Assembly (NCBI GenBank): GCA_013112575.1 | Contig: JABFGG010000003.1 | Location: forward strand, 83,096 to 147,095 | Length of the DNA: 64,000 nt | DNA from: Chloroflexota bacterium | GTDB lineage: Bacteria > Chloroflexota > Anaerolineae > Anaerolineales > UBA11579 | Reading direction: 5' to 3' | In this document: piece after piece, positions 1 to 64,000 of the stretch | Numbering within the stretch: the first letter of the stretch is position 1 | Layout: every line of letters starts with the position of its first letter | Made by a program: the position numbers and the translations under genes | Notes under the pieces: generated by a model | Seen by the model: only the letters and a program-made list of their open reading frames with translations | What the model was told of the DNA's origin: nothing | Databases searched by the model: none

Positions 1-1641
1 GTAAAGTCCGGTTCTAATGGCGATGTGCATGTGGAACTGAGCGGCAAGGAGTACTCTGCGCCCGAAATCTCAGCCATGATCCTTTCCAAGATCAAAGCAG
101 ATGCCGAGGCTTATTTAGGTGAAACCGTTACGCAGGCAGTGATCACCGTGCCGGCATATTTCAACGATGCCCAGCGCAATGCGACTAAAGATGCCGGCAA
201 GATCGCCGGACTTGAAGTCATGCGTATCATCAACGAGCCTACGGCCTCTTCACTGGCTTACGGACTTGACAAACAGCAGAACGAGCTGATCGCGGTGTAT
301 GACCTAGGTGGCGGCACCTTCGACATCTCCATCCTGGACGTCGGTGAAGGTGTCTTCCAAGTGCGTTCCACCAGCGGGGATACCTTCCTCGGTGGTGACG
401 ATTTCGACCAACGCATCATCGAACATCTGGCAGATGAGTTCCAGGTGGACCAGAACATGGACTTGCGCCAGGACCGCCAGGCACTGCAGCGCCTTAAGGA
501 AGCTGCTGAGAAAGCTAAGATCGAATTGTCCTCCACGATGCAGGCGGAGATAAACTTGCCCTACATTACGGCAGATGCCTCTGGGCCCAAGCATTTGGTG
601 ACCACACTGACCCGCTCCAAGCTGGAGCAGTTGACTGCAGACCTGATCGAGCGTTCGCTTGGCCCCGTCAAACAGGCGCTTAATGATGCCGAGTTGAAAG
701 CGGCAGACATTGACCAGGTGGTGTTGGTGGGTGGTATGACGCGCATGCCCGCTGTGCAGGAAGCTGTAAAAGGCCTATTCGGTAAAGATCCCCACAAGGG
801 TGTCAACCCGGATGAAGTGGTGGCGCTTGGTGCTGCTATCCAGGGTGGTGTGCTGGGCGGCGATGTTAAAGACATCCTGTTGCTGGACGTAACCCCACTG
901 ACCCTTTCCATCGAAACTTTGGGTGCCGTGGCTACACCGTTGATCGAACGCAACACCACGATCCCCACGCGCAAAAGCCAAATCTTCTCCACAGCCAGTG
1001 ACAACCAGCCGCAGGTAGAGATCAACGTGTTGCAGGGCGAACGCCCAATGGCCAATGACAACAAGACGCTTGGGCGTTTTATCCTCGATGGAATTCCCCC
1101 TGCGCCGCGTGGTGTACCGCAGATCGAAGTGACCTTCGATATTGATGCCAACGGCATCATCAACGTGACTGCTTCCGACAAGGCTACCGGCCGCAGCCAG
1201 AACATCACCATTACGGCTTCGTCTGGTTTATCAGATGATGAAGTTGAACAGATGCGCCAGGATGCAGAGACACATGCGGAAGAAGATCAAGCGCGAAAGA
1301 CTTTGATCGAAGCCCGCAACAATGCCGATAACGCCGTTTATTCAGCTGAGAAGACCCTCAAAGACCTGGCTGACAAAGTCCCCGCTGAAGTTAAAACCAA
1401 TGTAGAGGACTCCGTCGCCAAGGTACGCGAGGTCATAGATAGCGAAGATGCTGAAGAGATCAAAGCGGCTACTGATAAACTGATGGAAGAGATCCAGCAG
1501 ATCGGGGCCTCGATGTATGAGCAGGCCGGGCCCGAGATGGATACCCCTGATGCGGACGGGGCCAACGGTACTGGCGAAGAAGATGGCCCGGACGATGAAG
1601 ACGTCGTCGAAGGTGAGTTCAAAGAGACTGAAGAAGAATAA
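1..1641 (+). CDS. dnaK: Molecular chaperone DnaK (Hsp70); 5' end lies outside the window
   Basis: The frame is open from nt 1. Hsp70 hallmarks are present: [28 protein letters not shown] and an acidic C-terminal tail. dnaJ follows. Confidence 0.97.
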
Positions 1642-1652
1642 ACGAATCAACA

Positions 1653-1674
1653 GGGGCTAAGCATGCTTAGCCCC
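1653..1674 (+). terminator. Perfect 22-nt palindrome after dnaK (possible partial terminator)
   Basis: GGGGCTAAGCATGCTTAGCCCC sits 12 nt after the TAA stop. The downstream T-run is weak (tacatatttt). Confidence 0.4.
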
Positions 1675-1698
1675 TACATATTTTAAAGCAGGTAAAGA

Positions 1699-2823
1699 TT
1701 GGCCGAGAAACGCGATTATTATGAAGTGCTGGGCATCGGACGCGGTGCGAGCGGAGAAGAGATTAAGTCCTCGTTCCGCCGATTGGCGCGCCAGTATCAT
1801 CCAGATGTGAGTGAAGCCCCCGATGCCGAGGAGCGCTTTAAAGAGTTAAACGAAGCCTACGCAGTGCTCTCCGATGATCAGAAGCGTGCTGCATATGATC
1901 GCTTTGGACATGCCGGGGTGAATGGCATGGGTGGTGCGCCGGACTTCACGAACGTTGACCTTTCCGACCTGTTTGAAGAGTTGTTCGGCTTTGGCTTTGG
2001 TGGGCGACGCTCACGGCAATCTCGCAACGCGCCACGTAAGGGCCATGACCTGCAATACTCACTTAACCTTGAGTTTGATGAGGCTGTGTTTGGTGTCGAG
2101 AAAGAGATCGATGTCTTACGTGACGAGACGTGTACACGCTGCGAGGGCAGCCGCGCTGAACCAGGCTCGGACACGGTCACTTGCCCAACCTGCCGCGGGG
2201 CAGGCGAAGTGCGGACTCAAAGACAAACCCTGTTTGGCAACATGGTACAGGTAACCACATGCCCCACCTGCCGCGGTGAAGGCAAGACTGTTGAAAAGCC
2301 TTGCACACAATGTGACGGGCGTGGCCTGGAACGCAAGAGTGTCCACAAAGTGGTGGAAGTGCCAGGTGGTGTGGATAACGGCACACAAATACGGTTAGGT
2401 GGTGAAGGCCAACCGGGCATCAATGACGGCCCCAACGGTGACCTCTACCTGGCCATCAAGGTCAAGCCGCACAAATACTTCCGGCGGCGCAACAACGATA
2501 TATTGCTTGACCTTGACATCAATGTGGCTCAGGCTACTTTGGGTGCTGATGTTGAAGTGCCGACGGTAGATGGCCCGGCAACACTGACCATCCCCACCGG
2601 TATCCAACCAGGCAAGACTCTACGGATGCGCGGCAAAGGTGTGCCACATCTACGTGGCAATGGGCGCGGTGATCAATTGGTGATCCTTAATGTGGAAATA
2701 CCCAAAAGGATTGATGACAAGCAACGTGAGCTTTTTGAGCAATTGGCAGAAACCATGGGGAGTGAAGTTCGCCCGCAAGAGCGTAGTTTTGTAGATCGCT
2801 TGCGCGACCTGTTTGATGTCTGA
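1699..2823 (+). CDS. dnaJ: Co-chaperone DnaJ
   Basis: TTG start. J-domain (YYEVLG, HPD), a G/F-rich linker and four CxxCxGxG zinc-finger repeats are visible in the translation. Confidence 0.95.
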
Positions 2824-3739
2824 GACTGGCTGGTTAGAAGTCTCGATAATTGTAGATGGGGAGCTGGCAGAAGCCGTGGCTGAAGTGCTGGCGCGATATA
2901 CAAAGAATGGGGTGGTGATCGAAAGTACGGCTATAGACCAACCGGAGACAGGCGCAGGAACTGCCGTTGGGCCGATGCGAGTGTGTGCCTATTTACCTGC
3001 CGATGAAGAAGTGGAAGATAAAAAACAGCGCCTGTTAGAGGCGCTGTGGCATTTGGGGCAAATACAGCCTTTGCCCGAGCCAGAATTCAAACACATAGAA
3101 AACACAAATTGGATGCAAGCCTGGAAGGCGAACTACAAACCAATAGTAGTGGGGCAAGGATTGGTGGTATTGCCGGCCTGGATGGACGCAGCAGATAGCG
3201 AACGGGTTCCAATACGTATCGACCCCGGGATGGCTTTTGGCACAGGCACACACCCGACAACCCAATTGGCTTTAATGCTCATGGAAACTCATTTGCAAAA
3301 GGGGCAGGCGGCCATTGACATTGGCTGCGGGTCTGGGATCCTATCCATTGCCGCGGCTAAGTTGGGGGCAGGAGACGTACTTGGGGTGGATATTGATGCT
3401 GAAGCGGTTGAGAATGCGCAGAATAATTTGCTGGTAAATGATGTTACCGAGCAGGTTACTTTGGCGGTAGGTTCTGTACCTGAAGTAATGGCCGGACAGT
3501 ATGCCATAAAACAAGCCCCGCTGGTAGTCGCTAATATGCTGGCACATTTGTTGTTGAAAGTAATAGACCAGGGCTTAATTGATTTAGTCGCTCAGCAGGG
3601 AATATTGATCCTATCGGGGATTTTGGATGAACGCGAAGCTGAAATCAATCACGCTCTTGAGAAGCAGGGATTTGTTGTTGTAGAACGCCTTGAAGATGGC
3701 GATTGGGTGGGATTTGCAGCTAGACAGAAAGAAGATTAG
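2816..3739 (+). CDS. prmA: Ribosomal protein L11 methyltransferase PrmA
   Basis: SAM-binding motif [18 protein letters not shown]. Size and position after dnaJ fit. The ATG at 2816 is preferred over the TTG at 2813 and overlaps the dnaJ stop. Confidence 0.88.
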
Positions 3740-3945
3740 CCTTTAATTTGCTATTTCTGGGGGTTACTTCATATTATAAATTTCATACCAACAAAATGTT
3801 CCGCCCCCTCAACCCAAACCTTACATCGCACACAATCGCACTAACTCGCAGATTTGTACATATGAATTGTGAGTAATCTGACAAGCATAGTCTGGTGAGA
3901 AAAAATCCAGACGTGCACCTTAATAATCAAATAGGAAAATACCGA

Positions 3946-5739
3946 CTAACCTGGGGTCCAATGAACAGCAACGGTTGTGCCAGAGCCTGGACCTGAATCA
4001 ATCTTCAACTCAGCCCCCAGTAGTTCTGCACGTTCCATCATGCTGGCAATGCCGTAATGTTTCTCTGCTAGCAACCCAGCAAGGTCCAGCCCTGCTTCGA
4101 AGTTAAACCCTGCCCCATTATCAATGACTTCCAGTTGGATAGCTTCACTTTCAATCGTGCCACTAACGAAAATGGTTTGAGCATCTGCGTGGCGGATGGC
4201 ATTTTCGCAAGCTTGCTGCACGATGCGAAACAGATGGGCCTCGACACGTTCATCGAAGCGGTGGGGACTAGGTGGTATGGTAACTTCAATTTCAGTGCCA
4301 TGGTTGGTGCGCTTGTTGAGGGTTTGCCCGAGTTCTTCAAAGGCAGTGTGCAAACCGTGGTTCAACATAGGGGGGCGAAGATCTTGCACTGTGCCGCGAA
4401 TGTGGTCGGTTAGCTTCTGGTAATCTTTTTGAAATTCACTAGAGACATTCCCACTCATCTTCATGGAAAGAACAGCCAATTCATTAAGCACATCGTCATG
4501 TAATTCGCGGGCAATGTGTTCCTTTTCATCTTCCTGGCGCTTGACATTGGCCATGTAGAGGGAACGCAGGTCGGTTGCCAATGAGATGTTAGACACTGCA
4601 ACTGAAGTTTGGTTTGCAAGAGTTTGCAGGAATGCGATGTCGCGTTGGGAATAAAAGTCTTCAGGGTCACGCCGGCCAAACAGCCAGAGGCCAATGATTT
4701 CCCCTTCAATGTCTAGGGGAATTATGAGACGTACCCAATCAAGAGCTGATTCAGTTCCGTTCTCGGAATGGATAGGAAGATATTTGCTGGTTTGTTCAAG
4801 AAGTGCTGGAATCTGACTTCTCTGAACTTTACGATTGTCCTGGACCCCTATGGATAAAATCCTGCTCCAGCTTCCTTCTTTATCTAAAAAGAGCAAACAC
4901 GATTGACGGATGAGCATGCTGGGGAGGATCGTTTCGGACAGCACTTGATTGAGCCTTGTGAGGTTCAAGCTTCCGGTGATCTCGCGAGCGTATGAATGCA
5001 TCAGGCCTTCGGGAGGAAGAGGTATACCAAGGACGCGCTCTTCCACAAAACGCTCAAAGCGACGGAAGCCTGAAACGGCAAAGATAACCGTTAGCACGGC
5101 TACAGATACCGCAATAGTCGTGCTGCTACCGGGGAAATCCACCCAGGCCAGTAGCAAAGGAGTAATGAAAGAGATGATGGTAGCAGCAAGGAATATAAAG
5201 AGGTAGACACTAATGATGCGGTTGGCGCGGAGTTCCAGCCCCCCCAGGCGATGCCGGAAGATGGCATAAAAGTATGCGAAAGGCATAATCGGAAGGGCTA
5301 ACAAGGCCCCGGCTATAACACCCGTAGTGGTATTAAAAACAGTGGTTAATGTCACGGCCAAGAGGGGAACAAAAGAAAACAAAATTGCCCAAAGCAGCAC
5401 CCGAATTGCACGTCGTTCGGCCGGGCGCAGTATGTAGTGCATAACTGCGAGAAGAATACTTGCTAAGACGGCTATAAAGAATGCTGTTAGATGCACGGAT
5501 TCAGGCAGAACGATTAAAAACTGTGAGATGGCGATCAGTACAAATCCAAAGTAAGTGACCAGCCAAAATCTTTTTGGCAGAGAAAACAGAGGTCTGGGGA
5601 AATTCCAGTGCAGATGGACATAAATGGGTATGGCTGTCCACAAGGTGGCACGGAATATAAGAAGTAATGATATTTGGCTGTGATTCCTGTGATGAACCAT
5701 AGGGCAGTTATGAAATTGAAAGCAATCAGCAACTTCCAC
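3946..5739 (-). CDS. Sensor histidine kinase, C-terminal portion (several TM helices, GAF-like segment, HisKA_3 H-box, HATPase_c); its 5' end is probably supplied by ORF 5535-6179 across a frameshift
   Basis: H-box IARELHDDVLNEL. N/G boxes ENAIRHA, DNGAGF and GPGSGT. The N-terminal half is hydrophobic. The first ~22 codons of the tracked ORF look non-native. Confidence 0.85.
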   Translation of the reverse strand: MEVADCFQFHNCPMVHHRNHSQISLLLIFRATLWTAIPIYVHLHWNFPRPLFSLPKRFWLVTYFGFVLIAISQFLIVLPESVHLTAFFIAVLASILLAVMHYILRPAERRAIRVLLWAILFSFVPLLAVTLTTVFNTTTGVIAGALLALPIMPFAYFYAIFRHRLGGLELRANRIISVYLFIFLAATIISFITPLLLAWVDFPGSSTTIAVSVAVLTVIFAVSGFRRFERFVEERVLGIPLPPEGLMHSYAREITGSLNLTRLNQVLSETILPSMLIRQSCLLFLDKEGSWSRILSIGVQDNRKVQRSQIPALLEQTSKYLPIHSENGTESALDWVRLIIPLDIEGEIIGLWLFGRRDPEDFYSQRDIAFLQTLANQTSVAVSNISLATDLRSLYMANVKRQEDEKEHIARELHDDVLNELAVLSMKMSGNVSSEFQKDYQKLTDHIRGTVQDLRPPMLNHGLHTAFEELGQTLNKRTNHGTEIEVTIPPSPHRFDERVEAHLFRIVQQACENAIRHADAQTIFVSGTIESEAIQLEVIDNGAGFNFEAGLDLAGLLAEKHYGIASMMERAELLGAELKIDSGPGSGTTVAVHWTPG

Positions 5740-6179
5740 AAATTGTCACGCGGGCGAATCAAGAGATACGTAATGAAGCCTATAAACCAAAAGAGCAGTG
5801 AAAGCAACGGGCTATTAAAAATGCGTGAAATAGCCGCACGGGTTGTAATTCCAAAATACGTCCAAGGAATGGTTAACTCTTGGCCGTTGCGCAATATAAG
5901 TAATTCGATCTGGTCGCCGACCTGCACATTACCCAGGAATATCTCATAGGGATCATCATGAAATGTTGTCATACTATGTTCGCCGACTCTGAGCAAAATA
6001 TCCCCAATCTGTAGTGTTTGGGAATTGCTATAGATATCTGTAACATCAAATGATCGGTTGGTAAAATCGAAGCCAGGATACGGGGAAAAGAGCAGATAGG
6101 CGAAAAAATAGAATAACAAGATCGCCAAGCTTATCCAGGGGAGATATTTGAATGATCGGTCTAAAAGATTGTTATCCAT
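5535..6179 (-). CDS. N-terminal portion of the same kinase: TM1, a ~90-aa PDZ-like extracytoplasmic loop, then further TM helices
   Basis: WISLAILLFYFFAYLLF (TM1), then IGDILLRVGE...VGDQIELLILRNGQELTI (PDZ-like), then hydrophobic helices. It overlaps ORF 3946-5739 by about 200 nt in another frame. Confidence 0.7.
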   Translation of the reverse strand: MDNNLLDRSFKYLPWISLAILLFYFFAYLLFSPYPGFDFTNRSFDVTDIYSNSQTLQIGDILLRVGEHSMTTFHDDPYEIFLGNVQVGDQIELLILRNGQELTIPWTYFGITTRAAISRIFNSPLLSLLFWFIGFITYLLIRPRDNLWKLLIAFNFITALWFITGITAKYHYFLYSVPPCGQPYPFMSICTGISPDLCFLCQKDFGWSLTLDLY

Positions 6180-6264
6180 AACCTAATAACCTGAGAGGAG
6201 GTTAATTTATTGTACTTTACTGCTGAAAAATCTTGATCAAGTAATTTCATAATATAAGGAGAAA

Positions 6265-6405
6265 ATGATGTTAAGCATGCAAGCTTTTTATACCCATTCT
6301 ATAGAGCAGAAGACAAATTATCTTGGAACCTTACAGCGGATTGCCCGCGCACCCCGAAAAGTCATAAAGGACCTCGCTGTTGCCTATGCATGGGATGCCT
6401 GGTAG
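6265..6405 (+). CDS. Unlisted 46-codon ORF; candidate ComX-like pheromone/RiPP precursor ending AYAWDAW
   Basis: Hand translation gives MMLSMQAFYTHSIEQKTNYLGTLQRIARAPRKVIKDLAVAYAWDAW. AAGGAG SD at 6256-6261, a strong terminator 16 nt after the TAG stop, and a position directly upstream of the prenyl-synthase-like gene. Confidence 0.5.
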   Translation: MMLSMQAFYTHSIEQKTNYLGTLQRIARAPRKVIKDLAVAYAWDAW

Positions 6406-6420
6406 TCCATAAATTTATTG

Positions 6421-6461
6421 AAAACAACAGCCAGGGAACTCTTCCCTGGCTGTTGTTTTTC
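6421..6461 (+). terminator. Intrinsic terminator between the mini-ORF and the prenyl-synthase-like gene
   Basis: AAAACAACAGCCAGGGAA (6421-6438) pairs with TTCCCTGGCTGTTGTTTT (6442-6459) around a 3-nt loop. The T-run leads directly into the GGAGGA SD at 6462-6467. Confidence 0.75.
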
Positions 6462-6472
6462 TGGAGGACAAT

Positions 6473-7465
6473 GTGAAATTTGAAGAAAGGATGTTTAAGT
6501 TTTTGACGCAATTGGCGGTAGTCGCAGCAATCCCTGACATTGGGAAAATCATTGAGCGCGCCAATCAGGAAATGCCACCTGCCTGGCCTCTGCCAAAACA
6601 TGTCTGCGCGGCGGTGGGAGGAGGTGAAAAGGAAGCTATTGAAGCTTCAATAGCCATCGCCTGTTGCCAGATAAGTATCATCCTGATCGATGATCTTTTG
6701 GATGAAGACCCGCGTGGTGAGCATCATCGGATTGGTGTGGGCAGTGCAGCCAATTACGCTTCAGCATTTCAGACAGCGGGTATAGAAGTAGTTCTAAATA
6801 GCAATATGTCTGAAAAAACAAAGCTGCTGGCTATTCACATAATTAACAGCATGATGCGTGATACCGCCGCGGGGCAGGAGATAGATATTCAAAATCCGGA
6901 TAACGAAGAAGCCTACTGGCAAATGGTGCGTGCCAAGAGTTCGCCCTATTTCGGAGCAGCCTTCGCTGTGGGGGCATTGTTTGGCGGGGCTTCCCCGGAA
7001 CTAGCTTACCAAATGAAAAAGCTAGGTGAATTGCATGGAGAGATCGTGCAGATCGGTGACGACCTGGAGGATACGATGGAGTCTCCGGCAGGCCCCGATT
7101 GGGGTAATGGGCGTTATACGTTACCTATTCTGTTCGCTTCGATCGTCGAACATCCAGAACGGCAGCTTTTCTTGGAGATAAGGAAAAGTGTTGAAACTGT
7201 TGCGGATTTGGAAGCCGCGCAAGACATCCTGATACGTTGTGGGGCAGTCGGTTATTGCCTGGACCAGATCCTGTGGCGCTATGAGCAGGCCAAACAAATG
7301 TGGTCGGAATTTGAATTGGACGACAGGTCCCCGGTTGAGGCAATCTTCCTTGAATCCGTCACTCCGGTGTGGAATTTGTTGGGCGGATTAGGTGAGGCCC
7401 TTCCTGAAGATTTCAGACCCAACTATGGTGATGTTACTCTTGATGCTCCGGTGACTGCGGGGTGA
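6473..7465 (+). CDS. Polyprenyl-synthetase-fold protein (candidate ComQ-like peptide prenyltransferase)
   Basis: GTG start 5 nt after GGAGGA. Two Asp-rich motifs, ILIDDLLDED and QIGDDLEDT, plus GQEIDI. About 330 aa, like trans-prenyl diphosphate synthases and ComQ. Confidence 0.8.
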   Translation: MKFEERMFKFLTQLAVVAAIPDIGKIIERANQEMPPAWPLPKHVCAAVGGGEKEAIEASIAIACCQISIILIDDLLDEDPRGEHHRIGVGSAANYASAFQTAGIEVVLNSNMSEKTKLLAIHIINSMMRDTAAGQEIDIQNPDNEEAYWQMVRAKSSPYFGAAFAVGALFGGASPELAYQMKKLGELHGEIVQIGDDLEDTMESPAGPDWGNGRYTLPILFASIVEHPERQLFLEIRKSVETVADLEAAQDILIRCGAVGYCLDQILWRYEQAKQMWSEFELDDRSPVEAIFLESVTPVWNLLGGLGEALPEDFRPNYGDVTLDAPVTAG

Positions 7466-8108
7466 TTAAGCCTTTTTTACGGGCTTCTTCGATTGCAGCC
7501 GGGAGATTGCGTACACCCAGTTTGGCATAGGTGGTCGAGAGCAAATTGCGAACGGTGGAGTGAGCGATATGCAACTCCTCTGCAACTTTGGACGTCGATA
7601 GGCTGGGATCGTTGGCAAAATAATTCAGCACTTCCAGTTGCCTGGGTGTAATAATCTTTTTATTTGGGCTATCAATCAATTCTCGGGCAGCTTCGGAGAC
7701 AAAAATTGATCCAGCATTCACCTGACGTATGACCTCATCAAGCTTGCGTGTGACTTCCATGTCATCCTTGAGAACGAAACCGGCTGTGCCTACATCCAGG
7801 GCGTGTTGGATCAAATAACTCTGTTTATGCATAGATATCACTAAAACCCTGGTCCCTGGATGTTTACGCACGATCTCTGGAAGCTTATCAACCATTGGGT
7901 AGGTGCTGTCATCTTCCGCTGAAACGGGCACGGTGATGTCAAGTAGCAACACATCTATACCACCTTGCGCCAGCATGGGCTCTAATTCTGCGCCATAAGT
8001 TGCTGTTGCCACAACCTCACAGTCTGGTGCCTCACTTAAACGAAATTTGTATCCATCAATGATACTGGCATGATCGTCTAAAATGGCGATACGAATAGTG
8101 TTAGGCAT
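7434..8108 (-). CDS. NarL/LuxR-family response regulator (REC + HTH)
   Basis: IAILDDH...DVLLLDITVP receiver motifs. C-terminal LuxR-type HTH (LSTSKVAEELHIAHSTVRNLLSTTYAKLGV). The 3' end overlaps the convergent gene by 32 nt. Confidence 0.92.
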   Translation of the reverse strand: MPNTIRIAILDDHASIIDGYKFRLSEAPDCEVVATATYGAELEPMLAQGGIDVLLLDITVPVSAEDDSTYPMVDKLPEIVRKHPGTRVLVISMHKQSYLIQHALDVGTAGFVLKDDMEVTRKLDEVIRQVNAGSIFVSEAARELIDSPNKKIITPRQLEVLNYFANDPSLSTSKVAEELHIAHSTVRNLLSTTYAKLGVRNLPAAIEEARKKGLITPQSPEHQE

Positions 8109-8254
8109 TTTCTATCCCTCAACTTTTCTTTAAAGATAGCAGAGATTTGTGTATACAACAAGTGACAATCAATAATCAGTACAATTGTCTATTCTCATTA
8201 TGTTCTTAATTCGTTAAACTGGTTATTAATAATCAATTAACCTTGCAGACTGAA

Positions 8255-8289
8255 GCCATCAGTGGAGGGGGATCTACTGGTGGCTTTTT
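8255..8289 (+). terminator. Plus-strand intrinsic terminator with no adjacent plus-strand gene
   Basis: GCCATCAGTGG / CTACTGGTGGC stem (11 bp including 2 G-U pairs), 8-nt loop, then TTTTT. Confidence 0.5.
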
Positions 8290-8314
8290 ACTTTAAATAA
8301 GTGTATAATGAATC

Positions 8315-8361
8315 TGCACCTTCTAGCCTGCCCCCCTCAGGTTGGGAGGTGCATTTTTTTT
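8315..8361 (+). terminator. Second plus-strand intrinsic terminator
   Basis: TGCACCT...AGGTGCA outer stem with inner CCTG/CAGG pairing, followed by T8. Confidence 0.6.
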
Positions 8362-8437
8362 ATAGCTCTTTTCATTTACCTGTAATACTAGTTGTTTAGA
8401 AGAGGTTTTATTGAAGCTTTCTTGTTGATTTTGCCTA

Positions 8438-8466
8438 TTGACAAGGTCCTGTTATTTTCGTACACT
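8438..8466 (+). promoter_or_regulatory. Sigma70-type promoter of the ilv-leu operon leader
   Basis: TTGACA (8438-8443), a 17-nt spacer, then TACACT (8461-8466). It lies 23 nt upstream of the leader-peptide ATG. Confidence 0.5.
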
Positions 8467-8488
8467 GTCTGACAACTGTGTGAGAAAA

Positions 8489-8599
8489 ATGTTTATATTA
8501 AATTTTAGCGTACTCTTCAGCCTTATTTTGGTCAGCCTTGTGCTCGTTCTTATTATTAAGAGCGCATTTATGCATTGGGCAGCCATACCGGCTGAGTGA
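8489..8599 (+). CDS. Ile/Leu/Val-rich leader peptide (36 aa) of the ilv-leu operon
   Basis: Hand translation gives MFILNFSVLFSLILVSLVLVLIIKSAFMHWAAIPAE. 16 of 36 residues are I/L/V, and 11 of 12 at codons 12-23. A terminator lies immediately downstream. The SD is weak. Confidence 0.6.
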   Translation: MFILNFSVLFSLILVSLVLVLIIKSAFMHWAAIPAE

Positions 8600-8657
8600 G
8601 AATAAGCAATAGACTGGTTATTCAAAAGCTGCCCAATCGGGCAGCTTTTTTTATTTT
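8574..8657 (+). promoter_or_regulatory. Attenuator: mutually exclusive antiterminator and terminator
   Basis: ATTGGGCAGC (8574-8583, inside the leader ORF) is perfectly complementary to GCTGCCCAAT (8628-8637), which is also the 5' arm of the terminator. Confidence 0.55.
8623..8657 (+). terminator. Intrinsic terminator 22 nt upstream of the ilvD ATG
   Basis: AGCTGCCC (8627-8634), aatc loop, GGGCAGCT (8639-8646), then TTTTTTTATTTT. Confidence 0.8.
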
Positions 8658-8678
8658 GGAGAATAGAGAGGAACAAGC

Positions 8679-10334
8679 ATGCGCTCAGACATCATCAAAA
8701 CCGGTTACGACCGAGCCCCCGCAAGAGCAATGCTCAAGGCAGTTGGCTTTACAGATGAAGACCTTAAGAAGCCCATTATCGGTGTAGCCAATACTTGGAT
8801 CGAAGTTGGCCCCTGTAACTTCCATTTGCGACGATTGGCAGCCAGAGTAAAGGAAGGCATCCGTGCAGCAGGTGGTACGCCAATGGAATTCAACACGGTC
8901 TCCATCTCAGACGGAATCACCATGGGTACAGAGGGCATGAAAGCCTCGCTGATCAGCCGTGAGGTCATCGCCGACTCGATCGAGCTGGTCGCTCAGGCTA
9001 ACCAGTTCGATGCTGTCGTGGCCCTATCCGGTTGTGACAAAACCATCCCGGGAACCATCATGGCGCTGGCGCGTCTTGATGTGCCCGGGATGATGTTATA
9101 TGGTGGATCTATTGCCGCAGGTAGTTTTGAAGGGCGTGATGTGACCGTGCAGGATGTCTTTGAAGCGGTGGGGGCCCACGCTGCTGGGCATATGAGTGCT
9201 GAACAACTGAAAGCTCTGGAAGACGCGGCTTGCCCTGGGCCGGGGGCATGCGGTGGGCAGTTCACGGCCAACACCATGGCGACGGCTGGTGAGTTCCTGG
9301 GCATCAGCCCAATGAGCACGGCCAGCGTACCGGCTACCGATGGTGACAAGGATGATGTTGCCTTTGGGATTGGTCAGACCCTCATGGATATGCTGGAGCG
9401 GGGCACTAAAGCACGCGACATCCTCACACGTGAAGCCATTGAAAATTCCATCATGTCCGTGGTGGCGACTGGCGGCTCGACCAATGCCGTATTGCATCTC
9501 CTGGCAATCGCCAACGAAGCTGGCGTGGAATTGGATATTGACGTCTTTGACCAGATCAGCAACAAGACCCCTTTATTGGCAGACCTTAAACCCGGTGGAC
9601 GTTTTGTGGCTATTGATTTGCATAAAGCCGGGGGCATCCAATTGGTAGCCCAACGGCTGCATGAAGCAGGCTTATTACATTCTGACGCTATCACCGTGAC
9701 GGGCAAGACAATTGGTGAAGAAGCTCAAAAAGCGGAAGAAACTGAAGGCCAGGAAGTGGTGCGGTCACTGGACAACCCCGTCAAAGAAACCGGCGGCCTG
9801 GTGATCCTCAAGGGCAATCTCGCCCCGGAAGGCTGTGTGGTCAAGATCGCAGGACATGATATGCGCCATCACAGCGGACCGGCACGGGTATATGATTGTG
9901 AAGAGGATTGTTTCGAGGCCGTGCAGAGCGGCGAGATCAAACCCGGGGACGTGGTCGTGATCCGTTACGAAGGTCCCATGGGCGGCCCGGGGATGCGCGA
10001 AATGCTGGGAGTTACGGCGGCCATCGTAGGGGCCAAACTGGATGACTCCGTTGCTTTGCTCACTGACGGCCGCTTCTCCGGGGCCACACACGGCCTGATG
10101 GCTGGGCACGTTGCACCAGAAGCAGCGCGTGGTGGCCCGATCGCCGCCGTACAGAATGGGGACACGATCACTTTTGATGTAGAAAAACGCCAATTGAATC
10201 TCGAAATAACAGAAGAAGAAATGAAATCCCGCATGCAAGACTGGCAGGCTCCCACACCTCGATACGCCCGCGGGGTGATGGCCAAGTATGCCCGTCTGGT
10301 GTCTTCGGCTGCCGAAGGTGCAGTATGCGTATAG
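8679..10334 (+). CDS. ilvD: Dihydroxy-acid dehydratase
   Basis: ILVD/EDD family motifs ([20 protein letters not shown]). 551 aa. Confidence 0.96.
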
Positions 10335-10366
10335 CCCACTCACTTAAAGATGAAAGGGAGTAGACA

Positions 10367-12070
10367 ATGAAGAAGAAAGGCGCACAAATATTTTGGGAAT
10401 GTATGGTCCGCGAAGGCGTTGAAGTGGTCTTTGGCTATCCTGGCGGTGCCATTATGCCCATCCACGATGCCATGTTGGAGTTCCCTGTGCACCACGTGCT
10501 CGTACGCCACGAGCAAGGGGCCGCACACATGGCAGATGGCTATGCGCGCACCTCAGGCAAGGTCGGTGTGGCCATGGCTACTTCCGGCCCGGGAGCAACC
10601 AACCTTGTGACAGGCATTGGAACGGCTATGATGGATTCATCGCCGATTGTGTGTGTCACCGGACAGGTGGCTTCCGAATTTATTGGCGGCGATGCATTCC
10701 AGGAAATGGATGTGACCGGTATTACTCTGCCGATCACGAAACACAACTTCCTGATCACGCGGGCAGACGAGATCGCCGATGTGGTGCGCGAGGCATTCTA
10801 CATTGCTAAGAGTGGCAGACCCGGACCCGTATTGATCGATATTTGCAAAGATGCACAAGTGACGGAAACGGACTTTGAGTATCCAGAAGAGCTTTCCCTG
10901 CCGGGCTACACTCCACCGGTCCAGGCTCCTACGGCAGACCTGCAACGTGCGGCAGAACTGATCGAAGCTGCAGAGCGTCCCGTGATCCTGGCTGGGCATG
11001 GCGTATTAATGTCTGATGCGATGGATGAGCTGCGCTTCTTCGCCGAAAAGACCCAAACACCGGTTGCTATGACCTTATTAGGTTTGGGTGGTTTTCCTGC
11101 TTCACACACGCTCAGCCTGGGCATGATGGGTATGCATGGCGAATTCTATTGCAATAACGCCATCCAGAACGCGGATCTGTTGCTGGCCTTTGGTATGCGC
11201 TTTGATGACCGCGTTACGGGCAAGCTGGATACCTATGCCCCCAATGCCAAAAAGGTGCACGTAGAGATCGATCCGAGCGAGGTGCACAAGAATGTTGCAG
11301 TAGATGTGCCCTTGGTAGGTGACCTCAAAACGGTTTTGGGTGAATTGAATACCATGATCGAGCCGGGTGACCGTGAGGAATGGATCGAAGAGATCGCCAA
11401 GTGGCGCATTGATACAGTCAAACATGACATCCTGAGCTGGCCCAACGATGGGCAGCTTTACTCAACCAGTGTGATCAACCATATCTGGGAAGAGACCAAA
11501 GGTGACCGTATCGTCACAACTGACGTGGGCCAACACCAGATGTGGACGGCACAGTATTACCAGTTCGAGAGACCGCACCGCCTGGTGACTTCTGGTGGGG
11601 CAGGCACCATGGGCTTTGGCTTACCCTCAGCCATTGGGGCCTGGTTTGCCCATCCTGACAAGGAGATCTGGACTGTGGTGGGCGACGGGGGCTTCCAGAT
11701 GACCCAGGCTGAATTGGCTACAGCCATGCAGGAAGGAGCCAACGTCAAGATCGCCGTTATAAACAACCACTTTTTGGGTATGGTGCGCCAGTGGCAGGAG
11801 TTCTTCTTTGAGAAGCGCTACGTGGCTACGCCATTGCACAACCCCGATTTTGTCAAACTGGCCCAGGCTTATGATGTTCCGGCCCGCCGAGTAACCGAGC
11901 CGGATGAAGTGCTACCTGCTATTGAGTTCGCACAAAAAACGCCCGGCCCAGTGTTGCTGGACTTCTGGGTCGAAAAAGAAGAGATCGTTTACCCGATGGT
12001 GCCCTCTGGAGCGGCCTTGCATGACATGTTGCGCCGCCCGGAAAAGCCCAAGACGCCGCTGGCTGAATGA
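10367..12070 (+). CDS. ilvB: Acetolactate synthase large subunit
   Basis: ThDP-enzyme architecture with VVGDGGFQM...NN ThDP motif. 567 aa. The ACT-domain small subunit follows. Confidence 0.95.
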   Translation: MKKKGAQIFWECMVREGVEVVFGYPGGAIMPIHDAMLEFPVHHVLVRHEQGAAHMADGYARTSGKVGVAMATSGPGATNLVTGIGTAMMDSSPIVCVTGQVASEFIGGDAFQEMDVTGITLPITKHNFLITRADEIADVVREAFYIAKSGRPGPVLIDICKDAQVTETDFEYPEELSLPGYTPPVQAPTADLQRAAELIEAAERPVILAGHGVLMSDAMDELRFFAEKTQTPVAMTLLGLGGFPASHTLSLGMMGMHGEFYCNNAIQNADLLLAFGMRFDDRVTGKLDTYAPNAKKVHVEIDPSEVHKNVAVDVPLVGDLKTVLGELNTMIEPGDREEWIEEIAKWRIDTVKHDILSWPNDGQLYSTSVINHIWEETKGDRIVTTDVGQHQMWTAQYYQFERPHRLVTSGGAGTMGFGLPSAIGAWFAHPDKEIWTVVGDGGFQMTQAELATAMQEGANVKIAVINNHFLGMVRQWQEFFFEKRYVATPLHNPDFVKLAQAYDVPARRVTEPDEVLPAIEFAQKTPGPVLLDFWVEKEEIVYPMVPSGAALHDMLRRPEKPKTPLAE

Positions 12071-12089
12071 GCGCAGGAGAGAAACACTG

Positions 12090-12641
12090 ATGAATCAAAA
12101 TTTGTTAATTGCAAAAGTTGAGAACAAGCCCGGTGTGTTGAACCGTGTGGCATCATTGTTCCGCCGCCGTAACTTCAATATCGAGTCGCTTAACGTAGGT
12201 CACTCTGAAACCCCTGATGTTTCGCGCATGACGATCGCGATGGATGCTTCGCAGGTCGATGTGAAACTTGTGGAGGCTAACCTTTATAAGCTGGTCAATG
12301 TCATCGATGTGCAGGATGTCAGCAACCATCCCAATATTACGCGCGACCTGGCCTTGATTAAAGTAACGGCCAATGCTGAACAACGTGCCGAGATCGCCAA
12401 CCTGGTGCAGCTATTCCGCGCCAAAGTGGTGGATGTGGCGGCAGGGTCTGTGATCGTGGAAGTGACCGGAACGCTGGATAAAGTTGAAGCACTGATCAAC
12501 CTGTTACGCCCAATGGGCGTTAAAGAGATCGTACGCACCGGCCAGATAGCGATGTTGCGCGGTGATGGCATTGGTACGCGCCATACCCCGGGCGCTAATG
12601 GCAACAAACAATCGAATAACAAAGAAGAAGAGAGAAAATAA
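12090..12641 (+). CDS. ilvN: Acetolactate synthase small (regulatory) subunit
   Basis: The ATG at 12090 gives [34 protein letters not shown] (ACT domain). The tracked ORF start at 11904 is an in-frame extension inside ilvB. Confidence 0.92.
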
Positions 12642-12643
12642 TT

Positions 12644-13657
12644 ATGGCAAACATTTATTACGACAAGGATGCAAATCCTGAACTTATTAAGGCTAAAAAA
12701 GTAGCTGTTGTAGGCTACGGCTCGCAGGGGCATGCCCACGCGCTCAATTTGCAAGACAGCGGAGTGGAGGTGCGCGTGGGTTTGCACCCTGAGAGCAAGT
12801 CGTGGGCCAAGGCAGAAGGGGATGGGGTGCGGGTGTCCAGTGTGGCAGAAGCGGCAGAATGGGGCGATGTGATCATGATCCTGGCACCCGATACTGTACA
12901 GCCGGAGATCTATACTACGCAAATTGAACCCTATCTCACGGCAGGCAAAACCCTGATGTTCGGGCATGGCTTCAACATTCGTTTTGAAACCATCACCCCG
13001 CCGGAAAACGTGGACGTGACCATGGTGGCGCCTAAGGCTCCCGGGCATCGCGTGCGCGAAGTATATAAAGAAGGTGCAGGGACTCCGGCCTTGATAGCTG
13101 TCCACCAGGATGCCAGTGGTGAAGCTAAAGAACAGACGATCTCCTACGCACATGGCATTGGCTCGACGCGGGCCGGGGCCATTGAAACCACCTTTGCTGA
13201 AGAAACTGAGACAGATCTTTTTGGCGAACAGGCTGTGCTGTGCGGTGGTGTTTCCGCTCTTGTACAAGCGGGCTTTGAGACCCTGGTCAAATCCGGTTAC
13301 CAGCCAGAGATCGCCTATTTTGAGTGCATGCATGAACTTAAATTGATCGTTGACCTTATGTATCAGGGCGGTTTGAACTACATGCGCTACTCGGTGTCCG
13401 ATACAGCGGAACATGGCGACTACACCGGTGGCGAGCGGCTTATCACCGAAGAAGTCAAGGGCGAAATGTACAAGATGCTCTCGGAGATCCAGGATGGCAC
13501 GTATGCCAAGAAATGGATCGATGAGAATCAGAATGGCCGCCCGTGGTTCAACGAACGGCGAGCCCAGGAACAAGAGCATGTCATTGAAAAGGTGGGCGCA
13601 GAGCTGCGCGGCATGATGCCATTTATTGATGACGTGAATATTAAGGCTGGAGATTGA
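12644..13657 (+). CDS. ilvC: Ketol-acid reductoisomerase
   Basis: [19 protein letters not shown]-binding motif. 337 aa, class I KARI size. Confidence 0.96.
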
Positions 13658-13658
13658 C

Positions 13659-13711
13659 GTAAACAGCGGTAAGTGCTTCTGATTATTAAAAGAAAATACA
13701 CCGCTGTTTAC
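13659..13711 (+). other. Long-loop hairpin 1 in the ilvC-leuA spacer
   Basis: GTAAACAGCGGT (13659-13670) and ACCGCTGTTTAC (13700-13711) form a perfect 12-bp stem around a 29-nt AT-rich loop, followed by TTTAA. Confidence 0.6.
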
Positions 13712-13716
13712 TTTAA

Positions 13717-13768
13717 GTAATTGGCCGATATAAACCATTTGAGTTTAGTACTACTTTCGGCCAATTAC
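13717..13768 (+). other. Long-loop hairpin 2 in the ilvC-leuA spacer
   Basis: GTAATTGGCCGA (13717-13728) and TCGGCCAATTAC (13757-13768) form a perfect 12-bp stem around a 28-nt loop. It ends 3 nt before the leuA SD GGAG. Confidence 0.6.
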
Positions 13769-13782
13769 ATTGGAGCTAAACA

Positions 13783-15441
13783 ATGATTGACAAGAATTAC
13801 GTCCGTTTTTTTGATACGACCCTGCGGGATGGTGAGCAATCGCCTGGGGCGACCCTGACCTCTGCTGAAAAGCTTGAGATCGCGCGCTCCCTTGCCCGCC
13901 TGGGCGTGGACGTGATCGAGGCTGGTTTTCCAGCCGCTTCGAAAGATGACCTCGAAGGTGTACGCCAGATTGCCATTGAAGTCGGCAATCCGTCCAAAGG
14001 TGAGGAAGACCAGCCTGTACCTATTATTTGTGGTCTGGCACGTGCCAATGAAAGCGACATTGACGCTGCCTGGGATGCGGTGCAACACGCCGCCCATCCG
14101 CGTATCCATACTTTCTTGGCGACTTCTCCCATTCATATGGAACACAAGCTGCGCATGGACCCTGAAGAAGTGGTTGAACGCGTAAAAGAAATGGTGACTT
14201 ATGCCAAGGCATATTGTGATGATGTGGAGTTCTCGCCCGAGGATGCTGGGCGCAGCGACCCCGAGTTCCTCTACCTGGTATTGGGCGAAGCCATCAAAGC
14301 CGGGGCGACAACGCTTAATATCCCCGACACGGTCGGTTATACGACCCCGGAGGAATTCGGTGGCCTTATCGCAGGGATCATGGAACATACCCCCGGCGTG
14401 GAAGATGTGATCGTCTCCGTGCACTGCCACGATGACCTTGGACTGGCCACAGCCAACACGTTGGCCGGTATTCAGGCCGGGGCGCGCCAGGCCGAAGTGA
14501 CCATGAATGGTATCGGCGAACGTGCCGGTAACACTTCCCTGGAAGAGATCGTGATGGCCTTGCGCACGCGCCAGCCTGTCTTTGAATTAGAGACGGGTAT
14601 CGATACAACACTGATTACGCGGGTCAGCCGCCAGGTTTCTAACTACACGGGTATCCCTGTGCAGCCTAATAAAGCCATTGTGGGTGCCAATGCCTTTGCG
14701 CATGAGGCTGGCATCCACCAGGATGGCATGTTGAAGCACAATGAGACCTACGAGATCATGCGGCCCGAGATGGTGGGCCTCAACCAATCACGATTGGTCT
14801 TAGGCAAACACTCGGGTCGTCATGCTTTTAAAGTACGGCTGGCAGAGTTGGGACACGAGCTAGATCAGGATGAATTGAACCTGGCCTTTGTGCGCTTCAA
14901 GGAGCTGGCCGACAAAAAGAAAGAGATCACGGATGCTGACCTGGAAGCCCTGGTGGCAGACGAGATCTACCAGCCGACAGAGATTTATAAGCTGGACGGC
15001 TTGCAGGTTGCCTGCGGCACAATGGGCCTGGCAACAGCCACCGTACGTTTGGTAGGGCCGGAAGAGGATACGCATGAATTTGCAGCCATTGGTAGTGGTC
15101 CAGTGGATGCGACATATAAGGCCATTGATGGCATTGTAGAGACGGAGAATAACCTGCTGGAATACAGTGTGAACGCCGTAACCGAAGGCGTGGATGCTAT
15201 GGGGCAGGTATCTGTACGCCTCGAAGCTGAAACGGGTGAAATCGCCGGACGTACCTCGCCACAAAGTGGGGCACGCACGGCGCGTACCTTTGGCGGACAC
15301 GGCGCGGATACGGACATCATTGTGGCCAGTGCCCGTGCTTATCTCTCTGCATTGAACAAACTGCTGGAAGCCAGCGGTAAGTATGGCGAGTTCAGCCCCA
15401 CAGCTGAAGTCTCAGCCCCGGCCCCAGAAAAGGTAGCCTGA
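13783..15441 (+). CDS. leuA: 2-isopropylmalate synthase (long form with C-terminal regulatory domain)
   Basis: [13 protein letters not shown] and [13 protein letters not shown] motifs. 552 aa. Confidence 0.93.
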
Positions 15442-15458
15442 TTTATGGAGCAACGTAG

Positions 15459-16868
15459 ATGACCCAAGCCAGAACGCTCTTTGAAAAAGTGTGGGACCAG
15501 CACGTGATCGTGCAGGAGAAAGCTTCGCCTGCCGTGTTGTACATAGACTTGCATCTGATCCACGAAGTGACCTCACCGCAGGCCTTCACCGGACTGAGAC
15601 AACGTGGCCTGAAGGTGCGCCGCCCGGATAGAACCGTGGCGACCATGGACCACTCCACACCCACCACGCCACTAAGTGTGCCCATGCTGGATACACAAGC
15701 AGCCTCCCAGCTGAGCATGCTGGAAGAGAATTGCCAGGAGTTTGGCATCGAATTGCACAAACTTGGCTCTAAAAAGCAGGGCATTGTGCACGTGATCGGC
15801 CCGGAGATGGGCCTGGTGCAGCCTGGCATGACCATTGTGTGTGGGGACAGCCACACGGCTACACATGGTGCCTTTGGCACACTGGCTTTCGGTATTGGCA
15901 CCTCAGAAGTCGAACACGTGCTGGCAACCCAAAGCTTGTTGCAGCACAAACCCAAAACCTATGAAGTGCGTATAGATGGACAGTTGGCGCGGGGTGTCTC
16001 TGCCAAAGACATCATCCTGGCCCTACTTTCCAAGATCGGCGTACATGGTGGTACCGGGCACGTCTTTGAATACACTGGTTCAGCCATCCGCGGCCTTTCG
16101 ATGGAAGAACGCATGACGGTTTGTAATATGTCGATTGAAGGTGGGGCGCGGGCAGGCATGGTTGCGCCGGATGAAACCACCTATGAATACCTGGCCGGGC
16201 GTGAATTCGCCCCGCAAGGAGATGAATGGGATCAGGCGGTGGCGCGCTGGAAGGATTTGCCCACTGACGAAGGGGCGACCTATGACAACTCTGTCACGCT
16301 GGATACCTCTGATCTGGCGCCGATGATCACCTATGGCACCAATCCGGGTCTGGGCATGCAGGTCACCGAGCGCATACCTGATCCGGATAAACTGCCGAAT
16401 GTGAATGAACGCCAAGCCCTGGAAAAGGCGCTGAACTATATGGCCCTGAAACCCGGCCAGCCTTTGCTCGACCATCCGGTGGATGTGGTCTTTATCGGGA
16501 GCTGCACCAACTCGCGAATTTCTGATCTGCGTCTGGCTGCCGGATTGATCAAAGATCGTAAGGTGGCTGAAGGGGTACGTATGCTGGTTGTGCCCGGTTC
16601 GCAGTCTGTTAAACGCCAAGCCGAGGCGGAAGGCCTTGATGAGGTCTTCAAGAATGCCGGGGCCGAGTGGCGTGAAGCCGGTTGTTCCATGTGCATCGCC
16701 ATGAACGGCGACCAACTGGAACCCGGCCAGTATGCGGTGAGCACCAGCAACCGCAATTTTGAGGGTCGTCAGGGCAAGGGTGGACGCACCTTTTTGGCCT
16801 CGCCACTGACGGCTGCTGCTACAGCAATAAATGGGCGCATTACGGATGCGCGCAGCATGCTCCAATAG
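15459..16868 (+). CDS. leuC: 3-isopropylmalate dehydratase large subunit
   Basis: Aconitase-family motifs ([22 protein letters not shown]). Confidence 0.95.
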
Positions 16869-16877
16869 GAAAATACC

Positions 16878-17474
16878 ATGCAGAAATTTGACACATTACG
16901 TTCCAAGTTGATCCCTTTGCCACATAACAACATTGATACCGACCAGATCATCCCGGCGCGCTATTTGAAAGTCACCGATAAGTCCGGGCTGGCAGAGGGA
17001 CTGTTCACGGATTGGCGCTATGAAGATGATGGCAGCCCTAAAGAGGATTTTGTGCTGAACGATGATCGCTATCAAGAAGCAAACATTTTGCTGGCGGGCG
17101 ACAACTTCGGCTGTGGCTCCTCACGAGAACATGCCCCCTGGGCTTTGGTGGGCTGGGGAGTGCAGGCTGTGGTCAGCACCTCCTTTGCCGACATCTTTAA
17201 AAGTAATGCACTCAAGAATGGACTGCTGCCCGTGGTAGTGGATGAAGAAACACACCAATCGCTGTTCGACCTGACGGAAGAAGCTCCCGATGCGGAAGTG
17301 CACATTGATCTGGGTGCCCAGGAAATGACCCTCCCGGATGGCTCAACCGTGGAGTTCCCGGTGGATGCTTTTGCCAAAAGCTGCTTGTTGGCAGGTGTAG
17401 ACCAGTTGGGCTATATTCAGTCCTTCGACGAGCATATCACCAGCTACGAGCAGGAAAGAGCGATCTTCGGATGA
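16878..17474 (+). CDS. leuD: 3-isopropylmalate dehydratase small subunit
   Basis: GDNFGCGSSREHAPWAL motif. 198 aa. Confidence 0.95.
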   Translation: MQKFDTLRSKLIPLPHNNIDTDQIIPARYLKVTDKSGLAEGLFTDWRYEDDGSPKEDFVLNDDRYQEANILLAGDNFGCGSSREHAPWALVGWGVQAVVSTSFADIFKSNALKNGLLPVVVDEETHQSLFDLTEEAPDAEVHIDLGAQEMTLPDGSTVEFPVDAFAKSCLLAGVDQLGYIQSFDEHITSYEQERAIFG

Positions 17475-19048
17475 ACGCCTTAGAGCCAGGGCAGGTTTTG
17501 ATATACGATACAACCTTGCGCGATGGCACCCAGCGCGAGGGCATTTCCCTGTCTTGTAATGACAAGCTGCGCATCGCCCAACGCCTGGACGATCTGGGTG
17601 TGGCATACATCGAGGGTGGCTGGCCGGGTTCGAATCCTAAGGATGTAGAGTTCTTTGAACGCCTGGATGAGTTGGACTTGCAAAATGCCAAGATCGCGGC
17701 CTTTGGTTCGACCTGCCGGGTAGGTTCTGCTCCTGAAGAAGATGAAAACCTCCAGGCTTTGTTGGATGCCGGTACGGACGTGTGTACCATTGTGGGTAAA
17801 AGCTGGACCTTGCACGTTACCGACGTATTGAAAACGGATAAAGAGGAGAACCTGCGCATCATTGAGGAAAGCGTGGCGTACTTAAAAGCCCAGGGCAAAG
17901 AAGTCATTTATGATGCCGAGCATTTCTTCGACGGCTATTTTGATGACGCGGATTATGCAATGAGCACTTTGCAAGCTGCGGCAAAAGGTGGGGCCGACTC
18001 AGTGGTGCTGTGTGACACGAATGGTGGCACACTGCCGCGCGATATGGCGCGTACCGTCAATGAGGTCAAGGCGGCCTTATCCGATGAGGTGCTACTGGGC
18101 ATCCACACGCATAATGACGGTGAATGTGCGGTGGCTAATACACTGGTCGCCGTTGAAGAAGGCGCTGTACATGTACAGGGCACGATCAACGGATATGGCG
18201 AACGCTGCGGCAATGCCAACCTTTGTAGCATCATCCCTGATCTTGAATTGAAGATGGGGCGCAAAACCTTGCCAGAAGGCAACCTGCCTGAGTTGTACGA
18301 CGTAGCCCATTTTGTGGCTGAGGTTGCTAACCTGGCTCCGGACGAGCATTTGGCTTACGTAGGGCAAAGCGCCTTTGCCCACAAGGGCGGCATCCACGTA
18401 GCGGCCATGTTGCGCAACATCCATAGCTACCAGCACATCGATCCCGAATTGGTTGGCAACCAGATGCGTACAGTGGTGTCGGAGCTTTCTGGGCGCGGCA
18501 ACTTGCTTTCCAAAGCTGAAGATTTGGATATTGATATTGAGGATAAGGCGCTGGTTAGCGAAGTCTTGCAGGAGATCAAGAAATTAGAGGCGCGCGGTTT
18601 TTCCTTTGAAGCTGCAGAAGCTTCTGTGGCTATGATGATGCACCGCCAAAAGCCCGGTTACAAGCCCCTGTTCGAACTTACGGATTATTCAGCCTCGGTC
18701 GAGAATCGACAGGGGCGCGGTGTGTTTGCCGAAGCTATGGTTAAGGTCAATGTGGAAGGTGAAGTTTTCCATACGGTGGCTGAAGGTAATGGGCCGGTCA
18801 ATGCCCTTGATGCAGCCATGCGCAAAGCCCTATCCCCTGTCTATCCACGCATTAATGATTTCCAATTGGCGGACTACAAGGTGCGCATTCTTGATGGCAA
18901 AAATGGTACTGCCGCCACCACCCGAGTTCTGATCGATACGCAGAATGGACACCAGCGCTGGAGCACGGTGGGGGCCAGCGCCAATATCATTGAAGCCAGT
19001 TGGCTGGCCCTGGCCGACAGCATAGAATATGGATTGAGCCTGACATGA
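17471..19048 (+). CDS. cimA: (R)-citramalate synthase (LeuA-family, CimA-type)
   Basis: [17 protein letters not shown] and [13 protein letters not shown] motifs. About 525 aa with a C-terminal LeuA-dimer-type domain. It is a second LeuA-family gene in the same operon. ATGA overlaps occur at both ends. Confidence 0.8.
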
Positions 19049-20136
19049 AAGCGAAGATCGTTACTTTACCCGGGGATGGCATCGGCCCTGAAGTGGTCAC
19101 GGCTGCGATTGAAGTGCTGGCAGCCGTGTGCAACAAATTTGGCTATGAATATGAGTTGGATGAACAGCTTATTGGTGGGAGTGCTTTAGATGTCGCTGGT
19201 TCCTCTTTACCTGAAGCTACTCTGAAAGCCTGTCGGCAGTCAGACGCGGTGCTTTTAGGGGCCGTAGGTGGCCCCAAATGGGATGATCCTAACGCCAGTG
19301 ACCGCCCCGAAAAAGGGTTGCTGGGTTTACGTAAAGAGCTGGGTTTATACGCCAACGTGCGCCCCGTGCGCCCGCATGCTGACCTGAGTAAAGCCTCGCC
19401 TTTGCGCGCTGATTTATTGGAAGGTGTGGACTTCACAGTGTTGCGAGAATTGACCGGCGGCATTTATTTTGGGGAACCGCGTGAACGCCGCCAGGAAAAT
19501 GGCCTCACACTGGCGCTTGATACCATGGTGTACAGTGACGCGGAAATCAGCCGTGCCGCGCATATGGCGTTTCGTCTGGCGCAGGGCCGTCGCGGCAAGC
19601 TGACTTCTGTAGACAAAGCTAACGTGCTGGAGAGCTCACGCTTATGGCGGCAAACGGTCACGCAGGTCGCCGAGGATTACCCGGATGTGGAATTGGAGCA
19701 CCTGCTGGTGGATGCTGCCGCCATGCACCTGTTGACGCGACCGGCTTCCTTTGACGTGATCGTGACCAGCAATTTGTTTGGCGACATCCTCACGGACGAA
19801 GCGTCGGTTCTGACGGGTTCGATGGGCAACCTGCCCTCGGCTTCACTGGGCGAGGATTTGAATCAATTCGGCCAGCCACGAGGATTGTATGAACCCATTC
19901 ACGGCTCGGCTCCGGATATCGCTGGTAAGGGCGTTGCCAACCCGGTGGGCACGATCAATTCCTTGGCCCTGATGTTGCGTTATTCGCTGGGTTGGGAAGA
20001 TGCGGCCGCGGCGGTGGAACAGGCTGTGGATGTGGCCTTATCGGATGGCTGCCGCACGGTCGATCTGGCTGCTGATGGCGAGAAGAGTTTGAATACCACT
20101 GAAATGTACGCCGAAGTTGTGGCGCGTATCAACTGA
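19045..20136 (+). CDS. leuB: 3-isopropylmalate dehydrogenase
   Basis: The ATG at 19045 gives [29 protein letters not shown] motif. The tracked start at 19000 is an extension inside cimA. Confidence 0.94.
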
Positions 20137-20160
20137 AATTGGAGAAGATGGAGAAATTGT

Positions 20161-21099
20161 ATGAAATCTGATTACATCTGGATGGATGGGGAATTGGTGC
20201 CATATAAAGATGCCACCTTGCACGTGCTCACGCCGGCACTGCACTATGGCCTGGGTGTATTTGAAGGTATCCGCTGTTACGATACCAGCCGAGGGCCAGG
20301 TGTGTTCCGTCTGCAGGAGCACCTGGAGCGTTTCGTGAATTCGATCAGTGTATTGGGTGTGGAACACTTTCCTTATACTGTATCCGAACTGTCGGATGCA
20401 GTGCATATGACGATCCGCGCCAACCGTTTTTCAGAATGTTACATTCGCCCACTGATGTATATGGCCGACGGCCCACTGGGCCTCAACCTGGACGTTTCGC
20501 GTCCGGCGGTGTCCATTGCTACCTGGGAGTGGGGCACTTATCTGGGGAAGGCCGCCCTGGAGACGGGCGTGCATATGATGGTTTCTTCCTTCACCCGCCC
20601 GCAACCCAATTCGGTGATGACCAAGGCCAAGATCACGGGTAATTACGTCAATTCCGCCCTGGCGAAAACACTGGCTGTACGCTCGGGGTTTGATGAAGCC
20701 ATCATGCTCGACCCGGAAGGCTTCGTGGCAGAATGCAGTGGGGAGAACCTCTTCCTGGTGCGTGCTGGTGCGCTGTATTCGCCCCCCAAAGCGCTTATGC
20801 TAGAGGGGATCACACGCGATTCGGTCATTACCCTGGCAGGAGACCTGGGCTATCAGGTAGTGGAGGAGCCTGTTACACGTGACCAGCTTTATATCGCTGA
20901 CGAGATATTTGTGTGTGGTACGGCTGCTGAGGTCGTAGCTGTGCGTGAGATCGATTTTCGAAAAATCGGTAGTGGCAAGATGGGCCCCATCACCAGCCAG
21001 ATCCAAGAGGCCTTCTTCAAGACAGTGCGCGGTGAAGGTGAGCGCTCCAACGACTGGCTTGAGATCGGCTCGAAGACTGAATATTCGGCAGGGATTTAG
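20161..21099 (+). CDS. ilvE: Branched-chain amino-acid aminotransferase
   Basis: Class IV aminotransferase pattern (FEGIRCY, ECSGENLF, GITRDSV). 312 aa. Confidence 0.93.
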   Translation: MKSDYIWMDGELVPYKDATLHVLTPALHYGLGVFEGIRCYDTSRGPGVFRLQEHLERFVNSISVLGVEHFPYTVSELSDAVHMTIRANRFSECYIRPLMYMADGPLGLNLDVSRPAVSIATWEWGTYLGKAALETGVHMMVSSFTRPQPNSVMTKAKITGNYVNSALAKTLAVRSGFDEAIMLDPEGFVAECSGENLFLVRAGALYSPPKALMLEGITRDSVITLAGDLGYQVVEEPVTRDQLYIADEIFVCGTAAEVVAVREIDFRKIGSGKMGPITSQIQEAFFKTVRGEGERSNDWLEIGSKTEYSAGI

Positions 21100-21134
21100 T
21101 CCAAAAGAAGCGAATAGAATAGTACGAATATAGT

Positions 21135-21164
21135 AGAGGCTGCTCTCGAGTAGTCTCTTTTTTT
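21135..21164 (+). terminator. Terminator of the ilv-leu operon
   Basis: AGAGGCTGCTC / GAGTAGTCTCT stem (with G-U pairs) followed by a T7 run. Confidence 0.6.
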
Positions 21165-21166
21165 GC

Positions 21167-22204
21167 TTACAGGGATTTTAAGACTGCTCCAAGCACCCTC
21201 ACTGCCTTGTTGTATTCTTCTACTGATATGTGTTCATTTGGAGTGTGATCCAAGGATGAATCGCCGGGACCATATGCCAGAATAGGGCAGCCCCAGACTG
21301 GGCCTACAATGTTCATGTCAGCTGTACCTGTTTTGCGCACGAAACGCGGTTGCCCGTCCTGTTGCCGAATAGCTCTCAAGAATGAGCGTACCAGGGGATT
21401 GTTTTTATCGCCCAGATGCGCTGGGATGGCATAACCAAGTTCTTCAAATTGGGAAGCCTCGAGTAGCTTGCCGAGTTCTTTGTAAAGCATTTGGGGGGTC
21501 ATACTGAGAGGTAAACGAAAGCTGATATCCAGCGAGGCCGTTTCTTCAAAACCATCACCATTGGAAGCCATACTGGATAAGGTTGGGCTGACCTGTTCAA
21601 AAACTCGTTCATGATCGCGGTTATATTCCTCTGCCCACTTTTGGATTCTTATCCAATCCTCAACCACCGCTTCTGCTGCACTTCGGCTTTCGCCGGCTGA
21701 ATGTGCCGTGAATTGTTGGCGAGTAATTCTGGCCCAGGCGCTGCCTTTATAACCAAGAGTGACGCGATCCCAAGCGCTGGGTTCGCCAATAATCGCGGCG
21801 GCTGGCTGGAATTGATCCACAATCTGACGGGCGCCGATGGAATCGTTTTCTTCGCCCACGGCCCCAATGACGACAAATTGGAAACCGGCAAATTCGCCTA
21901 TTTCAGCGACCGCATCCACAAAAGCGGCCAAAGGCCCTTTGGCGTCCACGCTGCCGCGGCCGTAGAGTAAATCATCTTCCTGCCGAACCGGGATCTCGCC
22001 GGGAACGGTATCAATGTGGCCTAAAAGTACAACCTGCCTGTTTCCATTCCCCATAATGCCAATAGCGTTGCCAACTTCATCAACGTAGGCCTGAGAATAG
22101 CCTAAAGAACCCATGTGTTCCACAAGGAAATTGACAGCCCCGGCTTCTTCCCCAGAGGGGCTGTAACGCTTGAGAAGCCCTAACAATGTTTTGGGTACTG
22201 TCAT
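21167..22204 (-). CDS. lysK: M20-family [LysW]-lysine/ornithine hydrolase (LysK/ArgE-like)
   Basis: N-terminus YSPSGEE...[10 protein letters not shown] and [10 protein letters not shown] are M20 deacylase motifs. Last gene of the LysW cluster. Confidence 0.8.
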
Positions 22205-23370
22205 ACTGCTTCCTGAGTCAGGGTTTCGGAAAGGGCCTCAACAATTTGATCCACCTGGGCTTTAGTAATGACTAGCGGTGGCAGTAAACGAAGTACGTTT
22301 AACCCTGCGGGAAGGGCCAGCACACCTTTTGTGGTCAGGCTGGCGATATAAGGCGCAACCTTTTGTTTGAGTTCGATTCCGACTATCAGCCCCAAGCCGC
22401 GCACTTCACGAATTAGGGGGGACTCAATTTTTTGCAGTTCGCTTATCAGGTAATCTCCCATCTCAGCTGCATGAGCTATCAGGTTTTCAGCCTTGAGTGT
22501 TTCCAGAGTTGCCAGTGAAGCACTGCAGGCCAACGGATTGCCGCCAAAGGTGGAGCCATGCGCGCCTACCGGCAATTGGCCGACCCGTTCCCCAAGTAAA
22601 ACTGCGCCCATGGGTACACCGCCAGCCATTGACTTAGCAAGGCAGAGTATATCTGCCTGAATACCGTAATGCTCTACAGTGAACATCTTTCCGGTGCGCC
22701 CAAAACCGGTCTGAATCTCATCAACGATCAAGAGTACACCGCGTTCATTACAAAGCTGTTGCGCACCTTTGAGGAATTCTTCTGTACCCAAATGCACGCC
22801 GCCCTCTCCCTGCACAATCTCAAGGATAAGAGCGGCAGTATTTTCGGTTAATTTGGTTTCAAGCTTTTCCAGATTGTTGTAGGGTGTGTGCGTGATACCG
22901 GGGACCAAAGGATGGAATGGCTCGCGGATCTTTTTATTCCAGGTGGCGGACAGTGCTCCCATCGTGCGGCCATGGAAACCGCGCATGGCTGCTACGATCT
23001 CGGTGCGCCCGGTAGCGAGGCGGGCAAATTTCATGGCGGCCTCAATGGCTTCCGTGCCAGAGTTGCATAAAAAGGCGCGCTCAATCCCGGTGGGTGCCAC
23101 TCCAATCAGTTTCTGCAATAGCTCCGCCCGTTGGTCGTTGTGGAACATTTCCGGGCAGGAGATCAGCTTCTGGGCTTGTTGGCTGATGGCTTCGGTGATC
23201 TTAGGATGGGCATGACCTAGGTTAGCTGCACCCTGCCCACCGACACAGTCGATATACTGGTTACCTGCTTCGTCCCACAATAGTGCGCCTTCTCCACGTA
23301 CAATGGTTAGGTCGCGTTTGCGGTAAACGCCGGAAGTATATTGATCTTCAATGCTGGCTACAGTGCTCAT
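22201..23370 (-). CDS. lysJ: Class-III aminotransferase (LysJ/ArgD-type)
   Basis: Acetylornithine-aminotransferase-family pattern (GGQGAANLGHAHP, DEIQTGFGRTG, LAKSMAGG). 4-nt overlap with lysK. Confidence 0.85.
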   Translation of the reverse strand: MSTVASIEDQYTSGVYRKRDLTIVRGEGALLWDEAGNQYIDCVGGQGAANLGHAHPKITEAISQQAQKLISCPEMFHNDQRAELLQKLIGVAPTGIERAFLCNSGTEAIEAAMKFARLATGRTEIVAAMRGFHGRTMGALSATWNKKIREPFHPLVPGITHTPYNNLEKLETKLTENTAALILEIVQGEGGVHLGTEEFLKGAQQLCNERGVLLIVDEIQTGFGRTGKMFTVEHYGIQADILCLAKSMAGGVPMGAVLLGERVGQLPVGAHGSTFGGNPLACSASLATLETLKAENLIAHAAEMGDYLISELQKIESPLIREVRGLGLIVGIELKQKVAPYIASLTTKGVLALPAGLNVLRLLPPLVITKAQVDQIVEALSETLTQEAV

Positions 23371-23382
23371 AATTAAATCCCT

Positions 23383-24213
23383 TTAGTGAATCGTCGTCCC
23401 GTTTCCCGATAGCGCGTTCGAAATAGGGGCCTCGATGCGACCATCGGCGATGATGACCTGCTGTGCGCCGCCATCTAAGGCTTCTTGGGCGCCGAGCACT
23501 TTTTTCTTCATGCGGCCCTCGGCATATTCCAGGGCTACTTTAAGGTCTCTCTGTGATAAATCAGAGATCAGCGTACTTTCATCTGGGAAAGATCGCATCA
23601 GTCCAGGAACTGCTGTGAGTAGCAACAAGTTTTGCGCTTTCAGAGCGGCAGCAATCATAGCGGCCATGCGGTCGGCATCGGTATTCAAAGCCTCACCGTC
23701 CTGGCTAACGGCCATTGGAGAAATCACGGGTGTGTACCCCGCCGCCAGGAAGGTTTGCAAAAGGCTAACGTCCACGTGCTGTATCTTGCCGGTATAGTCA
23801 TCATGCAGCATTTTACGCTTGCCATTTTCAACGATGCGTATTGAGCCTTTACGTTTTGCCGTGATGAGACCACCATCCAGACCACTCATGCCAAAGGCAT
23901 TCACGCCAAGTGTTCTTAGCTGCTCCACGATGCGTGTGTTGAGACCACCGTTCACGGCCATGGCAAATATGTCCAGTGTGCGCCGGTCTGTGTAACGTGA
24001 GGTGAAACCCGAAGGAGAGGTTACAAAACGTGGTGGGTGACCAATATCTTCTCCCAGGGCCGTGGCGTCTGCTGAACCACCGTGCACCAGCACAACCTGT
24101 TTGCCAGCTTCAATTAACCTTGCCGCATCTGTGCACACCGCGGAGTAGTCCACTCCCGCGGCCCCTCCTATTTTGATTACAATGATTCCATCTTGATTGC
24201 TATTCATCTTCAC
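23383..24213 (-). CDS. lysZ: Amino-acid kinase (LysZ/ArgB-type)
   Basis: VIKIGGA...VLVHGGS kinase motifs. 276 aa. Confidence 0.85.
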   Translation of the reverse strand: MKMNSNQDGIIVIKIGGAAGVDYSAVCTDAARLIEAGKQVVLVHGGSADATALGEDIGHPPRFVTSPSGFTSRYTDRRTLDIFAMAVNGGLNTRIVEQLRTLGVNAFGMSGLDGGLITAKRKGSIRIVENGKRKMLHDDYTGKIQHVDVSLLQTFLAAGYTPVISPMAVSQDGEALNTDADRMAAMIAAALKAQNLLLLTAVPGLMRSFPDESTLISDLSQRDLKVALEYAEGRMKKKVLGAQEALDGGAQQVIIADGRIEAPISNALSGNGTTIH

Positions 24214-24217
24214 TCAA

Positions 24218-25252
24218 TTAGATCGGGTGTAGGCCGGGAAATTCAAGACCCAGAGTTTCGTCAAACCCAAGCATCAAATTCATTGATTGGACCGCTGAAC
24301 CGGATGCCCCTTTCATCAGATTATCTATGGCGCAGATGGCTACGACACGCCCGGTATCTGGGTTAAACTCAAAACCCAGATCGGCGTAGTTGGAGCCAGC
24401 CAGTATCTTAGGCTCGGGCACGCGATAGATGCCGCGGCGTTCTTTCACAATGCGCAGGAAAGGGTTGTCAGCAACAGCCTGGCGATAGGCTTTCCAGAGG
24501 TCTTTTTGGGTGACACCCGGTTTTACGCTCACATGTGCGGTTGCCAGCGCGCCGCGCACCAGATCAACAGAACTCAAGGTAAGTGTGATGTCTTTGAGGC
24601 CGTAAGCCTGGATGACCTCAGCCGTGTGGCGGTGACCGAAAGCTGAGAAGGTGCGTACAACATTGCTGCGTTCGGCGTGATGAGAACCGGCATTGCCGCT
24701 GGCGCCTGATTCGGAGGAACCTACCTTGATCTCGATGACAATCGATCTGCTGACATCGATCAGATCAGCCTGCACCAATGGCAGCAGTGCGAGGTTGGCG
24801 GCGGTGGCATTGCAGCCAACTCCCGAGATGTAGTTAGTTTTGGAAATTTCAGACCGGTACAACTCAGGAAGGCCATAAACGAATTTTTGCATCCATTCAG
24901 GGCCTTCATGGTCATGACCGTACCAATGAGCATACAGATCGGCATCCCGAAGCCGAAAGTCTGAGGAGAGGTCAATGATGTAGTCAGCTTTTTCAACCCA
25001 GGTCTCGATCTGCTTTTGCGTCTTACCATGGGGCAAGGCCAGAAAAAGCACATCCGTTTTCTGGAGTTCTTCGACGGGGGTGAATTTCAATTCTGTGCGG
25101 CGGCGCAGGTTAGGGTGTACCTGGTAAACATAGTTCCCGGCGTATCTGTGTGATGTCACCTGAGTAACGTCAACTTCAGGATGGTCGATCAGGAGGCGCA
25201 GCAACTCCCCGCCAGTATAGCCCGACCCACCTACAATGGCTGCGGTAATCAC
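24218..25252 (-). CDS. lysY: N-acyl-gamma-glutamyl/aminoadipyl-phosphate reductase (LysY/ArgC-type)
   Basis: [19 protein letters not shown](P)-binding N-terminus and the GVGCNATA active-site Cys region. Confidence 0.88.
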
Positions 25253-26127
25253 GCGGCCTCCAATGTTGACTGCTTAGCTACTTCCAAGATGTAGTCAACC
25301 GCCAGATCGGCGATGTTGACTCCAGTGATTGGTTGGGCGTTGTTGAATTCCGTTGTGTGGTTGATCTCATTCAAGACGTAGCCGCGTTCAGGATGTTCAA
25401 AGAGGTCTACGCCTAACAAACCACCGCCCACAGCTTCTGCAGCTGCATGGCTGATCTGTTCCAATTCAGGCGTCAGTGGAAGGACTTCGCCACTACCACC
25501 ACGGGCCGTGTTGGTTATCCAGTGAGGTGAGTTGCGATAAATGGCAGCAACAGCCTGGTCGCCGATGATCATCACGCGAATGTCGCGGCCCTGTTTCTCC
25601 AGATACTCCTGGATGTAGAAGATAGAGTGCTGCACGGAGCCTAAAGTAGCTTTGTGCTCCAGTATGGCTTCGGCTGCGTCGCGGTCATTAACCTTGGCTA
25701 ACAAGCGGCCCCAGGAACCCACCACAGGCTTGAGCACAACCGGATAGCCTAGTTCCTCGATGGCCTCCAGGGCAGACTCAACTGTAAAAGCAACCTTGGT
25801 CCGCAGTTGGGGAACGCCTGCTTTGGCCAGTGCCGCGTAGGTGGCCACTTTGTCCCCACAAATTTCGGCCACAGATGCAGCGTTGATGGTAGGAATACCC
25901 CAGTTGTTGAGCATCCTGGCGGCATACAAGCCACGCGAGTAACTGATGCTGCGTACCAGGACAGCATCGTAACCCTGCCAGGTTTCAGGCTGATCGACGT
26001 CGAACTGAATGTTGCGGTCGTCGATGCGATCATATGTAACTCCTCGTTCGTCCAGAGCAGCGAAGATCCACTTCTCTTCAACTCTCAGGCGCGAGTAGAG
26101 TACGCCAATGCGTAATGAATTCTGCAT
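25249..26127 (-). CDS. lysX: RimK-family ATP-grasp ligase (LysX/ArgX-type)
   Basis: ATP-grasp pattern ([27 protein letters not shown]). It sits directly downstream of lysW. Confidence 0.85.
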
Positions 26128-26152
26128 AGAAGGCTCCTGATTATCTTTAGTA

Positions 26153-26320
26153 TTATTCTCCCCAATCTTCTTCTTCCATCGGAGCCAATTCCAATGCGGG
26201 CGGGTTCAACGAAGTGACTTCCAATTCCACGCCACAGTCCGGGCAAACGAGAATCTCGTTGACTTCCGTGCTGGACTCCAGGGTGATACCAGCGTCACAT
26301 TCCTGACAATTTGTGTTCAT
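26153..26320 (-). CDS. lysW: Amino-group carrier protein LysW/ArgW (55 aa)
   Basis: [10 protein letters not shown]...[11 protein letters not shown] zinc ribbon and the hallmark C-terminus EDWGE. GGAGG SD. The tracked ORF start at 26416 is an extension into argH. Confidence 0.9.
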
Positions 26321-26321
26321 A

Positions 26322-27725
26322 CTACACCTCCAAAAGTGTGTTTGATTGCATCGCCTCGAGGGCGTTATGCGCTTGAGAGATTTGTTGGGCAACAGCCTGG
26401 GGGGCCGTGCCGCCAATTGATGCCCGGCGAGCTACTGAATTGCCTGCATCAAAAACTGCATAAAGGTCATTGCTAAAAGCGGGAGATATTTGAACGTAAG
26501 TTTCTAGAGGAAGCTCGGACAATGTAATTTCAGCATCCAGCGCCTGGCGTACGGCCTGGCCAACGACTGTATGTGCTTCCCGGAAAGGTACGCCTTTGTC
26601 AACGAGATAATCGGCGAGGTCCGTGGCGAGCATGTTGTCATCGATGGCGGCCAGCATAGTTTCTGCATTGACCTGAATGCTGCTGATGGCGCTTGCCAGA
26701 ACCGGCAAGGTCTGAGTCAAAGTATCGAAGCTGTGGAATACGAGAACTTTATCCTCCTGCAAGTCTTTGTCATAGGTCGAAGGCAGGGCCTTTAGCATGG
26801 TCATAACACTGACAAGGTTGCCGATCAAGACACCTGTTTTACCGCGGGTTAACTCAAAGGCATCCGGGTTCTTCTTTTGTGGCATAAGGCTTGAACCGGT
26901 AGTAAAAGCATCGGTCAATTCAAAATAATTAAATTCGGCTGTGGTAAAGAGGATGATGACCTCTGCCAGCTTGCTGAGGTGAATGCCGATCATGGCAGTA
27001 CAGAAGAGGAACTCGGCGACGAAATCACGGCCTGAAACGGCATCGATGCTATTTGACGAGACGGACAGGAAACCCAAGTCTGTTGCCACTTCATGGCGGT
27101 CAATGGGGAAGGGTACTCCGGCCAGGGCACCAGAGCCAAGTGGCAATACTGCGGTGCGCGAGGTAAGCTCAGCTAAACGCTCGCGGTCGCGCTGCAAAGG
27201 CCAAAAGTGAGATAACCACCAGTGACTGAGGAGGATGGGTTGGGCACGCTGGAGATGCGTATAGCCTGCCATGATGACATCTATATCCGTCTCTGCTCGC
27301 GATAGCAGGGCAGATTGCAGCCCAGCTAAAGCGATGTCAAGTTGTGGAATGTGCTCCATTAACCAAAGGCGAAAATCGGTCACGACCTGGTCGTTACGGC
27401 TGCGCCCGGTGTGCAGTTTGCCGGCATCAGGCCCGATCAGCTCTGTCAGCCGACGTTCGACTGCCGAGTGGATGTCCTCATCCATCGGTTCAAATGCAAA
27501 TCTATCTTCTTGGAACTCTTCGGCAATTGACTCCAAACCAGCTTTGATTTCCTGGGTCTCCGCATCAGTCAGGATGCCTGCATGCTGTAGTGCTGAAGCC
27601 CAGGCCAGGCTGCCGCGTATATCTTGCAGCGCTAGCCGCTGATCAAAGTCTATGGAAGCATTTAAGGCCCAGGCTTGCGCGTCACTGTCTTGGGAGAAGC
27701 GTCCACCCCAGAGTTTCTTCGTCAT
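26322..27725 (-). CDS. argH: Argininosuccinate lyase
   Basis: The ATG at 27725 gives MTKKLWGGRFSQ. GSSLMPQKKNPDAFE signature. The tracked start at 27815 overlaps argG. Confidence 0.95.
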   Translation of the reverse strand: MTKKLWGGRFSQDSDAQAWALNASIDFDQRLALQDIRGSLAWASALQHAGILTDAETQEIKAGLESIAEEFQEDRFAFEPMDEDIHSAVERRLTELIGPDAGKLHTGRSRNDQVVTDFRLWLMEHIPQLDIALAGLQSALLSRAETDIDVIMAGYTHLQRAQPILLSHWWLSHFWPLQRDRERLAELTSRTAVLPLGSGALAGVPFPIDRHEVATDLGFLSVSSNSIDAVSGRDFVAEFLFCTAMIGIHLSKLAEVIILFTTAEFNYFELTDAFTTGSSLMPQKKNPDAFELTRGKTGVLIGNLVSVMTMLKALPSTYDKDLQEDKVLVFHSFDTLTQTLPVLASAISSIQVNAETMLAAIDDNMLATDLADYLVDKGVPFREAHTVVGQAVRQALDAEITLSELPLETYVQISPAFSNDLYAVFDAGNSVARRASIGGTAPQAVAQQISQAHNALEAMQSNTLLEV

Positions 27726-27741
27726 TATGGTTTCTCTTATC

Positions 27742-29001
27742 CTAGTCGCGCTTGAAACGGGAATAGTCAGGTTTGGGCATTTCCAGACCCGATATCGGCA
27801 AGTCGTTGAGGGCACGCACTTTTAAGGGCAAGCCAGAAAGGCGAATAAAACCCACTGCATCGGATTGGTCGTAGACGTCTTCCTGGCCGAAGGTGGCGAA
27901 ATCCTCGCGATATAGGCTGAAGGGGCTTTTAACACCGGCAGAGATGATGTTGCCTTTATAAAGTTTGAGGCGCACGGTTCCGGTCACCGGGCCTTGGGTG
28001 CTGTCCACAAAGGCGTCCAGAGCCTCTCGTAAAGGTGTGAACCACATGCCTTCGTAGACCAGTTCAGCATATTTCAGGGCAACAGTGTCTTTGTACTGCA
28101 GGGTGGCGCGATCCAATACCAGGGATTCGAGATCGCGATGAGCTTGCAACAGGATCGTGCCGCCGGGAGTTTCGTAGACGCCATGTGATTTCATACCCAC
28201 AAAGCGATTTTCCACCAGGTCGGCGCGCCCGATGCCATGCTTGCCGCCAATCTCATTTAGTTGTTCGATGAACTGTGCGGGAGACAGGCTTTTACCATCT
28301 AGGCATTTAGGCGTCCCGGATTCGAATTCGATTTCAATATATTGAGGTTCATCTGGCGCATCATGGGGTGAAGAAGACAGCATGTACATATCTTCGCCTG
28401 GTTCAACGTAGGTTTGTTCAAGCGGACCACCTTCGTGGGAGATGTGCCAGAGGTTGCGATCGCGACTGTAAATGGTTTTCTTGGTGGCCGTGACAGGCAC
28501 ATTGTGCGCCTTGGCATACTCAATGGCATCTTCGCGTGAGCGGACATCCCATTCGCGCCAGGGAGCGATCACTTTTAGGCGGGGATCCAGGGCCATATAG
28601 GTCAACTCGAAGCGCACCTGGTCGTTGCCTTTGCCAGTAGCGCCATGTGAGACTGCATCCGCGCCGTATTTCTCCGCGACCTCCACCTGGTGCTTGGCCG
28701 TTAGTGGACGTGCTACGGAGGTGCCCAGCAGATACTTGCGTTCGTAGACTGCCCCGGCACGCAACATGGGGAAGAGATATTCTTCAGCAAACTCCTCGCG
28801 CAGGTCGCGTACTTCAAGGTGGCTGGCGCCACTGGCCAGGGCCTTTTCTTCAAGACCATCCAGTTCTTCTCCCTGGCCGAGGTCCGCAGTGAAGCAGATG
28901 ACCTCACAGCCGTAATTCTCGATCAGCCATGGAACGATGATGGATGTGTCCAATCCCCCTGAATAAGCTAGAACGACTTTCTCTACTGCTGGTTTTGACA
29001 T
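27742..29001 (-). CDS. argG: Argininosuccinate synthase
   Basis: [12 protein letters not shown]-binding motif. 419 aa. Confidence 0.96.
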
Positions 29002-29015
29002 ACTCAGGCTCCTAG

Positions 29016-29046
29016 AAACAAAAAAGCCCTCCGTGGAAGGAGGGCT
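29016..29046 (-). terminator. Minus-strand intrinsic terminator 15-45 nt upstream of the argG ATG (candidate attenuator)
   Basis: Minus strand reads AGCCCTCC-ttccac-GGAGGGCT followed by TTTTTTGTTT, then AGGAG SD, then ATG. Confidence 0.7.
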
Positions 29047-29145
29047 ATAAAATCGTACTGCGCTAAATCGTTTGGTATTTATCCAAGCAAAATAGGCCGA
29101 CCTTCCGGGGCGGAGGACAGTTCTTTACGAGGACGAGGGAACTGG

Positions 29146-29159
29146 GTGTATGAATACAC
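29146..29159. promoter_or_regulatory. 14-bp palindrome in the arg leader (possible operator)
   Basis: GTGTATGAATACAC (GTGTAT-GA-ATACAC) lies between the candidate promoter and the terminator. Confidence 0.25.
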
Positions 29160-29190
29160 GTCGGTGACAACTTGGGCAAACATTGGACGG

Positions 29191-29219
29191 TTTATATCAT
29201 TGCAGTATGTATTTGTCAA
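29191..29219 (-). promoter_or_regulatory. Candidate sigma70-type promoter for the arg operon
   Basis: Minus strand reads TTGACA (29219-29214), a 17-nt spacer, then TATAAA (29196-29191). Confidence 0.35.
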
Positions 29220-29445
29220 TCGATTGAACAGGCAGATTTTGGAAAAGGCGCGCATATTTTATTTGGCTGGAGCTAAAAGTATCATTAGTAAATCCGATCC
29301 CATCGATGCAGGATGCGCAATTGTTGAGCAGGGCCCAGAGCTTGTTATGCCTAAACGGGGGGTAGAAGGCATAATTGTCATTAATCGTGTAGGACACAAT
29401 CTTGCCATCACCTGGTGTAACTTTGCTTATTCAAAAAGTTAATCT

Positions 29446-31659
29446 TTAGCCACTGGGATCAAGCTCAATGGTTTGATCTTCCTCTTCTTCGATCAGTTCT
29501 TCAGGGAGGGCTGGCACACCTATTTCGCTTTCCCAGGGGAAAAGGGTCTGAGCCTGGCCGAAGAAATAGATCTCAAGCATACGGCGGAAAATGGGGGCCG
29601 CGAACTCGGAGCCATCCCCTACTTCTTCCACTATGACTGCAATGGCAAGATCCGGCAGGTCTTCCCGCCCCTCTTCTGTAAAGCCAATAAACCAGGCGTG
29701 GCCTTCGGGGCCAGGGTTCTGGGCGGTGCCTGTTTTACCGGCGACTGCAATTTGAAAATTGCCAAAGGTCGAAGATGCTGTGCCTCGCGGGTCTTGTGTC
29801 ACAAGACGCATGCCATCTAGAATGGATGCCAGCGTCTCCGCAGTGACAGGCAATTGGCCAGTTGTGTTGGGCGAAAAGCTTTGGGTAGCGATCCCGCTAG
29901 TATCTTCTATGCGCTCGATGAACTGAGGCTGGTATAAAGTGCCGCCATTGCCCAGGGCGGCGACATACCCGGCGGCCTGCATGGGGGTGATAGTGGTGGT
30001 GTGTTGGCCGATAGCCTGCTGCAAAGAATCTACCGAGTTAGCGGGGGCATCGATCTGCCCTGCTTCTTCCGGGAAGCCCATAATGCCGGTGGGACTGCCC
30101 AGGCCAAAACCACGCGCCATCTCGGCAATGGCGTTTTCGAAACCATTGTTGTAGAGGCTGACACCGATGTCATAGTAGAAAGGGTTGCAAGAGCGCATGA
30201 GGCCCTCAAGCAAATTCAAGGGGCCACTGGGAGGCAGGCCTTTCGCGAGTGTCCAATCTTCCCAATCAACCTCAGCATGTCGATATGTGTGCTGGCAATC
30301 CAATTGTGAATCTAGTGTATAGAGGCCGCTTTCCAGGGCTGCAGCCAGGGGGATGACCTTAAAGATAGAGCCGGGAATGTACTGTCCTTGCGTGGCGCGG
30401 TTGAGGAAAGCTGTTTCGGCAGGCGGCCAATCGTAAATACTGTTGAAATTGTTGGGATCTGCGGCGTTTTGATTAAAGTCCGGTGATGAGGCCATAGCCA
30501 GGACGCGGCCCGTGTCACGCTCTAAGACCACGATTGCACCATTGAAACCTTCCAGTGCCCGTTGTGCGCCGATTTGCAGGTCTTTATCGATGGTGGAATA
30601 AACCGCTTGCCCCGGCTGAGGCTCTTTGCCGGTAAGGATAGTGACAACGTTGTTATCAGGGCCAACCACGTAGAGTTCACCACCTGTTTCCCCGGCCAAT
30701 TGATCTTCAGTTATGGCTTCAAGTCCCAGCCGCCCAACCAGGGCATCCACAGGGATACCCTGCTCTTTATATATTTCTACTTCTCCGGGCTGAATGGGAC
30801 TGACATACCCAAGTAAATGCGGGCCAACCCCGCCATCCAGATAGAGGTGGGTATCAAAATATTCACGGAAGGAGGTGGCACCCACTGGCTCGATTTCGTT
30901 ATATTCGGCCAGGGTTATCTCTGTGATGGGAATGTAATCGGGAGCGTCTGGTTGGAGCGCGAGCCATTCAAAATATCCGGGTAGACGCCCGGTAATACGC
31001 GCAAGCTGCTCAAAAGTCGCATCCCTGTTATCTTCGGAAAGCGCAGAAACCACCAGGCCCACAGCCACGGCATCGGTGTTGATTACCAGGGCACTTCCAT
31101 TCTTATCGTAGATGATGCCGCGTGAGGGGATGAAGGGCTGCATACTCAAGCGGTTACCGCCAACCAGTTCAGGGAGGATCAAATGTTCACTCCAGGCCAC
31201 CCGCCAATCGTCCTCTTCGTAACTCAAATCCATGGTGATCTCACGGCTGAAGTCACCAACCAGCGCCGAGGTAAAAGTTACTTGGTAGCTGACCTGAGCC
31301 GAGTCCACGTTGACCAGTTTACTGATGATCTCATGCCTGATATCCAAAAAGGCGCCCTCATCCCATACAACTGTGTAACGGGCTGCAAAGTCTTCGAAGC
31401 TCTGGGCATCCCGGCTGAGGGGGGTCAGCATGCCATACATGGTCTCATAATCCTGATCCACCCAGGCAGTCAAATAAGCTTCAACAGTATTTTCGACGGG
31501 AGGTTTTTGAATAATGGTTGGGACAGGAACCGGAAGCCCGCCATCGGGTTGTGGTGAAGCTGAAGTATCGGGTGAACTGCAGGCAACTAGTATGAAGCTC
31601 AACAGTAAAATGCAAGATAAGCGAATTTCCATGATTGTTTTTGTATTTTCCCGTTTCAT
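29446..31659 (-). CDS. Penicillin-binding protein (PBP2-type transpeptidase) with N-terminal lipoprotein-like signal and NTF2-like domain
   Basis: SxxK (GSIFK), SxN (SCN) and KTG (KTGTA) motifs. Signal LLLSFILVAC. Confidence 0.9.
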   Translation of the reverse strand: MKRENTKTIMEIRLSCILLLSFILVACSSPDTSASPQPDGGLPVPVPTIIQKPPVENTVEAYLTAWVDQDYETMYGMLTPLSRDAQSFEDFAARYTVVWDEGAFLDIRHEIISKLVNVDSAQVSYQVTFTSALVGDFSREITMDLSYEEDDWRVAWSEHLILPELVGGNRLSMQPFIPSRGIIYDKNGSALVINTDAVAVGLVVSALSEDNRDATFEQLARITGRLPGYFEWLALQPDAPDYIPITEITLAEYNEIEPVGATSFREYFDTHLYLDGGVGPHLLGYVSPIQPGEVEIYKEQGIPVDALVGRLGLEAITEDQLAGETGGELYVVGPDNNVVTILTGKEPQPGQAVYSTIDKDLQIGAQRALEGFNGAIVVLERDTGRVLAMASSPDFNQNAADPNNFNSIYDWPPAETAFLNRATQGQYIPGSIFKVIPLAAALESGLYTLDSQLDCQHTYRHAEVDWEDWTLAKGLPPSGPLNLLEGLMRSCNPFYYDIGVSLYNNGFENAIAEMARGFGLGSPTGIMGFPEEAGQIDAPANSVDSLQQAIGQHTTTITPMQAAGYVAALGNGGTLYQPQFIERIEDTSGIATQSFSPNTTGQLPVTAETLASILDGMRLVTQDPRGTASSTFGNFQIAVAGKTGTAQNPGPEGHAWFIGFTEEGREDLPDLAIAVIVEEVGDGSEFAAPIFRRMLEIYFFGQAQTLFPWESEIGVPALPEELIEEEEDQTIELDPSG

Positions 31660-32080
31660 TATTGGTCACCCACGACCCATCAATAGCAACATGTCGATTG
31701 GCTTCTCAGTAAAATCCTCTGAATCAGCGCAGGATTTTAACACAGGGGCCTAAAGAGAGAATGCCCAAAAGTATTAGGGAGTGGTGAGCTTGATGGATAC
31801 TCTTGTCTTCAAGGATAGCTGGCGTTGTGGAAGCATGTTTCGCCTTTGTCAGATACCCTCATTTCTCACCCCTCCCCTCATCAAGCCAAACACAGTTATC
31901 AGACAAGTACTAGTACTCCCCCCCCGCAAATATCTGCATTCCCAAGTATTAGCAATTCCTCGCCCAATTACACTGATTTTCTGTTGCCCTTGCAGATTCG
32001 TTAACAGAAGTTGCATCTTATAGATTAAGATTACGGGTGGATAAAGGTATGGGCAATAAGAATTCCAAAAGACCATCCTC

Positions 32081-32812
32081 ATGAAACGAATTTTGTCATA
32101 CTGTAGCCTGGTCGTTCTTGCGATGTTGCTGGTAGGGTGTGGAACCTCCCGGCAAAATGAGATTGATCTCACCCCGGAAGAAATCCTTTCGCGTTCAGCT
32201 GAACGCATGATCGACTTACAAGGCTTTGAATTCCTCATAGATCGTTCAGGGGAATCCGTTTTTTTAGATTTAGAGGAGACGATCTCCTTTAGTCGGGCCG
32301 CAGGGAAATACACAGCCCCAGATCACGTCCAGGCTGAGGTCCGAGTAGTGGCACCAGGGCTGGTCACGGAAGTGCACATCATCCGTATTAAAGAAGAACA
32401 ATGGGAAACAAACCTGCTAACGGGGGACTGGCAACCTTCAGACCCGCGTTACAGCTTCAACCTCGCCCTGCTCTTTGATGCAGAGATCGGGATTCAAGCC
32501 ATACTGAATCATGACATCACTAATCCCATCCTCGTGGGATATGAAGAGCTTCCTGAGACGCCCGGAAAAGAATTGTTATATATAGAAGCCACACTCGAAG
32601 GCGGGCGAGCTTACCAAATGAGTTATGGCATGATCGATAATGAAGCCTTGCCCATCAAGGTTTGGATCGACCCGAATAGTTTTGATCTCCACCGCATCCT
32701 CATGACGGACCCAGCCGACCCAGGAGATGATGAGGATACCCTCTGGCAAATTGACTTCTGGAGCTTTGGCTCCACCTTCGAAATCGTTGAGCCTGTTTTG
32801 AGTAACGAGTAA
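32081..32812 (+). CDS. Lipoprotein, possibly LppX/LprAFG-like
   Basis: Lipobox MLLVGC. 243 aa. It sits immediately upstream of a 14-TM MFS gene, as in the mycobacterial LprG-P55 pair. The family assignment rests on context and size only. Confidence 0.75.
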   Translation: MKRILSYCSLVVLAMLLVGCGTSRQNEIDLTPEEILSRSAERMIDLQGFEFLIDRSGESVFLDLEETISFSRAAGKYTAPDHVQAEVRVVAPGLVTEVHIIRIKEEQWETNLLTGDWQPSDPRYSFNLALLFDAEIGIQAILNHDITNPILVGYEELPETPGKELLYIEATLEGGRAYQMSYGMIDNEALPIKVWIDPNSFDLHRILMTDPADPGDDEDTLWQIDFWSFGSTFEIVEPVLSNE

Positions 32813-32818
32813 ATAGAA

Positions 32819-34399
32819 TTGAGCAAAGGGAATAAAGCACAAGCCGGCTTGTTGTTAACACTGATCAGCATTCCAATATTTATTGGCGCGCTTGATCTGA
32901 CGGTGGTCTCTGCCGTGCTGCCACACGTTATTTTGGACCTGGAAATACCCATCCAAACAGGCTTAGACGATGCGGCCTGGATGGTGACCGGGTACTTGCT
33001 CGCCTATAGCATTTCAATGACGTTTATGGGGCGGCTTTCAGACCTCTATGGTCGCCGCCAAGTTTACCTGATCGCATTAGTAGTCTTCGCATTTGGTTCA
33101 TATTTGGTAGCAGTGGCAGATACCTGGCCCACCCAGTTAGCCCTGCGTACATATTACATGCTTTTTCCCGGTAGACCCGACGTGTCTTTCGTTACACTGT
33201 ATGCAATGATCGCCGCCCGCATGATACAGGCCTTTGGCGCGGGCACGATGGTTCCGGTGGGCATGGCGATGGTTGGAGATATTTTTGGGGTGGGGAATCG
33301 TGCGCGTGCCTTGGGCATTATCGCGGCGGTAGATACAGCAGGATGGGTCGTGGGACATCTATATGGGGGCATTGTGGTGCGCTTCTGGGATTGGCGAATG
33401 ATCTTCCTTATAAACCTTCCCATATGTGCCGTCGCCTTTGTTTTTATCTGGTACAAGCTGCGTAAAGTCCCCCAGGAAAAAAGTAAAGGAAACATGGATT
33501 GGTTAGGGACCCTGCTCATAGCGGGTTCACTAACTATGCTGAATATCGGGTTAGGAAGCACATCGGAGGGCAGCACTGGCAGCAGCCTCGAAAGCCAAAC
33601 TGGGCTCCCAGAAAATGCGGTGCCGTTGCTGATCGGTTCCGGGGTGTTTCTGCTTTTATTTTTGTGGTGGCAAAATCGGGCGAAATATCCGCTGGTTGAC
33701 TTGAGTTTATTTAAACTCAAGAACTATTTACCTGCAAGCGTGGCAAATTTCCTGGTTGGTTTCAGTTTATTTGTTGCAATCGCCAACGTGCCTTTATTCA
33801 TAAACTCATTAATCGCCACAACTTTGGTACAAGGCGCCTGGGATAGTGGATGGATGTTGTCTGCGCTGACCGTGCCAATGGCCATCGCTTCGATTCTGGG
33901 TGGTTGGCTGTCAGATAAGCGCGGCTACCGCTTCCCCGCCACAGTTGGATTAATTGTGGCTGTCTTTGGTTTTATATTGATGACAAGCTGGACAGCGGAA
34001 ACATCTTACACGACGATGGCTTTGCACCTGCTTTTTTGCGGAATTGGCCTGGGGCTGACCATGGCACCGATCGCCGCAGCAATTGTAAATACCTCCCCAT
34101 CGGACCAACGCGGCACCAGTTCTGCATTAGTGATCATATTCCGACTAATCGGAATGACCATTGGAATATCCAGTATTACGACTTACGGGCTAAGGCGAGC
34201 TGAAGTTATCAGTAAGCAGTTACTTTCCATTGCCCCCGATATAAATGAAATCAGTCAGATCGCAGTGGAGGTGACAGAAAGAGTGATCAGAGAAACGTTC
34301 ATTATTGCTGGAATAGTCGCAGCAATTGCCATATTACCGACTATATTCTTAAAAAACCAAAATAAGGGAGATTTGAAAAATGTCCGAGAACATAACTGA
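32819..34399 (+). CDS. MFS transporter (DHA2-like, about 14 TM)
   Basis: TTG start. The MFS motif GRLSDLYGRRQVY lies between TM2 and TM3. 526 aa and highly hydrophobic. Confidence 0.9.
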   Translation: MSKGNKAQAGLLLTLISIPIFIGALDLTVVSAVLPHVILDLEIPIQTGLDDAAWMVTGYLLAYSISMTFMGRLSDLYGRRQVYLIALVVFAFGSYLVAVADTWPTQLALRTYYMLFPGRPDVSFVTLYAMIAARMIQAFGAGTMVPVGMAMVGDIFGVGNRARALGIIAAVDTAGWVVGHLYGGIVVRFWDWRMIFLINLPICAVAFVFIWYKLRKVPQEKSKGNMDWLGTLLIAGSLTMLNIGLGSTSEGSTGSSLESQTGLPENAVPLLIGSGVFLLLFLWWQNRAKYPLVDLSLFKLKNYLPASVANFLVGFSLFVAIANVPLFINSLIATTLVQGAWDSGWMLSALTVPMAIASILGGWLSDKRGYRFPATVGLIVAVFGFILMTSWTAETSYTTMALHLLFCGIGLGLTMAPIAAAIVNTSPSDQRGTSSALVIIFRLIGMTIGISSITTYGLRRAEVISKQLLSIAPDINEISQIAVEVTERVIRETFIIAGIVAAIAILPTIFLKNQNKGDLKNVREHN

Positions 34400-36095
34400 A
34401 AACGAAACTGAGAATAAAAGCAATAACAAACTAATCCTGGGAGGTCTAGGAATCGCAGGGGTTTTAGGGGTGATGCTGCTTTGTGGTATTGCTGCACTGC
34501 TTTGGTTCTTTTGGCCAAGGCTGTTTGGTGGTGGTGATCCCATTGCTGAGAGAATTCCAAACGATGCAGTCATCTATATGAATGTAGATCTTCTCAATAT
34601 GCAGTCAGAAAATTTCCAAGATCTCATGCTCGTCTTCCAGGAAATGGCAGAGCCTGATCAGGATAAAACTTTGGTCGAAACGTTAGATGAACAGATGGGT
34701 GATTTGGTCAATATGAATTTCACCGATGACGTTCTGCCCTGGATCGGGCAATATGGTGGCCTGGCGATCTTAGATCTTGATCTGGAAAGCGGGGATGGGG
34801 AATATATATGGCTTGTCGAAACCCGCGACAAAACTGCCGCAGACCAATTCATAAGTAGTCTTGCTGTAGCCCTGGATGATGAACAAGGTATGCAGTTCAG
34901 CAAAAGTGAAAAAGAGGGGATCGAAATCTACACCCATGAGCCTGATTTTGGGGAGGATTTACTGATCGCCAGAGTGGGCAACTTTGTTTACTTTTCTAAT
35001 TCCGAAGCTGTGATTCTCGATTCGGCCGCGCTGGACAAAAAAGACTCGCTTGCAAGCCTGAAAATCTTTGAAGATGCTCATGCAGAATTACCAAATGACC
35101 GCGTGGCTTCTGCATTTTTTAGCAATGCCTTGTATTCTGAAGTTTTCGATATGATGGCAGCGCAATACTATATGACAGATGTCAATAACCTTGATGACAT
35201 TCCTCTGGGGGGATTCGCCATGAGCATGTCTGCGGATGACGCTGGTTTACGGTTCGATTTTGCCGTTGCTTATAATGAAGATGATCTAAGCGAATTTGAA
35301 AAAGAAGCGTATACAGCAGATTACCTGGCCCCAAAAACAGATGACTTGGTCCCGGCCGACACCTTCTTCTACCTGGGTACGAACCAGTCTCATGATCCCT
35401 CCTTTTATTTACAAGAAGGTAACCCGCTGTTAGATGCCGATACTGAGGAAGCCCTTGAGCTCCTTAATGATGAATATGGCATTGATATTATGGAGTTCAT
35501 CAACTTCCTCAGCGGTGAGTTTGCATTTGCGATGGGCCCCTCCAGAGAAGGCTTCATATCCGACCAGTTAGATACAGACATTGGGTTTACTGCTTTTATC
35601 AGCACACATGATGAAAGCGGTTTTTCCAATTGGTTTGAAGACGTTCTCAAGGTAATAGAAGATGTCACTTACACAGGCATTCAGCTGGATGATATAAGCA
35701 TCGAAGGATACGAACTGCACGAAATGACGATGGGGGATGAGGAGTTTCCCTCATCAATGATCTCCATGGTTTATGGGGCAGACAATGGTTACATAATTTT
35801 AGGGAGTAGCCAGGATATCCTCGAAGAGGGACTTGGTAGTAACCCCAGTTTGGCAGAAAGTGAAATCTACCTGAATACATGGGAAGCATTCCCCTCCGGG
35901 AGCGTTCCATACATGTTCATCAACATGACTGAGTTGATCGATTCCTTCAAAGATGCAAACCCTTACATGGCTGATTCATTCCAGGAAATCGATAGCAGCT
36001 TGGATAAGATACCAGTCGTTGCACTAGCTATAAACGAAACCACAGGCTATACACAGGCTTTCACTTTGATCATTTTCGTCGAGGGCGATCAATAA
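34380..36095 (+). CDS. Hypothetical N-terminally anchored acidic protein
   Basis: AAGGGAG SD. A single TM (LILGGLGIAGVLGVMLLCGIAALLWFF) is followed by about 520 aa of acidic sequence. It overlaps the MFS gene 3' end by 20 nt. Confidence 0.8.
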   Translation: MSENITENETENKSNNKLILGGLGIAGVLGVMLLCGIAALLWFFWPRLFGGGDPIAERIPNDAVIYMNVDLLNMQSENFQDLMLVFQEMAEPDQDKTLVETLDEQMGDLVNMNFTDDVLPWIGQYGGLAILDLDLESGDGEYIWLVETRDKTAADQFISSLAVALDDEQGMQFSKSEKEGIEIYTHEPDFGEDLLIARVGNFVYFSNSEAVILDSAALDKKDSLASLKIFEDAHAELPNDRVASAFFSNALYSEVFDMMAAQYYMTDVNNLDDIPLGGFAMSMSADDAGLRFDFAVAYNEDDLSEFEKEAYTADYLAPKTDDLVPADTFFYLGTNQSHDPSFYLQEGNPLLDADTEEALELLNDEYGIDIMEFINFLSGEFAFAMGPSREGFISDQLDTDIGFTAFISTHDESGFSNWFEDVLKVIEDVTYTGIQLDDISIEGYELHEMTMGDEEFPSSMISMVYGADNGYIILGSSQDILEEGLGSNPSLAESEIYLNTWEAFPSGSVPYMFINMTELIDSFKDANPYMADSFQEIDSSLDKIPVVALAINETTGYTQAFTLIIFVEGDQ

Positions 36096-36131
36096 TATCC
36101 CCGTACATTGCCAAAGTATGAAGTAAATAAG

Positions 36132-36167
36132 CCCTTCCCAGTCTCAAGTGTTTGAGCCTGGGAAGGG
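36132..36167. terminator. Hairpin between convergent genes
   Basis: CCCTTCCCAG (36132-36141) and CTGGGAAGGG (36158-36167) flanked by A/T runs. Confidence 0.5.
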
Positions 36168-36208
36168 AAAAACTCTAGATGAGTTGAAGGGGGATTACTA
36201 GCAAAGAT

Positions 36209-36991
36209 CTATTTTTTGCGTGCCAAAAGAATGATGTGATGGTTCACGAAAGTAGCCCGGGGGGTGCCGAGATTCTCTGCCTGGAGCCAGTCAGCCGCCA
36301 TAGGTGGAGCATTGGTGAGCTGTCGTTGTAGCTGAGCTATACCCTCTTCGCTCATATCCTGGCGTTTAGCCCAGGTAAGGAAGTCATGCCGTTTGATTAT
36401 TTGTTCAGTGTGTAGCACTTCGAGTTCAGCAACCCTGACCATTGCCAGCCATTCATTTTCGGAAAAGGCACAGTGATGGCTTGGGTCACGAAACTTCTCA
36501 AAACTGTCCACATAGTTAGCAGTATCTTCATCTTCCGGCAGAACGTGGTCTTGCAGTAAGAACAAGCCGCCGGGTTTCAAGACACGGGCACTTTCGAGCA
36601 CAAACTGGTCAGCATGGGGAAAATGATGGGGTGCAATGCGGCAAGTCACAAGGTCAAAGCGATTGTCTGTAAAAGGCAAGTCTTCAGCATCCACCTGTTT
36701 AAATTCAACGTTTTCAACCCCCTGGGCGCGGATATGCTTTTCAGCTGCGGCCAGCATTTGGGGGGTAAGGTCACTAGCTACGACTTTAGCGACGTGCGGG
36801 GCAAATTTGAGGGCCGTATGTCCACCGCCTGTGGCAATGTCCAACACAAGCCAGTCACTTTGAGGCCTGGCAAGCTCCAGCAAGCGGTCAAGGTCAGCGC
36901 CTTTAGCATGTGTATCACTGCTGACGTAGCCCTCAGCGTAATCCCCAAAGCGTTGCTGAGAAAGGGATTTGGGGTTGTTTTGCTCACTCAT
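36209..36991 (-). CDS. Class I SAM-dependent methyltransferase
   Basis: VLDIATGGGHTALKFA motif I and Methyltransf_11-like spacing. 260 aa. Confidence 0.88.
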   Translation of the reverse strand: MSEQNNPKSLSQQRFGDYAEGYVSSDTHAKGADLDRLLELARPQSDWLVLDIATGGGHTALKFAPHVAKVVASDLTPQMLAAAEKHIRAQGVENVEFKQVDAEDLPFTDNRFDLVTCRIAPHHFPHADQFVLESARVLKPGGLFLLQDHVLPEDEDTANYVDSFEKFRDPSHHCAFSENEWLAMVRVAELEVLHTEQIIKRHDFLTWAKRQDMSEEGIAQLQRQLTNAPPMAADWLQAENLGTPRATFVNHHIILLARKK

Positions 36992-37644
36992 TTTTCGGGG
37001 GGCTCAACATCTATTGCTTGAGGTCCACTTGGCGAAGTAAGTTGTCCCTTATAGAAAAAGTAATGAAAGAGGAAACTGATGCTCACACTTGCAATAATGG
37101 CACCAAGGGTCACGTAGAAATGATCGGGAGATTCATTGAAGGTAAGGAAGAAAAAGGCTACAGATGTACCAAATGCAACGCCAGCAACTAACGATACCTC
37201 AATAGCCTGAAAGTATCCAACACTCCATTTTTTATAGGTCCCAGGCGGCTTCAACCAATCAAAAGCCCCTTCTATTGATTTGTTATTGGCATCAATAATA
37301 AATGTTTTGAGAGTGTTCATGGCTGCTACACTTTCAAGCCAGGCCTGACGTAAGCGGGCTAGTTGAAGAAGGGTGATGACACCGAAGATGGCAACGAATA
37401 AAAATACAAATCCCAAAATAAAGAAAATGTTCTGCTGACTAATTGTGTTCTCTTCTATCTGCAAGGAGAGAATAGCAGCAATAAATGAGCCGAAACTGAT
37501 AAAGAAAAATTGCCCAACGCGCTGGCGATCCTCATTGGCTTGAAAGGCAGTTTGGCCAATATAAGTCAGTTCGGCAGCCAATACTTCTTGGTTATCCTGA
37601 ATGGCCTTCTGTTGCTCTTTTTTTAATCTTTTATCTTGCGCCAT
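36988..37644 (-). CDS. Hypothetical 4-TM membrane protein
   Basis: The ATG at 37644 is preceded by GGAGGA. The tracked start at 37785 would overlap argF. 4-nt overlap with the downstream methyltransferase. Confidence 0.75.
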   Translation of the reverse strand: MAQDKRLKKEQQKAIQDNQEVLAAELTYIGQTAFQANEDRQRVGQFFFISFGSFIAAILSLQIEENTISQQNIFFILGFVFLFVAIFGVITLLQLARLRQAWLESVAAMNTLKTFIIDANNKSIEGAFDWLKPPGTYKKWSVGYFQAIEVSLVAGVAFGTSVAFFFLTFNESPDHFYVTLGAIIASVSISFLFHYFFYKGQLTSPSGPQAIDVEPPEK

Positions 37645-37737
37645 GAGCCTATCCTCCGTGTATTTTCTATTGTAGTCCATTTCAGGGTGCGTGTTATACT
37701 CTCGGCAATAGCCCCAATTTGAGGAGATATATAAGCT

Positions 37738-38655
37738 ATGAAAGACTTTCTGGCCGTTGGGGATTACTCCCCCGAAGCCTTGCAAGAAATGCTTGACCTG
37801 GCGGTCGAGCTAAAGAAAGAACGCCAAAGCGGCGGCAACAAGCCGGTGCTCGAGGGCAAGACCCTGGCGATGATCTTCCAGAAACCCAGCCTGCGCACGC
37901 GCGTATCCTTCGATATGGGCATGCGCCAACTAGGTGGCGATGCCATCTACCTGTCGCCGGCCGAAATCGGCCTGGGCAAACGCGAGTCGGTTGCAGATGT
38001 GGCCCGCGTGGTGTCCGGCTATGTAGAAGGCATCATGGCACGGGTTTTTGACCATGCCCACGTGGTGGAACTGGCCGAGTATGCCAGCGTCCCTGTGATC
38101 AACGGCCTGAGCGACTACAACCACCCCTGTCAGGCTCTGGCCGATGCGTTTACGATCTACGAAGAATACGGCACGCTCAAGGACATCAACGTGAGTTACG
38201 TGGGCGATGGCAACAACGTGGCTGTATCGCTGATGCAAATTTGCGCCAAGCTGGGGGCCAATTTCACGATCGGCAACCCAGAAGGTTTTGACATGCCCGC
38301 AGCCGCAATCGAGGAAGGACAGAAATTCGCAGCAGAAAGCGGAAGTACCATCACTATGGTCACCGATCCACTAGAAGCTGTGAAAGATGCCGATGCCATC
38401 TACACCGACGTGTGGACGAGTATGGGGCAGGAAGAAGAAGCTGCCAAACGCGCCGCTGTCTTCCCACCTTACCAAGTCAACCAGGAATTGGTGGCGGCAG
38501 CCAAAGACAAAACTATCGTGCTGCACTGCTTACCCGCCCACCGTGGCGACGAGATCACGGATAAGGTAGCCGACGGGCCGCATTCACGGCTGTTCCCACA
38601 GGCGCACAATCGCATGCACGCTCAGAAGGCGCTGCTTGTGAAATTGATGGCATAG
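37738..38655 (+). CDS. argF: Ornithine carbamoyltransferase
   Basis: [16 protein letters not shown] and HCLPAHRG motifs. GAGGAG SD. Confidence 0.95.
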
Positions 38656-38697
38656 GCCCGACCTAAATTCCAAAATCAAAAGGGATTACATAATTAA

Positions 38698-39900
38698 ATG
38701 AAAACAAACGAACTGATCCAGCTCGAAGATCAATACGGCGCGCACAACTACCATCCATTGGATGTAGTAATCGAGCGTGGCGAGGGGGTGTGGGTATGGG
38801 ATGTGGAAGGCAAAAAATATCTGGACTGTCTAAGCGCGTATTCGGCAGTCAACCAGGGACACGTGCATCCCTCGATCCTAGAAGCCATGACAGAGCAGGC
38901 CAAGAAGATAACCCTGACATCGCGAGCATTCCGCAACGACCAATTGCCTCTTTTCTACAAGACACTGGCGGACACCACAGGCTACGAAATGGCCCTGCCG
39001 ATGAACAGCGGAGCAGAGGCAGTGGAAACGGCCATCAAGCTGGCGCGCAAATGGGCTTACCAGGTAAAAGGGGTACCTCGGCATGAGGCCGAGATCATCG
39101 TATGTGAAGGCAATTTCCACGGGCGCACGATCACCATCGTGACCTTCTCTAGTGAAGACCTGTACAAGCAGGACTTTGGCCCCTTCACGCCAGGCTTCAA
39201 AATGGTGGCCTATGGTGATGCTAAGGCTATTGAAGAAGCCATCACACCCAATACAGCAGCAGTGATGATCGAACCTATCCAGGGAGAAGGCGGCGTGCTG
39301 GTTCCGCCTGATGGTTACTTGAAAACTGTAGAAACCATCTGCAAGGACAATAACGTCTTGTTAATCACAGACGAGATCCAGACAGGGTTGGGCCGCACTG
39401 GCAAGATGTTCGCGGCTGAACATGAGGGCGTACGCGCCGATATGACCATCATCGGCAAGGCGCTATCAGGGGGGTTCTATCCGGTTTCGGCAGTGCTGGC
39501 CGATACAGAGATCATGAGCCTGTTCGTACCGGGTGAGCATGGCTCGACCTTTGGCGGCAACCCACTGGGGGCAGCTGTGGCAAGCGCAGCGCTTAAGGTG
39601 CTGGTAGATGAAAAGCTCATCGAAAAGGCCAATGAATTGGGTGAGTATTTCATGGAGCAATTAGTCGAGATCCCCAGCCCGCACGTCAAAGAGGTGCGTG
39701 GCAAAGGCATGATGATCGGCATTGAGCTAAAGGATACCGCCGGTGGGGCGCGGCGCTTCTGCGAAGCTTTGCAAGACCGCGGTATCCTGTGTAAAGAGAC
39801 ACACGAAACCGTAATCCGTTTTGCACCGCCGCTGGTGATCGACAAAGAGACGATTGACTGGACACTGCCGCAAATCCGTGAAGTATTGAATATGGAATAG
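38698..39900 (+). CDS. rocD: Ornithine-oxo-acid aminotransferase
   Basis: [10 protein letters not shown]-terminus and class-III aminotransferase motifs ([18 protein letters not shown]). Confidence 0.85.
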
Positions 39901-39947
39901 ACAAAAAAACTGGCTAATTACCGGACAAGAATCAGGTTTTTAGAAGA

Positions 39948-39967
39948 GGACGACGCATGCGTCGTCC
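39948..39967. terminator. Perfect 20-nt palindrome between convergent genes
   Basis: GGACGACGCATGCGTCGTCC followed by TTTC. Confidence 0.5.
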
Positions 39968-39977
39968 TTTCACTATC

Positions 39978-41024
39978 TCATGGATGACAAGGGGAATCAA
40001 CCGGCCAGTATGCCGGAAATGCTGTTGGTTTTATTGTAGAGATGAACTCCCTGGCTGAGATGTCAAAGTTCAAAATATCGCAAGTCCAACCTGGATACTC
40101 GACAAGCTGGATAATCTCTTCTTGCGACCAACTCCTGGGTATATAGCCCCGATCTCCCATATCTAACAGTTCAGTTTGAACGCCGGTGGTCAAATCAACA
40201 TGCATCAGAAGATAACGTACCTGTGTAGGATAATTCTGGGTTACTTCAACCGTTTCATCAACGGCTCCCACGAAAATTATCGAGTTCATCTCAGGCGACC
40301 AGGCCATATAGCCTATACTAAAAAACCGTTCTCCCAATGGGAATACCTGCTGAACCTCTGATTCAACTTCCTGGATGATCAGCTCAAATGGTTTCTCAAA
40401 AACTTCGATATGTGCAATTTTTTTTGCATCTGGTGAAATCTGGATCTCTCTAAAGATAAACTTTTCATTTCCTCCATCGGTAATGGTGCGGCCAGGTAAG
40501 TATTCTACTATTTCGCCAGAAAGAATATCCAATCGCCACAAGCCGGTGCTATTGTACATACTTACTACTCGAGGGATGGCACTAAAGGAAGGGACGCGTG
40601 TCAGATATAAGTATTGGCTGTCGGGTGACCAGTGGAAAAGTCCCCAATTCGTTCCGCCATAAAGAGTAGCTGCCTTCCCGCGCTCCATCTGCCAGATCGA
40701 TTGGCCACCAATATGATAGATCTCCAACCCAAGACTAAAGTCCACCACCCATTTTTCATTAGGGGCTGAAATAAGTCCAGCTCTGTCAAGTTGGGAAGTG
40801 ATCGGGCCCCAGGTAGGTAAGGCGGAAGGTACAGGAAGCAAATTGAATGGGTTATTCGTAGCTGTGGGTTGACGTACCAAAACCCCCGCTGTTGGTGGCA
40901 GCGTATCAATTGGAGTGGGAGTTTGTTCGGACTCTGGTGAAGCAGAGGGGGTCGGTAGACCTGGTTCAGCAGCGCAGGCTGCAAGGAGAAAAACAGAAAT
41001 CAAAAGTAGTTTGATTCCATCCAT
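39978..41024 (-). CDS. Hypothetical lipoprotein
   Basis: The ATG at 41024 gives MDGIKLLLISVFLLAAC (lipobox), then a Pro/Thr/Ser linker. The tracked start at 41249 overlaps the divergent gene. Confidence 0.75.
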   Translation of the reverse strand: MDGIKLLLISVFLLAACAAEPGLPTPSASPESEQTPTPIDTLPPTAGVLVRQPTATNNPFNLLPVPSALPTWGPITSQLDRAGLISAPNEKWVVDFSLGLEIYHIGGQSIWQMERGKAATLYGGTNWGLFHWSPDSQYLYLTRVPSFSAIPRVVSMYNSTGLWRLDILSGEIVEYLPGRTITDGGNEKFIFREIQISPDAKKIAHIEVFEKPFELIIQEVESEVQQVFPLGERFFSIGYMAWSPEMNSIIFVGAVDETVEVTQNYPTQVRYLLMHVDLTTGVQTELLDMGDRGYIPRSWSQEEIIQLVEYPGWTCDILNFDISAREFISTIKPTAFPAYWPVDSPCHP

Positions 41025-41166
41025 AGTAATTAGATTATTACACAAATTATTCGGAATTGAGCAGGTCGGTTTCGATTCAGTCTTCTCATAGACCACTAAA
41101 GTAAGAAGTCGGACACATGCAAGCATCCTTACTCCATTATGACTACGAGTCACGAAGGAGTGTGGA

Positions 41167-42468
41167 ATGTTGAAATCGCAAAGCCGATTAAGGCTGTACC
41201 CGTTGCTTGCCATTGCTGCATTAGTGTTAGCGGCGTGTGGGGGATCCAATATAGAGCAGTCAGTGAATGAAGATGCACAGCCAGTTGCTGAAGAACCTCA
41301 AGAAGAAGCTGCCCCTCAGGAAAGTGAACCACTGGAAGATCCAACAGAAGTATCAGAAGAAAGTAGTTCTGCTGTGCCTGTAAATGCAGAGAGTCTCGTT
41401 GAAAACCCGGGTGAACCACCGCGCGGCGCAGAATCTGAATTCGCCACCGACTTCACCCTAAGCACGGTACAGTTCAGCGACATCCTATCCGGAGGTCCAC
41501 CGAAAGACGGTATACCCGCAGTGGATAAGCCCCAGTACATTTCGGTGAGCGAAGCAGATGAGTGGCTTGATGATGTCGAACCCATCGCCGTGGTTGAAGT
41601 TAACGGTGAAGCACGCGCCTTCCCTATCCAGGTCCTGATGTGGCACGAGATTGCCAATGCCGAGGTGGGAGGCCAAGCTGTTTCAGTAACCTTCTGCCCG
41701 CTCTGTAATACGGCTATCGCATTCAATCGCGAATTGGACGGCCTAGTTATGGACTTTGGCACCTCAGGACGGTTGCGCTTCAGCAACCTGATCATGTATG
41801 ACCGTCAGACCGAAACCTGGTGGCAACAGGCCACTGGCGAGGCTATTGTCGGTGAACAGGTGGGCAAGCAGTTGGAATTCTTGCCAATGGCGATGATCTC
41901 CTGGCTGGATTTCAAGGAGAATTACGCGGACAGCCTGGTGCTGTCACGCGATACAGGACATAGCCGTAACTATGGTTCCAATCCGTATGCCGGCTATGAT
42001 GACATCAACAGAAGTCCTTTCTTATTCATTGGTCCTGAAACACCTGGTGAACTCCCCGCTATGGCAAGGGTACTGACAGTTGAACTTGGTGAAGAGACCA
42101 TCGCCTATCCCTATTCAGTCATGGCTGAGGTTGGCGTGGTCAACGACTCAGTCGATGGTACGGAATTAGCTGTGTTCTGGCAGCCGGGTGTGGCATCGGC
42201 ATTGGATGCAGCCACTATCTCTTCCGGTGAGGACGTAGGCGCAGTAGAAGTATTCTCACGCGAATTGAATGGCGAGACCCTCAGCTTCAGCTTTGAAAAT
42301 GGTGTGATCGTAGATGAGCAGACCGGCAGTGAATGGGATGTTCTAGGCAGAGCTATTAGCGGCGAACTGGCCGGAGAACAATTGGAGAAATTAGTAGGCA
42401 TCAACCACTTCTGGTTCTCCTGGGCAGCGTTCAAACCGGAGACAAAAGTGTATTCACCGGAAGCGTAG
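41167..42468 (+). CDS. DUF3179-type lipoprotein
   Basis: Lipobox LVLAAC and an acidic linker. Conserved DGIPA...FCPLCNT pattern as I recall it for DUF3179. Confidence 0.8.
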   Translation: MLKSQSRLRLYPLLAIAALVLAACGGSNIEQSVNEDAQPVAEEPQEEAAPQESEPLEDPTEVSEESSSAVPVNAESLVENPGEPPRGAESEFATDFTLSTVQFSDILSGGPPKDGIPAVDKPQYISVSEADEWLDDVEPIAVVEVNGEARAFPIQVLMWHEIANAEVGGQAVSVTFCPLCNTAIAFNRELDGLVMDFGTSGRLRFSNLIMYDRQTETWWQQATGEAIVGEQVGKQLEFLPMAMISWLDFKENYADSLVLSRDTGHSRNYGSNPYAGYDDINRSPFLFIGPETPGELPAMARVLTVELGEETIAYPYSVMAEVGVVNDSVDGTELAVFWQPGVASALDAATISSGEDVGAVEVFSRELNGETLSFSFENGVIVDEQTGSEWDVLGRAISGELAGEQLEKLVGINHFWFSWAAFKPETKVYSPEA

Positions 42469-42487
42469 AATAATATTGGATTACATT

Positions 42488-42520
42488 AAGAGGCGGTCAA
42501 AAGGCCGCCTCTTAATATTT
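42488..42520 (+). terminator. Terminator hairpin, AGAGGCGG type, copy 1
   Basis: AAGAGGCGG (42488-42496) pairs with CCGCCTCTT (42505-42513). Confidence 0.55.
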
Positions 42521-42610
42521 AACGGCCCTGAGATGAATATATACTCTGTATAGAACTTTGTACCTTTAGGGATTGCTAAAATGTAATGTTAAAACATAAA
42601 TGATCTTGTA

Positions 42611-42616
42611 TATAAT
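42611..42616 (+). promoter_or_regulatory. Candidate -10 box for paralog A
   Basis: TATAAT lies 91 nt upstream of the ATG. An equivalent TATAAT lies 90 nt upstream of paralog B. No clear -35. Confidence 0.3.
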
Positions 42617-42637
42617 AGTTAGGCATTTTTCGTCCAA

Positions 42638-42666
42638 AAATGTGATTTTGGTAGGGTAAACACATT
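42638..42666 (+). promoter_or_regulatory. Inverted repeat in the 5' region of paralog A
   Basis: AAATGTGAT ... ACACATT. This is a degenerate version of the perfect repeat upstream of paralog B. Confidence 0.35.
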
Positions 42667-42701
42667 CTATATTCAGTTTTTGCTGATTGAGGAGGTAAAA
42701 A

Positions 42702-43520
42702 ATGAATGCAAAAAAAAGCTCCCACCGATATTATCTATGGTTGACAATGGCACTAATCATGGTGATTGGAGTGGGCTGCACCCCCGCCACGCCAGAACCG
42801 ACCAACACCCCCGTACCCACAGCTATTCCAGAACCAGAGCAAACTGCAACTAGTACTCTGGAGCCAACTGCAACCCAGGTTCCAACTGAAACCCCTGACC
42901 TTGCTGCCACAGAGGCTGCACAAGCCGCCGAAGCAGCTGCTGCGCTCGTTGATGAGACCATAGCACCAGTACTTGAAGACGTGGGCATTTCTACTGATCG
43001 TGGATATCTTGCCTGGGTGCTTGATGAGCCTATCCGGCTAACTGAAAGAAGTTATCAAACGGAATTCTATCAGTCAATTGCCGATGAGGAAGAGTATGGT
43101 GATTTCGTGCTCTACGCACAAGTTCTCTGGGATTCAACAGGGGGCGAGGCCTATTGCGGTATCAAATTCCGCTCTGATAGAGACTTGTTTGATGGCGATC
43201 GCTACGAATTTTTCGTGACCCGTTTTTCGGGTTTACCTTGGTGGGATTTCGCGTTATTCAGAGATGGTTACATCGAATCTTTCCTGACAGGATCCAGTTA
43301 TCAATACAGCAGTGATATTAACCAGGATCGCAATAGCGTGAATGAATATGTTCTTGTCGTGGATGAAACAGTTGCCACAGCCTACGTCAATGGCAAACGC
43401 CTGGGGACCGTGACTGTTTCTAATTTGAGAAACGGCGAACTGGGTGTACTCACCTACCAGGACTCTGGTGAAACTACTTGTGAGTTTCAAGAAATGTGGC
43501 TCTGGTCTCTTGATGAGTAG
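42702..43520 (+). CDS. Lipoprotein with Pro/Thr linker, tandem paralog A (272 aa)
   Basis: Lipobox VIGVGC and a TPEPT-type linker. The C-terminal half is shared with paralog B up to an identical end, CEFQEMWLWSLDE. Confidence 0.85.
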   Translation: MNAKKSSHRYYLWLTMALIMVIGVGCTPATPEPTNTPVPTAIPEPEQTATSTLEPTATQVPTETPDLAATEAAQAAEAAAALVDETIAPVLEDVGISTDRGYLAWVLDEPIRLTERSYQTEFYQSIADEEEYGDFVLYAQVLWDSTGGEAYCGIKFRSDRDLFDGDRYEFFVTRFSGLPWWDFALFRDGYIESFLTGSSYQYSSDINQDRNSVNEYVLVVDETVATAYVNGKRLGTVTVSNLRNGELGVLTYQDSGETTCEFQEMWLWSLDE

Positions 43521-43556
43521 ATTTAGGGTCTGATATCTTTATCATCAAAGAATACG

Positions 43557-43584
43557 AGAGGCGGCCAAACGGTCGCCTCTTTTC
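43557..43584 (+). terminator. Terminator hairpin, AGAGGCGG type, copy 2
   Basis: AGAGGCGGCC-aaac-GGTCGCCTCT then TTTT. Preceded by AATACGAG, as in copy 3. Confidence 0.65.
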
Positions 43585-43668
43585 TGTACAATGATTGAAC
43601 AAGGAAACATCAAACAATAATTTACTGTAGTTTGCTTTAGTGAAAGGCTGAACAATAGGAGGATTGTG

Positions 43669-43674
43669 TATAAT
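43669..43674 (+). promoter_or_regulatory. Candidate -10 box for paralog B
   Basis: TATAAT lies 90 nt upstream of the ATG. Confidence 0.3.
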
Positions 43675-43694
43675 AATCAGGTATTTATAGTCCA

Positions 43695-43724
43695 AAATGT
43701 GATTATGGTTGGGCAATCACATTT
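43695..43724 (+). promoter_or_regulatory. Perfect 9-bp inverted repeat in the 5' region of paralog B
   Basis: AAATGTGAT (43695-43703), 12 nt, then ATCACATTT (43716-43724). Confidence 0.4.
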
Positions 43725-43758
43725 GATTTTCAGTTTTGCTTTTTGAGGAGGTAACAAC

Positions 43759-44577
43759 ATGAATGCAAAAAGACTTCCAAAACGGAATTTTCTCTGGCTA
43801 AGCATGGCATTGATCCTGTTCACGAATGGAGCATGCAACGTGCTATCCCCCCCAGAGCCAACTCCCACAGACACTCCAGTACCTTCAAATACTCCAGAGC
43901 CAACAGCAACGGACACACCTGAACCAACAGCAACCCCGGTTCCCACAGAAACCCCTGACCTTGCGGCAACCGAAGCTGCCCAGGAAACTGAGGCCGCGGT
44001 AGCTCTCATCGATGAGACCATAGTGCCGGTCCTTGAAGATGTGGGCATTTCTCCCGATCGCGGACAGCTGGCCTGGGTGTTGGATGAACCCATCCGACTG
44101 GTAGAAAGAGGCTTTAATGCAGAAAAATATGATTCAATCGCCGATGGTGAAGAGTATGGTGATTTTGTCTTGTATGCCAAAGTGGAGTGGGATTCGGAAG
44201 GTGCGCTGGCCTGGTGTGGTGTCAAATTCCGGTCTGACAGTGACCTGGAAGATGGTACTCGTTATGAGTTCTTTGTAACTCGTTTTTCCGGCCTGCCTTA
44301 TTGGGACATCGCATATCTCAAGGATGGAGCTTTTGTATCTTATTTAAACCCGAATCCCCAGACCAGCAGCAGTATTAATCAGGAGAGCAAGGGCATAAAT
44401 GAATACGTTTTCGTCGCTGATGGAACCATTGTTACAGCGTACGTGAACGGAAAGCGCCTGGGTACTGTAACTGCTTCGAACCTTAGCTCTGGAGAGTTGG
44501 GTGTGCTGACCTACCAACAATCTGGTGAGACCTATTGTGAATTCCAAGAAATGTGGCTGTGGTCGCTTGATGAGTAA
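43759..44577 (+). CDS. Lipoprotein with Pro/Thr linker, tandem paralog B (272 aa)
   Basis: Same length as A, and both start and stop are offset by exactly 1,057 nt. Signal ...FTNGAC. Confidence 0.85.
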   Translation: MNAKRLPKRNFLWLSMALILFTNGACNVLSPPEPTPTDTPVPSNTPEPTATDTPEPTATPVPTETPDLAATEAAQETEAAVALIDETIVPVLEDVGISPDRGQLAWVLDEPIRLVERGFNAEKYDSIADGEEYGDFVLYAKVEWDSEGALAWCGVKFRSDSDLEDGTRYEFFVTRFSGLPYWDIAYLKDGAFVSYLNPNPQTSSSINQESKGINEYVFVADGTIVTAYVNGKRLGTVTASNLSSGELGVLTYQQSGETYCEFQEMWLWSLDE

Positions 44578-44614
44578 CTTGCTCAAAATGAAGTGAAATT
44601 AGTTTATAAATACG

Positions 44615-44643
44615 AGAGGCGGTCAGACGACCGCCTCTTTTTT
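44615..44643 (+). terminator. Terminator hairpin, AGAGGCGG type, copy 3
   Basis: AGAGGCGGTC-agac-GACCGCCTCT followed by TTTTTT. Confidence 0.75.
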
Positions 44644-44689
44644 AGGGCTTTAGCGGGCTGAGGGCCGAAGGTCGTAAACAGAAAGCCAC

Positions 44690-44852
44690 CCGGATAGCGA
44701 GGGGAAAACACGAATTTATAGAAAGGGTTATCACTCCGTGAGAATGACAGAGTTCAAGCCGGTAAGATACGGAGTGATTTCCGTGGCAAACAGTCTAGTA
44801 CATACGAAGTGGATGTGTAAGTGTGTTCACGCCGAAATATCACAGAAAGATC
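44690..44852 (+). mobile_element. IS200/IS605-family left end with a 5' fragment of tnpA (truncated)
   Basis: A 10-bp stem ATCACTCCGT/ACGGAGTGAT (44730-44739 / 44769-44778) covers the GGAG SD. GTG at 44783, then ANSLVHTKWMCK and, after a small deletion, VFTPKYHRKII. Compare IS200 TnpA SLAHTRWNCKYHIVFAPKYRR. Confidence 0.6.
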
Positions 44853-45660
44853 ATCTGCCCTGAGCCTATTAGCTTGTACTGCTCTTTGTAAGACCCTCAT
44901 AGGTTGAGGTGTAGGTGAATCGGAAATAACTGTCTCTGCTACAGGTGGCCGGTAACTAAGAGCACTGTGAGGCCGGGGCGTGTTGTAGTGTTTTGTACTA
45001 CATCTCGATCAGTACTTGAGCCTCTTTGAGGGAATAGAAGATCCCCCAGCCAACAAGTCATTGCGCGGCGCGCCTAGCCAGCTAGTTACATACGCGTTTG
45101 GCTGTGAACTCGGAGCCATTGTCCGAACGAATATTCACCGGCATACCTAGTTGGCAGAAAAGATTGGTCAAGATATCCAAGACCTCCCGGTGGGTGAGAC
45201 GTCGCGCCACACATACTGCCAAGCACTAGCAAGTGTATTCATCAATGACATTGAGAATGTAAAAGGAAAGCCCGTTCTGGGTGCGGTTCTACATGAAATC
45301 ATAGGACCAGGCATGCTTAGGAAACTTTGGTCTCAACTTCATAATCGAGCCATCGTTTAGCCAGAGACGCCCCCGCTTAGGCTGTTTCTCGGGGACTTTC
45401 AGGCATTTCTAGCACCAAATGTGTTGTACTCTTTTGTGGTTGACCATCCAGCCTTCCTGATGGAGAAGTGCAGTCACTTGCCTATAGGCATAGCGGCCTT
45501 GCTGGCTGGTCAGAGCCAGGATAAGCTAGTGCAGTAGCTCTTCATCATCCCTTTGCCGTTTGACATAGAGTTGCATGCTGCGCTAGTGGCTAATCACCAG
45601 GCAGGCGCGTCGCTCAGAGATCGGCAAGGCTTCCCAAACCTGCCTTAAAGCCTTCCCACC
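44853..45660 (-). mobile_element. IS3-family transposase orfB remnant (pseudogene; orfA and the left end are missing)
   Basis: Minus-strand frame reads ...ISERRACLVISH*RS...GRYAYRQVTALLHQEGWMVNHKRVQ...KQPKRGRLWLNDGS...WSYDFM*NRT...LNVIDEYTC*CLAV...IRSDNGSEFTAK...IFYSLKEAQVLIE. It carries 9 internal stops and one internal deletion. Confidence 0.8.
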
Positions 45661-45930
45661 CAAAAGCTGGTCGTGGAAGGTATTTACCGCTACGTGCGCA
45701 ACCCAATGCACAGCGGCGTTTTTACGGTGCTGTATGGCGAGGGGCTGTTACTTGGTTCGCTGCCCATCATTTATTTCGTGACGGCGGTGTTCGTGCTGCA
45801 CTGGGTTTACATCCCATTTTCTGAGGAGCGGGGACTTGAGGCTCGTTTTGGTGAAGAGTATCTGGAATATAAACGCAACGTGCCGCGCTGGATACCGCAG
45901 TTAAAACCCTGGCAACCGCCAAAAGGCTAA
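45661..45930 (+). pseudogene. 5'-truncated isoprenylcysteine/phospholipid methyltransferase-family gene (C-terminal ~90 codons only)
   Basis: QKLVVEGIYRYVRNPMHSG... matches the conserved C-terminal core of ICMT/PEMT-type membrane methyltransferases. It abuts the IS3 remnant directly. Confidence 0.65.
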
Positions 45931-45943
45931 AGGTAAAAACAAG

Positions 45944-45971
45944 AAACTGCCTTCGATTTTGAAGGCAGTTT
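45944..45971 (+). terminator. Hairpin after the truncated methyltransferase
   Basis: AAACTGCCTTC-gatttt-GAAGGCAGTTT. Confidence 0.5.
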
Positions 45972-46194
45972 CGTCTAGAGGAGGAGGAGAAGAAGATTCC
46001 CAGAAGGAGATAGATCTGGGTTTGTTTTGTCACAAGTCAGATTTAATATCTGATCATCAACAGTATAGACTTTCGGGATCGAATCGGTAAGTGACACATA
46101 TCCCCTAAAACGGATTACATTTGTCCTATTCGTGTTTAGCATCGCCCAAGCGAATAATTTTCGATATGGATTGATCTTCAAAATAACCTATACT

Positions 46195-47031
46195 ATGAAC
46201 ACACATCAGTTTACGAGGGAATGTATGCAGCGATCACAGTATGGTGTTTTACTCATTCTGATTTTATTGCTAACGGCTTGTAGCCCCAACCCAACAGAAC
46301 CAGCAGCACCCCTTGCCCCAGCCTCCCAGGTCATCCTTGAACTGTGCAGCCCTGAAGATATTCAGGTACGTGTAGCGGAGTTGAACGAAGACCTCCAGGC
46401 TGCTAGCCTTCCGAATACGGATGAAGCCTTGCAGCAACTGGAGAGTATCCAGCTTCAGATCTCGGCTTTATACAACCAGTGCAATGTTCTCAAACTGACC
46501 GATGATGACAGTGCAGCCATCGAACTGTTGGAGAATTTGTGGGATGGTGGTTTGATCCTTTACATGCGTCACACGCACACAGACCGCAGCCGTGGGGACA
46601 CAGACCTTTCGCATTGTGATGGACAGCGTATCCTCAGTGAACAAGGGCGTGAGGAAGCCCTCATGGTCCGGCCATTTTTTGCACAGTTGCAAATCCCCGT
46701 AGATCGCTTGTACAGCACCGAATATTGCCGCGTGCGCGAAACAGCCGTACTGGCCTTTGGCACCCCGGATATCATCCCGCGTGCAGAGTTATTAGACATG
46801 ATGCCGGTGATCATGACCACACCGCCCGTCGAGGGCAAGAACATTATCATTGTGGCGCACATTGGCACGCTGGAGCGTAGTCTGGGCCTGCCTGATACCT
46901 TCGAAGAAGGTGACACCCTGGTCTATGAGCCGGATGGTGACGGCGGACACCAATATATTGGACGTATTGCCCTTTCCGACTGGGCTTATCTGGCACGGGT
47001 GGCGCAGGCCCTGCGTCTTGCTGAGCAATAA
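46195..47031 (+). CDS. Histidine-phosphatase-superfamily lipoprotein
   Basis: Signal LILILLLTAC. LILYMRHTHTDRS (RH motif) and IIVAHIGTLE (second His). The start could also be 46225. Confidence 0.7.
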   Translation: MNTHQFTRECMQRSQYGVLLILILLLTACSPNPTEPAAPLAPASQVILELCSPEDIQVRVAELNEDLQAASLPNTDEALQQLESIQLQISALYNQCNVLKLTDDDSAAIELLENLWDGGLILYMRHTHTDRSRGDTDLSHCDGQRILSEQGREEALMVRPFFAQLQIPVDRLYSTEYCRVRETAVLAFGTPDIIPRAELLDMMPVIMTTPPVEGKNIIIVAHIGTLERSLGLPDTFEEGDTLVYEPDGDGGHQYIGRIALSDWAYLARVAQALRLAEQ

Positions 47032-47044
47032 AGGCCCAACGAAA

Positions 47045-47479
47045 TTATGCCGTTGCCGGGCTGCTCTCAGAGCTCTGCTTGATGGCCAGCAAAGCTCCCA
47101 GATACGCGCCTAGAAGCTTGGTGGCATGGGCGATGATGGTAGGAATCCAGACGTCACTGAAATCGAAGAACAGCAAGAGCGGGAGATCGAGGGCTACGTA
47201 GATCAACCAGATCAACACAGCGGAGGCCATGACGCGCCTACCGGTCCTGCGGCCCATCCACCAGGCGAAGAAAAAGAAGATGGGGATGCCAGTAATGATG
47301 GAAACATATGAACTGGCCGTTTGGGCATAGGCCTGGTAAAAGGCCTCAGTCTGTCCGGGGTTGATCAAGAAACTATAGATAAAAACCCATATAAAAGCAG
47401 TGATGGGCAGGAGGATTTTGGTGATTACGCCAATGTTTATGATCCAGCCCCAGGGAAGCGCCTCTTTTTTGTTTGCCAT
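47045..47479 (-). CDS. Small 4-TM membrane protein, hypothetical
   Basis: 144 aa with four hydrophobic segments. No recognisable motif. Confidence 0.7.
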   Translation of the reverse strand: MANKKEALPWGWIINIGVITKILLPITAFIWVFIYSFLINPGQTEAFYQAYAQTASSYVSIITGIPIFFFFAWWMGRRTGRRVMASAVLIWLIYVALDLPLLLFFDFSDVWIPTIIAHATKLLGAYLGALLAIKQSSESSPATA

Positions 47480-47592
47480 GTAATAGCTCCATAGTGGTAT
47501 GTCGTAGGGTGTTTACTGCTGGTAGGATTTTAGGGCTTGTATCCATAAACGTCTTGACCTTTCTTGCGAACTTTTAGACTCGGAGGATTATT

Positions 47593-48675
47593 TTGAAAGA
47601 CAAACGCCTACTCAGTATCTTTACTTCATTGGTGGGACTGGGCCTGGCCTGCTCGGACGCGGTTCAGGTAACCCAGGTGGTGCAGGTGACGGAAGTGATC
47701 CCGGTTACCCAGATAGTTCCTGTGCCCGAAGGAGAGGTGCAGTCTTCGCCAGAGCTTGAAGTGGCTCCTGAGGATGGGCAACCTGGACTAACTGGCCCGC
47801 AAATCACGGGTTGCCCCTTGCTGCCTGCCAACAATATCTGGAATTCGCCAATCGATAATCTTCCTGTACACTCCAATTCGGAGGCCTATGTTGCCACCAT
47901 TGGAGCCAATGAACCTGTGCATCCCGATTTTGGGTCGGGTTTGTGGGAGGGCAGCCCCATTGGGATTCCCTACGTAGTTGTGGATGGGGAACAAGCTGGT
48001 GCGGAGGTGAGTTTTGATTATGCGGAGGAAAGCGACCCTGGCTTATATCCCATTCCGTCTGATGCGTTGATCGAGGGCGGCCCACAAAGCGACGGTGATC
48101 GCCATATCCTGATTGTTGATGAGGATAATTGTTTGTTATATGAACTCTTTTACGCTTTCCCTCAAGGTGAGGGGAGTTGGACGGCGGGTTCGGGGGCTAT
48201 ATTTGATCTGACTTCCAATGCCCTGCGGCCCGAAACCTGGACCTCAGCGGACGCAGCCGGGTTGCCTATCCTGCCGGGACTGATCCGTTATGAGGAGGTA
48301 TTGGCTGGAGAGATCAAACATGCTATTCGCTTTACAGCCGAAGAGACCCAACAGGCTTACGTCTGGCCGGCGCGCCATTTTGCTTCGGACTTGACGGATA
48401 GCCAGTATCCGCCGATGGGCTTGCGCATGCGTTTGCGCGGTGACTTTGATATATCCGGCTTTTCTCCTGAGGTGCAGGTGATCTTGCAGGCCATGAAGAC
48501 CTACGGCATCATCCTGGCCGACAACGGCTCGCCCTGGTTCATCAGTGGTGTGCCGGATGAACGCTGGGACAATGACGTGCTGCGTGAGTTGCGCCAGGTG
48601 CAGGGAAGCGACTTTGAAGCCGTGGATGTGAGCGCCCTGATGGTTGATTTTGATAGTGGAGAGGTAGGGCCATAG
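47593..48675 (+). CDS. Hypothetical secreted/lipoprotein
   Basis: TTG start, signal LVGLGLAC, a V/Q/T-rich repeat linker, then a ~300-aa globular region. Confidence 0.75.
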   Translation: MKDKRLLSIFTSLVGLGLACSDAVQVTQVVQVTEVIPVTQIVPVPEGEVQSSPELEVAPEDGQPGLTGPQITGCPLLPANNIWNSPIDNLPVHSNSEAYVATIGANEPVHPDFGSGLWEGSPIGIPYVVVDGEQAGAEVSFDYAEESDPGLYPIPSDALIEGGPQSDGDRHILIVDEDNCLLYELFYAFPQGEGSWTAGSGAIFDLTSNALRPETWTSADAAGLPILPGLIRYEEVLAGEIKHAIRFTAEETQQAYVWPARHFASDLTDSQYPPMGLRMRLRGDFDISGFSPEVQVILQAMKTYGIILADNGSPWFISGVPDERWDNDVLRELRQVQGSDFEAVDVSALMVDFDSGEVGP

Positions 48676-48781
48676 AGGAAAACGCGCTTATTTGTAACGA
48701 ATCTGTCCCTGATTCAACGTGCGGAGTGTCAGGCTTTCGCTCTATAATGCGGATACATTAACCAAACAGGCACTATATTTG

Positions 48782-48912
48782 CACAGTTAACTGTGATATT
48801 TTACGTGTAATTGGCGTGAAGTGACTATGCTTGAAACTAGATTGAACTAGCCAATTACATAAGTAATCCGTGGTAAATGCTACAGATAGAATTTAGACTA
48901 TCTACGGATTAC
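48782..48912 (+). other. Three consecutive palindromic structures upstream of gene 48932
   Basis: CACAGTTAACTGTG (48782-48795). GTAATTGGC/GCCAATTAC (48807-48815 / 48850-48858, 34-nt loop). GTAATCCGT/ACGGATTAC (48863-48871 / 48904-48912, 32-nt loop). Confidence 0.6.
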
Positions 48913-48931
48913 GACAGCCTGGAGGCTGATT

Positions 48932-49525
48932 ATGAGCCGAAAATTTATCTTATCTCTTGCCGGTGTTTTCCTGGTATTGGCTATGGCTGCCGGAAGCCAG
49001 ACTACGGCCGAAGCTTCGCGTGCGCTGGACCGGAAATTCCCGCCGCCGATCGAGATCGAACTTGAATTCGATAAGACTTACGAGGTCAACATCGGTCGTG
49101 CCGGTGTGCACATCCCCAATTCTGCCATGCAGGGCACGCTGGTGTTCTGGAAGGAAGAGGGCAACCTGCGTAATTATTCCAGTTATCACGTGTTCACCCA
49201 AGCCTGGGCCAATGTAGAAGCCTTTGATCCCCAGGGCAAACAGTTCGATCGCGTGTTTGGAAACGTGCAGATGTTCTTTGACCTGGACGTGCTACAACGG
49301 CGAGTCTACGATGAAGGCTCAGAGAAAAACATGAACATCTGGTATTTCAATACCTTTGAAGGTGGTTGGCGCAAATGCCCCACGGGCCTGGCCAACCCCG
49401 GTCGTTCGGTAGCTCCTTATGGTCGCCTGGTATGCCCCATCACAGACTTCGGGCGTTATGGCATTGCCTGGACCTTACCGACCCTCCAAATGAAATTGGA
49501 GAAGCAGATGGGGACAAGCCCCTAA
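48932..49525 (+). CDS. Hypothetical secreted protein
   Basis: GGAGG SD and signal peptide LAGVFLVLAMAAGSQTTAEA. 197 aa. Confidence 0.75.
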   Translation: MSRKFILSLAGVFLVLAMAAGSQTTAEASRALDRKFPPPIEIELEFDKTYEVNIGRAGVHIPNSAMQGTLVFWKEEGNLRNYSSYHVFTQAWANVEAFDPQGKQFDRVFGNVQMFFDLDVLQRRVYDEGSEKNMNIWYFNTFEGGWRKCPTGLANPGRSVAPYGRLVCPITDFGRYGIAWTLPTLQMKLEKQMGTSP

Positions 49526-49571
49526 GGCCATATACATTTGATATTATTGCAAGCCACTAGTTTAAAATGAG

Positions 49572-49608
49572 TAGAGGCGGGTAAGCGAAATTTCGCCACC
49601 CGCCTCTA
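49572..49608 (+). other. Long hairpin, AGAGGCGG-type arms
   Basis: TAGAGGCGGGT...ACCCGCCTCTA with inner GCGAAA/TTTCGC pairing. No clear T-run. Confidence 0.4.
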
Positions 49609-49627
49609 TACTTATAAGGAAGATGTT

Positions 49628-50119
49628 ATGAAGCTTGTTGATACTCTCACAACCCTCTACAGCCACAACCTGTGGGCTAACCTGCGCTTGCTTGAACGCT
49701 GTGCCGAGTTGACCGATGAACAATTGGATGCCACCATTCTTGGCTCCTATGGCTCTATTCGTGAGACCTTAGAGCACATTGTCAAGGCCGAAAGATCGTA
49801 TCTGTCGCGCATCAGCACCGGCAAAATGTACCAGCATCCAGAAGATGCTTCACCAATGACGATCGAGGAAATGACCGAAGCGGCACGTGAGACCGGGGCG
49901 GGTTTTATTGAGTGGGCGCCCAAGGTGCAGGCAGAGGATACCGTTGAACTCGACTCGGATGGCACACCCATCGATGTGCCTAAGACGATAATCCTCACCC
50001 AGGTGATCAACCACGCTACTGAACACCGTGCACAGATATTGGCGATTTTGACGGAATTGGGCATTGAATCACCGGATCTGCAAAGCTGGAAGTATTTTGA
50101 TGAGATGTATACTGGCTAA
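49628..50119 (+). CDS. DinB-family protein
   Basis: N-terminal YSHNLWANLRLLE, TLEHIV and INHATEHRAQ (His triad pattern of the DinB fold). 163 aa. Confidence 0.8.
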   Translation: MKLVDTLTTLYSHNLWANLRLLERCAELTDEQLDATILGSYGSIRETLEHIVKAERSYLSRISTGKMYQHPEDASPMTIEEMTEAARETGAGFIEWAPKVQAEDTVELDSDGTPIDVPKTIILTQVINHATEHRAQILAILTELGIESPDLQSWKYFDEMYTG

Positions 50120-50147
50120 GTGTGTTTGAACACAAAGCGAAATAAAA

Positions 50148-50178
50148 AACTCCCGTCCAGTAGATGGGAGTTTCTTTT
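50148..50178. terminator. Bidirectional terminator between DinB-family gene and pepF
   Basis: AAAAAACTCCC...GGGAGTTTCTTTTT, with A-run and T-run flanks. Confidence 0.65.
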
Positions 50179-50208
50179 TAATGGCTGGCAGCTAAACTTA
50201 GATTGTGA

Positions 50209-52017
50209 TTACAGTTCTACATACTGCTCCACGCGCTCACTAATAATCTTGAAACTTTTCTCCCAGAAGTCCTTGCCTTGAATATCAATTTCAAAACGGT
50301 TTGCCAGGGTGGCGGCATCGGCTGCACCGGTGCTGGCCAGTAGTTCTTTGTAATCATCCACGAAGTCGCTACCGCGCTCTTGATAGATGGCGTAAAGACC
50401 GGTGCCGAAGAGCAGGCCAAAGGCATAGGGGAAGTTGTAGAAGGAGAGGCCAGACTGATAGTAATGCGGTTTCCAGGTCCACATATATTTGTGGCGGTAA
50501 TTGGGGTCGAGGGCGTCACCATAACATTGAGTCTGGGCATCTTCCATGATTTCATTAAATTCTTCCGCTGAGAGTTCGCTCTGGGCGCGGCGTTCAAAGA
50601 CCTCTTTCTCGAAGAGATAACGCGAATATATATCGACAATGACTTGGCTGTCTCCCACCAGGCGAGGTTCAAGGATGGCAAGTTCCTCATCAGGTGAAGA
50701 GGTTTGCTCCAGAGCGGCGTTGGTCATAATGGTTTCACACATGATCGAGGCTGTTTCTGCCAGGGTCATGGGATTGACACGCTGTAAAGGTGTTTTGCCT
50801 GCCTGGCAGTAGTTATGGAAACCGTGACCAAGCTCGTGGGCCAGGGTAAAGACCGAATCGAGGGAGCCGTTGAAGTTGAGCAGGATACGGGATTCGTTGC
50901 GGCCTGTGACCGGCATGCAAAAAGCACCGGCACGTTTACCGTCGCGCGGCCCCACGTCCAGCCATTCATTATCGAAAGCCATCTGGGCATAACCGGCCAA
51001 CTCGGGTGAGAAAGTGTTAAATTGCTCGATGATGAAGTCTTGCGCTTTAGGGTAGGTGTAGGTGCGCTCGTTCTCACTCACTGGCGCAAAGAAGTCCCAC
51101 CAGGCCAATTGTTCTTTGCCCAGGCGTTTGGCCTTGGCCTTAAAATAATCCTGGAACATGGGGAAAGAATCCTGCATGGCCGACAGCATGGCTTTCAGGG
51201 AACCACGATCCATGCGGGCTGCCCGGATGGCGCTATGTAGATTGTCCTCGCGACCCCGGCGGCGATCCACCACACTGACGCCCCCTTTGACGCCATTCAG
51301 CGCGGCAGCCAGAGGGACTTCAACACTTTGCCAGGCAGCCATCTCGGCTTCATAGGCGCGGCGGCGCACATCTTCATTGGCATGATTGCGGTAGTTAATT
51401 AGTGCAGTAACGGGAATGTTTTGGGTCTCGCCATTTTCTGTGAAATCCACTTTTAGTTGGGAAACGATGTTGCCCTGCAGTTTGCCCCAGGCGATGGGCC
51501 CAGCCGGGAAAAGTTCGGAAGCCAGGTTTTCTTCTTCAGGAGACATAAGATACTGGCTTTCTTCGGCGGTTTCATTCAAATAGAAGGCATGCTGGCGCGT
51601 GACCTCATCGTGATCAGTGATCTCATCAATCTGTTCGGCATTGGCTCCCAACCAGTTCGTGAATTGCGTTTCAAGCTGGTGTACGGGGATGAGCATCTGC
51701 ACCATTTCTGAGAGTTTCTTTTGGGCGGCTGTGTTGTAGGTGTCGGCAGCTGTGATTAAAAATATAAAGGCACGCAGGGTGAGGATATTGCGCTGCATGG
51801 CATTGATGCGTTCGATCCATCCGCTGGCCACTGCGCCAGGGTCGTCTTGAGCTGCTCCCGCGGAGATGCCGGATTCTGTGGCGTAAGCTTGCAATTCTTC
51901 TATCTGTTGCTGTAGTTCTTCATAAGCAGCGTTGAATTCAGGTGAGTCGAGTCCGGGGAAGATGCTGTCCAGGTTCCAACGTGGGTAGGTGTCTTCCTGG
52001 GTGGCAGGTGTGGTCAT
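50209..52017 (-). CDS. pepF: M3-family oligoendopeptidase F
   Basis: HELGHGFH zinc motif. 602 aa. Confidence 0.9.
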   Translation of the reverse strand: MTTPATQEDTYPRWNLDSIFPGLDSPEFNAAYEELQQQIEELQAYATESGISAGAAQDDPGAVASGWIERINAMQRNILTLRAFIFLITAADTYNTAAQKKLSEMVQMLIPVHQLETQFTNWLGANAEQIDEITDHDEVTRQHAFYLNETAEESQYLMSPEEENLASELFPAGPIAWGKLQGNIVSQLKVDFTENGETQNIPVTALINYRNHANEDVRRRAYEAEMAAWQSVEVPLAAALNGVKGGVSVVDRRRGREDNLHSAIRAARMDRGSLKAMLSAMQDSFPMFQDYFKAKAKRLGKEQLAWWDFFAPVSENERTYTYPKAQDFIIEQFNTFSPELAGYAQMAFDNEWLDVGPRDGKRAGAFCMPVTGRNESRILLNFNGSLDSVFTLAHELGHGFHNYCQAGKTPLQRVNPMTLAETASIMCETIMTNAALEQTSSPDEELAILEPRLVGDSQVIVDIYSRYLFEKEVFERRAQSELSAEEFNEIMEDAQTQCYGDALDPNYRHKYMWTWKPHYYQSGLSFYNFPYAFGLLFGTGLYAIYQERGSDFVDDYKELLASTGAADAATLANRFEIDIQGKDFWEKSFKIISERVEQYVEL

Positions 52018-52328
52018 GCATGGTCTCCTGTCTGAAAATGTTTGATAAGTTTAGGGGCGTAATAGCTGGGCCAATCCATCTCTAGTTGTTCTTTTTCGGA
52101 GAGAGCAGAATAAGATGCGTGCAGGTCTGTCAGAAATTGGGCGAGTTGTTCGGGTGCGGGGGACGTTTGAAGCAGTTCAGCGATTCCGCCTTCCAGTAGA
52201 TAATCTGCATACCAGGCAGGCCAATCCTGGTTGCGGGCTCCTTCCAATTGTCGCGTTTGATATTTGTGGTGCGCCATCCCCGCTTTCTTTAAAAGGTTGA
52301 TCAGTTCTGATTCAGGTGATGAGATCAC
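52014..52328 (-). CDS. Small conserved hypothetical protein, paralog 1 (104 aa)
   Basis: Shares AHH, DWPxWYAxYL and DWPSYYA motifs with the upstream 93-aa ORF. 4-nt overlap with the pepF start. Confidence 0.75.
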   Translation of the reverse strand: MISSPESELINLLKKAGMAHHKYQTRQLEGARNQDWPAWYADYLLEGGIAELLQTSPAPEQLAQFLTDLHASYSALSEKEQLEMDWPSYYAPKLIKHFQTGDHA

Positions 52329-52340
52329 TATGCCCTGTGT

Positions 52341-52622
52341 TCAGCGATAGCGTTCGATGAGGAACTTGGCGTAATAGCTGGGCCAATCTTTGTGGCCCGG
52401 AGCGCGCTGATTTTGTTCTTTATCGGCGGTGACGAGTAAGTAGGTGAGTTCTGCTTGGGTGAAGCTGGCGTTGAGCAGTTCGCCCAATTTGTCTTTCAGA
52501 TAACCTGCGTACCACATGGGCCAATCGGGGTCCTCCCCATCTGTTTCGATGAAAGCTTCGTGGTGGGCGTGGCCGGTTTCTCGCAGCAGGTCGGCGATCT
52601 GTTTACGTAGCTCGTCGGACAT
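52341..52622 (-). CDS. Small conserved hypothetical protein, paralog 2 (93 aa)
   Basis: GHAHHEAF...DWPMWYAGYL...DWPSYYAKFL. Same strand, 12 nt upstream of paralog 1. Confidence 0.75.
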   Translation of the reverse strand: MSDELRKQIADLLRETGHAHHEAFIETDGEDPDWPMWYAGYLKDKLGELLNASFTQAELTYLLVTADKEQNQRAPGHKDWPSYYAKFLIERYR

Positions 52623-52646
52623 AAGCAGCTCCTTGCGTGTATTTGG

Positions 52647-53849
52647 CTATTGTATCAGAGCCGGTTTTTTGCGCTGCACCCACCAAAAGCGCAGGGCGAC
52701 CAAGGCAAGCAAGCCAGCAACACTGACGTACAGATATTCAAGACCCGGTAAACCGTCTCCCAATGAGTAGGCCAGCAAAGGACCGATGGCGGCCCCTGCA
52801 TCGACGGCAGTGTTGTAGAAGCCGACAAATAAGTTTGGGCGCTCGGTGCTGGTAGCCAGGCCAGAGACTGCCGCGCTGCCGGTAACGAACATGCCTGACC
52901 CGGCAATGAATACAAAGGCCAAGGATACCAGCAGACCGATGCCTTCCAGTTGTACTGCGCCAAGCATGCCCAGCAGGATGACCAGGGCAAGGATCAACAA
53001 GGTTAGTGCTTGCCCAATGCGATCAGAGATGCTGCCGATCAACGGGGCAAAGAGGAGGTTAGCGGAAAAGCGGGTAGCTAACAAAGCGCCTGCCAGGGTG
53101 CCAATGCCTAACAAGCTGAAATCTGCGCTGAGGCGTGAGGCAAGAAAAAGAGAGGAGGTTGAGACCAGAATGCCCTCAAAGAGCGTATCCACAAAGCCGA
53201 GGGTCGAGATCCAGCGGCGGGATCTGTCTTGCAGGGCTACACGCCATCCGGCGAGTGTGCTGCCGCTTTCTGCATTGCCGATGGCACCATGCTTGGGCCA
53301 GCGCAATTGCAGTGCTACGGGGATGGCTAAGGCGCTCAAGCCGGTGATGATAAACACTGTACTTGCATAGCCAAAACGGTCGTATATCAGGCCACCTACC
53401 AGCACGCTGACGGCACTGCCAAGTCGCACCACGCCCCATAAGATGCCCATCAAACGGCCTTTGATATTCTCTGGGGCGGACCACACGGCCAGATAGCCGC
53501 CATGCCGGAAGACCGACCAGGCCAGGCCCCACCCGCCACGCGCCAACAGGAAAGCTACAAAGCCCCAGCCCAATCCATACACCAGCGTGGTGACTACACT
53601 GAGGAGGCTGGCAAAGATAAAGGGGAGGCGCGGCCCGAGACGCTCAAAGGCCAGGCTGGCCCAGGTATTCGACAGAAGACGAATAATGCGGTTGACGCTG
53701 AGTAACACACCGACAAGCGCCAGTGGGATGCCCAAGTTGGCAGCCTCTAAAGGCAGCAGGCTGTACATGAGCGAATCGCCCATGATGGCCAGGGCCACAA
53801 CCAGGGCTACCCGCCCGACGAAGCGGGTGGGTTGGGATGAGGTGGACAT
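52647..53849 (-). CDS. MFS transporter (12 TM)
   Basis: 400 aa, uniformly hydrophobic with a central loop. Confidence 0.85.
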   Translation of the reverse strand: MSTSSQPTRFVGRVALVVALAIMGDSLMYSLLPLEAANLGIPLALVGVLLSVNRIIRLLSNTWASLAFERLGPRLPFIFASLLSVVTTLVYGLGWGFVAFLLARGGWGLAWSVFRHGGYLAVWSAPENIKGRLMGILWGVVRLGSAVSVLVGGLIYDRFGYASTVFIITGLSALAIPVALQLRWPKHGAIGNAESGSTLAGWRVALQDRSRRWISTLGFVDTLFEGILVSTSSLFLASRLSADFSLLGIGTLAGALLATRFSANLLFAPLIGSISDRIGQALTLLILALVILLGMLGAVQLEGIGLLVSLAFVFIAGSGMFVTGSAAVSGLATSTERPNLFVGFYNTAVDAGAAIGPLLAYSLGDGLPGLEYLYVSVAGLLALVALRFWWVQRKKPALIQ

Positions 53850-53927
53850 AAGGGCGCTATTATACGTGTTCTGGTGTTGAAGTTAGCAATGTTAAAATAA
53901 GCGTATTAATCTGTGGAGAGTTTATCG

Positions 53928-54380
53928 ATGACAAATGAGAGTGGTAGTGGCCCGCGCGTTTCCTGGTTTGCTAAACTGGCGTTTCGTATTCAAGCCTTCT
54001 TGCTCAAGCGGGGATGGATGGGGCCAGCCGGCAACTTCTTAATGGCGATCACGACAACAGGGCGGAAATCGGGCAAGCAGTTCACGGTTCCGATTGGTTA
54101 TCTTAATGATGGCGATGCTGTCATTGCCATGAACCCTACCGGCAACTCCAATTGGATGAAAAATGTGCAGGCTAACGGGGATGTGCTTCTTCATATCAAA
54201 GGCCAAAGCATATCGATGCAGGGAAGACTGGTGTCTGACCCGGTAGAGAAACGCCGTATTTTTGATATCTACAAACAAACGCCTGATACCTTCCCACGCT
54301 ATTTTGGCGTGACCGTGGACGCACCGGAAGGGGAATTGAATGCAGCCTTGGACAAGGCGCATTTTGTGCGTTTTGAGTGA
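53928..54380 (+). CDS. Deazaflavin(F420)-dependent nitroreductase-family protein (DUF385/Ddn-like)
   Basis: TTTGRKSGKQFTVPIGY...NSNWMKNVQANGDV pattern. The ATG at 53928 follows GGAG. The tracked GTG at 53913 is less likely. Confidence 0.78.
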   Translation: MTNESGSGPRVSWFAKLAFRIQAFLLKRGWMGPAGNFLMAITTTGRKSGKQFTVPIGYLNDGDAVIAMNPTGNSNWMKNVQANGDVLLHIKGQSISMQGRLVSDPVEKRRIFDIYKQTPDTFPRYFGVTVDAPEGELNAALDKAHFVRFE

Positions 54381-54385
54381 CTAGT

Positions 54386-54473
54386 ACTTTGTCAAAGCTA
54401 AAAAAGACTATTGCGCAGAATGCCTAGTAAGAAAGATTATGGTTTACCATCCCTGGTCGGCCTTTGGCAAAGT
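54386..54473. promoter_or_regulatory. Two related palindromic boxes upstream of the SDR gene
   Basis: ACTTTGTCAAAG (54386-54397) and CTTTGGCAAAGT (54462-54473). Each is a CTTTG-n-CAAAG palindrome. Confidence 0.3.
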
Positions 54474-54542
54474 TTAAAGTGTTCCGTCTTTTATTACTGC
54501 AAATCTTAGAATGAGTATTGAAGGAACACTAGAGGAATAGTT

Positions 54543-55373
54543 ATGAAGGACAAAGTTTGTATTGTCACCGGAGCCAACGCCGGTATCGGTAAAGCCACGG
54601 CTTTGGGATTGGCCCAGATGGGTGCTACGGTTGTGATGGTGTGCCGCGATGAGGGCAAGGGCAAAGTAGCACAAGCTGAGATCAAGGCGCAAACAGGGAA
54701 TGATAATGTCCATTTGTTGTTGGCAGATTTGTCGTCCCAGACCGATGTGCGCAAATTGGCCGATGATTTTCAGGCGCAGTTCGAGCGGCTGGATGTGTTG
54801 ATCAACAATGCAGGCATCATCCCCGGTGCGCGGCAGGTGAGTGTGGATGGCATCGAGATACAGTTGGCGGTCAATCATCTAGCCCCGTTTTTGCTGGCCA
54901 ATTTATTATTAGATACTCTCAAAGCCAGTGCCCCGGCGCGGGTCTTAACTGTATCGTCGCAGGTGCATGCCTGGGATGCCATCGATTGGGAGGACCTGCA
55001 GTCCGAAAAAAGCTATTCTCCCAATACTGTCTACAACCGCAGCAAGCTGATGAACGTGCTGTTCACCTACGAATTGGCGCGCAGGTTGGAAGGCACGGGC
55101 GTAACGGCTAATTGCCTGCACCCTGGCGTGGTCAACACTAACATGCTGGCCGATTATATGGGTTCCCCGCGGGAGGGTTTCAGTAGTGGTGTGCCGGTTG
55201 AGGAGGGGGCGCGCACGTCGCTATATCTGGCCACATCGTCGGATGTGGAGGGTGTATCCGGTAAATATTTCCGTGAGGAACGTGAGGCTGATTCTTCTCC
55301 GGATTCTCACGATGAAGAACAGGCGCGGCGTTTGTGGGACCTGAGTGTTGTGTTAACTGGTTTGGAGGAGTAA
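54543..55373 (+). CDS. Short-chain dehydrogenase/reductase
   Basis: TGANAGIGKATA cofactor motif, NNAG, and YxxxK (YNRSK). Confidence 0.9.
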   Translation: MKDKVCIVTGANAGIGKATALGLAQMGATVVMVCRDEGKGKVAQAEIKAQTGNDNVHLLLADLSSQTDVRKLADDFQAQFERLDVLINNAGIIPGARQVSVDGIEIQLAVNHLAPFLLANLLLDTLKASAPARVLTVSSQVHAWDAIDWEDLQSEKSYSPNTVYNRSKLMNVLFTYELARRLEGTGVTANCLHPGVVNTNMLADYMGSPREGFSSGVPVEEGARTSLYLATSSDVEGVSGKYFREEREADSSPDSHDEEQARRLWDLSVVLTGLEE

Positions 55374-55378
55374 AGCTT

Positions 55379-56440
55379 ATGCTGCGCACGATGAATCTAA
55401 GCACGCGTTTCACGGTTTTGCTATTGTCGGTTTTGGTTGCAGGGGTAATCGTCAGCGGCGTGATTCTATGGGGGGTGCTGGAGGCGCGTGCAGAAGCGGA
55501 TGTAACCGAAAAAGGTTTGATTCTCACAGAAACGATGAACGCCGTGCGCAGCTATACGAGCAATAACGTCAGCCCGCAGTTGCAGCGCGAATTGGCCGCC
55601 AGCGAAGTGTTTATCGCTGAAACGGTGCCGGCCTTTTCGGCACGCGAGGTTTTCGAGAATTTCCGGGCAGATGAGGAGTACGCTAATTTCTTTTATAAGG
55701 AAGCGACCCTTAACCCGGTAAACCCACGCAGCGGGGCAGATGGTTTTGAAGCGGAGTTAGTCGAGCAAATGCGTAATGACCCCAACCTGACGGAGGTATC
55801 CGGCTTCCGGGAACGCGAGGGGGCACAGTTGTTTTTCATCGCGCGCCCGCTTTCTATCAATGATGAGAGCTGCCTGGCCTGCCATAGTGACCCCGCGATT
55901 GCGCCTGCTAACCTGGTGGCAACTTATGGAGATGATGGCGGTTTTGGTTGGGAACTGGATGAGATCGTGGCGGCGCAGGTGATCTACGTGCCTGCCGAGG
56001 ATGTGTTCAACGCAGCTCTGCGTTCATTCTTTTTGCTCATTGTTATCTTTGTGGCGATCATCGCGGCAGCGGTGGTGGCGATCAATTTCCTAATACGGCG
56101 GGATGTGGTGCAACCGGTAGGGGTAATGGGCGGCTTCGCTCAGAAATTGGGAGAAGATGAGATCGCAGCAGAGGACCTGGAATCCACAAGCCTGGCGGGT
56201 TTGGCGGGACGACAGGATGAATTGGGGGTAATGGCGCAGGCTTTCCAGCGTATGATGAAAGAAGTGTATACGCGCACGCAGGCCCTCAAGAAGCAATTAG
56301 AGTCCTTACGCATTGAGATCGATGCGTTTCAGCGGGATGCCCAGGTGCAGGAAGTGACGGATTCGGAATTCTTCCAGGATTTGAAGTCGAAGGCGCAGGA
56401 TTTGCGGAAAGATGATGAAGATGAGAATGATGATGAATAG
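55379..56440 (+). CDS. Membrane sensor-like protein: DUF3365-type domain with CxxCH heme motif, TM, HAMP-like and coiled-coil regions; no output domain
   Basis: The ATG at 55379 gives MLRTMNLSTRFTVLLLSVLVAG. CLACH motif. A second TM (FFLLIVIFVAIIAAAVVAINFLI) followed by HAMP-like sequence. Acidic tail. Confidence 0.75.
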   Translation: MLRTMNLSTRFTVLLLSVLVAGVIVSGVILWGVLEARAEADVTEKGLILTETMNAVRSYTSNNVSPQLQRELAASEVFIAETVPAFSAREVFENFRADEEYANFFYKEATLNPVNPRSGADGFEAELVEQMRNDPNLTEVSGFREREGAQLFFIARPLSINDESCLACHSDPAIAPANLVATYGDDGGFGWELDEIVAAQVIYVPAEDVFNAALRSFFLLIVIFVAIIAAAVVAINFLIRRDVVQPVGVMGGFAQKLGEDEIAAEDLESTSLAGLAGRQDELGVMAQAFQRMMKEVYTRTQALKKQLESLRIEIDAFQRDAQVQEVTDSEFFQDLKSKAQDLRKDDEDENDDE

Positions 56441-56442
56441 CA

Positions 56443-56487
56443 GTTAGCTATTAGCCTTTAGCTTAAAGCCTTAGGCTGTAAGCTGTA
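56443..56487 (+). repeat. Heptamer-periodic repeat, copy A
   Basis: GTTAGCT ATTAGCC TTTAGCT TAAAGCC TTAGGCT GTAAGCT GTA. Confidence 0.7.
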
Positions 56488-56549
56488 TTTCGCGAGGGGG
56501 TATTTCCCAGGATTGGCAGTCCGCCTGCTTGCTTCTGTACAGATTGTTT

Positions 56550-57059
56550 TTATTCGAGTTTGTCTGATATAGCGGATTTGAACAGGTCGGTGATCTCTTT
56601 TTCGGTGAGTTCAACGTTCTCGATGGTAAGGTCGGCTTCGATCTGGAGGGCTTCGCTCAGTTCGTAGACTGTGCGGATGGACTCGATGTCCATCTGTATC
56701 TGTTCCGTCTGGTCGCGCTGGGCAATGCGCTCGAGGCAAAGTTCCAATGGGACGGAGATACGGGCGATGAGTGTGTTTGAGCCTGGCTCGAGAGACAAGA
56801 GGTCATCCAGGATCTCTTGTGAGGCTCCAGTGGTTTCGACGCAGACGTGTTGGTGAGTGTGCAGGGCCTCTTTGATCATGGGATGCACCTGGGCGATGCC
56901 GCCTGGGATGGTGGGCTGGCGACCGGCGGCTTCGCATTTGGCATAGTAGTCCATCCAGTGCGGCTCAACGAGGAAGAAGTGGACGCCAAGGTGTTTTTCA
57001 ATGGTGCGGCCGATGTGGCTTTTGCCGCTGCCTTTGGGGCCAATGAGGAGGATTAGCAT
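56550..57059 (-). CDS. Small P-loop NTPase/kinase-like protein
   Basis: Walker A LIGPKGSGKSHIG at the N-terminus. 169 aa. Confidence 0.8.
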   Translation of the reverse strand: MLILLIGPKGSGKSHIGRTIEKHLGVHFFLVEPHWMDYYAKCEAAGRQPTIPGGIAQVHPMIKEALHTHQHVCVETTGASQEILDDLLSLEPGSNTLIARISVPLELCLERIAQRDQTEQIQMDIESIRTVYELSEALQIEADLTIENVELTEKEITDLFKSAISDKLE

Positions 57060-57063
57060 GATA

Positions 57064-57091
57064 TTGTTATTTGTTATTTGTTATTTGTTAT
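57064..57091. repeat. Perfect 7-bp tandem repeat, four copies
   Basis: TTGTTAT x4 (minus strand ATAACAA x4), ending 4 nt upstream of the P-loop gene ATG. No SD is evident. Confidence 0.9.
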
Positions 57092-57144
57092 TGAGCGCGT
57101 TGAAAGCATTCCATATTAAATAAGTCTCTCTGGAGAAAGGGAAT

Positions 57145-57795
57145 TTACTCATTATCTGAAGAAGCGATTTCTTTTGCGTATTCCTCAACAGCGCGAGAAG
57201 CCAAATGAAGAAATGCTTCTCTGGTAGAAATTACCTCATTATCTGATATTTCCGTGCTGTCAAGTTCCTCCCAAGTTTCAGGATTAAAGTGAATATCCAT
57301 CCTGAACCAAAATAAATCAATTTTGCTAAGTATGTCTCGCACATGAGCAAATAGCTCTAGGTCCAGGTTATGTTCAGAATCAAACAGGAATTTTGGCATT
57401 TCATGGGCAATTTGGTTTCGATGATTCCGAATTTCCATAATAACATTTACTTCGTTTGAAGAGATAGCTTCATTATTTTTAAGCCAAGTCGCACACGGTA
57501 TTAATAAGTAATTATCTGGAGTATTATATTTTTCTCCGATAGCTTGCTCAAATTCAGTTAGATTGTTCGCGTAACCTTCATACGCTAATTTCCCCATGGG
57601 TGAATCATCATTTTTTAATTCTTGCAATTGCTCTTTGGAGTATTCCCAATCAACAAATTCGCTTTTAACGCCATTTACAATAGCAGCTTTTAGGAGTTCA
57701 AAAGCGAAGATATATAGGGAAAAAATCATCATGTTTAGCCTAAGATACTTGCTTTCAAATTTCCAAGGCAGAGGAGTTTCTTCGGATTTATTCAT
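57145..57795 (-). CDS. AT-rich orphan gene; hypothetical protein with an RNxxxH (HEPN-like) motif
   Basis: 216 aa. MEIRNHRNQIAHE contains R-N-Q-I-A-H. Hand-counted lines inside the gene are 27-38% G+C versus about 70% in a neighbouring mscS line. Confidence 0.7.
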   Translation of the reverse strand: MNKSEETPLPWKFESKYLRLNMMIFSLYIFAFELLKAAIVNGVKSEFVDWEYSKEQLQELKNDDSPMGKLAYEGYANNLTEFEQAIGEKYNTPDNYLLIPCATWLKNNEAISSNEVNVIMEIRNHRNQIAHEMPKFLFDSEHNLDLELFAHVRDILSKIDLFWFRMDIHFNPETWEELDSTEISDNEVISTREAFLHLASRAVEEYAKEIASSDNE

Positions 57796-57850
57796 GAATC
57801 AGCGGACTTTTTCTCGATAGAAAATCGATTAGGTTTATTTTGAGCGAGAA

Positions 57851-59059
57851 TCACTCCCCGCCCAATGCACCAAAGTCTGCGCCGGTGGGGTTCTGGAACA
57901 CGCGCAGGTCGAATTCGGGGGCGGCGGCCAGGAGGTGGTCGAAGATGTCGGCCTGGATGGCCTCGTATTCGCCCCACACCGTGGTTTTGGTGAAGACGTA
58001 GAGTTCGAGGGGCAGGCCATGTTCGCCGGGTTTTAACTGGCGGATGAGCAGGGTCATGCCCTCAGTGTGGATGTGGGGATGGTTGCGTAGGTAAGCTTCG
58101 ATATAGGCACGGAAGGTACCAACATTGGTGAGGCGGCGACCATTGACCTTCATACTGGTATCCACACCACGTTCCTGGTTGTGCTGGCGAATCTCGCTTT
58201 GTTTACGTTCCATGTATTCTTTCAGGACGGCAACCTTTTTGAAGTCCTCGACTTCCTGGTCTTCCAGAAAGCGTACGGAGGTGATGTCAAGGTAAATGGA
58301 GCGTTTGATACGCCGTCCCCCCGCTTCCTGCATGCCGCGCCAGTTCTTAAAGGGCGTTTCCAGAAGCTTATAAGGAGGCAGGACAGAAAAGGTTTTGTCG
58401 AAATTCTGGATTTTGACGGAGTGCAGGGACATGTTGACGACATCGCCGTCCACACCGATGCTGGGAATCTCGATCCAATCACCCTCTCTGAACAGGTCAT
58501 TGGTGGAAATCTGAACGCTGGCGACGAGGGAAAGGATGGTGTCCCGGAAGATGAGCAAAAGTACGGCTGTAAGCGCGCCGAGGCCAGTGAGGTAGACGAT
58601 AGGGGATTCGCCGGTGAAAATGGAAATGGAGAGGATGATACCTATCAAGAGGAAAAGGATCTTGACGAGGTCGAGATAACCCTGGATGGGTACGCCAGTG
58701 TAATCTTTGCTGCTTTCGTAAATTTGATTAACGGCATTCAGCAGGGAGTTGAGGGTGATGACCACAACCCAGAGGATGAAGAATAGCGAGACCTGTTCAA
58801 TGAAGGTTTGGGCTCGGGGGAAAACGTAGGCAAAAGAGAAAAAGATAAGGAGGGGAGCAAGCCAGGCCACTCGGAAAGGGCGTAGACTTTCTACGATGAT
58901 GTCATCGTAGTTGGTTTCTGTGCGGTTGGCGATATAGACCAGGGCGCGCGCAATGACGAGGCGGGCAATAAGGAATGATACAAGGGCGACAACAACGGCA
59001 CCTAAAAGGGCCAATTCTGGATTAAAGCTTATCCAAACCTGGATATCTGCAATGGTCAT
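57851..59059 (-). CDS. MscS-family mechanosensitive channel
   Basis: TM helices followed by the REGDWIEI...GDVVNMSLHSVKIQNFD beta-domain signature. 402 aa. Confidence 0.88.
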   Translation of the reverse strand: MTIADIQVWISFNPELALLGAVVVALVSFLIARLVIARALVYIANRTETNYDDIIVESLRPFRVAWLAPLLIFFSFAYVFPRAQTFIEQVSLFFILWVVVITLNSLLNAVNQIYESSKDYTGVPIQGYLDLVKILFLLIGIILSISIFTGESPIVYLTGLGALTAVLLLIFRDTILSLVASVQISTNDLFREGDWIEIPSIGVDGDVVNMSLHSVKIQNFDKTFSVLPPYKLLETPFKNWRGMQEAGGRRIKRSIYLDITSVRFLEDQEVEDFKKVAVLKEYMERKQSEIRQHNQERGVDTSMKVNGRRLTNVGTFRAYIEAYLRNHPHIHTEGMTLLIRQLKPGEHGLPLELYVFTKTTVWGEYEAIQADIFDHLLAAAPEFDLRVFQNPTGADFGALGGE

Positions 59060-59090
59060 AAGGGTTTCTCCTCCTCAGAGAATGTTGCGT

Positions 59091-59119
59091 ATAATAATGT
59101 AATGCAATATATATTGCAA
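59091..59119 (-). promoter_or_regulatory. Candidate promoter of the mscS-family gene, embedded in a 16-bp palindrome
   Basis: Minus strand reads TTGCAA (59119-59114), 17 nt, TATTAT (59096-59091). TGCAATATATATTGCA (59103-59118) is a perfect palindrome. Confidence 0.4.
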
Positions 59120-59122
59120 ACC

Positions 59123-59755
59123 TCAGTCTTGATCTACCTGTGATGGCTCGCGGAACAGCTCAAAGATCTCGTTAACTTGAGTGTAGCGGGGACCTGCGAG
59201 GCGCCCTATGGGGTTTAGAGCGGCCATATCGATTTTGTAGTTGGGTAGCAAAACCTTATCGGCCACGTGGATGTGGAGCACTTCGCCAATGACGATGAAG
59301 CCAGAGCCCTTGCCGCCATCCCCGATCTGCACAATGTTGGACAGTTTACATTCGATATTGATGGGGCTTTCGGCGACGCGGGGTGGCTTGACACGTTGTG
59401 AGGGAATTGGGGTAACCCCGGCGTATTCAAACTCGTTCACGCTGGATGGCAATTCGGTGGCGGTCAGGTTCATGGCGTCGGCAGTGTCTTCTGTGACGAT
59501 ATTGATGACAAATTCCTCAGTAGCGCGAACGTTGTTGAGCGTGTCTTTATTATCGCCATCGGTGCCGCGCACACCCGGACAAAAGAGAACGGTGGGGGGC
59601 TTGGAGCAGACGCCGTTAAAGAATGAAAAGGGGGCGAGGTTGGGTTGGCCTTCCTTATTGACCGTGGAGACCCAGGCAATGGGACGCGGTACGACGGCTC
59701 CGGTAAGTAATTTGTAGGTGTCTTTGAGAGATAGTTCGGCGGGACTGATTTCCAT
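59123..59755 (-). CDS. Flavin reductase-family protein (FMN-binding split barrel)
   Basis: VPRPIAWVST...NLAPFSFFN signature. 210 aa. Confidence 0.85.
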   Translation of the reverse strand: MEISPAELSLKDTYKLLTGAVVPRPIAWVSTVNKEGQPNLAPFSFFNGVCSKPPTVLFCPGVRGTDGDNKDTLNNVRATEEFVINIVTEDTADAMNLTATELPSSVNEFEYAGVTPIPSQRVKPPRVAESPINIECKLSNIVQIGDGGKGSGFIVIGEVLHIHVADKVLLPNYKIDMAALNPIGRLAGPRYTQVNEIFELFREPSQVDQD

Positions 59756-59770
59756 GAATAGCCTTGGGTA

Positions 59771-59819
59771 GGTAGCGGTTAGCTGATAGCCTAAAGCTAT
59801 AAGCTGTCTTATTCTAAGC
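59771..59819 (+). repeat. Heptamer-periodic repeat, copy B
   Basis: GGTAGCG GTTAGCT GATAGCC TAAAGCT ATAAGCT GTC...TCTAAGC. It shares GTTAGCT, TAGCC, TAAAGC and TAAGCTGT with copy A. Confidence 0.65.
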
Positions 59820-59896
59820 GGAATGTGGAATATACAAAAGGGAGGTTTTAGTCGGGTAGATTTCTTGCGTTTACAAATATGCTTGTGAAAATAAAA

Positions 59897-59916
59897 GGGC
59901 GCACGGCCGTGCGCCC
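59897..59916 (-). terminator. Terminator of gene 59974-60624
   Basis: GGGCGCAC-ggcc-GTGCGCCC, followed on the minus strand by TTTTATTTT. Confidence 0.75.
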
Positions 59917-59973
59917 CTACGGTTGTAAACCATGTTTACAATGAATGCCTTTTGTAAAGGCATCTGTCAAATA

Positions 59974-60624
59974 CTATTCTTTTTGCCAACGCTGATAGTA
60001 GTTCCAGGCGAGAATGAAGAAGCCGGAGAGCATAAAGAGATAACGCAGCAGGGAGAATATGGAGCTGGGGTAGGTATAAACCAGGATTCCGATGGGTAGG
60101 TAGCCGAGCCACAGGCTCCAGCGCAGGAGTTTTTCGAGGAAGGTGTCTTTGGGGAGAACAAAGGCTAAGAGGAAGAAAGCAAAATAACTGCTGTGGAATT
60201 TGAGTTGGCTCCACACCATGCGCTGGTGGAGGGCCGCTTCGTCAATGGGAAGACCGGCGATGGCCATTTCGAGGAAGGTGAGCAACTCGTGGTTTTCATG
60301 CAGATCAAGATAGGTTGTGATGAGGACGGCCCCAAGGCCAATGGCTACTAATAAACGATTCCTTTTGCGCCAGACAGCTGTGGCAAGGAAAACAAATGCA
60401 GCAGCATAGAGGGTGAGGAAAATGTTATCGATGGTCAGGATGGCGCGTAGGGGGGCTTCTGCTTGCGTGATTGCTTGCGCATATTCTTCCGGGGGAGCAA
60501 ATAGCTCAAAGTCCTGAGCTGTGACGCCAGCATTAAAGAGGGAGACAGCCAGCATGGCGGCAAGCGCCAGGCCTGCACCCAGGGAGGTTATGACAAGATA
60601 ACGATAAAGCTGTTTCTTTTTCAT
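59974..60624 (-). CDS. Hypothetical polytopic membrane protein
   Basis: 216 aa with about six hydrophobic segments. Confidence 0.75.
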   Translation of the reverse strand: MKKKQLYRYLVITSLGAGLALAAMLAVSLFNAGVTAQDFELFAPPEEYAQAITQAEAPLRAILTIDNIFLTLYAAAFVFLATAVWRKRNRLLVAIGLGAVLITTYLDLHENHELLTFLEMAIAGLPIDEAALHQRMVWSQLKFHSSYFAFFLLAFVLPKDTFLEKLLRWSLWLGYLPIGILVYTYPSSIFSLLRYLFMLSGFFILAWNYYQRWQKE

Positions 60625-60661
60625 GGCTTCCCTCCTATTAAACCTGGGATGATATTGCTAA

Positions 60662-61939
60662 TTAATGATTGTTGTTATTTGCGCCGAAAGCGTCGTCAAG
60701 GAGGACCTTGAGCTTGTTGCGCAGGATGGTATAGGAGAAATGACGTCTGGCAAGTTCGTAGTTCTGCTTGCACATCTCAAGCTCTAGTTCTTTGTCATCC
60801 AACAGTTTACGGGTCTGTTCGATGGTATCTTCCGTGATGTACTCATCAAATTCAATGACGTTAAAGCCCTTGGGGCGGATATCCGTGGCGTAGATGGAGT
60901 AGTTGTTGACCACGATGGGGCGTTTGAAGTAAAGAGCTTCTAGGAAGGCGTTGCCAAAACCCTCGATCATGGAGGGGTAGGTAACGAGGTCGGCGTGAGG
61001 GTAGGCGTCCCATAAGCTATAGATCTTGCGACCGTCTTCTGAGGTGCGGCGTTCCTCATCAAAATGCTCGGCGGCCATCATGAGTTTGACTCCCATGAGT
61101 TTGGCATAGTCTTTGATTCGCTCTTCGTATTCGTAGCCATCATCGCCGGAAGCATGGGACACGACCAGACAGGCTTTGCGGTTCAGGCGGCTGACCAACT
61201 CGATGGCATGTTCGATGCCTTTGCGCTGCACGACGCGGGTGGGTTGCAGGATGAATAATTCGTCGTCTTCCAGGCCCAGTGTTTCCCGGATGTCATCGGC
61301 GTAGCCATCGTTATTGGTGGGGGGATTGCCAAAATCCATGACGTTAGGGATGAGGGTAGAGCTGACACCCTTGCGGCGAGCCAACTGATGGCGGGCAATG
61401 GAGTTGATGACCACGTGTTGCACTGAGGGTAGGTCGGGCGGGAAGGCCATGGAGATATAATCGTCCACCGAGTTGACCAGCAAGGGCTTTCGCTCCCAGG
61501 TGAAGTCGTGGTGGTGGGCAATGACCGGAATCTCAGTTTCGGCAATGATCTCGGTCAGGGCCAACGTAAGGGGGATGTTCTGGGGAAAGGAAAGCAGGTT
61601 CTGGGGGATGAGTACGTCGAGGTCGAACTTCTTTATAAAGTCGAGGAAAAAATCCCGGAAATACTCGCGTCTGGAATGGATCCATGCTGTGTCATCGGCT
61701 GTGCGCACGATATCGGTGAAAAAGCGATGATACCTGGCGCGGATTTCCTTGTGGCGGAAATAGGCTTCATCCACGACCATGGAGCGTTCTTCAGGCCGGT
61801 CGGACAGGCCGGAGAAGTAATAACAGGTGTGGCCCATGCCCTCAAGGACCTCAGCCCATTTGGAGGTTTCGAGCGATACGCCATCGGTGCCTTGAAAACG
61901 AAATGAAATGAAGCCGATGTTGAGATGTTTTGGTGTCAT
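60662..61939 (-). CDS. Glycosyltransferase (GT-B fold, GT4-like)
   Basis: 425 aa. N-terminus IGFISFRFQGTDGVSLE and C-terminal EGFGNAFLEA (E-x7-E-like). It is a paralog of the partial gene at the window edge. Confidence 0.8.
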   Translation of the reverse strand: MTPKHLNIGFISFRFQGTDGVSLETSKWAEVLEGMGHTCYYFSGLSDRPEERSMVVDEAYFRHKEIRARYHRFFTDIVRTADDTAWIHSRREYFRDFFLDFIKKFDLDVLIPQNLLSFPQNIPLTLALTEIIAETEIPVIAHHHDFTWERKPLLVNSVDDYISMAFPPDLPSVQHVVINSIARHQLARRKGVSSTLIPNVMDFGNPPTNNDGYADDIRETLGLEDDELFILQPTRVVQRKGIEHAIELVSRLNRKACLVVSHASGDDGYEYEERIKDYAKLMGVKLMMAAEHFDEERRTSEDGRKIYSLWDAYPHADLVTYPSMIEGFGNAFLEALYFKRPIVVNNYSIYATDIRPKGFNVIEFDEYITEDTIEQTRKLLDDKELELEMCKQNYELARRHFSYTILRNKLKVLLDDAFGANNNNH

Positions 61940-62042
61940 AGGCCAAGCCTGTGTGACGAAGGTTTAATGAAAAGTAGGCTATTTTACGCGCTGAGTGTAA
62001 AACGTGCTTTGTAATTAAGCAAGCATCTGGACTGGCTTGTGA

Positions 62043-63170
62043 TTATTGGCGCGAAGTGAGTTTTTGGAAATGCTCCAGGAAAGCGTCGAACTGTTTTTGT
62101 TTGTCGAAGTTCTCGGCTATAAGCCGACGGGAAGCCTGTTGCATGCGTTTATAGGCTTCTTGATCCTCCCAAAGCTTTTGGATAGCAGCGGCCAATGCCT
62201 GGCTATCGCCGGGTTCTACCGCGTAGCCCGTTTGGCCCTCGATAACGATCTCAGGCACGCCGCCCAGGTTGGAGGATACAACGGGCACATGCATGGCCAT
62301 GGCTTCCTGCAAAACGTTAGGCAAGCCTTCTTTGTAGATGCTGGGCAAAACGGCAATGTCGATGCGCTCAAAGACGTAATTGGGTTCGCTGGTGAAGGGG
62401 AAAAAGTGGATGTGATCGTCTAATTCCAGGTCGTGGACTTGCTGCTCCAATTTTTCCTCATCGGGCCCGTCGCCAGCCAACATAAGGTGGATGTTGGGTA
62501 GGGGCCCTTTGACTAATTCTGCTATAGCTTCAAACAAAACGGGATGGCCTTTGCGATGTTCGAGAGAGCCGATGGAGCCCAAAATGGGGGCCGCATCTTT
62601 CGGTAGCGGGTAACGTTTGAGGGCTTCAACATGGCTTGCCTCTGAAGGGGTGAAACGATCCACGTCCACACCCTGGTAGACTAACGCAACAAACTCTTCT
62701 GGGATCTTGTAATGGTCGATCAAATATTGGCGGGTGAAATCAGCGATGGCAATTACTGATGAGTTGATGTTTTCATCGGGACGGTAAAACTCCCGTAGGT
62801 ACTCGGGCACGATGGTGCCGGTTTTGGGGATCAAATGAGTAGACAGATTGGCTTCACGTATGCAGCGAGCAGCAAAAACGGAGCAGTGGAAACCTTCGCG
62901 CGGCGGGTGGACGGTGCATATGGCGACATCACAATTGTCCAGCGCTTTGGTCCAGACCTCGATGTGTTCTGGCTGTTCATTAACCACTGCATCCCAATCA
63001 TAAGTGAAGGTACTGGCATTAAGGTCCTGCGTCTGCTTCACAACCCAACTATCCTCGGGAGCCAATAAGGTCAATTCCTGCCCTCGATCTTGAAAGGCGC
63101 GCATGGCCTCGGTGACCCAAATCTGGGTGCCACCGTGTAAGTGGGTGTCTTCGATGAAGCCAATATTCAC
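62043..63170 (-). CDS. Glycosyltransferase family 4 protein
   Basis: EGLPNVLQEAMAMHVPVVSSNLGGVPEIV (E-x7-E motif). 375 aa. Confidence 0.88.
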   Translation of the reverse strand: MNIGFIEDTHLHGGTQIWVTEAMRAFQDRGQELTLLAPEDSWVVKQTQDLNASTFTYDWDAVVNEQPEHIEVWTKALDNCDVAICTVHPPREGFHCSVFAARCIREANLSTHLIPKTGTIVPEYLREFYRPDENINSSVIAIADFTRQYLIDHYKIPEEFVALVYQGVDVDRFTPSEASHVEALKRYPLPKDAAPILGSIGSLEHRKGHPVLFEAIAELVKGPLPNIHLMLAGDGPDEEKLEQQVHDLELDDHIHFFPFTSEPNYVFERIDIAVLPSIYKEGLPNVLQEAMAMHVPVVSSNLGGVPEIVIEGQTGYAVEPGDSQALAAAIQKLWEDQEAYKRMQQASRRLIAENFDKQKQFDAFLEHFQKLTSRQ

Positions 63171-63185
63171 AATGTTCTCCTCAGT

Positions 63186-64000
63186 TTATTCAGATATCTC
63201 ATAGAGTTGTTGTAGTAGATTCTGGAAGGAAGCGCGTAGAGCATCATCACTATATCTCAAACGAATTGCTTTGCGGTTATGTGCCTGCCAACGCGTTTTT
63301 ATTTCGGGACGTAAAAGCAGGTCAGCTACCTGGCCGAGGAAAGCTTGTGAGAATTCACCTTCGGGGAATTCAATATATTGAATACGCTGCTCTTCTGGCA
63401 AGTGTTCACCAATGACACCGTCAAAGACTTCCACCGGCGAGTAGCGGCTGCTGATGATAGGGACACCGATAGCCGCGGATTCTATGATGGGCAGGCCGCG
63501 CCCTTCGGTCTCGCTGGGAAACAGGACTGCGGTAGCCAGGCGGTAGAGGTCAGTGATGTTCAGAGGGGCAAAACCTTTTTCCTGAAAAACAGGATGCTCC
63601 TCGCGACCCACAGAAAAGGCGAGGAAGACGCGTTCGCCGATGGATGGAGGCAGATCTTCGATCAATTCTTCGTAGCACTGCAAAATGGTGGAGAGGTCAT
63701 GGCGGTGTTCCCTGGGGGTGGGGCCAGTGATGTGCAATAGGATGCGGCATTCAGGATCAGCATCAAATTCTTCGCGCAAGGGGCCTGTACGCAAAAGGGC
63801 GTGGATCAGTTCGACGTCGCGTTCGATGCGCTTGCGGGCAACGACGCGGGTAGGTTGCAGGAGATAAATGAGCCTTTCAGTGGTGAGATCCAGGGAGAGG
63901 TTCTTATGAGCTCCAATGACATAGGGTTTTTGTTTGCCCATCCAATTGCGTAAGCCCAGGCGGTGTTTTTCCAGCGCCCGGACTTTGACGACTGGCTTGC
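63186..64000 (-). CDS. Glycosyltransferase, partial (5' end beyond window)
   Basis: The frame stays open upstream of the tracked ATG at 63941 to nt 64000. LLQPTRVVARKRIERDVELI parallels ILQPTRVVQRKGIEHAIELV of gene 60662-61939. Confidence 0.8.
   Translation of the reverse strand, partial: KPVVKVRALEKHRLGLRNWMGKQKPYVIGAHKNLSLDLTTERLIYLLQPTRVVARKRIERDVELIHALLRTGPLREEFDADPECRILLHITGPTPREHRHDLSTILQCYEELIEDLPPSIGERVFLAFSVGREEHPVFQEKGFAPLNITDLYRLATAVLFPSETEGRGLPIIESAAIGVPIISSRYSPVEVFDGVIGEHLPEEQRIQYIEFPEGEFSQAFLGQVADLLLRPEIKTRWQAHNRKAIRLRYSDDALRASFQNLLQQLYEISE

Follow-up and report, generated by a model that had tools for sequence, protein, structure and literature searches.

We consider it reasonably probable that the genes between positions 3946 and 8108 of the analysed window (a 64 000 nt stretch of a Chloroflexota genome) make up a ComQXPA/PalPXQ-type module for a Trp-prenylated peptide pheromone that is native to Anaerolineae. 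If true, a ComQXPA-like lipid-peptide pheromone system works in a phylum other than that of Bacillus. An initial annotation had proposed ComQXPA logic in a different layout and a non-Bacillus host, and comparative evidence (layout, mini-ORF, enzyme and kinase plan) supports this proposal: the window comes from a Chloroflexi MAG and all four components are present, within the following features.

3946..5661, minus strand: ComP-like sensor kinase, 3' part, with the remaining TM segments, GAF, HisKA_3 (H-box ARELHDD) and HATPase_c
5649..6179, minus strand: same kinase, 5' part, with TM1, extracytoplasmic PDZ-like loop, TM2 and TM3; frame lost at about 5657/5658
6193..6203, plus strand: SD-like leader element GAGAGGAGGTT, consensus gAAAGGAGGTGrT, about 70–100 nt upstream of the X start
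6256..6261, plus strand: predicted ribosome-binding site of X, AAGGAG; SD core common in the family
6265..6405, plus strand: putative precursor-peptide gene X, 46 aa, MMLSMQAFYTHSIEQKTNYLGTLQRIARAPRKVIKDLAVAYAWDAW, with W-x-x-W at the extreme C-terminus
6420..6461, plus strand: stem-loop between X and Q, with a perfect 19 bp stem and a T-run after it (−30.8 kcal/mol, z = −8.7)
6473..7465, plus strand: Q, enzyme of 330 aa with the trans-isoprenyl-diphosphate-synthase fold, putatively prenylating Trp in X
7434..8108, minus strand: NarL/LuxR-type (ComA-like) response regulator, 224 aa, Pfam Response_reg and GerE

Conservation of this neighbourhood in relatives, on which the initial annotation had made its reading depend, was found among 80 related loci, all from Chloroflexota and most from Anaerolineae. 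The order kinase (minus), mini-ORF, enzyme, regulator (minus) was seen in 52 of the 57 loci that could be fully assessed, in diverse Chloroflexota MAGs, and a member of the mini-ORF family in 74/79; the recurrence of the four-gene arrangement is far beyond chance. Since none of the 80 loci has flanking genes in common with the window, the module is self-contained, and in Anaerolineae the four genes form a conserved unit that is portable. In two MAGs the cassette is present twice (L002/L005 and L012/L078). An extra HTH_31 protein lies alongside the cassette in 36 loci. Two results were counted against the pheromone reading, i.e. that no conserved exporter, protease or immunity gene was linked to the cassette in the neighbourhoods of the related loci, and that no regulator-binding palindrome upstream of X common across loci was found.

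Compared with the closest relative (L084), the flanking ilvD and ilvB products are 96 % and 90 % identical in amino acids, while X reaches 44 %, the kinase sensor about 50 %, Q 72 % and the regulator 77 %. The order of dN is X > sensor > Q > regulator, a suggestive pattern that would mirror the described comQXP polymorphism (PMC4008528); because synonymous sites are near saturation, the raised divergence of the cassette is only suggestive.

The minus-strand region 3946–6179 shows homology to one kinase of about 750 aa throughout, with the H-box IARELHDDV and Pfam matches to GAF (GAF_2), HisKA_3 and HATPase_c. The multi-pass HisKA_3 kinase that had been annotated here is therefore recognizable by its homology span and H-box, but it is not an intact ORF: the span of 2234 nt is no multiple of 3, and the gene consists of two ORFs in different frames (5535–6179, 214 aa, and 3946–5739, 597 aa), residues ~15–196 of the orthologue aligning to 6143–5649 in frame −3 and residues ~185–760 to 5661–3952 in frame −2. 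The split is due to a 10 bp deletion (CTATCGGGGT) at about 5657/5658, relative to a contig from another sample (L082), whose kinase gene is intact and whose sequence otherwise matches at 100 % identity over 4.7 kb. The window genome therefore probably belongs to a strain that still makes the signal and is blind to it, unless the 3' ORF gives rise to a shortened kinase that lacks the sensor; the disrupted receptor gene was also counted against the pheromone reading.

In its intact form, the kinase (747 aa) is composed of TM1, the PDZ-like loop, about nine further TM segments, GAF, HisKA_3 and HATPase_c. PDZ domains were the only matches of the loop profile in the PDB, and the loop matched Pfam PDZ_2, below threshold, in 9/11 members. 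Genuine ComP is organized alike; ten TM segments are reported for it, and a PDZ domain located between TM1 and TM2 is proposed to bind ComX (PMC9620489). This combination of a PDZ-like loop and a polytopic membrane domain is ComP-specific; the N-terminal sequence similarity of the kinase to ComP is not significant and architecture alone matches. The regulator has the REC and GerE domains of the NarL/LuxR type to which it had been assigned, and is 19 % identical to ComA (E = 1e-7). It is convergent with Q, the 3' ends overlapping by 32 nt, and lies on the minus strand downstream of Q in 55/57 assessable loci.

The mini-ORF of 46 codons ending in AYAWDAW, with its AAGGAG, is present as first described, although a second ATG at 6268 has better SD spacing and gives a product of 45 aa, and gene callers on other, independent assemblies start X there. 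Members of the X family are 42–64 aa long, with an N-terminal MQxFY, a conserved leader motif (MQxFY, LT+.S..Q) and W-x-x-W; F8, W43 and W46 are invariant across 71 unique members, the start codon is ATG in 70/70, and an SD core is found at −18 to −4 in 66/70. On this evidence, X is a real protein-coding gene family. No entry in Pfam, NCBIfam or the PDB was matched by X. No similarity to ComX or NHLP leaders was found, and W-x-x-W is followed by a tail of 0 to 16 residues (1–16 in 63/71 members), both counted against the pheromone reading.

Upstream of X, the leader element is complementary to the 16S rRNA 3' end and occurs in about 55/59 loci. Its distance to the X start is nearly fixed (median 87.5 nt), while that to the kinase start is variable (13–140 nt), and we infer an mRNA-stabilizing or standby ribosome site. 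Downstream of X, 63/66 loci have an equivalent stem (8 bp or longer), each with a different sequence (median z = −5.4), and a run of at least four T occurs in only 14/69; the element is a putative attenuator, partial terminator or 3' stabilizer of the X transcript.

A precursor gene followed by a hairpin is the layout of ribosomal-peptide operons, and X-hairpin-Q can be read in the same way. The resemblance would also suit a rather unlikely alternative, i.e. that Q prenylates X and the product is no diffusible quorum signal, being instead a lipidated natural product (e.g. antimicrobial or surfactant-like) or a cis membrane-anchored peptide, with the two-component system regulating or auto-inducing production, cf. 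lantibiotic regulators. The HTH_31 protein found with the cassette in 36 loci points in this direction, as do the description of PalPXQ of Paenibacillus alvei as a RiPP cluster for which no role in signalling was demonstrated (PMC10853753) and the fact that no biological role was assigned to StheX of Sphaerobacter thermophilus (bioRxiv 10.64898/2026.08.29.745113). However, transporter, immunity and tailoring genes are not conserved near the cassette, the kinase is built like the ComP receptor, including an extracytoplasmic domain of a peptide-binding type (PMC9620489), and X and the kinase sensor diverge fastest, as expected of a signal and its receptor.

Q, with a GTG start and GGAGG upstream, matches Pfam polyprenyl_synt (PF00348; 70.5 bits, 1.7e-19) and contains DDLLD and DDLED, which agrees with the polyprenyl-synthetase-fold ORF reported initially. 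The first Asp-rich motif (FARM) is D73-D74-x-x-D77-x-D79 and the second (SARM) Q193-x-x-D196-D197-x-x-D200, and the family alignment shows FARM, GQxxD, K-S and SARM retained. The family forms a discrete clade of its own, with about 256 clusters at 50 % identity (E <= 1e-30), and the AF2 model of Q has a pLDDT of 90.8. By hhalign against authentic ComQ (probability 96 %, E = 2.7e-9), Q is a distant but significant homologue of it. The raw profile scores are higher for GGPPS (75 bits) and Ord1 (55 bits) than for ComQ (18–40 bits); these scores, and a canonical SARM (DDxxD) rather than the ComQ pseudo-SARM, were counted against the pheromone reading. Q does not belong to the ComQ family proper; its SARM is canonical and it scores higher against GGPPS than against ComQ.

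With both Asp-rich motifs retained, GGPPS and polyprenyl transferases as best PDB/NCBIfam matches, and generic, non-discriminating trans-IPPS folds from Foldseek (Ord1 at rank 45), Q might belong to isoprenoid metabolism, either as a specialized synthase of prenyl diphosphates or as an enzyme resembling terpene synthases, with a small lipid or volatile as its product. Its expression would then be under the control of the two-component system, and X, which alone is predicted as a helical hairpin (single sequence, weak evidence), would be a separate small regulatory protein and no Q substrate. We regard this as quite improbable: the region-I GGKRxR of chain-elongating synthases, whose K/R bind IPP, is absent from Q, its position being taken by PxxWxLP with invariant W38 (alignments to PDB profiles start at position 40), and PRG stands in place of RRG and PA.PDW in place of GK, in all 25 aligned members. 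Moreover, Q passed the cut-off of no NCBIfam synthase equivalog (69 bits vs a cut-off of 450), and the family is confined to one lineage, is sometimes duplicated per genome, is tied to the W-x-x-W mini-ORF and diverges far faster than its housekeeping neighbours.

It is highly improbable that the mini-ORF is a translated leader whose Trp codons and hairpin form a Trp-sensing attenuator for Q, the peptide being functionless: a short ORF with two invariant Trp codons close to its end, a strong hairpin about 15–25 nt on and the T-run that ends it in the window would fit, but the leader amino acids are conserved though the Q proteins are only 40–50 % identical, which such a leader would not require, the T-run is missing from most hairpins, no alternative antiterminator structure was seen and Q is not a Trp-biosynthesis gene.

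For the prenylated pheromone, which we prefer, we infer prenylation, export, sensing and signalling by the cassette products. X (45–46 aa) would be a ribosomal precursor in which a helical leader (MQxFY...L..LT+.S..Q) is followed by a C-terminal core with W-x-x-W, and would be encoded by an abundant, short mRNA bounded by the SD-like 5' leader element and the 3' stem-loop, and Q would be expressed by limited read-through past the latter. Having kept the metal and allylic-diphosphate site (FARM, SARM, K155) and lost the IPP-binding residues, Q would move a geranyl, farnesyl or longer group onto one or both Trp indoles of X; the trans-IDS-like peptide prenyltransferases characterized so far (ComQ, PalQ and ChrPC) all modify Trp (PMC13290415). 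Host functions would trim and export the lipopeptide, and the ComP-like kinase would sense it extracellularly, probably through the surfaces of its polytopic membrane domain and of the PDZ-like loop, since PDZ domains bind C-terminal peptides. The kinase would then phosphorylate the NarL-type regulator, leading to transcription changes.

Like Bacillus ComQXPA, the cassette combines an enzyme of the trans-IDS fold that lacks the IPP-site residues, a small precursor with a Trp close to its C-terminus, a kinase of the ComP type (about ten TM segments, PDZ-like loop between TM1 and TM2, HisKA_3, HATPase_c) and a NarL-type regulator; Q is detectably homologous to ComQ, and divergence is faster in X, Q and the kinase sensor than in the regulator and flanking genes. 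There are also differences. X is not Pfam ComX, and its two invariant Trp stand at i and i+3; Q shares about 22 % identity with ComQ, its SARM is canonical (HDDLxD) where ComQ has a pseudo-SARM, and it scores higher with GGPPS; the kinase has a recognizable GAF domain; X precedes Q in the order P(−), X, Q, A(−), instead of Q-X-P-A on one strand; and the host belongs to Chloroflexota (Anaerolineae), not Firmicutes.

PalP-PalX-PalQ, compared by description, also clusters a histidine kinase, a precursor and a trans-IDS-like prenyltransferase (PMC10853753; PMC13290415). In PalQ the SARM is intact and preceded, at a distance of three residues, by a conserved Gln (Q197/D200; Q193/D196 in Q), and the enzyme prenylates an extreme C-terminal Trp, the residue that likewise ends X in the window. 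In contrast, PalX has an NHLP-type leader while X matches no NHLP model, 63/71 X family members have a tail of 1–16 residues after W-x-x-W, and the Anaerolineae cassette includes a response regulator. Within Chloroflexi, StheQ farnesylates Trp in vitro (bioRxiv 10.64898/2026.08.29.745113), and such chemistry therefore exists there. By description, this ComQ-like all-alpha prenyltransferase adjoins a small ORF whose product has two Trp close to the C-terminus, and it shares the FARM pattern D-[DE]-x-x-D-x-D. Unlike X, StheX has 69 aa, lies downstream of StheQ and has two adjacent Trp (positions −3 and −2); StheQ has a pseudo-SARM (N215-D216-x-x-D219), and the pair is described without kinase or regulator, from the class Thermomicrobia rather than Anaerolineae. 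With the chain-elongating synthases (GGPPS, FPPS and OPPS), finally, Q shares its fold (TM-score ~0.75), FARM, GQxxD, region-V Lys and SARM, and they are its best PDB sequence matches; yet Q lacks region-I GGKRxR, RRG and region-VII GK, is far under every NCBIfam synthase cut-off, and occurs in one lineage only, always alongside the genes for X, the kinase and the regulator.

Four adjacent genes of the window encode a ComP-like sensor kinase (P), a small precursor peptide (X), a protein with the fold of trans-isoprenyl diphosphate synthases (Q, the enzyme) and a NarL/LuxR-type response regulator (A). They are arranged as follows, together with a Shine–Dalgarno (SD)-like leader element:

3946-6179, minus strand: kinase gene (P)
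6193-6203: SD-like leader element, reading GAGAGGAGGTT in the window
6265-6405, plus strand: precursor-peptide mini-ORF (X)
6473-7465, plus strand: enzyme gene (Q)
7434-8108, minus strand: regulator gene (A)

We consider it reasonably likely that this cassette is a ComQXPA/PalPXQ-type module, i.e. of the kind of the prenylated-peptide pheromone system of Bacillus (ComQXPA) and of the PalPXQ cluster of Paenibacillus. The gene content, conservation, motif status, domain architecture and divergence behind this reading were observed directly; from them we infer the chemistry, the export and processing of the peptide, the pairing of ligand with receptor and the regulatory output. Q would prenylate a Trp in X, the ComP-like kinase would sense the lipopeptide, possibly via a PDZ-like loop, and the NarL-type regulator would respond to the kinase.

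A scan with one genome per species returned 183 relatives, and the best 80 of these 183, all from Chloroflexota and mostly from MAGs of Anaerolineales, Anaerolineaceae and Ardenticatenaceae, were examined. The four-gene neighbourhood singled out in the initial annotation recurred there: exactly the order kinase (minus strand), small ORF, enzyme, regulator (minus strand) was found in 52 of the 57 loci with enough flanking DNA (53 when counted by eye, the small ORF of locus L057 being that of L052). The kinase was missing in two of the 57 and lay downstream on the same strand in two (variant group). Since none of the 80 loci shares the window's neighbours DnaJ, PrmA, IlvD and IlvB, the four genes move together as one block. 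In two MAGs there is a pair of paralogous cassettes with differing X peptides (L002 and L005 in MFD01213.bin.1.46, L012 and L078 in SRP077602_co5_33), as is more in keeping with parallel signalling channels than with a housekeeping enzyme.

Some loci depart from the layout of the window. In 36 of them a fifth gene, absent from the window, directly follows the kinase gene (e.g. L003:4091-5212, minus strand) and encodes a product of around 373 aa that carries an HTH_31 (XRE-like) domain at its N-terminus. A variant subfamily (L065, L073, L075, L077, L078 and L079) has precursors with the leader M.IEEFNALL... that keep W-x-x-W, and a kinase gene that sits 3' of the enzyme gene in the same orientation. 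No homologue of the regulator was detected in their vicinity, and in L065 the enzyme gene is present as a tandem pair.

The 46-codon mini-ORF proposed as X was found, with AAGGAG at 6256-6261, and encodes MMLSMQAFYTHSIEQKTNYLGTLQRIARAPRKVIKDLAVAYAWDAW; an alternative ATG at 6268 has better SD spacing and is the start used by gene callers on other assemblies (45 aa). A small ORF ending 50-90 nt 5' of the enzyme gene occurs in 74 of the 79 assessable loci. Its 71 unique products (42-64 aa, median 53) have M-x-x-M-Q-x-F-Y in common at the N-terminus, L..LT+.S..Q in the middle and, after (S)(D)L, a W-x-x-W that is invariant; ATG is the start codon of every one of the 70 genes scored, 66 of which have an SD core. 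The Trp-terminated mini-ORF sought in relatives was recovered as a W-x-x-W family in these 74 loci, but a terminal Trp is present in just 8 of the 71 members, i.e. in the 46-aa window peptide, with Trp at positions -1 and -4, and in seven others. The other 63 carry a tail of 1-16 residues past the second Trp, so these would need trimming for a C-terminal acceptor Trp as in PalPXQ. No matches were obtained for 44 members in Pfam (including ComX, PF05952) or in NCBIfam (including the NHLP and Nif11 leaders), nor for family members among PDB chains. A single-sequence AF2 model of X, which carries little weight, has two helices (5-28 and 31-45; pLDDT 84).

The enzyme gene is likewise as annotated. 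It has a GTG start after GGAGG and a 330-aa product matching Pfam polyprenyl_synt at 70.5 bits, with the motifs IDDLLDEDPRG and QIGDDLED; a hypothetical protein from a Chloroflexi MAG matches this product at 100 % identity. An alignment of 25 Q family sequences has an invariant first Asp-rich motif (FARM; D73, D74, D77 and D79) and an invariant, canonical second one (SARM; Q193-I-H-D196-D197-L-x-D200), and G134, Q135, D138 and K155 are invariant or near-invariant. The position of the region-I GGKRxR reads PxxWxLP with an invariant W38, a placement that rests on the alignment offset, RRG after the FARM is replaced by PRG (DPRG), PA.PDW stands in place of the region-VII GK, and PDB synthases align to the Q profile from position 40 on only. 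Judged by these motifs, Q lacks the isopentenyl diphosphate (IPP)-binding features (regions I and VII, RRG) of chain-elongating trans-IPPS (FPPS, GGPPS, OPPS), from which it differs both in the IPP-binding basic residues and in falling short of the curated threshold. Among the curated and general models the Pfam superfamily model alone passes, and the NCBIfam synthase equivalogs all stay far below their cut-offs (best 68.9 bits versus 450; IdsA 61 versus 468). No second polyprenyl synthase was found within the 64-kb window, a part of the genome. The AF2 model of Q, a confident one (pLDDT 90.8), retrieved generic trans-IPPS folds only (TM about 0.75), the indole prenyltransferase Ord1 coming in at rank 45, and Foldseek was rejected as a discriminator because it did not separate synthases from indole prenyltransferases.

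A B. subtilis ComQ sequence used as query was 100 % identical to a database protein and gave the route to genuine ComQ sequences. The homology of the Q family to ComQ is significant (hhalign profile–profile probability 96 %, E = 2.7e-9, 22 % identity over 232 columns), yet the Q-family profile scores geranylgeranyl diphosphate synthase (GGPPS, 5jfq; 75 bits) and Ord1 (55 bits) higher than ComQ (18-40 bits), so that Q forms a clade of its own. The suggested relationship to ComQ is thus upheld as homology, while a position closer to ComQ than to the synthases is not, the nearer score being that of GGPPS. An exhaustive profile search yielded 256 enzyme clusters at 50 % identity (E <= 1e-30), well apart from thousands of ordinary synthases.

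The kinase had been annotated at 3946-6179, a span of 2234 nt that is not one ORF. Its H-box (IARELHDDV) and its GAF, HisKA_3 and HATPase_c domains were found, but the interval is split between two frames, as listed here with the domains of an intact allele from another contig (L082):

5535-6179, minus strand: kinase ORF 1, 214 aa, frame differing from ORF 2
3946-5739, minus strand: kinase ORF 2, 597 aa, frame differing from ORF 1
L082 residues 13-31: TM1
L082 residues 32-122: extracytoplasmic loop
L082, to residue 375: about nine further TM segments, including the conserved P[VI]YLHLHWxFP[RK]P
L082 residues ~390-535: GAF
L082 residues 555-603: HisKA_3
L082 residues 650-743: HATPase_c

Kinase orthologues are single ORFs of 746-790 aa, and when aligned to the window they switch frame between 5649 and 5661. 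Ten base pairs (CTATCGGGGT) that are present in L082 (SRR10579384) are absent from the window kinase at about 5657/5658; apart from these ten bases the two are 100 % identical over 4.7 kb, and the L082 kinase is intact (747 aa). Therefore, the receptor gene is disrupted in the window genome and an intact allele exists elsewhere. The same deletion is found in a second contig, L081 (SRR7585905), although the window and L081 are perhaps not independent data. The deletion may be a natural receptor-null allele, and the frameshift would probably leave the strain blind to the signal. Signal-blind variants are known from other quorum-sensing systems, and if Anaerolineae have a peptide-pheromone system of their own, the window allele would be a variant of this kind. 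In a genuine Bacillus comQXPA locus (L085, from CP051464.1), comP (L085:6186-8501) is likewise broken up into two frames, of 309 aa and 473 aa, and so is disrupted in that assembly.

The sensor domain was studied from locus-derived orthologues; a search with the N-terminal 174 aa of the kinase as query gave no homologues. A profile of the TM1–TM2 loop from 11 orthologues matched only PDZ domains in the PDB (DegQ, DegP, DegS, AlgW and RseP; best E = 2e-5), and Pfam PDZ_2 was matched by nine of the 11 members, below threshold. The first loop of the genuine ComP (L085) gives the same weak PDZ signal, and an AlphaFold analysis of ComP described ten TM segments with a PDZ domain between TM1 and TM2 as the proposed ComX binder (PMC9620489). 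The window-type kinase thus has the plan of a ComP-type receptor, i.e. a polytopic N-terminal membrane domain, a PDZ-like TM1–TM2 loop, HisKA_3 and HATPase_c, and the catalytic cores of the two align at 83 bits. Their N-terminal sequence similarity is not significant, so N-terminal homology was rejected and architecture alone is common to these parts. The motif P[VI]YLHLHWxFP[RK]P in the membrane domain (residues ~176-200 of the intact allele; window about 5560-5650, minus strand) is highly conserved in all orthologues examined and could be a ligand- or lipid-contact site.

The annotation of the regulator holds, with REC (PF00072) and GerE (PF00196) domains, the domain pair of ComA, to which it is 19 % identical (BLASTP E = 1e-7). 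Its gene runs 32 nt into the 3' end of the enzyme gene.

Two elements flank X. The first, gAAAGGAGGTGrT, is conserved 5' of X in about 55 of 59 loci and is fully complementary to the 3' end of 16S rRNA. In most loci 81-100 nt (median 87.5 nt) separate it from the X start; its distance from the start of the divergent kinase gene ranges from 13 to 140 nt, and no conserved ORF follows it. Stabilizing SD-like elements occur in Gram-positive mRNAs, and by analogy the element may be a putative ribosome-binding 5' stabilizer of the mRNA or a standby site. ATTATAGCG is often found 3' of it. The second is a stem-loop between X and Q, perfect in the window (6420-6461, 19 bp, -30.8 kcal/mol, z = -8.7); 63 of 66 loci have a stem of 8 bp or more at this place (median z -5.4), with a different sequence in each. 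A classical terminator was dropped as an explanation, given that at least four T follow the hairpin in merely 14 of 69 loci; we therefore speak of a conserved stem-loop, not necessarily a full terminator, which may attenuate, process or stabilize the transcript rather than end it fully. The two elements together would point to an X mRNA that is short and abundant, with transcription reading on into the enzyme gene to a limited extent. Rfam at a permissive E-value returned nothing in the cassette (3700-8700) bar spurious miRNA matches on the hairpin, a sigma-70 consensus scan gave no excess over shuffled sequence and no convincing X promoter, and no consistent palindrome analogous to a ComA box was found 5' of the SD-like element, TCGCGG-CCGCGA occurring in one subgroup of loci only.

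Beyond the regulator, the intergenic region before ilvD has two strong terminator-like hairpins with T-runs (8252-8287 and 8315-8353, plus strand), where no plus-strand gene ends. Upstream of ilvD-ilvB-ilvN-ilvC-leuA there is a promoter-like sequence (8438-8466), a 36-aa leader ORF very rich in Ile, Leu and Val (8489-8599, MFILNFSVLFSLILVSLVLVLIIKSAFMHWAAIPAE) and, after it, a terminator-like GC hairpin with a T-run (8624-8649). Leader ORF and hairpin look like a branched-chain amino-acid attenuator; Rfam gave only a weak Phe_leader match (35.9 bits versus a gathering score of 55).

Divergence was estimated from one close pair, i.e. the window (L082 for the kinase) and its closest relative L084, whose enzyme is 72 % identical.

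Divergence between the window (kinase, L082) and L084
ilvD (flank): aa identity 95.8 %, dN 0.02
ilvB (flank): aa identity 90.4 %, dN 0.05
Regulator: aa identity 77 %, dN 0.14
Enzyme Q: aa identity 72 %, dN 0.22
Kinase, overall: aa identity 65 %, dN not given
Kinase sensor: aa identity about 50 %, dN 0.31
Kinase catalytic part: aa identity about 75-88 %, dN not given
X: aa identity 44 %, dN 0.50

As in ComQXPA, X, Q and the sensor are more divergent than the regulator and the flanks in this one pair. For comQXP, co-diversification of signal and receptor has been described (PMC4008528), and the divergence of the cassette is consistent with the same process. Since synonymous sites of window and L084 approach saturation, with pS at 0.75-0.82 for the cassette and 0.60 for the flanks, the elevated divergence is no proof of it, and for the same reason synonymous divergence was discarded as a test of cassette replacement.

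Anaerolineae are filamentous Chloroflexota that abound in sludge, sediments and digesters, and they are ecologically important and hard to cultivate. There is a fair chance, somewhat short of even, that they own a widespread peptide-pheromone system in which W-x-x-W precursors are singly or doubly prenylated by a distinct SARM-retaining, trans-IDS-like clade and sensed by kinases of the ComP type that carry a PDZ loop. If so, ComQXPA-type signalling would be an old module common to Terrabacteria and not a speciality of Firmicutes. Prenylated-Trp pheromones such as ComX have so far been held a Firmicutes trait, and it took until 2026 for a ComQ-like enzyme–peptide pair to be shown active in one Chloroflexi isolate, with no receptor described; here, a complete, conserved enzyme–peptide–receptor–regulator cassette with a new precursor family is found in another class of Chloroflexota, with roughly 250 enzyme clusters (50 % identity). 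If confirmed, it would to our knowledge be the first dedicated peptide signalling system identified in Anaerolineae, none having been found in our literature searches. It would also enlarge the set of Trp-prenylating biocatalysts by a new clade, with an unusual core of two Trp, and offer a testable case for a ComP-type PDZ loop that reads peptide C-termini.

A 2014 census, which required four adjacent same-strand genes in the order Q-X-P-A, found ComQXPA in Firmicutes only (PMC4008528), and a KEGG-based survey listed ComP/ComA-like pairs in Chloroflexi, with Q and X not noted (PMC8895600). Full-text literature, in so far as it was covered, holds no account of the Anaerolineae cassette or of a W-x-x-W peptide family. 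In contrast to the ComQXPA arrangement, the adjacent genes of the window run P (minus), X (plus), Q (plus), A (minus). ComX is made as a precursor of 52-73 aa with a Trp in the last 5-10 residues (PF05952). Proteins of the ComQ family (IPR033965; criteria of the Okada laboratory) keep the FARM DDxxD, as does Q, but have a pseudo-SARM, NDxxx or similar, that has lost the first Asp, whereas the SARM of Q is canonical; at this position our ComQ alignment reads QIxxDYxxLF.

The other close analogue is PalPXQ of Paenibacillus, in which kinase, precursor and trans-IDS-like prenyltransferase are clustered and PalQ keeps the SARM and an upstream Gln (PMC10853753, PMC13290415), as is also the case in the window cassette. 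Its acceptor Trp is the C-terminal residue, and a Trp at this position is present in the window X but in no more than 8 of the 71 family members; its precursor has an NHLP-type leader, unlike X (0 of 44 members). By its motifs, Q resembles ComQ in the loss of the IPP site and PalQ in the retention of the SARM and upstream Gln. For Sphaerobacter thermophilus, a 2026 preprint (10.64898/2026.08.29.745113) shows in-vitro farnesylation of a Trp in StheX by StheQ, its neighbour; there, in a Chloroflexi class other than that of the window, the peptide lies downstream, the two Trp are adjacent, the pseudo-SARM is NDxxD and no receptor is described. The signalling logic of the cassette is already known; what is new is the clade of the enzyme, the family of the peptide, the layout, the cis elements and the lineage of the host.

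Follow-up and report, generated by a model that had tools for sequence, protein, structure and literature searches.

In Bacillus, comQ, comX, comP and comA are arranged in this order on one strand (PMC4008528), and the same order is seen in the authentic Bacillus loci used for comparison here (L082-L085). ComX precursors are recognised as peptides of 52-73 aa with a Trp within the last 5-10 residues (Dogsa et al. 2014, PMC4008528), and ComQ as a single-domain PF00348 protein of about 300 aa (PMC4008528). StheQ, from the Chloroflexi member Sphaerobacter thermophilus, is a ComQ-family peptide Trp farnesyltransferase; the available part of its description (bioRxiv 10.64898/2026.08.29.745113) reports that the N215D substitution costs StheQ 98% of its peptide-prenylating activity, that the loss caused by N186D in ComQ lies in the 90-98% range, and that the StheX leader is ordered and enzyme-bound and its C-terminal tail flexible. 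Attenuators placed after precursor genes are a documented strategy of RiPP loci (PMC7113386).

Here we describe a locus of the Chloroflexota in which a short ORF, X, precedes the gene for a prenyltransferase-like enzyme, Q, and lies between the genes for a ComP-like histidine kinase (HK) and a response regulator (RR); its features in the window, by which we mean the whole 64-kb stretch of DNA that was analysed, are listed in Table 1. About 70 of the 81 related Anaerolineae loci analysed show this placement, which makes a precursor of a prenylated signalling peptide, akin to Bacillus ComX, the most likely role of X. We put the probability at roughly 65% that X is the precursor of a Trp-modified signalling peptide and that HK, X, Q and RR form a ComQXPA-like module of Anaerolineae and related Chloroflexota. 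The preliminary description of this DNA had also read X as a precursor peptide, and the conservation of the frame, its place upstream of Q and the flanking ComP-like kinase and regulator support that reading. We found no description of this system in the literature searched.

Anaerobic digesters, activated sludge, sediments and subsurface habitats harbour Anaerolineae in abundance, and very few of them have been cultured. To our knowledge, no cell-cell signalling system has been described for them, and the X-Q locus offers a concrete and widespread candidate, in which the peptide has a simple, fixed handle, WxxW.

Table 1. Coordinates of the locus in the window, and the closest X orthologue
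Feature	Position	Strand	Remarks
ComP-like sensor histidine kinase (HK)	3946..6179	-	divergent from X; Pfam HisKA_3, HATPase_c, GAF; weak PDZ_2
Upstream motif AAAGGAGGTG(A/G)T	6193..6216	+	window version GAGAGGAGGTTAATTTATTGTACT; perfect anti-16S SD-like element
Shine-Dalgarno (SD) AAGGAG of X	6256..6261	+	direct sequence reading
X, candidate precursor-peptide gene	6265..6405	+	46 codons from first ATG, 45 from 6268
Perfect hairpin, 18-19 bp, 3-nt loop	6420..6460	+	starts 14 nt after X stop, ends 1 nt before Q SD
Shine-Dalgarno GGAGGA of Q	6462..6467	+	direct sequence reading
Q, trans-IPPS-fold prenyltransferase-like, 330 aa, GTG start	6473..7465	+	Pfam polyprenyl_synt (PF00348), E 1.7e-19
NarL/LuxR-type response regulator (RR)	7434..8108	-	REC + GerE; convergent with Q, 32-bp overlap with Q 3' end
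Closest X orthologue	locus L001, 3835-3978		MLNMQAFYEQTQNESTSYLNVLRRVFNFPRETILNLAIADVWGVWGE

A conserved small gene upstream of a prenyltransferase-like gene

The ORF, read directly from the sequence, encodes MMLSMQAFYTHSIEQKTNYLGTLQRIARAPRKVIKDLAVAYAWDAW and ends with the TAG at 6403-6405. The preliminary description had given this translation by hand, together with the SD, the tandem ATGs at 6265 and 6268 and the stop, and all are present as it stated. It had counted 46 codons; the frame stands, but the start is probably the second ATG, which gives a peptide of 45 aa. We favour 6268 because it aligns with the M-x-x-M-Q start of the family and because its 6-nt spacer to the SD falls in the family mode of 6-8 nt; the Logan gene calls give 45 aa for the window peptide as well. 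The peptide ends ...AWDAW, with W43 (codon 6391-6393) and W46 (codon 6400-6402) at positions -4 and -1, where the two Trp had been placed earlier, and the WxxW that they form is invariant across the family.

An ORF of 46 codons is by itself insignificant, because 142 ORFs of at least 30 aa are found within the first 14 kb of the window; X gains its significance because it is conserved among relatives. Indeed, a homologous ORF of 43-68 aa lies directly upstream of the Q homologue in 77 of 82 related Chloroflexota loci, with 77 distinct sequences. Three columns of the family are invariant (F8, W43 and W46). The conserved leader opens with an M..MQxFY motif and continues to L..(L/I)(T/A)+.s.., after which come W43-x-x-W46 at the C-terminal end, followed across the family by 0-16 further residues; WxxW is at the very C-terminus in 8 of 78 members. 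In 74 of the 78 members an SD core lies within the 20 nt before the start codon, mostly at 5-10 nt, compared to a background of 14%. More than 20 close pairs give dN/dS values of 0.05-0.27. X is thus a real, conserved protein-coding gene under purifying selection. The preliminary description had named, as the outcome that would speak against it, conservation of the hairpin alone with the frame lost in relatives; what we find upstream of the prenyl-synthase-like orthologues is the opposite.

The window peptide has no match in Pfam or NCBIfam, and among 48 family members Pfam returns just scattered single-member matches at chance level (E ≥ 0.017). Logan gene calls supply the sole database entry for the exact peptide, and NCBI supplies none; X therefore appears to be unannotated in the NCBI record of the source MAG, and the family may be absent from many other genome records as well. 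The exact locus is present in the samples DRR538838, SRR7585905 and SRR10579384. The peptide database search requires shared 5-mers and returned only the identical sequence, and so is uninformative on the size of the family.

The promoter scan gave no convincing promoter for X, the 88-nt spacer between HK and X being without a clear -35/-10 pair. This spacer holds the SD-like AAAGGAGGTG element. Of 78 loci, 67 have a GGAGG in the 260 nt before X; among them, conservation of the AAAGGAGGTG positions is 76-100%, and the element lies mostly 76-100 nt from the X start codon. It could be an SD that stabilises the 5'-UTR, a mini-ORF, or part of the promoter of the divergent kinase gene.

The enzyme, the spacer hairpin and the flanking kinase and regulator

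The gene downstream of X is, as first proposed, a GTG-initiated prenyl-synthase-like gene with GGAGGA as its SD, and at least one relative of Q is encoded in each of 152 GTDB species-representative genomes. Both Asp-rich motifs are present. The FARM (D73-D74-L-L-D77) is found in all 81 loci with its residues invariant; in the SARM (D196-D197-L-E-D200), D196, D197 and D200 are invariant, DDxxD is found in 78 of 81 loci, and the family consensus is QIHDDLND. In prenyl synthases, the basic motif I, GGKRxR, binds IPP. A G[KR][KR]x[KR] motif upstream of the FARM is found in none of 35 aligned Q members, and P..W.LP, which includes W38, occupies its place; after the SARM the Q family has T..PA(N/G)PDW, without Lys residues, compared to SGKGKIGKDW in the GGPP synthase 5jfq. 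Q therefore shares FARM and SARM with GGPPS/FPPS-type enzymes, without their GGKRxR and post-SARM Lys (GK..GK), and it shares the FARM with the ComQ/StheQ-type Trp prenyltransferases, without their pseudo-SARM (NDxxx, with an essential Asn). The absence of the GKRxR motif weakens the view that Q is a canonical GGPP synthase.

The AF2 model of Q has a pLDDT of 92. In a Foldseek search of the PDB (entries to April 2026, which include neither a ComQ nor a StheQ structure), its nearest matches are trans-IPPS structures (TM 0.74-0.76), and Ord1 appears only at rank 48; the structure search gives the fold of Q and nothing finer. The best PDB sequence match of Q is the GGPP synthase 5jfq (4.7e-20), and the Q-family profile scores archaeal GGPPS at 75 bits, compared to 27-32 bits for Bacillus ComQ. 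An hhalign comparison of the Q family with Bacillus ComQ gives an E value of 4.6e-5, which indicates a relation that is weak but real. Q chemistry may differ from that of ComQ, because Q scores higher with GGPPS and has Asp at the first SARM position, where the Asp introduced by N215D in StheQ and N186D in ComQ abolishes most of the activity. A comX-type ORF downstream of Q was searched for and not found: the ORF at 7239-7391 is wholly internal to Q, and there is no room for such a gene because RR overlaps the Q 3' end.

Between X and Q lies the hairpin. The claimed 18-bp stem (6421-6438 / 6442-6459) is there, as an inverted repeat of 18 nt with 100% complementarity, and it is the longest perfect short-loop inverted repeat within the window. 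RNAfold gives a stem of 19 bp with a dG of -34.5 kcal/mol (z = -6.2), and none of 200 dinucleotide shuffles is as stable. An equivalent hairpin with z < -2 is found in 64 of the 66 loci with a short X-Q spacer, where the family medians are 13 bp, 9 GC pairs, a 4-nt loop and an end 4 nt before the Q SD; SD cores follow the hairpin in 57 of these 66 loci. The X-Q spacers fold at -0.457 kcal/nt, compared to -0.229 for random segments (Mann-Whitney p = 2e-32), and the distance from the X stop to the stem ranges from 2 to 65 nt across the family.

The T-run that was said to follow the stem and to run into the SD lies instead within the 3' arm (6454-6458), paired with the A-run of the 5' arm. A simple terminator scan did not call the hairpin as a terminator, because only TC comes after the full stem; the hairpin is terminator-like only if the outer A-U pairs are counted as open. 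Across the family, only 6 of the 66 hairpins are followed by a U-tail, counted as 5 or more T within the following 8 nt. In Rfam, the region 5900-6700 gave only chance matches to models of eukaryotic miRNA and snoRNA hairpins, all under the gathering scores. Of the earlier proposal of a leaky terminator after a precursor gene, the hairpin itself is borne out by its conservation, but the U-tail is absent in most relatives, and for that reason leaky termination is one of several readings. The hairpin is a candidate attenuator, 3'-end stabiliser or occluder of the standby site, any of which would lower Q relative to X. An effect on mRNA stability or translation is as plausible as termination, given how seldom a U-tail is present and how close the stem comes to the SD (a median of 4 nt). 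The arrangement is that of RiPP attenuators, with the precursor gene leading the operon, a stable stem-loop behind it and next an enzyme gene that has an SD of its own (PMC7113386), but differs from them in that the U-tail is mostly missing.

The kinase gene encodes TM1, a PDZ-like outer loop, about 9 TM segments, a GAF-like linker, HisKA_3 and HATPase_c. An intact HK orthologue matches Bacillus ComP in BLASTP with an E value of 4e-16, and the two are colinear (299-737 versus 296-746). The last TM segment is at 357-375 in both, there are about 10 hydrophobic segments, the lengths are 746-747 aa for HK and 755 aa for ComP, and the positions of the TM segments, the PDZ-like loop and HisKA_3 agree. 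In the window, a 10-bp deletion (ACCCCGATAG) near 5655-5660, relative to the intact allele L088, frameshifts HK and splits it into two ORFs (5535-6179 and 3946-5739), and the same deletion recurs in L086 and L087. To judge from the sequence, HK is a pseudogene in the window strain, inactivated by this deletion, and the strain would therefore make the signal but not sense it. The regulator has REC (PF00072) and GerE/LuxR HTH (PF00196) domains and belongs to the same class as ComA; the BLASTP match to Bacillus ComA (E 7e-9, 20% identity) reflects similarity at the level of that class only.

The order HK(-) / X, Q(+) / RR(-) is found in the window and in about 65-72 of the 82 related loci: HK is on the minus strand upstream of X-Q in 64-66 of the 82, and RR, also on the minus strand, directly follows Q in 72 of the 82. 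No transporter or protease gene conserved in the locus was found. In L001, the closest relative, these four genes adjoin ilvD and the peptide carries WGVWGE; amino-acid identity between L001 and the window falls from 96% for IlvD to 77% for RR, 70% for Q, 65% for HK and 44% for X, with 44-52% for the sensor part of HK. The signalling module evolves much faster than its flank. Polymorphism of comQXP is known in Bacillus, and the fast divergence of the module resembles that pattern.

A candidate signalling module and competing explanations

These features suggest a ComQXPA-like system with an inverted X-to-Q order. From prenylation and the choice of Trp to export, sensing and the action of the hairpin, we infer the following course. 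X would be translated from its own strong SD, and its conserved leader of about 35 residues would dock onto Q. Having lost the IPP site, Q would bind an allylic prenyl diphosphate through FARM and SARM and attach its prenyl group to the C-terminal WxxW, at one Trp or at both. The peptide would then be trimmed and leave the cell, as ComX does. The multi-pass ComP-like kinase would sense the peptide and phosphorylate the NarL-type regulator. Meanwhile the GC-rich hairpin would keep the substrate X in excess over Q: transcription might terminate there in part, a short X transcript might be protected at its 3' end, or the ribosome standby site of Q might be crowded.

A more far-reaching version, which we offer tentatively, is that X-Q represents a separate IPPS-derived lineage of peptide prenyltransferases that keeps the second Asp motif, with a WxxW chemistry possibly unlike the single C3-prenylation of the ComX type, and the first peptide quorum sensing in Anaerolineae. 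Both Trp could be modified, the regiochemistry or chain length could differ, or the product could be prenyl-bridged. If Q prenylates X, nature offers in it an exception to the current view that an IPPS enzyme must have a pseudo-SARM to prenylate peptides, and it could show how an IPP-condensing enzyme is converted into an indole prenyltransferase. If the version is true as a whole, the largely uncultured, filamentous Anaerolineae would have their first peptide quorum-sensing system, with pherotype-like diversification and natural signal-blind strains that carry the kinase deletion.

The pairing of X with Q and the invariance of WxxW are silent on the role of the product. X could be the substrate of Q and the product not a pheromone at all, but a prenylated RiPP with another role, for example an antimicrobial, or a lipopeptide that is membrane-anchored or surface-active, with HK and RR regulating the operon or sensing an unrelated cue. 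HK can be lost while X, Q and RR remain intact, as this explanation would allow, and for StheQ/StheX, in the part of its description that is available, the role of the product is likewise not known. However, HK is specifically ComP-like, not a generic HisKA_3 kinase, and it co-occurs with X-Q in about 65 of the 82 loci; genes for immunity or transport are not conserved; and the sensor part of HK and X evolve fastest, as expected for a co-evolving pair of ligand and receptor. We therefore consider a non-pheromone product unlikely, and a signalling peptide the better reading of the same pairing.

It is less probable still that Q is a genuine prenyl diphosphate synthase, or a small-molecule prenyltransferase, and X its accessory, regulatory or chaperone subunit. 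Heteromeric prenyl synthases in which one subunit is small and non-catalytic are known, both DDxxD motifs are retained in Q, and its best matches in sequence and structure are GGPP and polyprenyl synthases. On the other hand, all 35 aligned members are without GKRxR and the post-SARM Lys, a peptide of 45-60 aa whose invariant WxxW lies near a variable C-terminus is unlike the known small subunits of 140-250 aa, and the tight linkage to a ComP-like kinase would go unexplained.

Two Trp codons near a stop, and behind them a strong hairpin that directly precedes the next gene, superficially recall trpL, and X might be a leader peptide on which ribosomes stall at the Trp codons to control the hairpin, as a Trp-sensing attenuator of Q. 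We reject this very improbable explanation. Purifying selection acts at the amino-acid level over the whole peptide, whose N-terminal motif is conserved; WxxW and the stop are separated by anything from 0 to 16 codons, and the stop and the stem by 2-65 nt; the stem, as a perfect self-contained hairpin, leaves no evident alternative pairing for an antiterminator; most of the hairpins are without a U-tail; and Q is outside the Trp pathway. That X is a chance open frame and only the hairpin functional has next to no probability: such lengths are frequent by chance and the ORF appears to be without NCBI annotation, but relatives conserve its frame and length class as well as the SD and WxxW, dN/dS is well below 1, and this reading is thereby refuted.

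Comparison with described systems

The locus shares with Bacillus subtilis ComQXPA its four types of component, an isoprenyl transferase, a pre-pheromone, a kinase and a regulator. X is, like ComX, a peptide of about 45-60 aa without a signal peptide and with Trp near the C-terminus, and it has the characters of a short ComX-type precursor, the window peptide (45-46 aa) being slightly short and the family spanning 43-68 aa. Q is a PF00348 protein of 330 aa with the IPPS fold, as expected of a ComQ, and by their domains HK and RR are of the ComP and ComA types (as defined in PMC4008528). HK is, like ComP, a kinase of about 750 aa with TM1, a PDZ-like loop, about 9 TM segments, HisKA_3 (PF07730) and HATPase_c (PF02518). 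As in ComQXPA, the peptide, the enzyme and the sensor part of the kinase diverge much faster than the regulator and the flanks, and there are natural receptor-null alleles, here the 10-bp deletion of the window and in Bacillus a split comP in 2 of the 4 loci compared. The differences are equally clear. X precedes Q, the kinase gene is divergent and the regulator gene convergent, so that the Bacillus order on one strand is not found here; the peptide has two invariant Trp (WxxW) compared to one in ComX; Q keeps a true SARM, QIHDDLND, compared to QISGDY in Bacillus ComQ; and the hosts are Chloroflexota, compared to Firmicutes for ComQXPA. None of 48 members of the X family matches PF05952 (ComX), and an hhalign comparison of the X family with a ComX alignment from authentic Bacillus sequences gives a probability of 0.5%, so that no homology to ComX is detectable. 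The ComX bait sequence was 98-100% identical to database entries and was used solely as bait.

PalP-PalX-PalQ of Paenibacillus alvei is similar in that a kinase, a precursor and a prenyltransferase are listed, with the precursor upstream of the enzyme (PMC10853753), and the substrate Trp of PalX is at the very C-terminus (PMC10853753), as in the window peptide and 8 of the 78 family members. However, PalQ requires Trp as the last residue (PMC10853753), and most X members have 1-16 residues after WxxW. The leader of PalX is of the NHLP type and about 72 residues long (PMC10853753), and NHLP models do not match X; PalQ is terpene-synthase-like and falls into a cluster of its own outside the polyprenyl-synthase family (PMC10853753), whereas Q belongs to PF00348. 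The combination that marks PalX/PalQ, an NHLP leader and an enzyme outside PF00348, is thus not that of the X/Q locus.

StheQ and StheX can be compared through the available part of their description. There, stheX lies downstream of stheQ and encodes 69 aa with an adjacent WW at -3/-2, compared to an upstream X with WxxW here; the pair is described, in that part, without mention of a kinase or regulator, whereas HK and RR adjoin X-Q; and the pseudo-SARM of StheQ, as described, is N215-D-x-x-D, whereas the Q family has Asp throughout in place of this Asn. S. thermophilus also belongs to another class of Chloroflexi than the window organism. In both cases, as far as that description extends, an IPPS-fold enzyme of the Chloroflexi adjoins a small ORF with two Trp near its C-terminus.

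Conservation of the peptide gene X

Re-reading and translation of the sequence confirmed the small ORF of the preliminary description (X), with its SD sequence, tandem ATGs and stop codon, just upstream of the gene for the prenyltransferase-like protein Q. An ORF the size of X is not significant on its own, based on the ORF listing. In the nearest relative (L001, an ENA contig), Q is ∼70–72% identical and the gene order is HK(−)/47-aa ORF/Q/RR(−)/ilvD, where HK is a ComP-like sensor kinase and RR is a NarL/LuxR-type regulator; the small ORF encodes MLNMQAFYEQTQNESTSYLNVLRRVFNFPRETILNLAIADVWGVWGE.

Features of the X–Q locus and of its surroundings in the window
Feature	Position	Strand	Details
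Intra-operon hairpin, dnaK–dnaJ gap	1652-1675		perfect, 12 bp; AGGGGCTAAGCA/TGCTTAGCCCCT
HK	3946-6179	−	upstream of X; HisKA_3, HATPase_c, GAF-like region, many TM segments
HK deletion	near 5655-5660		10 bp, ACCCCGATAG
Upstream motif	6193-6216		AAAGGAGGTG(A/G)T
Imperfect palindrome	6224-6249		TGAAAAATCTTGATCAAGTAATTTCA
X SD	6256-6261	+	AAGGAG, 5' of ATGs at 6265 and 6268
X ORF	6265-6405	+	MMLSMQAFYTHSIEQKTNYLGTLQRIARAPRKVIKDLAVAYAWDAW
X stop	6403-6405	+	TAG
Perfect inverted repeat	6421-6438 / 6442-6459		18 nt, 3-nt loop
Q SD	6462-6467	+	GGAGGA
Q	6473-7465	+	GTG start; 330-aa polyprenyl_synt protein
Q/RR overlap	7434-7465		convergent 3' ends, 32 bp
RR	7434-8108	−	downstream of Q; REC+GerE

A Q-profile scan of one genome per GTDB species yielded 152 relatives, and 80 loci were kept, all from Chloroflexota (chiefly Anaerolineales/Anaerolineae, with some Ardenticatenaceae and Caldilineaceae). 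We sought X homologues twice, once from an unbiased list of the small ORFs that precede Q and once in a motif-guided pass, and the outcomes agreed: 77 of 82 loci (L001 and the window included) have an ORF of 43–68 aa immediately before Q, in the same orientation. These 77 distinct sequences share an N-terminus of the form M-x-x-M-Q-x-F-Y/H, a mid-region L..LT+.S..Q and a C-terminal part with an invariant W-x-x-W followed by 0–16 variable residues; the only invariant columns in the family alignment are F8, W43 and W46. More than 20 close pairs differ mostly by synonymous changes (dN/dS = 0.05–0.27), and an SD core lies within 20 nt upstream of X (mostly 5–10 nt) in 74/78 cases, compared to a background of 14%. 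Loss of the frame in relatives, which had been named as evidence against the peptide, is clearly not what we find. Taken together, frame conservation, dN/dS and SD data lead us to conclude that X is a protein-coding gene. Translation probably starts at the second ATG (6268), since this codon lines up with the start of the other family members and leaves a 6-nt spacer to the SD, in line with the family mode (6–8 nt). The sole exact database entry for the window peptide comes from Logan gene calls and none comes from NCBI; in that sense X was rightly called 'hidden'.

In one locus (L035, 1645–1770), the X homologue opens normally (MLSMQDFREWLSSAEETADAYRRNLVQLTR...) and loses its frame before WxxW, and is probably either a frameshifted X or an assembly error. 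Some genomes carry two X–Q loci with different peptides (L003 and L006 in MFD01213.bin.1.46; L013 and L080 in SRP077602_co5_33). No HK homologue was found within the fetched 5 kb upstream of Q in L006, and paralogous or orphan signal-production loci may exist in some genomes.

The sensor kinase, the regulator and their divergence

Based on tblastn with the window HK and RR over 82 loci, HK is the immediate upstream neighbour of X, on the opposite strand, in 64–66 loci, and RR is the immediate downstream neighbour of Q, likewise on the opposite strand, in 72/82, the remaining loci being mostly contigs too short to judge. The window locus is flanked by dnaK-dnaJ-prmA on one side and by ilvD-ilvB-ilvN-ilvC-leuA on the other, and its Q is 100% identical to a database entry described as a hypothetical protein ('MAG: Chloroflexi bacterium'). 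A comX-type ORF at the canonical site after the enzyme gene is excluded in the window because there is no room for a gene between Q and RR. Comparably tight convergence of Q and RR is seen in most loci, and transcription of either gene may interfere with the other.

In a distant subgroup (L067, L074, L076 and L078–L081, from Caldilineaceae, Ardenticatenaceae and others), HK follows Q in the same orientation and no RR is adjacent, a layout that may be an intermediate gene arrangement. X was found in L074 and L078–L081, 110–509 nt upstream of Q, as peptides that open M..MTIEEFNALL and end WxxW; it was not found in L067 or in L076, where the upstream sequence is too short to judge.

The genes of the locus differ substantially in their divergence between the window and L001. 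Amino-acid identity falls from 96% in IlvD (the next gene) through 77% in RR, 70% in Q and 65% in HK (44–52% over TM1 and the outer loop) to 44% in X, and non-synonymous divergence rises from 0.02 (ilvD) through 0.13 (RR), 0.19 (Q) and 0.22 (HK) to 0.37 (X), for a ranking of X > sensor > Q > RR >> flank. Bacillus comQXP pherotypes are known for the same pattern. Synonymous divergence is near saturation throughout (0.6 in the flanks, 0.75–0.8 in the locus), and for this reason we do not claim balancing selection.

In the window, HK is found as two ORFs (214 aa and 597 aa), with a 10-bp deletion relative to the intact 747-aa allele from another sample (L088, SRR10579384). The identical deletion recurs in assemblies of two further runs, DRR538838 and SRR7585905 (L086 and L087), from which we conclude that the allele is genuine and does not stem from a homopolymer sequencing error. 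X, Q and RR are intact. This strain is predicted to make signal without sensing, and the deletion looks like a natural receptor-null polymorphism. Similarly, among the four Bacillus degQ-comQ-comX-comP-comA loci that we fetched (L082–L085; with a ComX sequence as bait, 98–100% identical to database entries), comP is called as two ORFs in two (L083, 5175–7501; L085, 1535–3762), which disrupts the receptor and leaves comQ, comX and comA intact.

The hairpin before Q and the region upstream of X

The preliminary description had also proposed a leaky terminator after X. The perfect repeat is confirmed, and the strong hairpin is conserved, but the T-run sits within the 3' arm, paired with an A-run, which is why a simple terminator scan made no call there. 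As RNA, the window hairpin has a 19-bp stem (dG −34.5 kcal/mol, z = −6.2; 0/200 shuffles as good), and no other perfect short-loop inverted repeat in the 64-kb window is as long. Of the 66 loci whose X–Q spacer is 30–130 nt long, 64 have a spacer that is folded far more stably than its shuffles (median z −5.2), with one dominant hairpin per spacer (medians of 13 bp, 9 GC pairs and a 4-nt loop). Median distances are 14.5 nt from the stop codon to the hairpin, 4 nt from the hairpin to the SD and 16 nt from the hairpin to the Q start. Folding energy is −0.457 kcal/nt for the spacers, compared to −0.229 for segments of equal length drawn at random from these loci (Mann–Whitney p = 2e-32) and −0.102 for the sequence 5' of X. 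Because stem sequences vary by locus while folding is conserved, we conclude that selection acts mainly on hairpin structure. A CTGGCC(A/G) core is common to 20/66 spacers (background 3.7% in random 62-mers). A shared stem core, CTGGCC(G/A)GG ... CC(C/T)GGCCAG, seen for example in L010, L015, L027, L037, L043 and L064, hints at a sequence-specific factor besides structure.

A U-tail is mostly absent: at least five T in the next 8 nt are found in 6/66 spacers, and two or fewer in 40/66. Thus, the conserved feature appears to be a strong hairpin abutting the Q SD, not a canonical terminator. Such a hairpin could lower Q relative to X by partial termination, by shielding a short X transcript at its 3' end or by occluding the Q ribosome standby region; we can only infer which of the three applies. 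Attenuators 3' of RiPP precursor genes are a documented strategy (PMC7113386). The window holds a second intra-operon hairpin, between dnaK and dnaJ, with a T-rich stretch after it.

Further upstream, separated from the X start by a fairly constant distance, is a motif that perfectly complements the 3' end of the 16S rRNA; an upstream GGAGG occurs in 67 loci, in most of them 76–100 nt upstream of X. About half of the loci continue after the motif with ATTATAGCG(T/C)AAGA, which on the opposite strand reads as a perfect TATAAT. The motif could be a 5'-UTR stabiliser SD, such as the STAB-SD of Bacillus cryIIIA, a 3–8-codon mini-ORF or part of a divergent HK promoter. The imperfect palindrome between this motif and the X SD may be an operator for the LuxR-type regulator RR.

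The enzyme Q and comparison with known systems

Q is confidently predicted to adopt an all-alpha trans-isoprenyl diphosphate synthase (IPPS) fold (pLDDT 92, pTM 0.89). The nearest solved structures are GGPP and polyprenyl synthases (TM 0.74–0.76), with the indole prenyltransferase Ord1 at rank 48, and profile scores are 75 bits for an archaeal GGPPS, 55 bits for Ord1 and only 27–32 bits for Bacillus ComQ (hhalign E 4.6e-5, probability 68%). In chain-elongating synthases, a basic GGKRxR motif binds IPP. This motif is absent from 35/35 aligned members of the Q family, which have P..W.LP with an invariant Trp at that position, and Q also lacks the Lys residues that follow the second Asp motif; both losses argue against an ordinary chain-elongating synthase.

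The first Asp-rich motif (FARM), DDMLDEDPRG, is present in 81/81 loci and a true second motif (SARM), QIHDDLND, in 78/81, whereas Bacillus ComQ has QISGDY at the aligned position. As described in an August 2026 preprint, both ComQ and StheQ, the enzyme of the Sphaerobacter thermophilus StheQ/StheX pair, have a pseudo-SARM with an essential Asn, and N-to-D mutants lose 90–98% of activity (bioRxiv 10.64898/2026.08.29.745113). Thus, Q has a ComQ-like context yet would fall outside the ComQ family on one defining feature, because it keeps a true SARM, and it may represent an IPPS that was recruited to peptide prenylation independently, or one that has diverged less.

ComP and the intact Anaerolineae HK align colinearly (E 4e-16; HK 299–737, ComP 296–746), and both have ∼750 aa, an N-terminal TM, a first outer loop with a weak PDZ-like match, ∼9 more hydrophobic segments of which the last is at 357–375, HisKA_3 at ∼555 and HATPase_c. 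ComA and RR match only at class level (20% identity, E 7e-9), and no relation of the X family to ComX could be detected (hhalign probability 0.5%; no PF05952 matches).

The comparative evidence supports the initial reading of X as a peptide precursor: X is a conserved gene, and its peptide very probably serves as the substrate for Q in a ComQXPA-like signalling module, in which the prenylation chemistry and the signalling role are predicted from sequence. The 2014 comQXPA census required four genes on one strand and found the system in Firmicutes only (PMC4008528), and a 2022 survey noted only an HK–RR pair in Chloroflexi (PMC8895600). We found no description of the Anaerolineae X–Q family in full-text literature on ComQ with Anaerolinea or Chloroflexi. 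The August 2026 preprint presents StheQ/StheX as the first ComQ-like pair from beyond the Firmicutes; in that pair the precursor gene follows the enzyme gene, and StheQ carries a pseudo-SARM. The PalP-PalX-PalQ cluster of Paenibacillus alvei has its precursor upstream of the enzyme, as here, but differs in its NHLP leader and terpene-synthase-like enzyme (PMC10853753). Judged from sequence, five features set the X–Q module apart from known systems: the order of its genes, the family of its peptide, the invariant WxxW, the SARM that Q retains, and a U-less hairpin that abuts the SD.

Follow-up and report, generated by a model that had tools for sequence, protein, structure and literature searches.

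How does a Chloroflexota bacterium match the transcription of its branched-chain amino acid (BCAA) genes to the supply of isoleucine, leucine and valine? This question is raised by a short intergenic sequence within the 64,000-nucleotide stretch of DNA analyzed here (the window), in which a leader with an open reading frame (ORF) and a terminator precedes a ten-gene ilv-leu-cimA operon. A first-pass annotation had read this leader as a ribosome-stalling attenuator of the classical kind, and the present analysis supports that reading through the conservation of the leader ORF, the conservation of one pairing strand (region 2) at the RNA level, covariation, predicted alternative folds and the lack of a T-box. 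In our judgement, based on sequence and structural modelling, the element is very probably a ribosome-mediated, leader-peptide BCAA attenuator of the classical trp/ilv type that would control all ten genes.

The operon, its promoter and its terminators

The leader lies behind a putative sigma-70-type promoter on the plus strand (8438-8466), in which TTGACA (8438-8443) and TACACT (8461-8466) are separated by a 17-nt spacer, at the place where the first-pass annotation had located it. With 10 of 12 consensus matches, this is the top promoter-like site both within 7400-9400 and within 8400-21400. The related locus L161 carries an identical promoter, and 9 of the 13 distinct sequences of the close clade described below have T[AT]GACA-17-TAnnnT at a distance of 20-42 nt 5' of the leader ATG. 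Judged by the position of the promoter, transcription is expected to start at about 8473. The upstream neighbor (7434-8108, minus strand) is a divergent response regulator of the NarL/LuxR type.

The operon that the leader would control extends from 8679 to 21099 on the plus strand, in the order ilvD, ilvB, ilvN, ilvC, leuA, leuC, leuD, cimA, leuB and ilvE. All ten genes, including cimA and ilvE, which had already been counted among the targets, match NCBIfam models above the curated cut-offs. A putative ilvD ribosome-binding site, read from the sequence as GAGAGGA (8666-8672, plus strand), lies 6 nt 5' of the ATG at 8679. At the other end, the operon is followed by a terminator on the plus strand (21135-21165) that consists of a 10-bp stem (21135-21158) and T7.

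The leader itself contains an intrinsic terminator on the plus strand (8624-8652; regions 3 and 4), which reads AAAAGCTGCCC-AATC-GGGCAGCTTTT followed by a T run. Its stem (8624-8649) has 11 bp, 6 of them G-C, and is closed by the loop AATC; the last letter of the T run is 8652, followed by an A and TTTT. Among the plus-strand terminator-like sites in 8400-21400, the leader terminator (11 pairs) and the operon-end terminator (10 pairs) have the longest stems, and an uninterrupted T run follows only these two. The strong terminator that the first-pass annotation had placed before ilvD is thereby recovered, with 26 nt between its T run and the ilvD ATG. A separate ilvD promoter cannot fit into this gap, and transcription of the operon must therefore in its entirety cross the leader terminator.

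A leader ORF with a run of isoleucine, leucine and valine codons

Between promoter and terminator lies an ORF of 36 codons and a TGA (8489-8599, plus strand; ATG at 8489, TGA at 8597-8599), which encodes MFILNFSVLFSLILVSLVLVLIIKSAFMHWAAIPAE. Sixteen of its 36 residues are I/L/V (4 Ile, 8 Leu and 4 Val), and codon reading delimits a putative regulatory run at codons 8-23 (8510-8557, plus strand). The core of this run, LILVSLVLVLII (codons 12-23, 8522-8557), has I/L/V at 11 of 12 positions, and the ORF, its composition and this core all agree with what had been described before. When all 64 kb are translated in six frames, a segment with 11 of 12 I/L/V residues occurs a single time. Shuffling the 570-nt intergenic region (8109-8678) 5000 times produced such a segment in 8 cases, and shuffling 8467-8678 instead produced it in 1 of 5000; the run exceeds chance expectation and is unlikely to have arisen by chance. 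The match to a Shine-Dalgarno sequence, by direct reading, is weak (GUGAG, 4 nt 5' of the ATG). From the sequence we infer that the leader ORF would be translated and that ribosomes would stall in its ILV run.

The opposite strand of the region is likewise open, across 43-118 codons, and in the window it holds an ORF of 74 codons (8676-8452, minus strand). This candidate was rejected as a gene: its length and ends are unconserved, and it would traverse the terminator. The open frame exists because NTN codons give it as an antisense by-product. In four of the related loci (L162-L165), the minus-strand ORF has been called as a 52-aa gene.

Conservation in related loci

For comparison, 172 ilvD loci were collected from species-representative genomes, metagenomes and an exact-protein look-up. 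The look-up held no entry identical to the ilvD protein of the window itself. The nearest ilvD homologues are one ENA metagenome protein with 96% identity and many proteins with 77-80%, and those named by source belong to Anaerolineae bacterium SG8_19, Candidatus Promineifilaceae and Chloroflexota. The close clade comprises 16 loci with 13 distinct sequences from Anaerolineae-like Chloroflexota, whose ilvD is 77-96% identical. These close relatives were taken protein by protein; the ilvD scans of genomes and metagenomes gave mostly distant phyla among the matches listed.

All 13 distinct clade sequences carry, 5' of ilvD, an ATG-initiated ORF of 31-41 codons that contains 15-21 I/L/V codons; examples of the encoded peptides are MLLPNTSLLLVLISLLSILVLILEIENQRLLVGS, MLLASNYSLILVLVILLSILVLILEIKYRQLPMDSWRPKQR, MIFSNLLPVVVLIISILVLLLIEEPAILLGQLVE and MISANILIIVLLIGLFLILIKELNMHGQPRM. 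Each of these ORFs is followed by a terminator of the form GGGGCTGTCC-loop-GGACAGCCCC and a T run, whose energy lies between -18 and -28 kcal/mol. In the 168 ilvD loci having enough upstream sequence, all 16 of the clade combine an ILV-run ORF with a terminator before ilvD, versus 8 of 152 others. Two ILV leader families were also noticed in Acidobacteriota. The first-pass annotation had named, as findings that would speak against it, an ORF that is lacking in relatives or a terminator that they keep without the ILV run; the opposite was found in all 16 clade loci. Furthermore, comparative alignment retrieved the ILV-run ORF in 13 of 13 sequences, together with compensatory changes in the terminator and in a second hairpin, termed A. 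The pattern of regions 2, 3 and 4 occurs once in the window, and of the 172 loci none outside the 16 of the clade has it; a repeated or mobile element was rejected on this ground.

The terminator is conserved in 13 of 13 sequences, with 98.6% of alignment cells paired and 6 of its 11 pairs changed on both sides. Hairpin A, a predicted structure on the plus strand (8539-8566) that is nested in the stem between regions 1 and 2, has a minimum-energy register in which CGTTCTTA (8545-8552) pairs with TAAGAGCG (8557-8564), and an alternative register in which TGTGCTC (8539-8545) pairs with GAGCGCA (8560-8566). The 5' arm of the hairpin falls in the final ILV codons, the 3' arm in the codons past the run. 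Across the relatives, 88.8% of hairpin A cells are paired and three pairs have changed on both sides, as in the arms CTGGTTCTC/GAGAACCAG, CTGTTCCTC/GAGGAACAG, GGTACTT/AAGTACC and, in the window, CGTTCTTA/TAAGAGCG. Since MAFFT sets the window and L161 2 nt off register in hairpin A, so that they are partly counted as unpaired, folding of each sequence was used beside the fixed-column covariation. Terminator and hairpin A taken jointly have 94.4% of cells paired and 9 pairs changed on both sides, with a covariation score that 0 of 500 shuffles reached. The residues that follow the hydrophobic run are as they are because the covarying hairpin A dictates them. Hairpin A may, in addition, serve as a pause signal that synchronizes polymerase and ribosome. 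A further hairpin, B (GAATAAGC...GGTTATTC; 8600-8623, plus strand), fills the spacer from the stop codon to the terminator and is conserved only in L161.

A proposed switch strand near the end of the leader ORF

The strand on which the proposed switch would turn is region 2 (8574-8583, plus strand; ATTGGGCAGC), which can pair with either region 1 or region 3. The first-pass annotation had noticed its complementarity to 8628-8637, and the perfect pairing of ATTGGGCAGC with GCTGCCCAAT at that position is confirmed as a region 2:3 helix of 10 bp. Since 8628-8637 also belongs to the terminator stem, the same letters double as the 3' strand of the antiterminator. The 2:3 duplex has -18.4 kcal/mol; when the upstream leader was dinucleotide-shuffled 300 times, one shuffle matched this value. 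In all 13 clade sequences, no other part of the entire upstream leader forms as good a duplex with the terminator 5' arm as region 2 does (-14 to -23 kcal/mol), and in 11 of the 13 this duplex beats at least 95% of dinucleotide shuffles (p <= 0.043); in the other two, L166 and L169, the 2:3 duplex is weaker (p 0.16-0.24).

In the alignment (A1), the most conserved nucleotides are YGGRCRGC in region 2, GCTGYC in region 3 and GRCAGC in region 4. All 13 sequences carry the region 2 core YGGRCRGC close to the 3' end of the ORF, and six of its eight positions are invariant. The reading frame of this core, in turn, is not fixed: the window and L161 read it in frame 0 (W-A-A), seven relatives in frame 1 (such as V-G-S) and four in frame 2 (such as H-G-Q-P), and the tails of the leader peptides vary with it. 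As the motif is read in three frames, it is conserved as RNA and not as peptide. Moreover, the distance from the last ILV codon to the start of region 2 is held at 17-20 nt in 13 of 13 sequences, which puts region 2 just past the footprint of a stalled ribosome.

On fixed alignment columns, 93% of 2:3 helix cells are paired, versus 31-43% when the partner column is slid. True covariation in this helix is weak, with a score reached by 150 of 500 shuffles, because most of its columns are invariant. The mutual exclusion of antiterminator helix and terminator that an attenuator needs is present here, with conservation supporting it more than covariation does. Two further hallmarks of attenuators are read directly from the locus, namely a short 5' ORF rich in codons for the end products of the operon and an intrinsic terminator between this ORF and the first structural gene. 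Another, an anti-antiterminator that overlaps the regulatory codons, is present as a prediction: its 5' strand, region 1 (8531-8541, plus strand), lies within the ILV codons and emerges from unconstrained and truncated folds.

Predicted folds along the leader

When the RNA is folded up to region 2, this region pairs into the ILV codons and encloses hairpin A in 11 of 13 sequences. The window leader was, furthermore, folded under constraints in which a 30-nt ribosome footprint is kept unpaired. In RNA that extends to 8638 and carries no ribosome, region 2 is predicted to pair with 8531-8541 (1:2), leaving region 3 free. With the ribosomal A site placed anywhere in 8522-8549 (codons 12-21), the full 10-bp 2:3 helix with 8628-8637 is predicted instead. 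The constrained folds thereby reproduce the 1:2, 2:3 and 3:4 alternatives that a structural switch of the proposed kind would use. In equilibrium folds of the full-length leader, the terminator wins every time, and antitermination must therefore be kinetic. In classical attenuation systems, the antiterminator likewise acts kinetically.

The folds also expose the point at which the attenuation model is weakest, which is termination under replete conditions. In the window, 13 nt separate region 2 from the stop codon (0-19 nt in relatives), and a ribosome that terminates there would hide no more than 2 nt of region 2 if its footprint is modelled simply. Specifically, with a ribosome at the stop codon the constrained fold still permits 8 bp of the 2:3 helix, and termination in the replete state consequently needs either steric exclusion or renewed 1:2 pairing. 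It would then come about because the ribosome occupies the loop of 43 nt that separates regions 2 and 3, or because the 1:2 stem re-forms behind it.

A model of BCAA-dependent read-through

The available data are compatible with a model in which RNA synthesis would begin at about 8473, at the TTGACA/TACACT promoter, and the 36-codon leader ORF would be translated by a ribosome that trails RNA polymerase closely. If charged tRNA-Ile, tRNA-Leu or tRNA-Val became scarce, this ribosome would stall in the ILV run (8510-8557), where it would cover region 1 (8531-8541), open hairpin A, or both. Region 2 (8574-8583), thus freed, could pair with region 3 (8628-8637) once the latter had been synthesized. 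The resulting 10-bp antiterminator would consume the 5' arm of the terminator, and polymerase would continue into ilvD.

If BCAAs were plentiful, by contrast, the ribosome would pass region 2 and reach the stop codon at 8597. There it would either stay between regions 2 and 3 or depart, upon which regions 1 and 2 would re-pair. In this replete state, regions 3 and 4 would form the terminator (8624-8652), and transcription would stop 26 nt before ilvD. In the case of no translation at all, 1:2 pairing would likewise leave the terminator free to form. In this model, read-through would respond to BCAA supply, and transcription would be coupled with translation.

Alternative explanations

Could the leader ORF instead be a gene in its own right? 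It might encode a real small hydrophobic protein with a single transmembrane helix and have its own terminator, with the link to ilvD being incidental or secondary. The peptide does resemble a transmembrane helix followed by charged residues (…LVLII-K/E…), an M-x-L-P-N N-terminus recurs in several relatives, weak sub-threshold Pfam/NCBIfam matches point to small membrane proteins such as FixS/CcoS, phospholamban and PsbH, and in L170 the gene caller has annotated the ORF as a 40-aa gene. The C-terminal third, however, is unconserved as a peptide and holds nucleotides that are conserved in three frames, and the residues past the run are set by a covarying RNA hairpin. The hydrophobic stretch, furthermore, is nearly all I/L/V, broken mainly by Ser and occasionally by Phe, Gly or Ala, and this I/L/V-Ser pattern is nearer to E. 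coli ilvL than to an ordinary transmembrane segment. The E. coli ilvL leader has 32 aa, of which 15 are I/L/V, with Ser interruptions. An independent small gene also fits poorly with an element that is found only before ilvD, in the 16 clade loci, and with the 26 nt after the terminator, which are too short for an ilvD promoter; we regard this explanation as highly improbable, although the peptide may have a dual role.

Two other explanations leave the ORF without a function. Attenuation might be real and the sensor a trans-acting factor (an RNA-binding protein, a tRNA or a small ligand) that acts on YGGRCRGC or hairpin A, in which case the ORF would be a by-product. This appears very unlikely: the ATG, the ORF and the ILV run are retained in 13 of 13 sequences despite large divergence, the 11/12 ILV segment is improbable by chance, and the fixed spacing of 17-20 nt is sensible only for a sensor of the size of a ribosome. 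It is true that regions 2 and 3 and hairpin A comprise the most conserved nucleotides and that the Shine-Dalgarno match is weak. T-boxes are, moreover, known in Chloroflexi (PMC3766115), but the search gave no T-box at E <= 10 and no known RNA family at gathering score. Alternatively, a chance ORF in T-rich intergenic DNA might lie beside an ordinary terminator or insulator hairpin that forms no switch. T-rich sequence favors ILV and Phe codons, and the antisense strand, open over 43-118 codons, indicates that open frames come cheaply in this region. Such a coincidence is nevertheless extremely improbable given that shuffles put the ILV run at p of about 0.002 or lower, that the design recurs in 16 of 16 clade loci versus 8 of 152 others and that terminator and hairpin A clearly covary. 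In addition, an essential biosynthetic operon would be silenced if a terminator 26 nt ahead of its first gene acted constitutively. Ribosome-mediated attenuation thus remains the preferred reading.

Comparison with known systems

Searches of RNA and protein families were used to compare the leader with known regulators. Rfam was searched with the window and with 20 related loci, and no model attained its gathering score; the best sub-threshold matches, both of them leader-peptide attenuators, were Phe_leader (RF01859; 35.9 versus 55 bits) and Leu_leader (RF00512; 23.4 versus 50 bits). These two families share with the window leader a long stem followed by a G+C-rich terminator, but the likeness is mostly that of the terminator, and the regulatory codons differ. 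The T-box covariance model had no match at E <= 10 in 7900-9000, nor was there a T-box at gathering score in the window or the related loci. A T-box, a riboswitch or another Rfam family as the regulator was rejected, with no match at threshold. The leader-peptide families of Pfam and NCBIfam, in turn, gave no match at E <= 10.

The closest parallels in design are the enterobacterial leaders of ilvGMEDA (ilvL) and ilvBN (ivbL). As in the window (16 of 36 residues), Ile, Leu and Val codons are interspersed in a leader peptide, there of about 32 aa. Multivalent control by all three BCAAs through 1:2, 2:3 and 3:4 pairings would likewise be common to both, with those of the window predicted from its sequence, and both have an intrinsic terminator just before the first structural gene. 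In contrast to these leaders, to which homology is undetectable, the window has region 2 inside the ORF, 13 nt 5' of the stop codon, and a covarying hairpin nested in the 1:2 stem, and it serves a ten-gene ilvDBNC-leuACD-cimA-leuB-ilvE operon in Chloroflexota. The ilvBNC leader of C. glutamicum is a non-proteobacterial system that also has an ILV-codon leader peptide and a three-hairpin attenuator; unlike the window, it has a much shorter peptide, an operon of ilvBNC only and no sequence similarity (PMC11857589, PMC1262725).

In S. aureus, a leader-peptide attenuator with experimental support precedes ilvDBNC-leuABCD-ilvA (PMC5794164). This leader resembles that of the window in that an ORF and a terminator stand directly before an ilv-leu operon that begins with ilvD, and in that peptide and terminator are conserved across relatives (PMC5794164). 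The differences concern the peptide, which in S. aureus is a Leu-responsive one of 26 aa that contains no more than 3 Ile and 5 Leu, the distance from the leader stop to the terminator (52 nt, as opposed to 24 nt to the stem in the window), and the proposed antiterminator, which sequesters the poly-U tail in S. aureus and would take the 5' arm of the terminator in the window (PMC5794164). CodY, furthermore, constitutes a second layer of control in S. aureus (PMC5794164). The first-pass annotation had set the leader against the T-box of Bacillus. This contrast holds in that there is no T-box here, but it is less sharp than it was drawn, as leader-peptide control of ilv-leu genes is known in Firmicutes as well (S. 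aureus, PMC5794164). The B. subtilis ilv-leu T-box and the window leader would have in common a conditional termination before ilv-leu genes that senses tRNA charging; in B. subtilis, uncharged tRNA-Leu binds the leader RNA directly, whereas the sensor in the window would be the ribosome.

Implications

The mechanism is a textbook one and not new, and it is without an earlier description that we could find for Chloroflexota: a full-text literature search, to which the survey of Lopatovskaya et al. 2010 did not belong, did not turn up leader-peptide attenuation for either Chloroflexi or Anaerolineae. T-boxes have been reported in Chloroflexi (PMC3766115). The present reading would thereby extend leader-peptide attenuation to a mostly uncultured clade of Anaerolineae-like Chloroflexota, in a phylum whose reported RNA-based control of amino acid genes is the T-box. 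A single switch would govern all three BCAA pathways together with the citramalate route to isoleucine. If this is true, transcription and translation in Anaerolineae would be coupled tightly enough for ribosome-dependent attenuation. In a milder version of the long shot considered below, the leaders could constitute an independently evolved attenuator family, which, if true, would also imply tight transcription-translation coupling in uncultured Anaerolineae.

The clade-specific RNA and its peptide form a well-defined, conserved family that none of Rfam, Pfam and NCBIfam contains, and annotation can be improved accordingly. In the relatives, gene callers overlook the leader ORF or place a spurious one on the opposite strand.

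Might the products of the attenuator also act in trans? For the Sinorhizobium trp attenuator, trans action of the products rnTrpL and peTrpL has been shown (PMC7298713). By analogy, the leader RNA of about 180 nt left by termination, with its strong terminator hairpin at the end, and the 36-aa peptide, which resembles a transmembrane segment, could have such a second role, an idea that we put forward as a long shot. If it were true, it would explain the recurring M-x-L-P-N start of the peptides and the charged residue after their hydrophobic run.

In two members of the clade of close ilvD loci, L166 (1811-2000) and L169 (1792-2000), approximately 190-216 nt separate the T run of the leader terminator from ilvD. 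Another strong hairpin, CACAGCCGCTTGTC...GACAAGCGGCTGTTTTT, lies in this stretch together with its T run and may constitute a second, tandem control element. The same two loci also show the weakest 2:3 pairing, the antiterminator formed by region 2 of the leader and the 5' arm of the terminator. In the spacer between the leader stop codon and the terminator, several relatives (L162, L164, L167, L170, L172 and L081) carry the palindrome GCTAGC twice, with one copy immediately 3' of region 2 (CAGCTAGCG) and the other ~25-30 nt downstream, such that both copies could base-pair with each other. In place of this pair, the window (8600-8623) and its close relative L161 have another spacer hairpin.

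Public gene calls treat the leader inconsistently. In four loci, L162-L165, a 52-aa ORF is called across it on the opposite, minus strand (1682-1840 in L162), while the annotation of L170 lists the leader peptide itself as a 40-aa hypothetical protein (1795-1917); in the other loci, no gene is called over the leader.

Two further designs that combine an ILV (Ile/Leu/Val) leader ORF with a terminator are found upstream of ilvD in metagenome-assembled genomes labelled Acidobacteriota, namely at L003, L084, L087, L091 and L097 (~55-250 nt upstream of ilvD) and at L062, L071 and L051. The peptides of one design end in ...FGVLILLVLFILTGVAVTPGASG, the other reads MKKILNPLVVVIIGCGPPA, and neither design matches an Rfam family. 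Both are unrelated in sequence to the leader of the window. These observations suggest that branched-chain amino acid leader peptides arose repeatedly.

Further upstream in the window, the divergent intergenic region harbors, on the plus strand, two strong hairpins that resemble terminators and carry T runs, at 8252-8287 (-23 kcal/mol) and 8315-8353 (-26 kcal/mol). Together with AGTGTATAATGA between them, they form conserved islands with 83-92% identity to L161, whereas the flanking spacers are poorly conserved (47-64%). The region 8252-8353 has no match in Rfam, and no plus-strand gene lies directly 5' of it, the closest being the polyprenyl synthase gene (6473-7465), which ends ~790 nt away. 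The hairpins could represent an sRNA, could act as terminators that insulate against antisense transcription running on from the polyprenyl synthase gene, or could have some other role. That gene is convergent with a response-regulator gene on the minus strand (7434-8108), their 3' ends overlapping by 32 nt (7434-7465), and the pair is arranged in the same way in L161.

Within the operon, the 125-nt gap between ilvC and leuA (13658-13782) contains two long inverted repeats, one pairing AAACAGCGGT (13661-13670) with ACCGCTGTTT (13700-13709) and the other TAATTGGCCGA (13718-13728) with TCGGCCAATTA (13758-13768). The second repeat (13718-13768) stops immediately 5' of the leuA ribosome-binding site, and the repeats could serve as a processing or stability element or as an internal control element.
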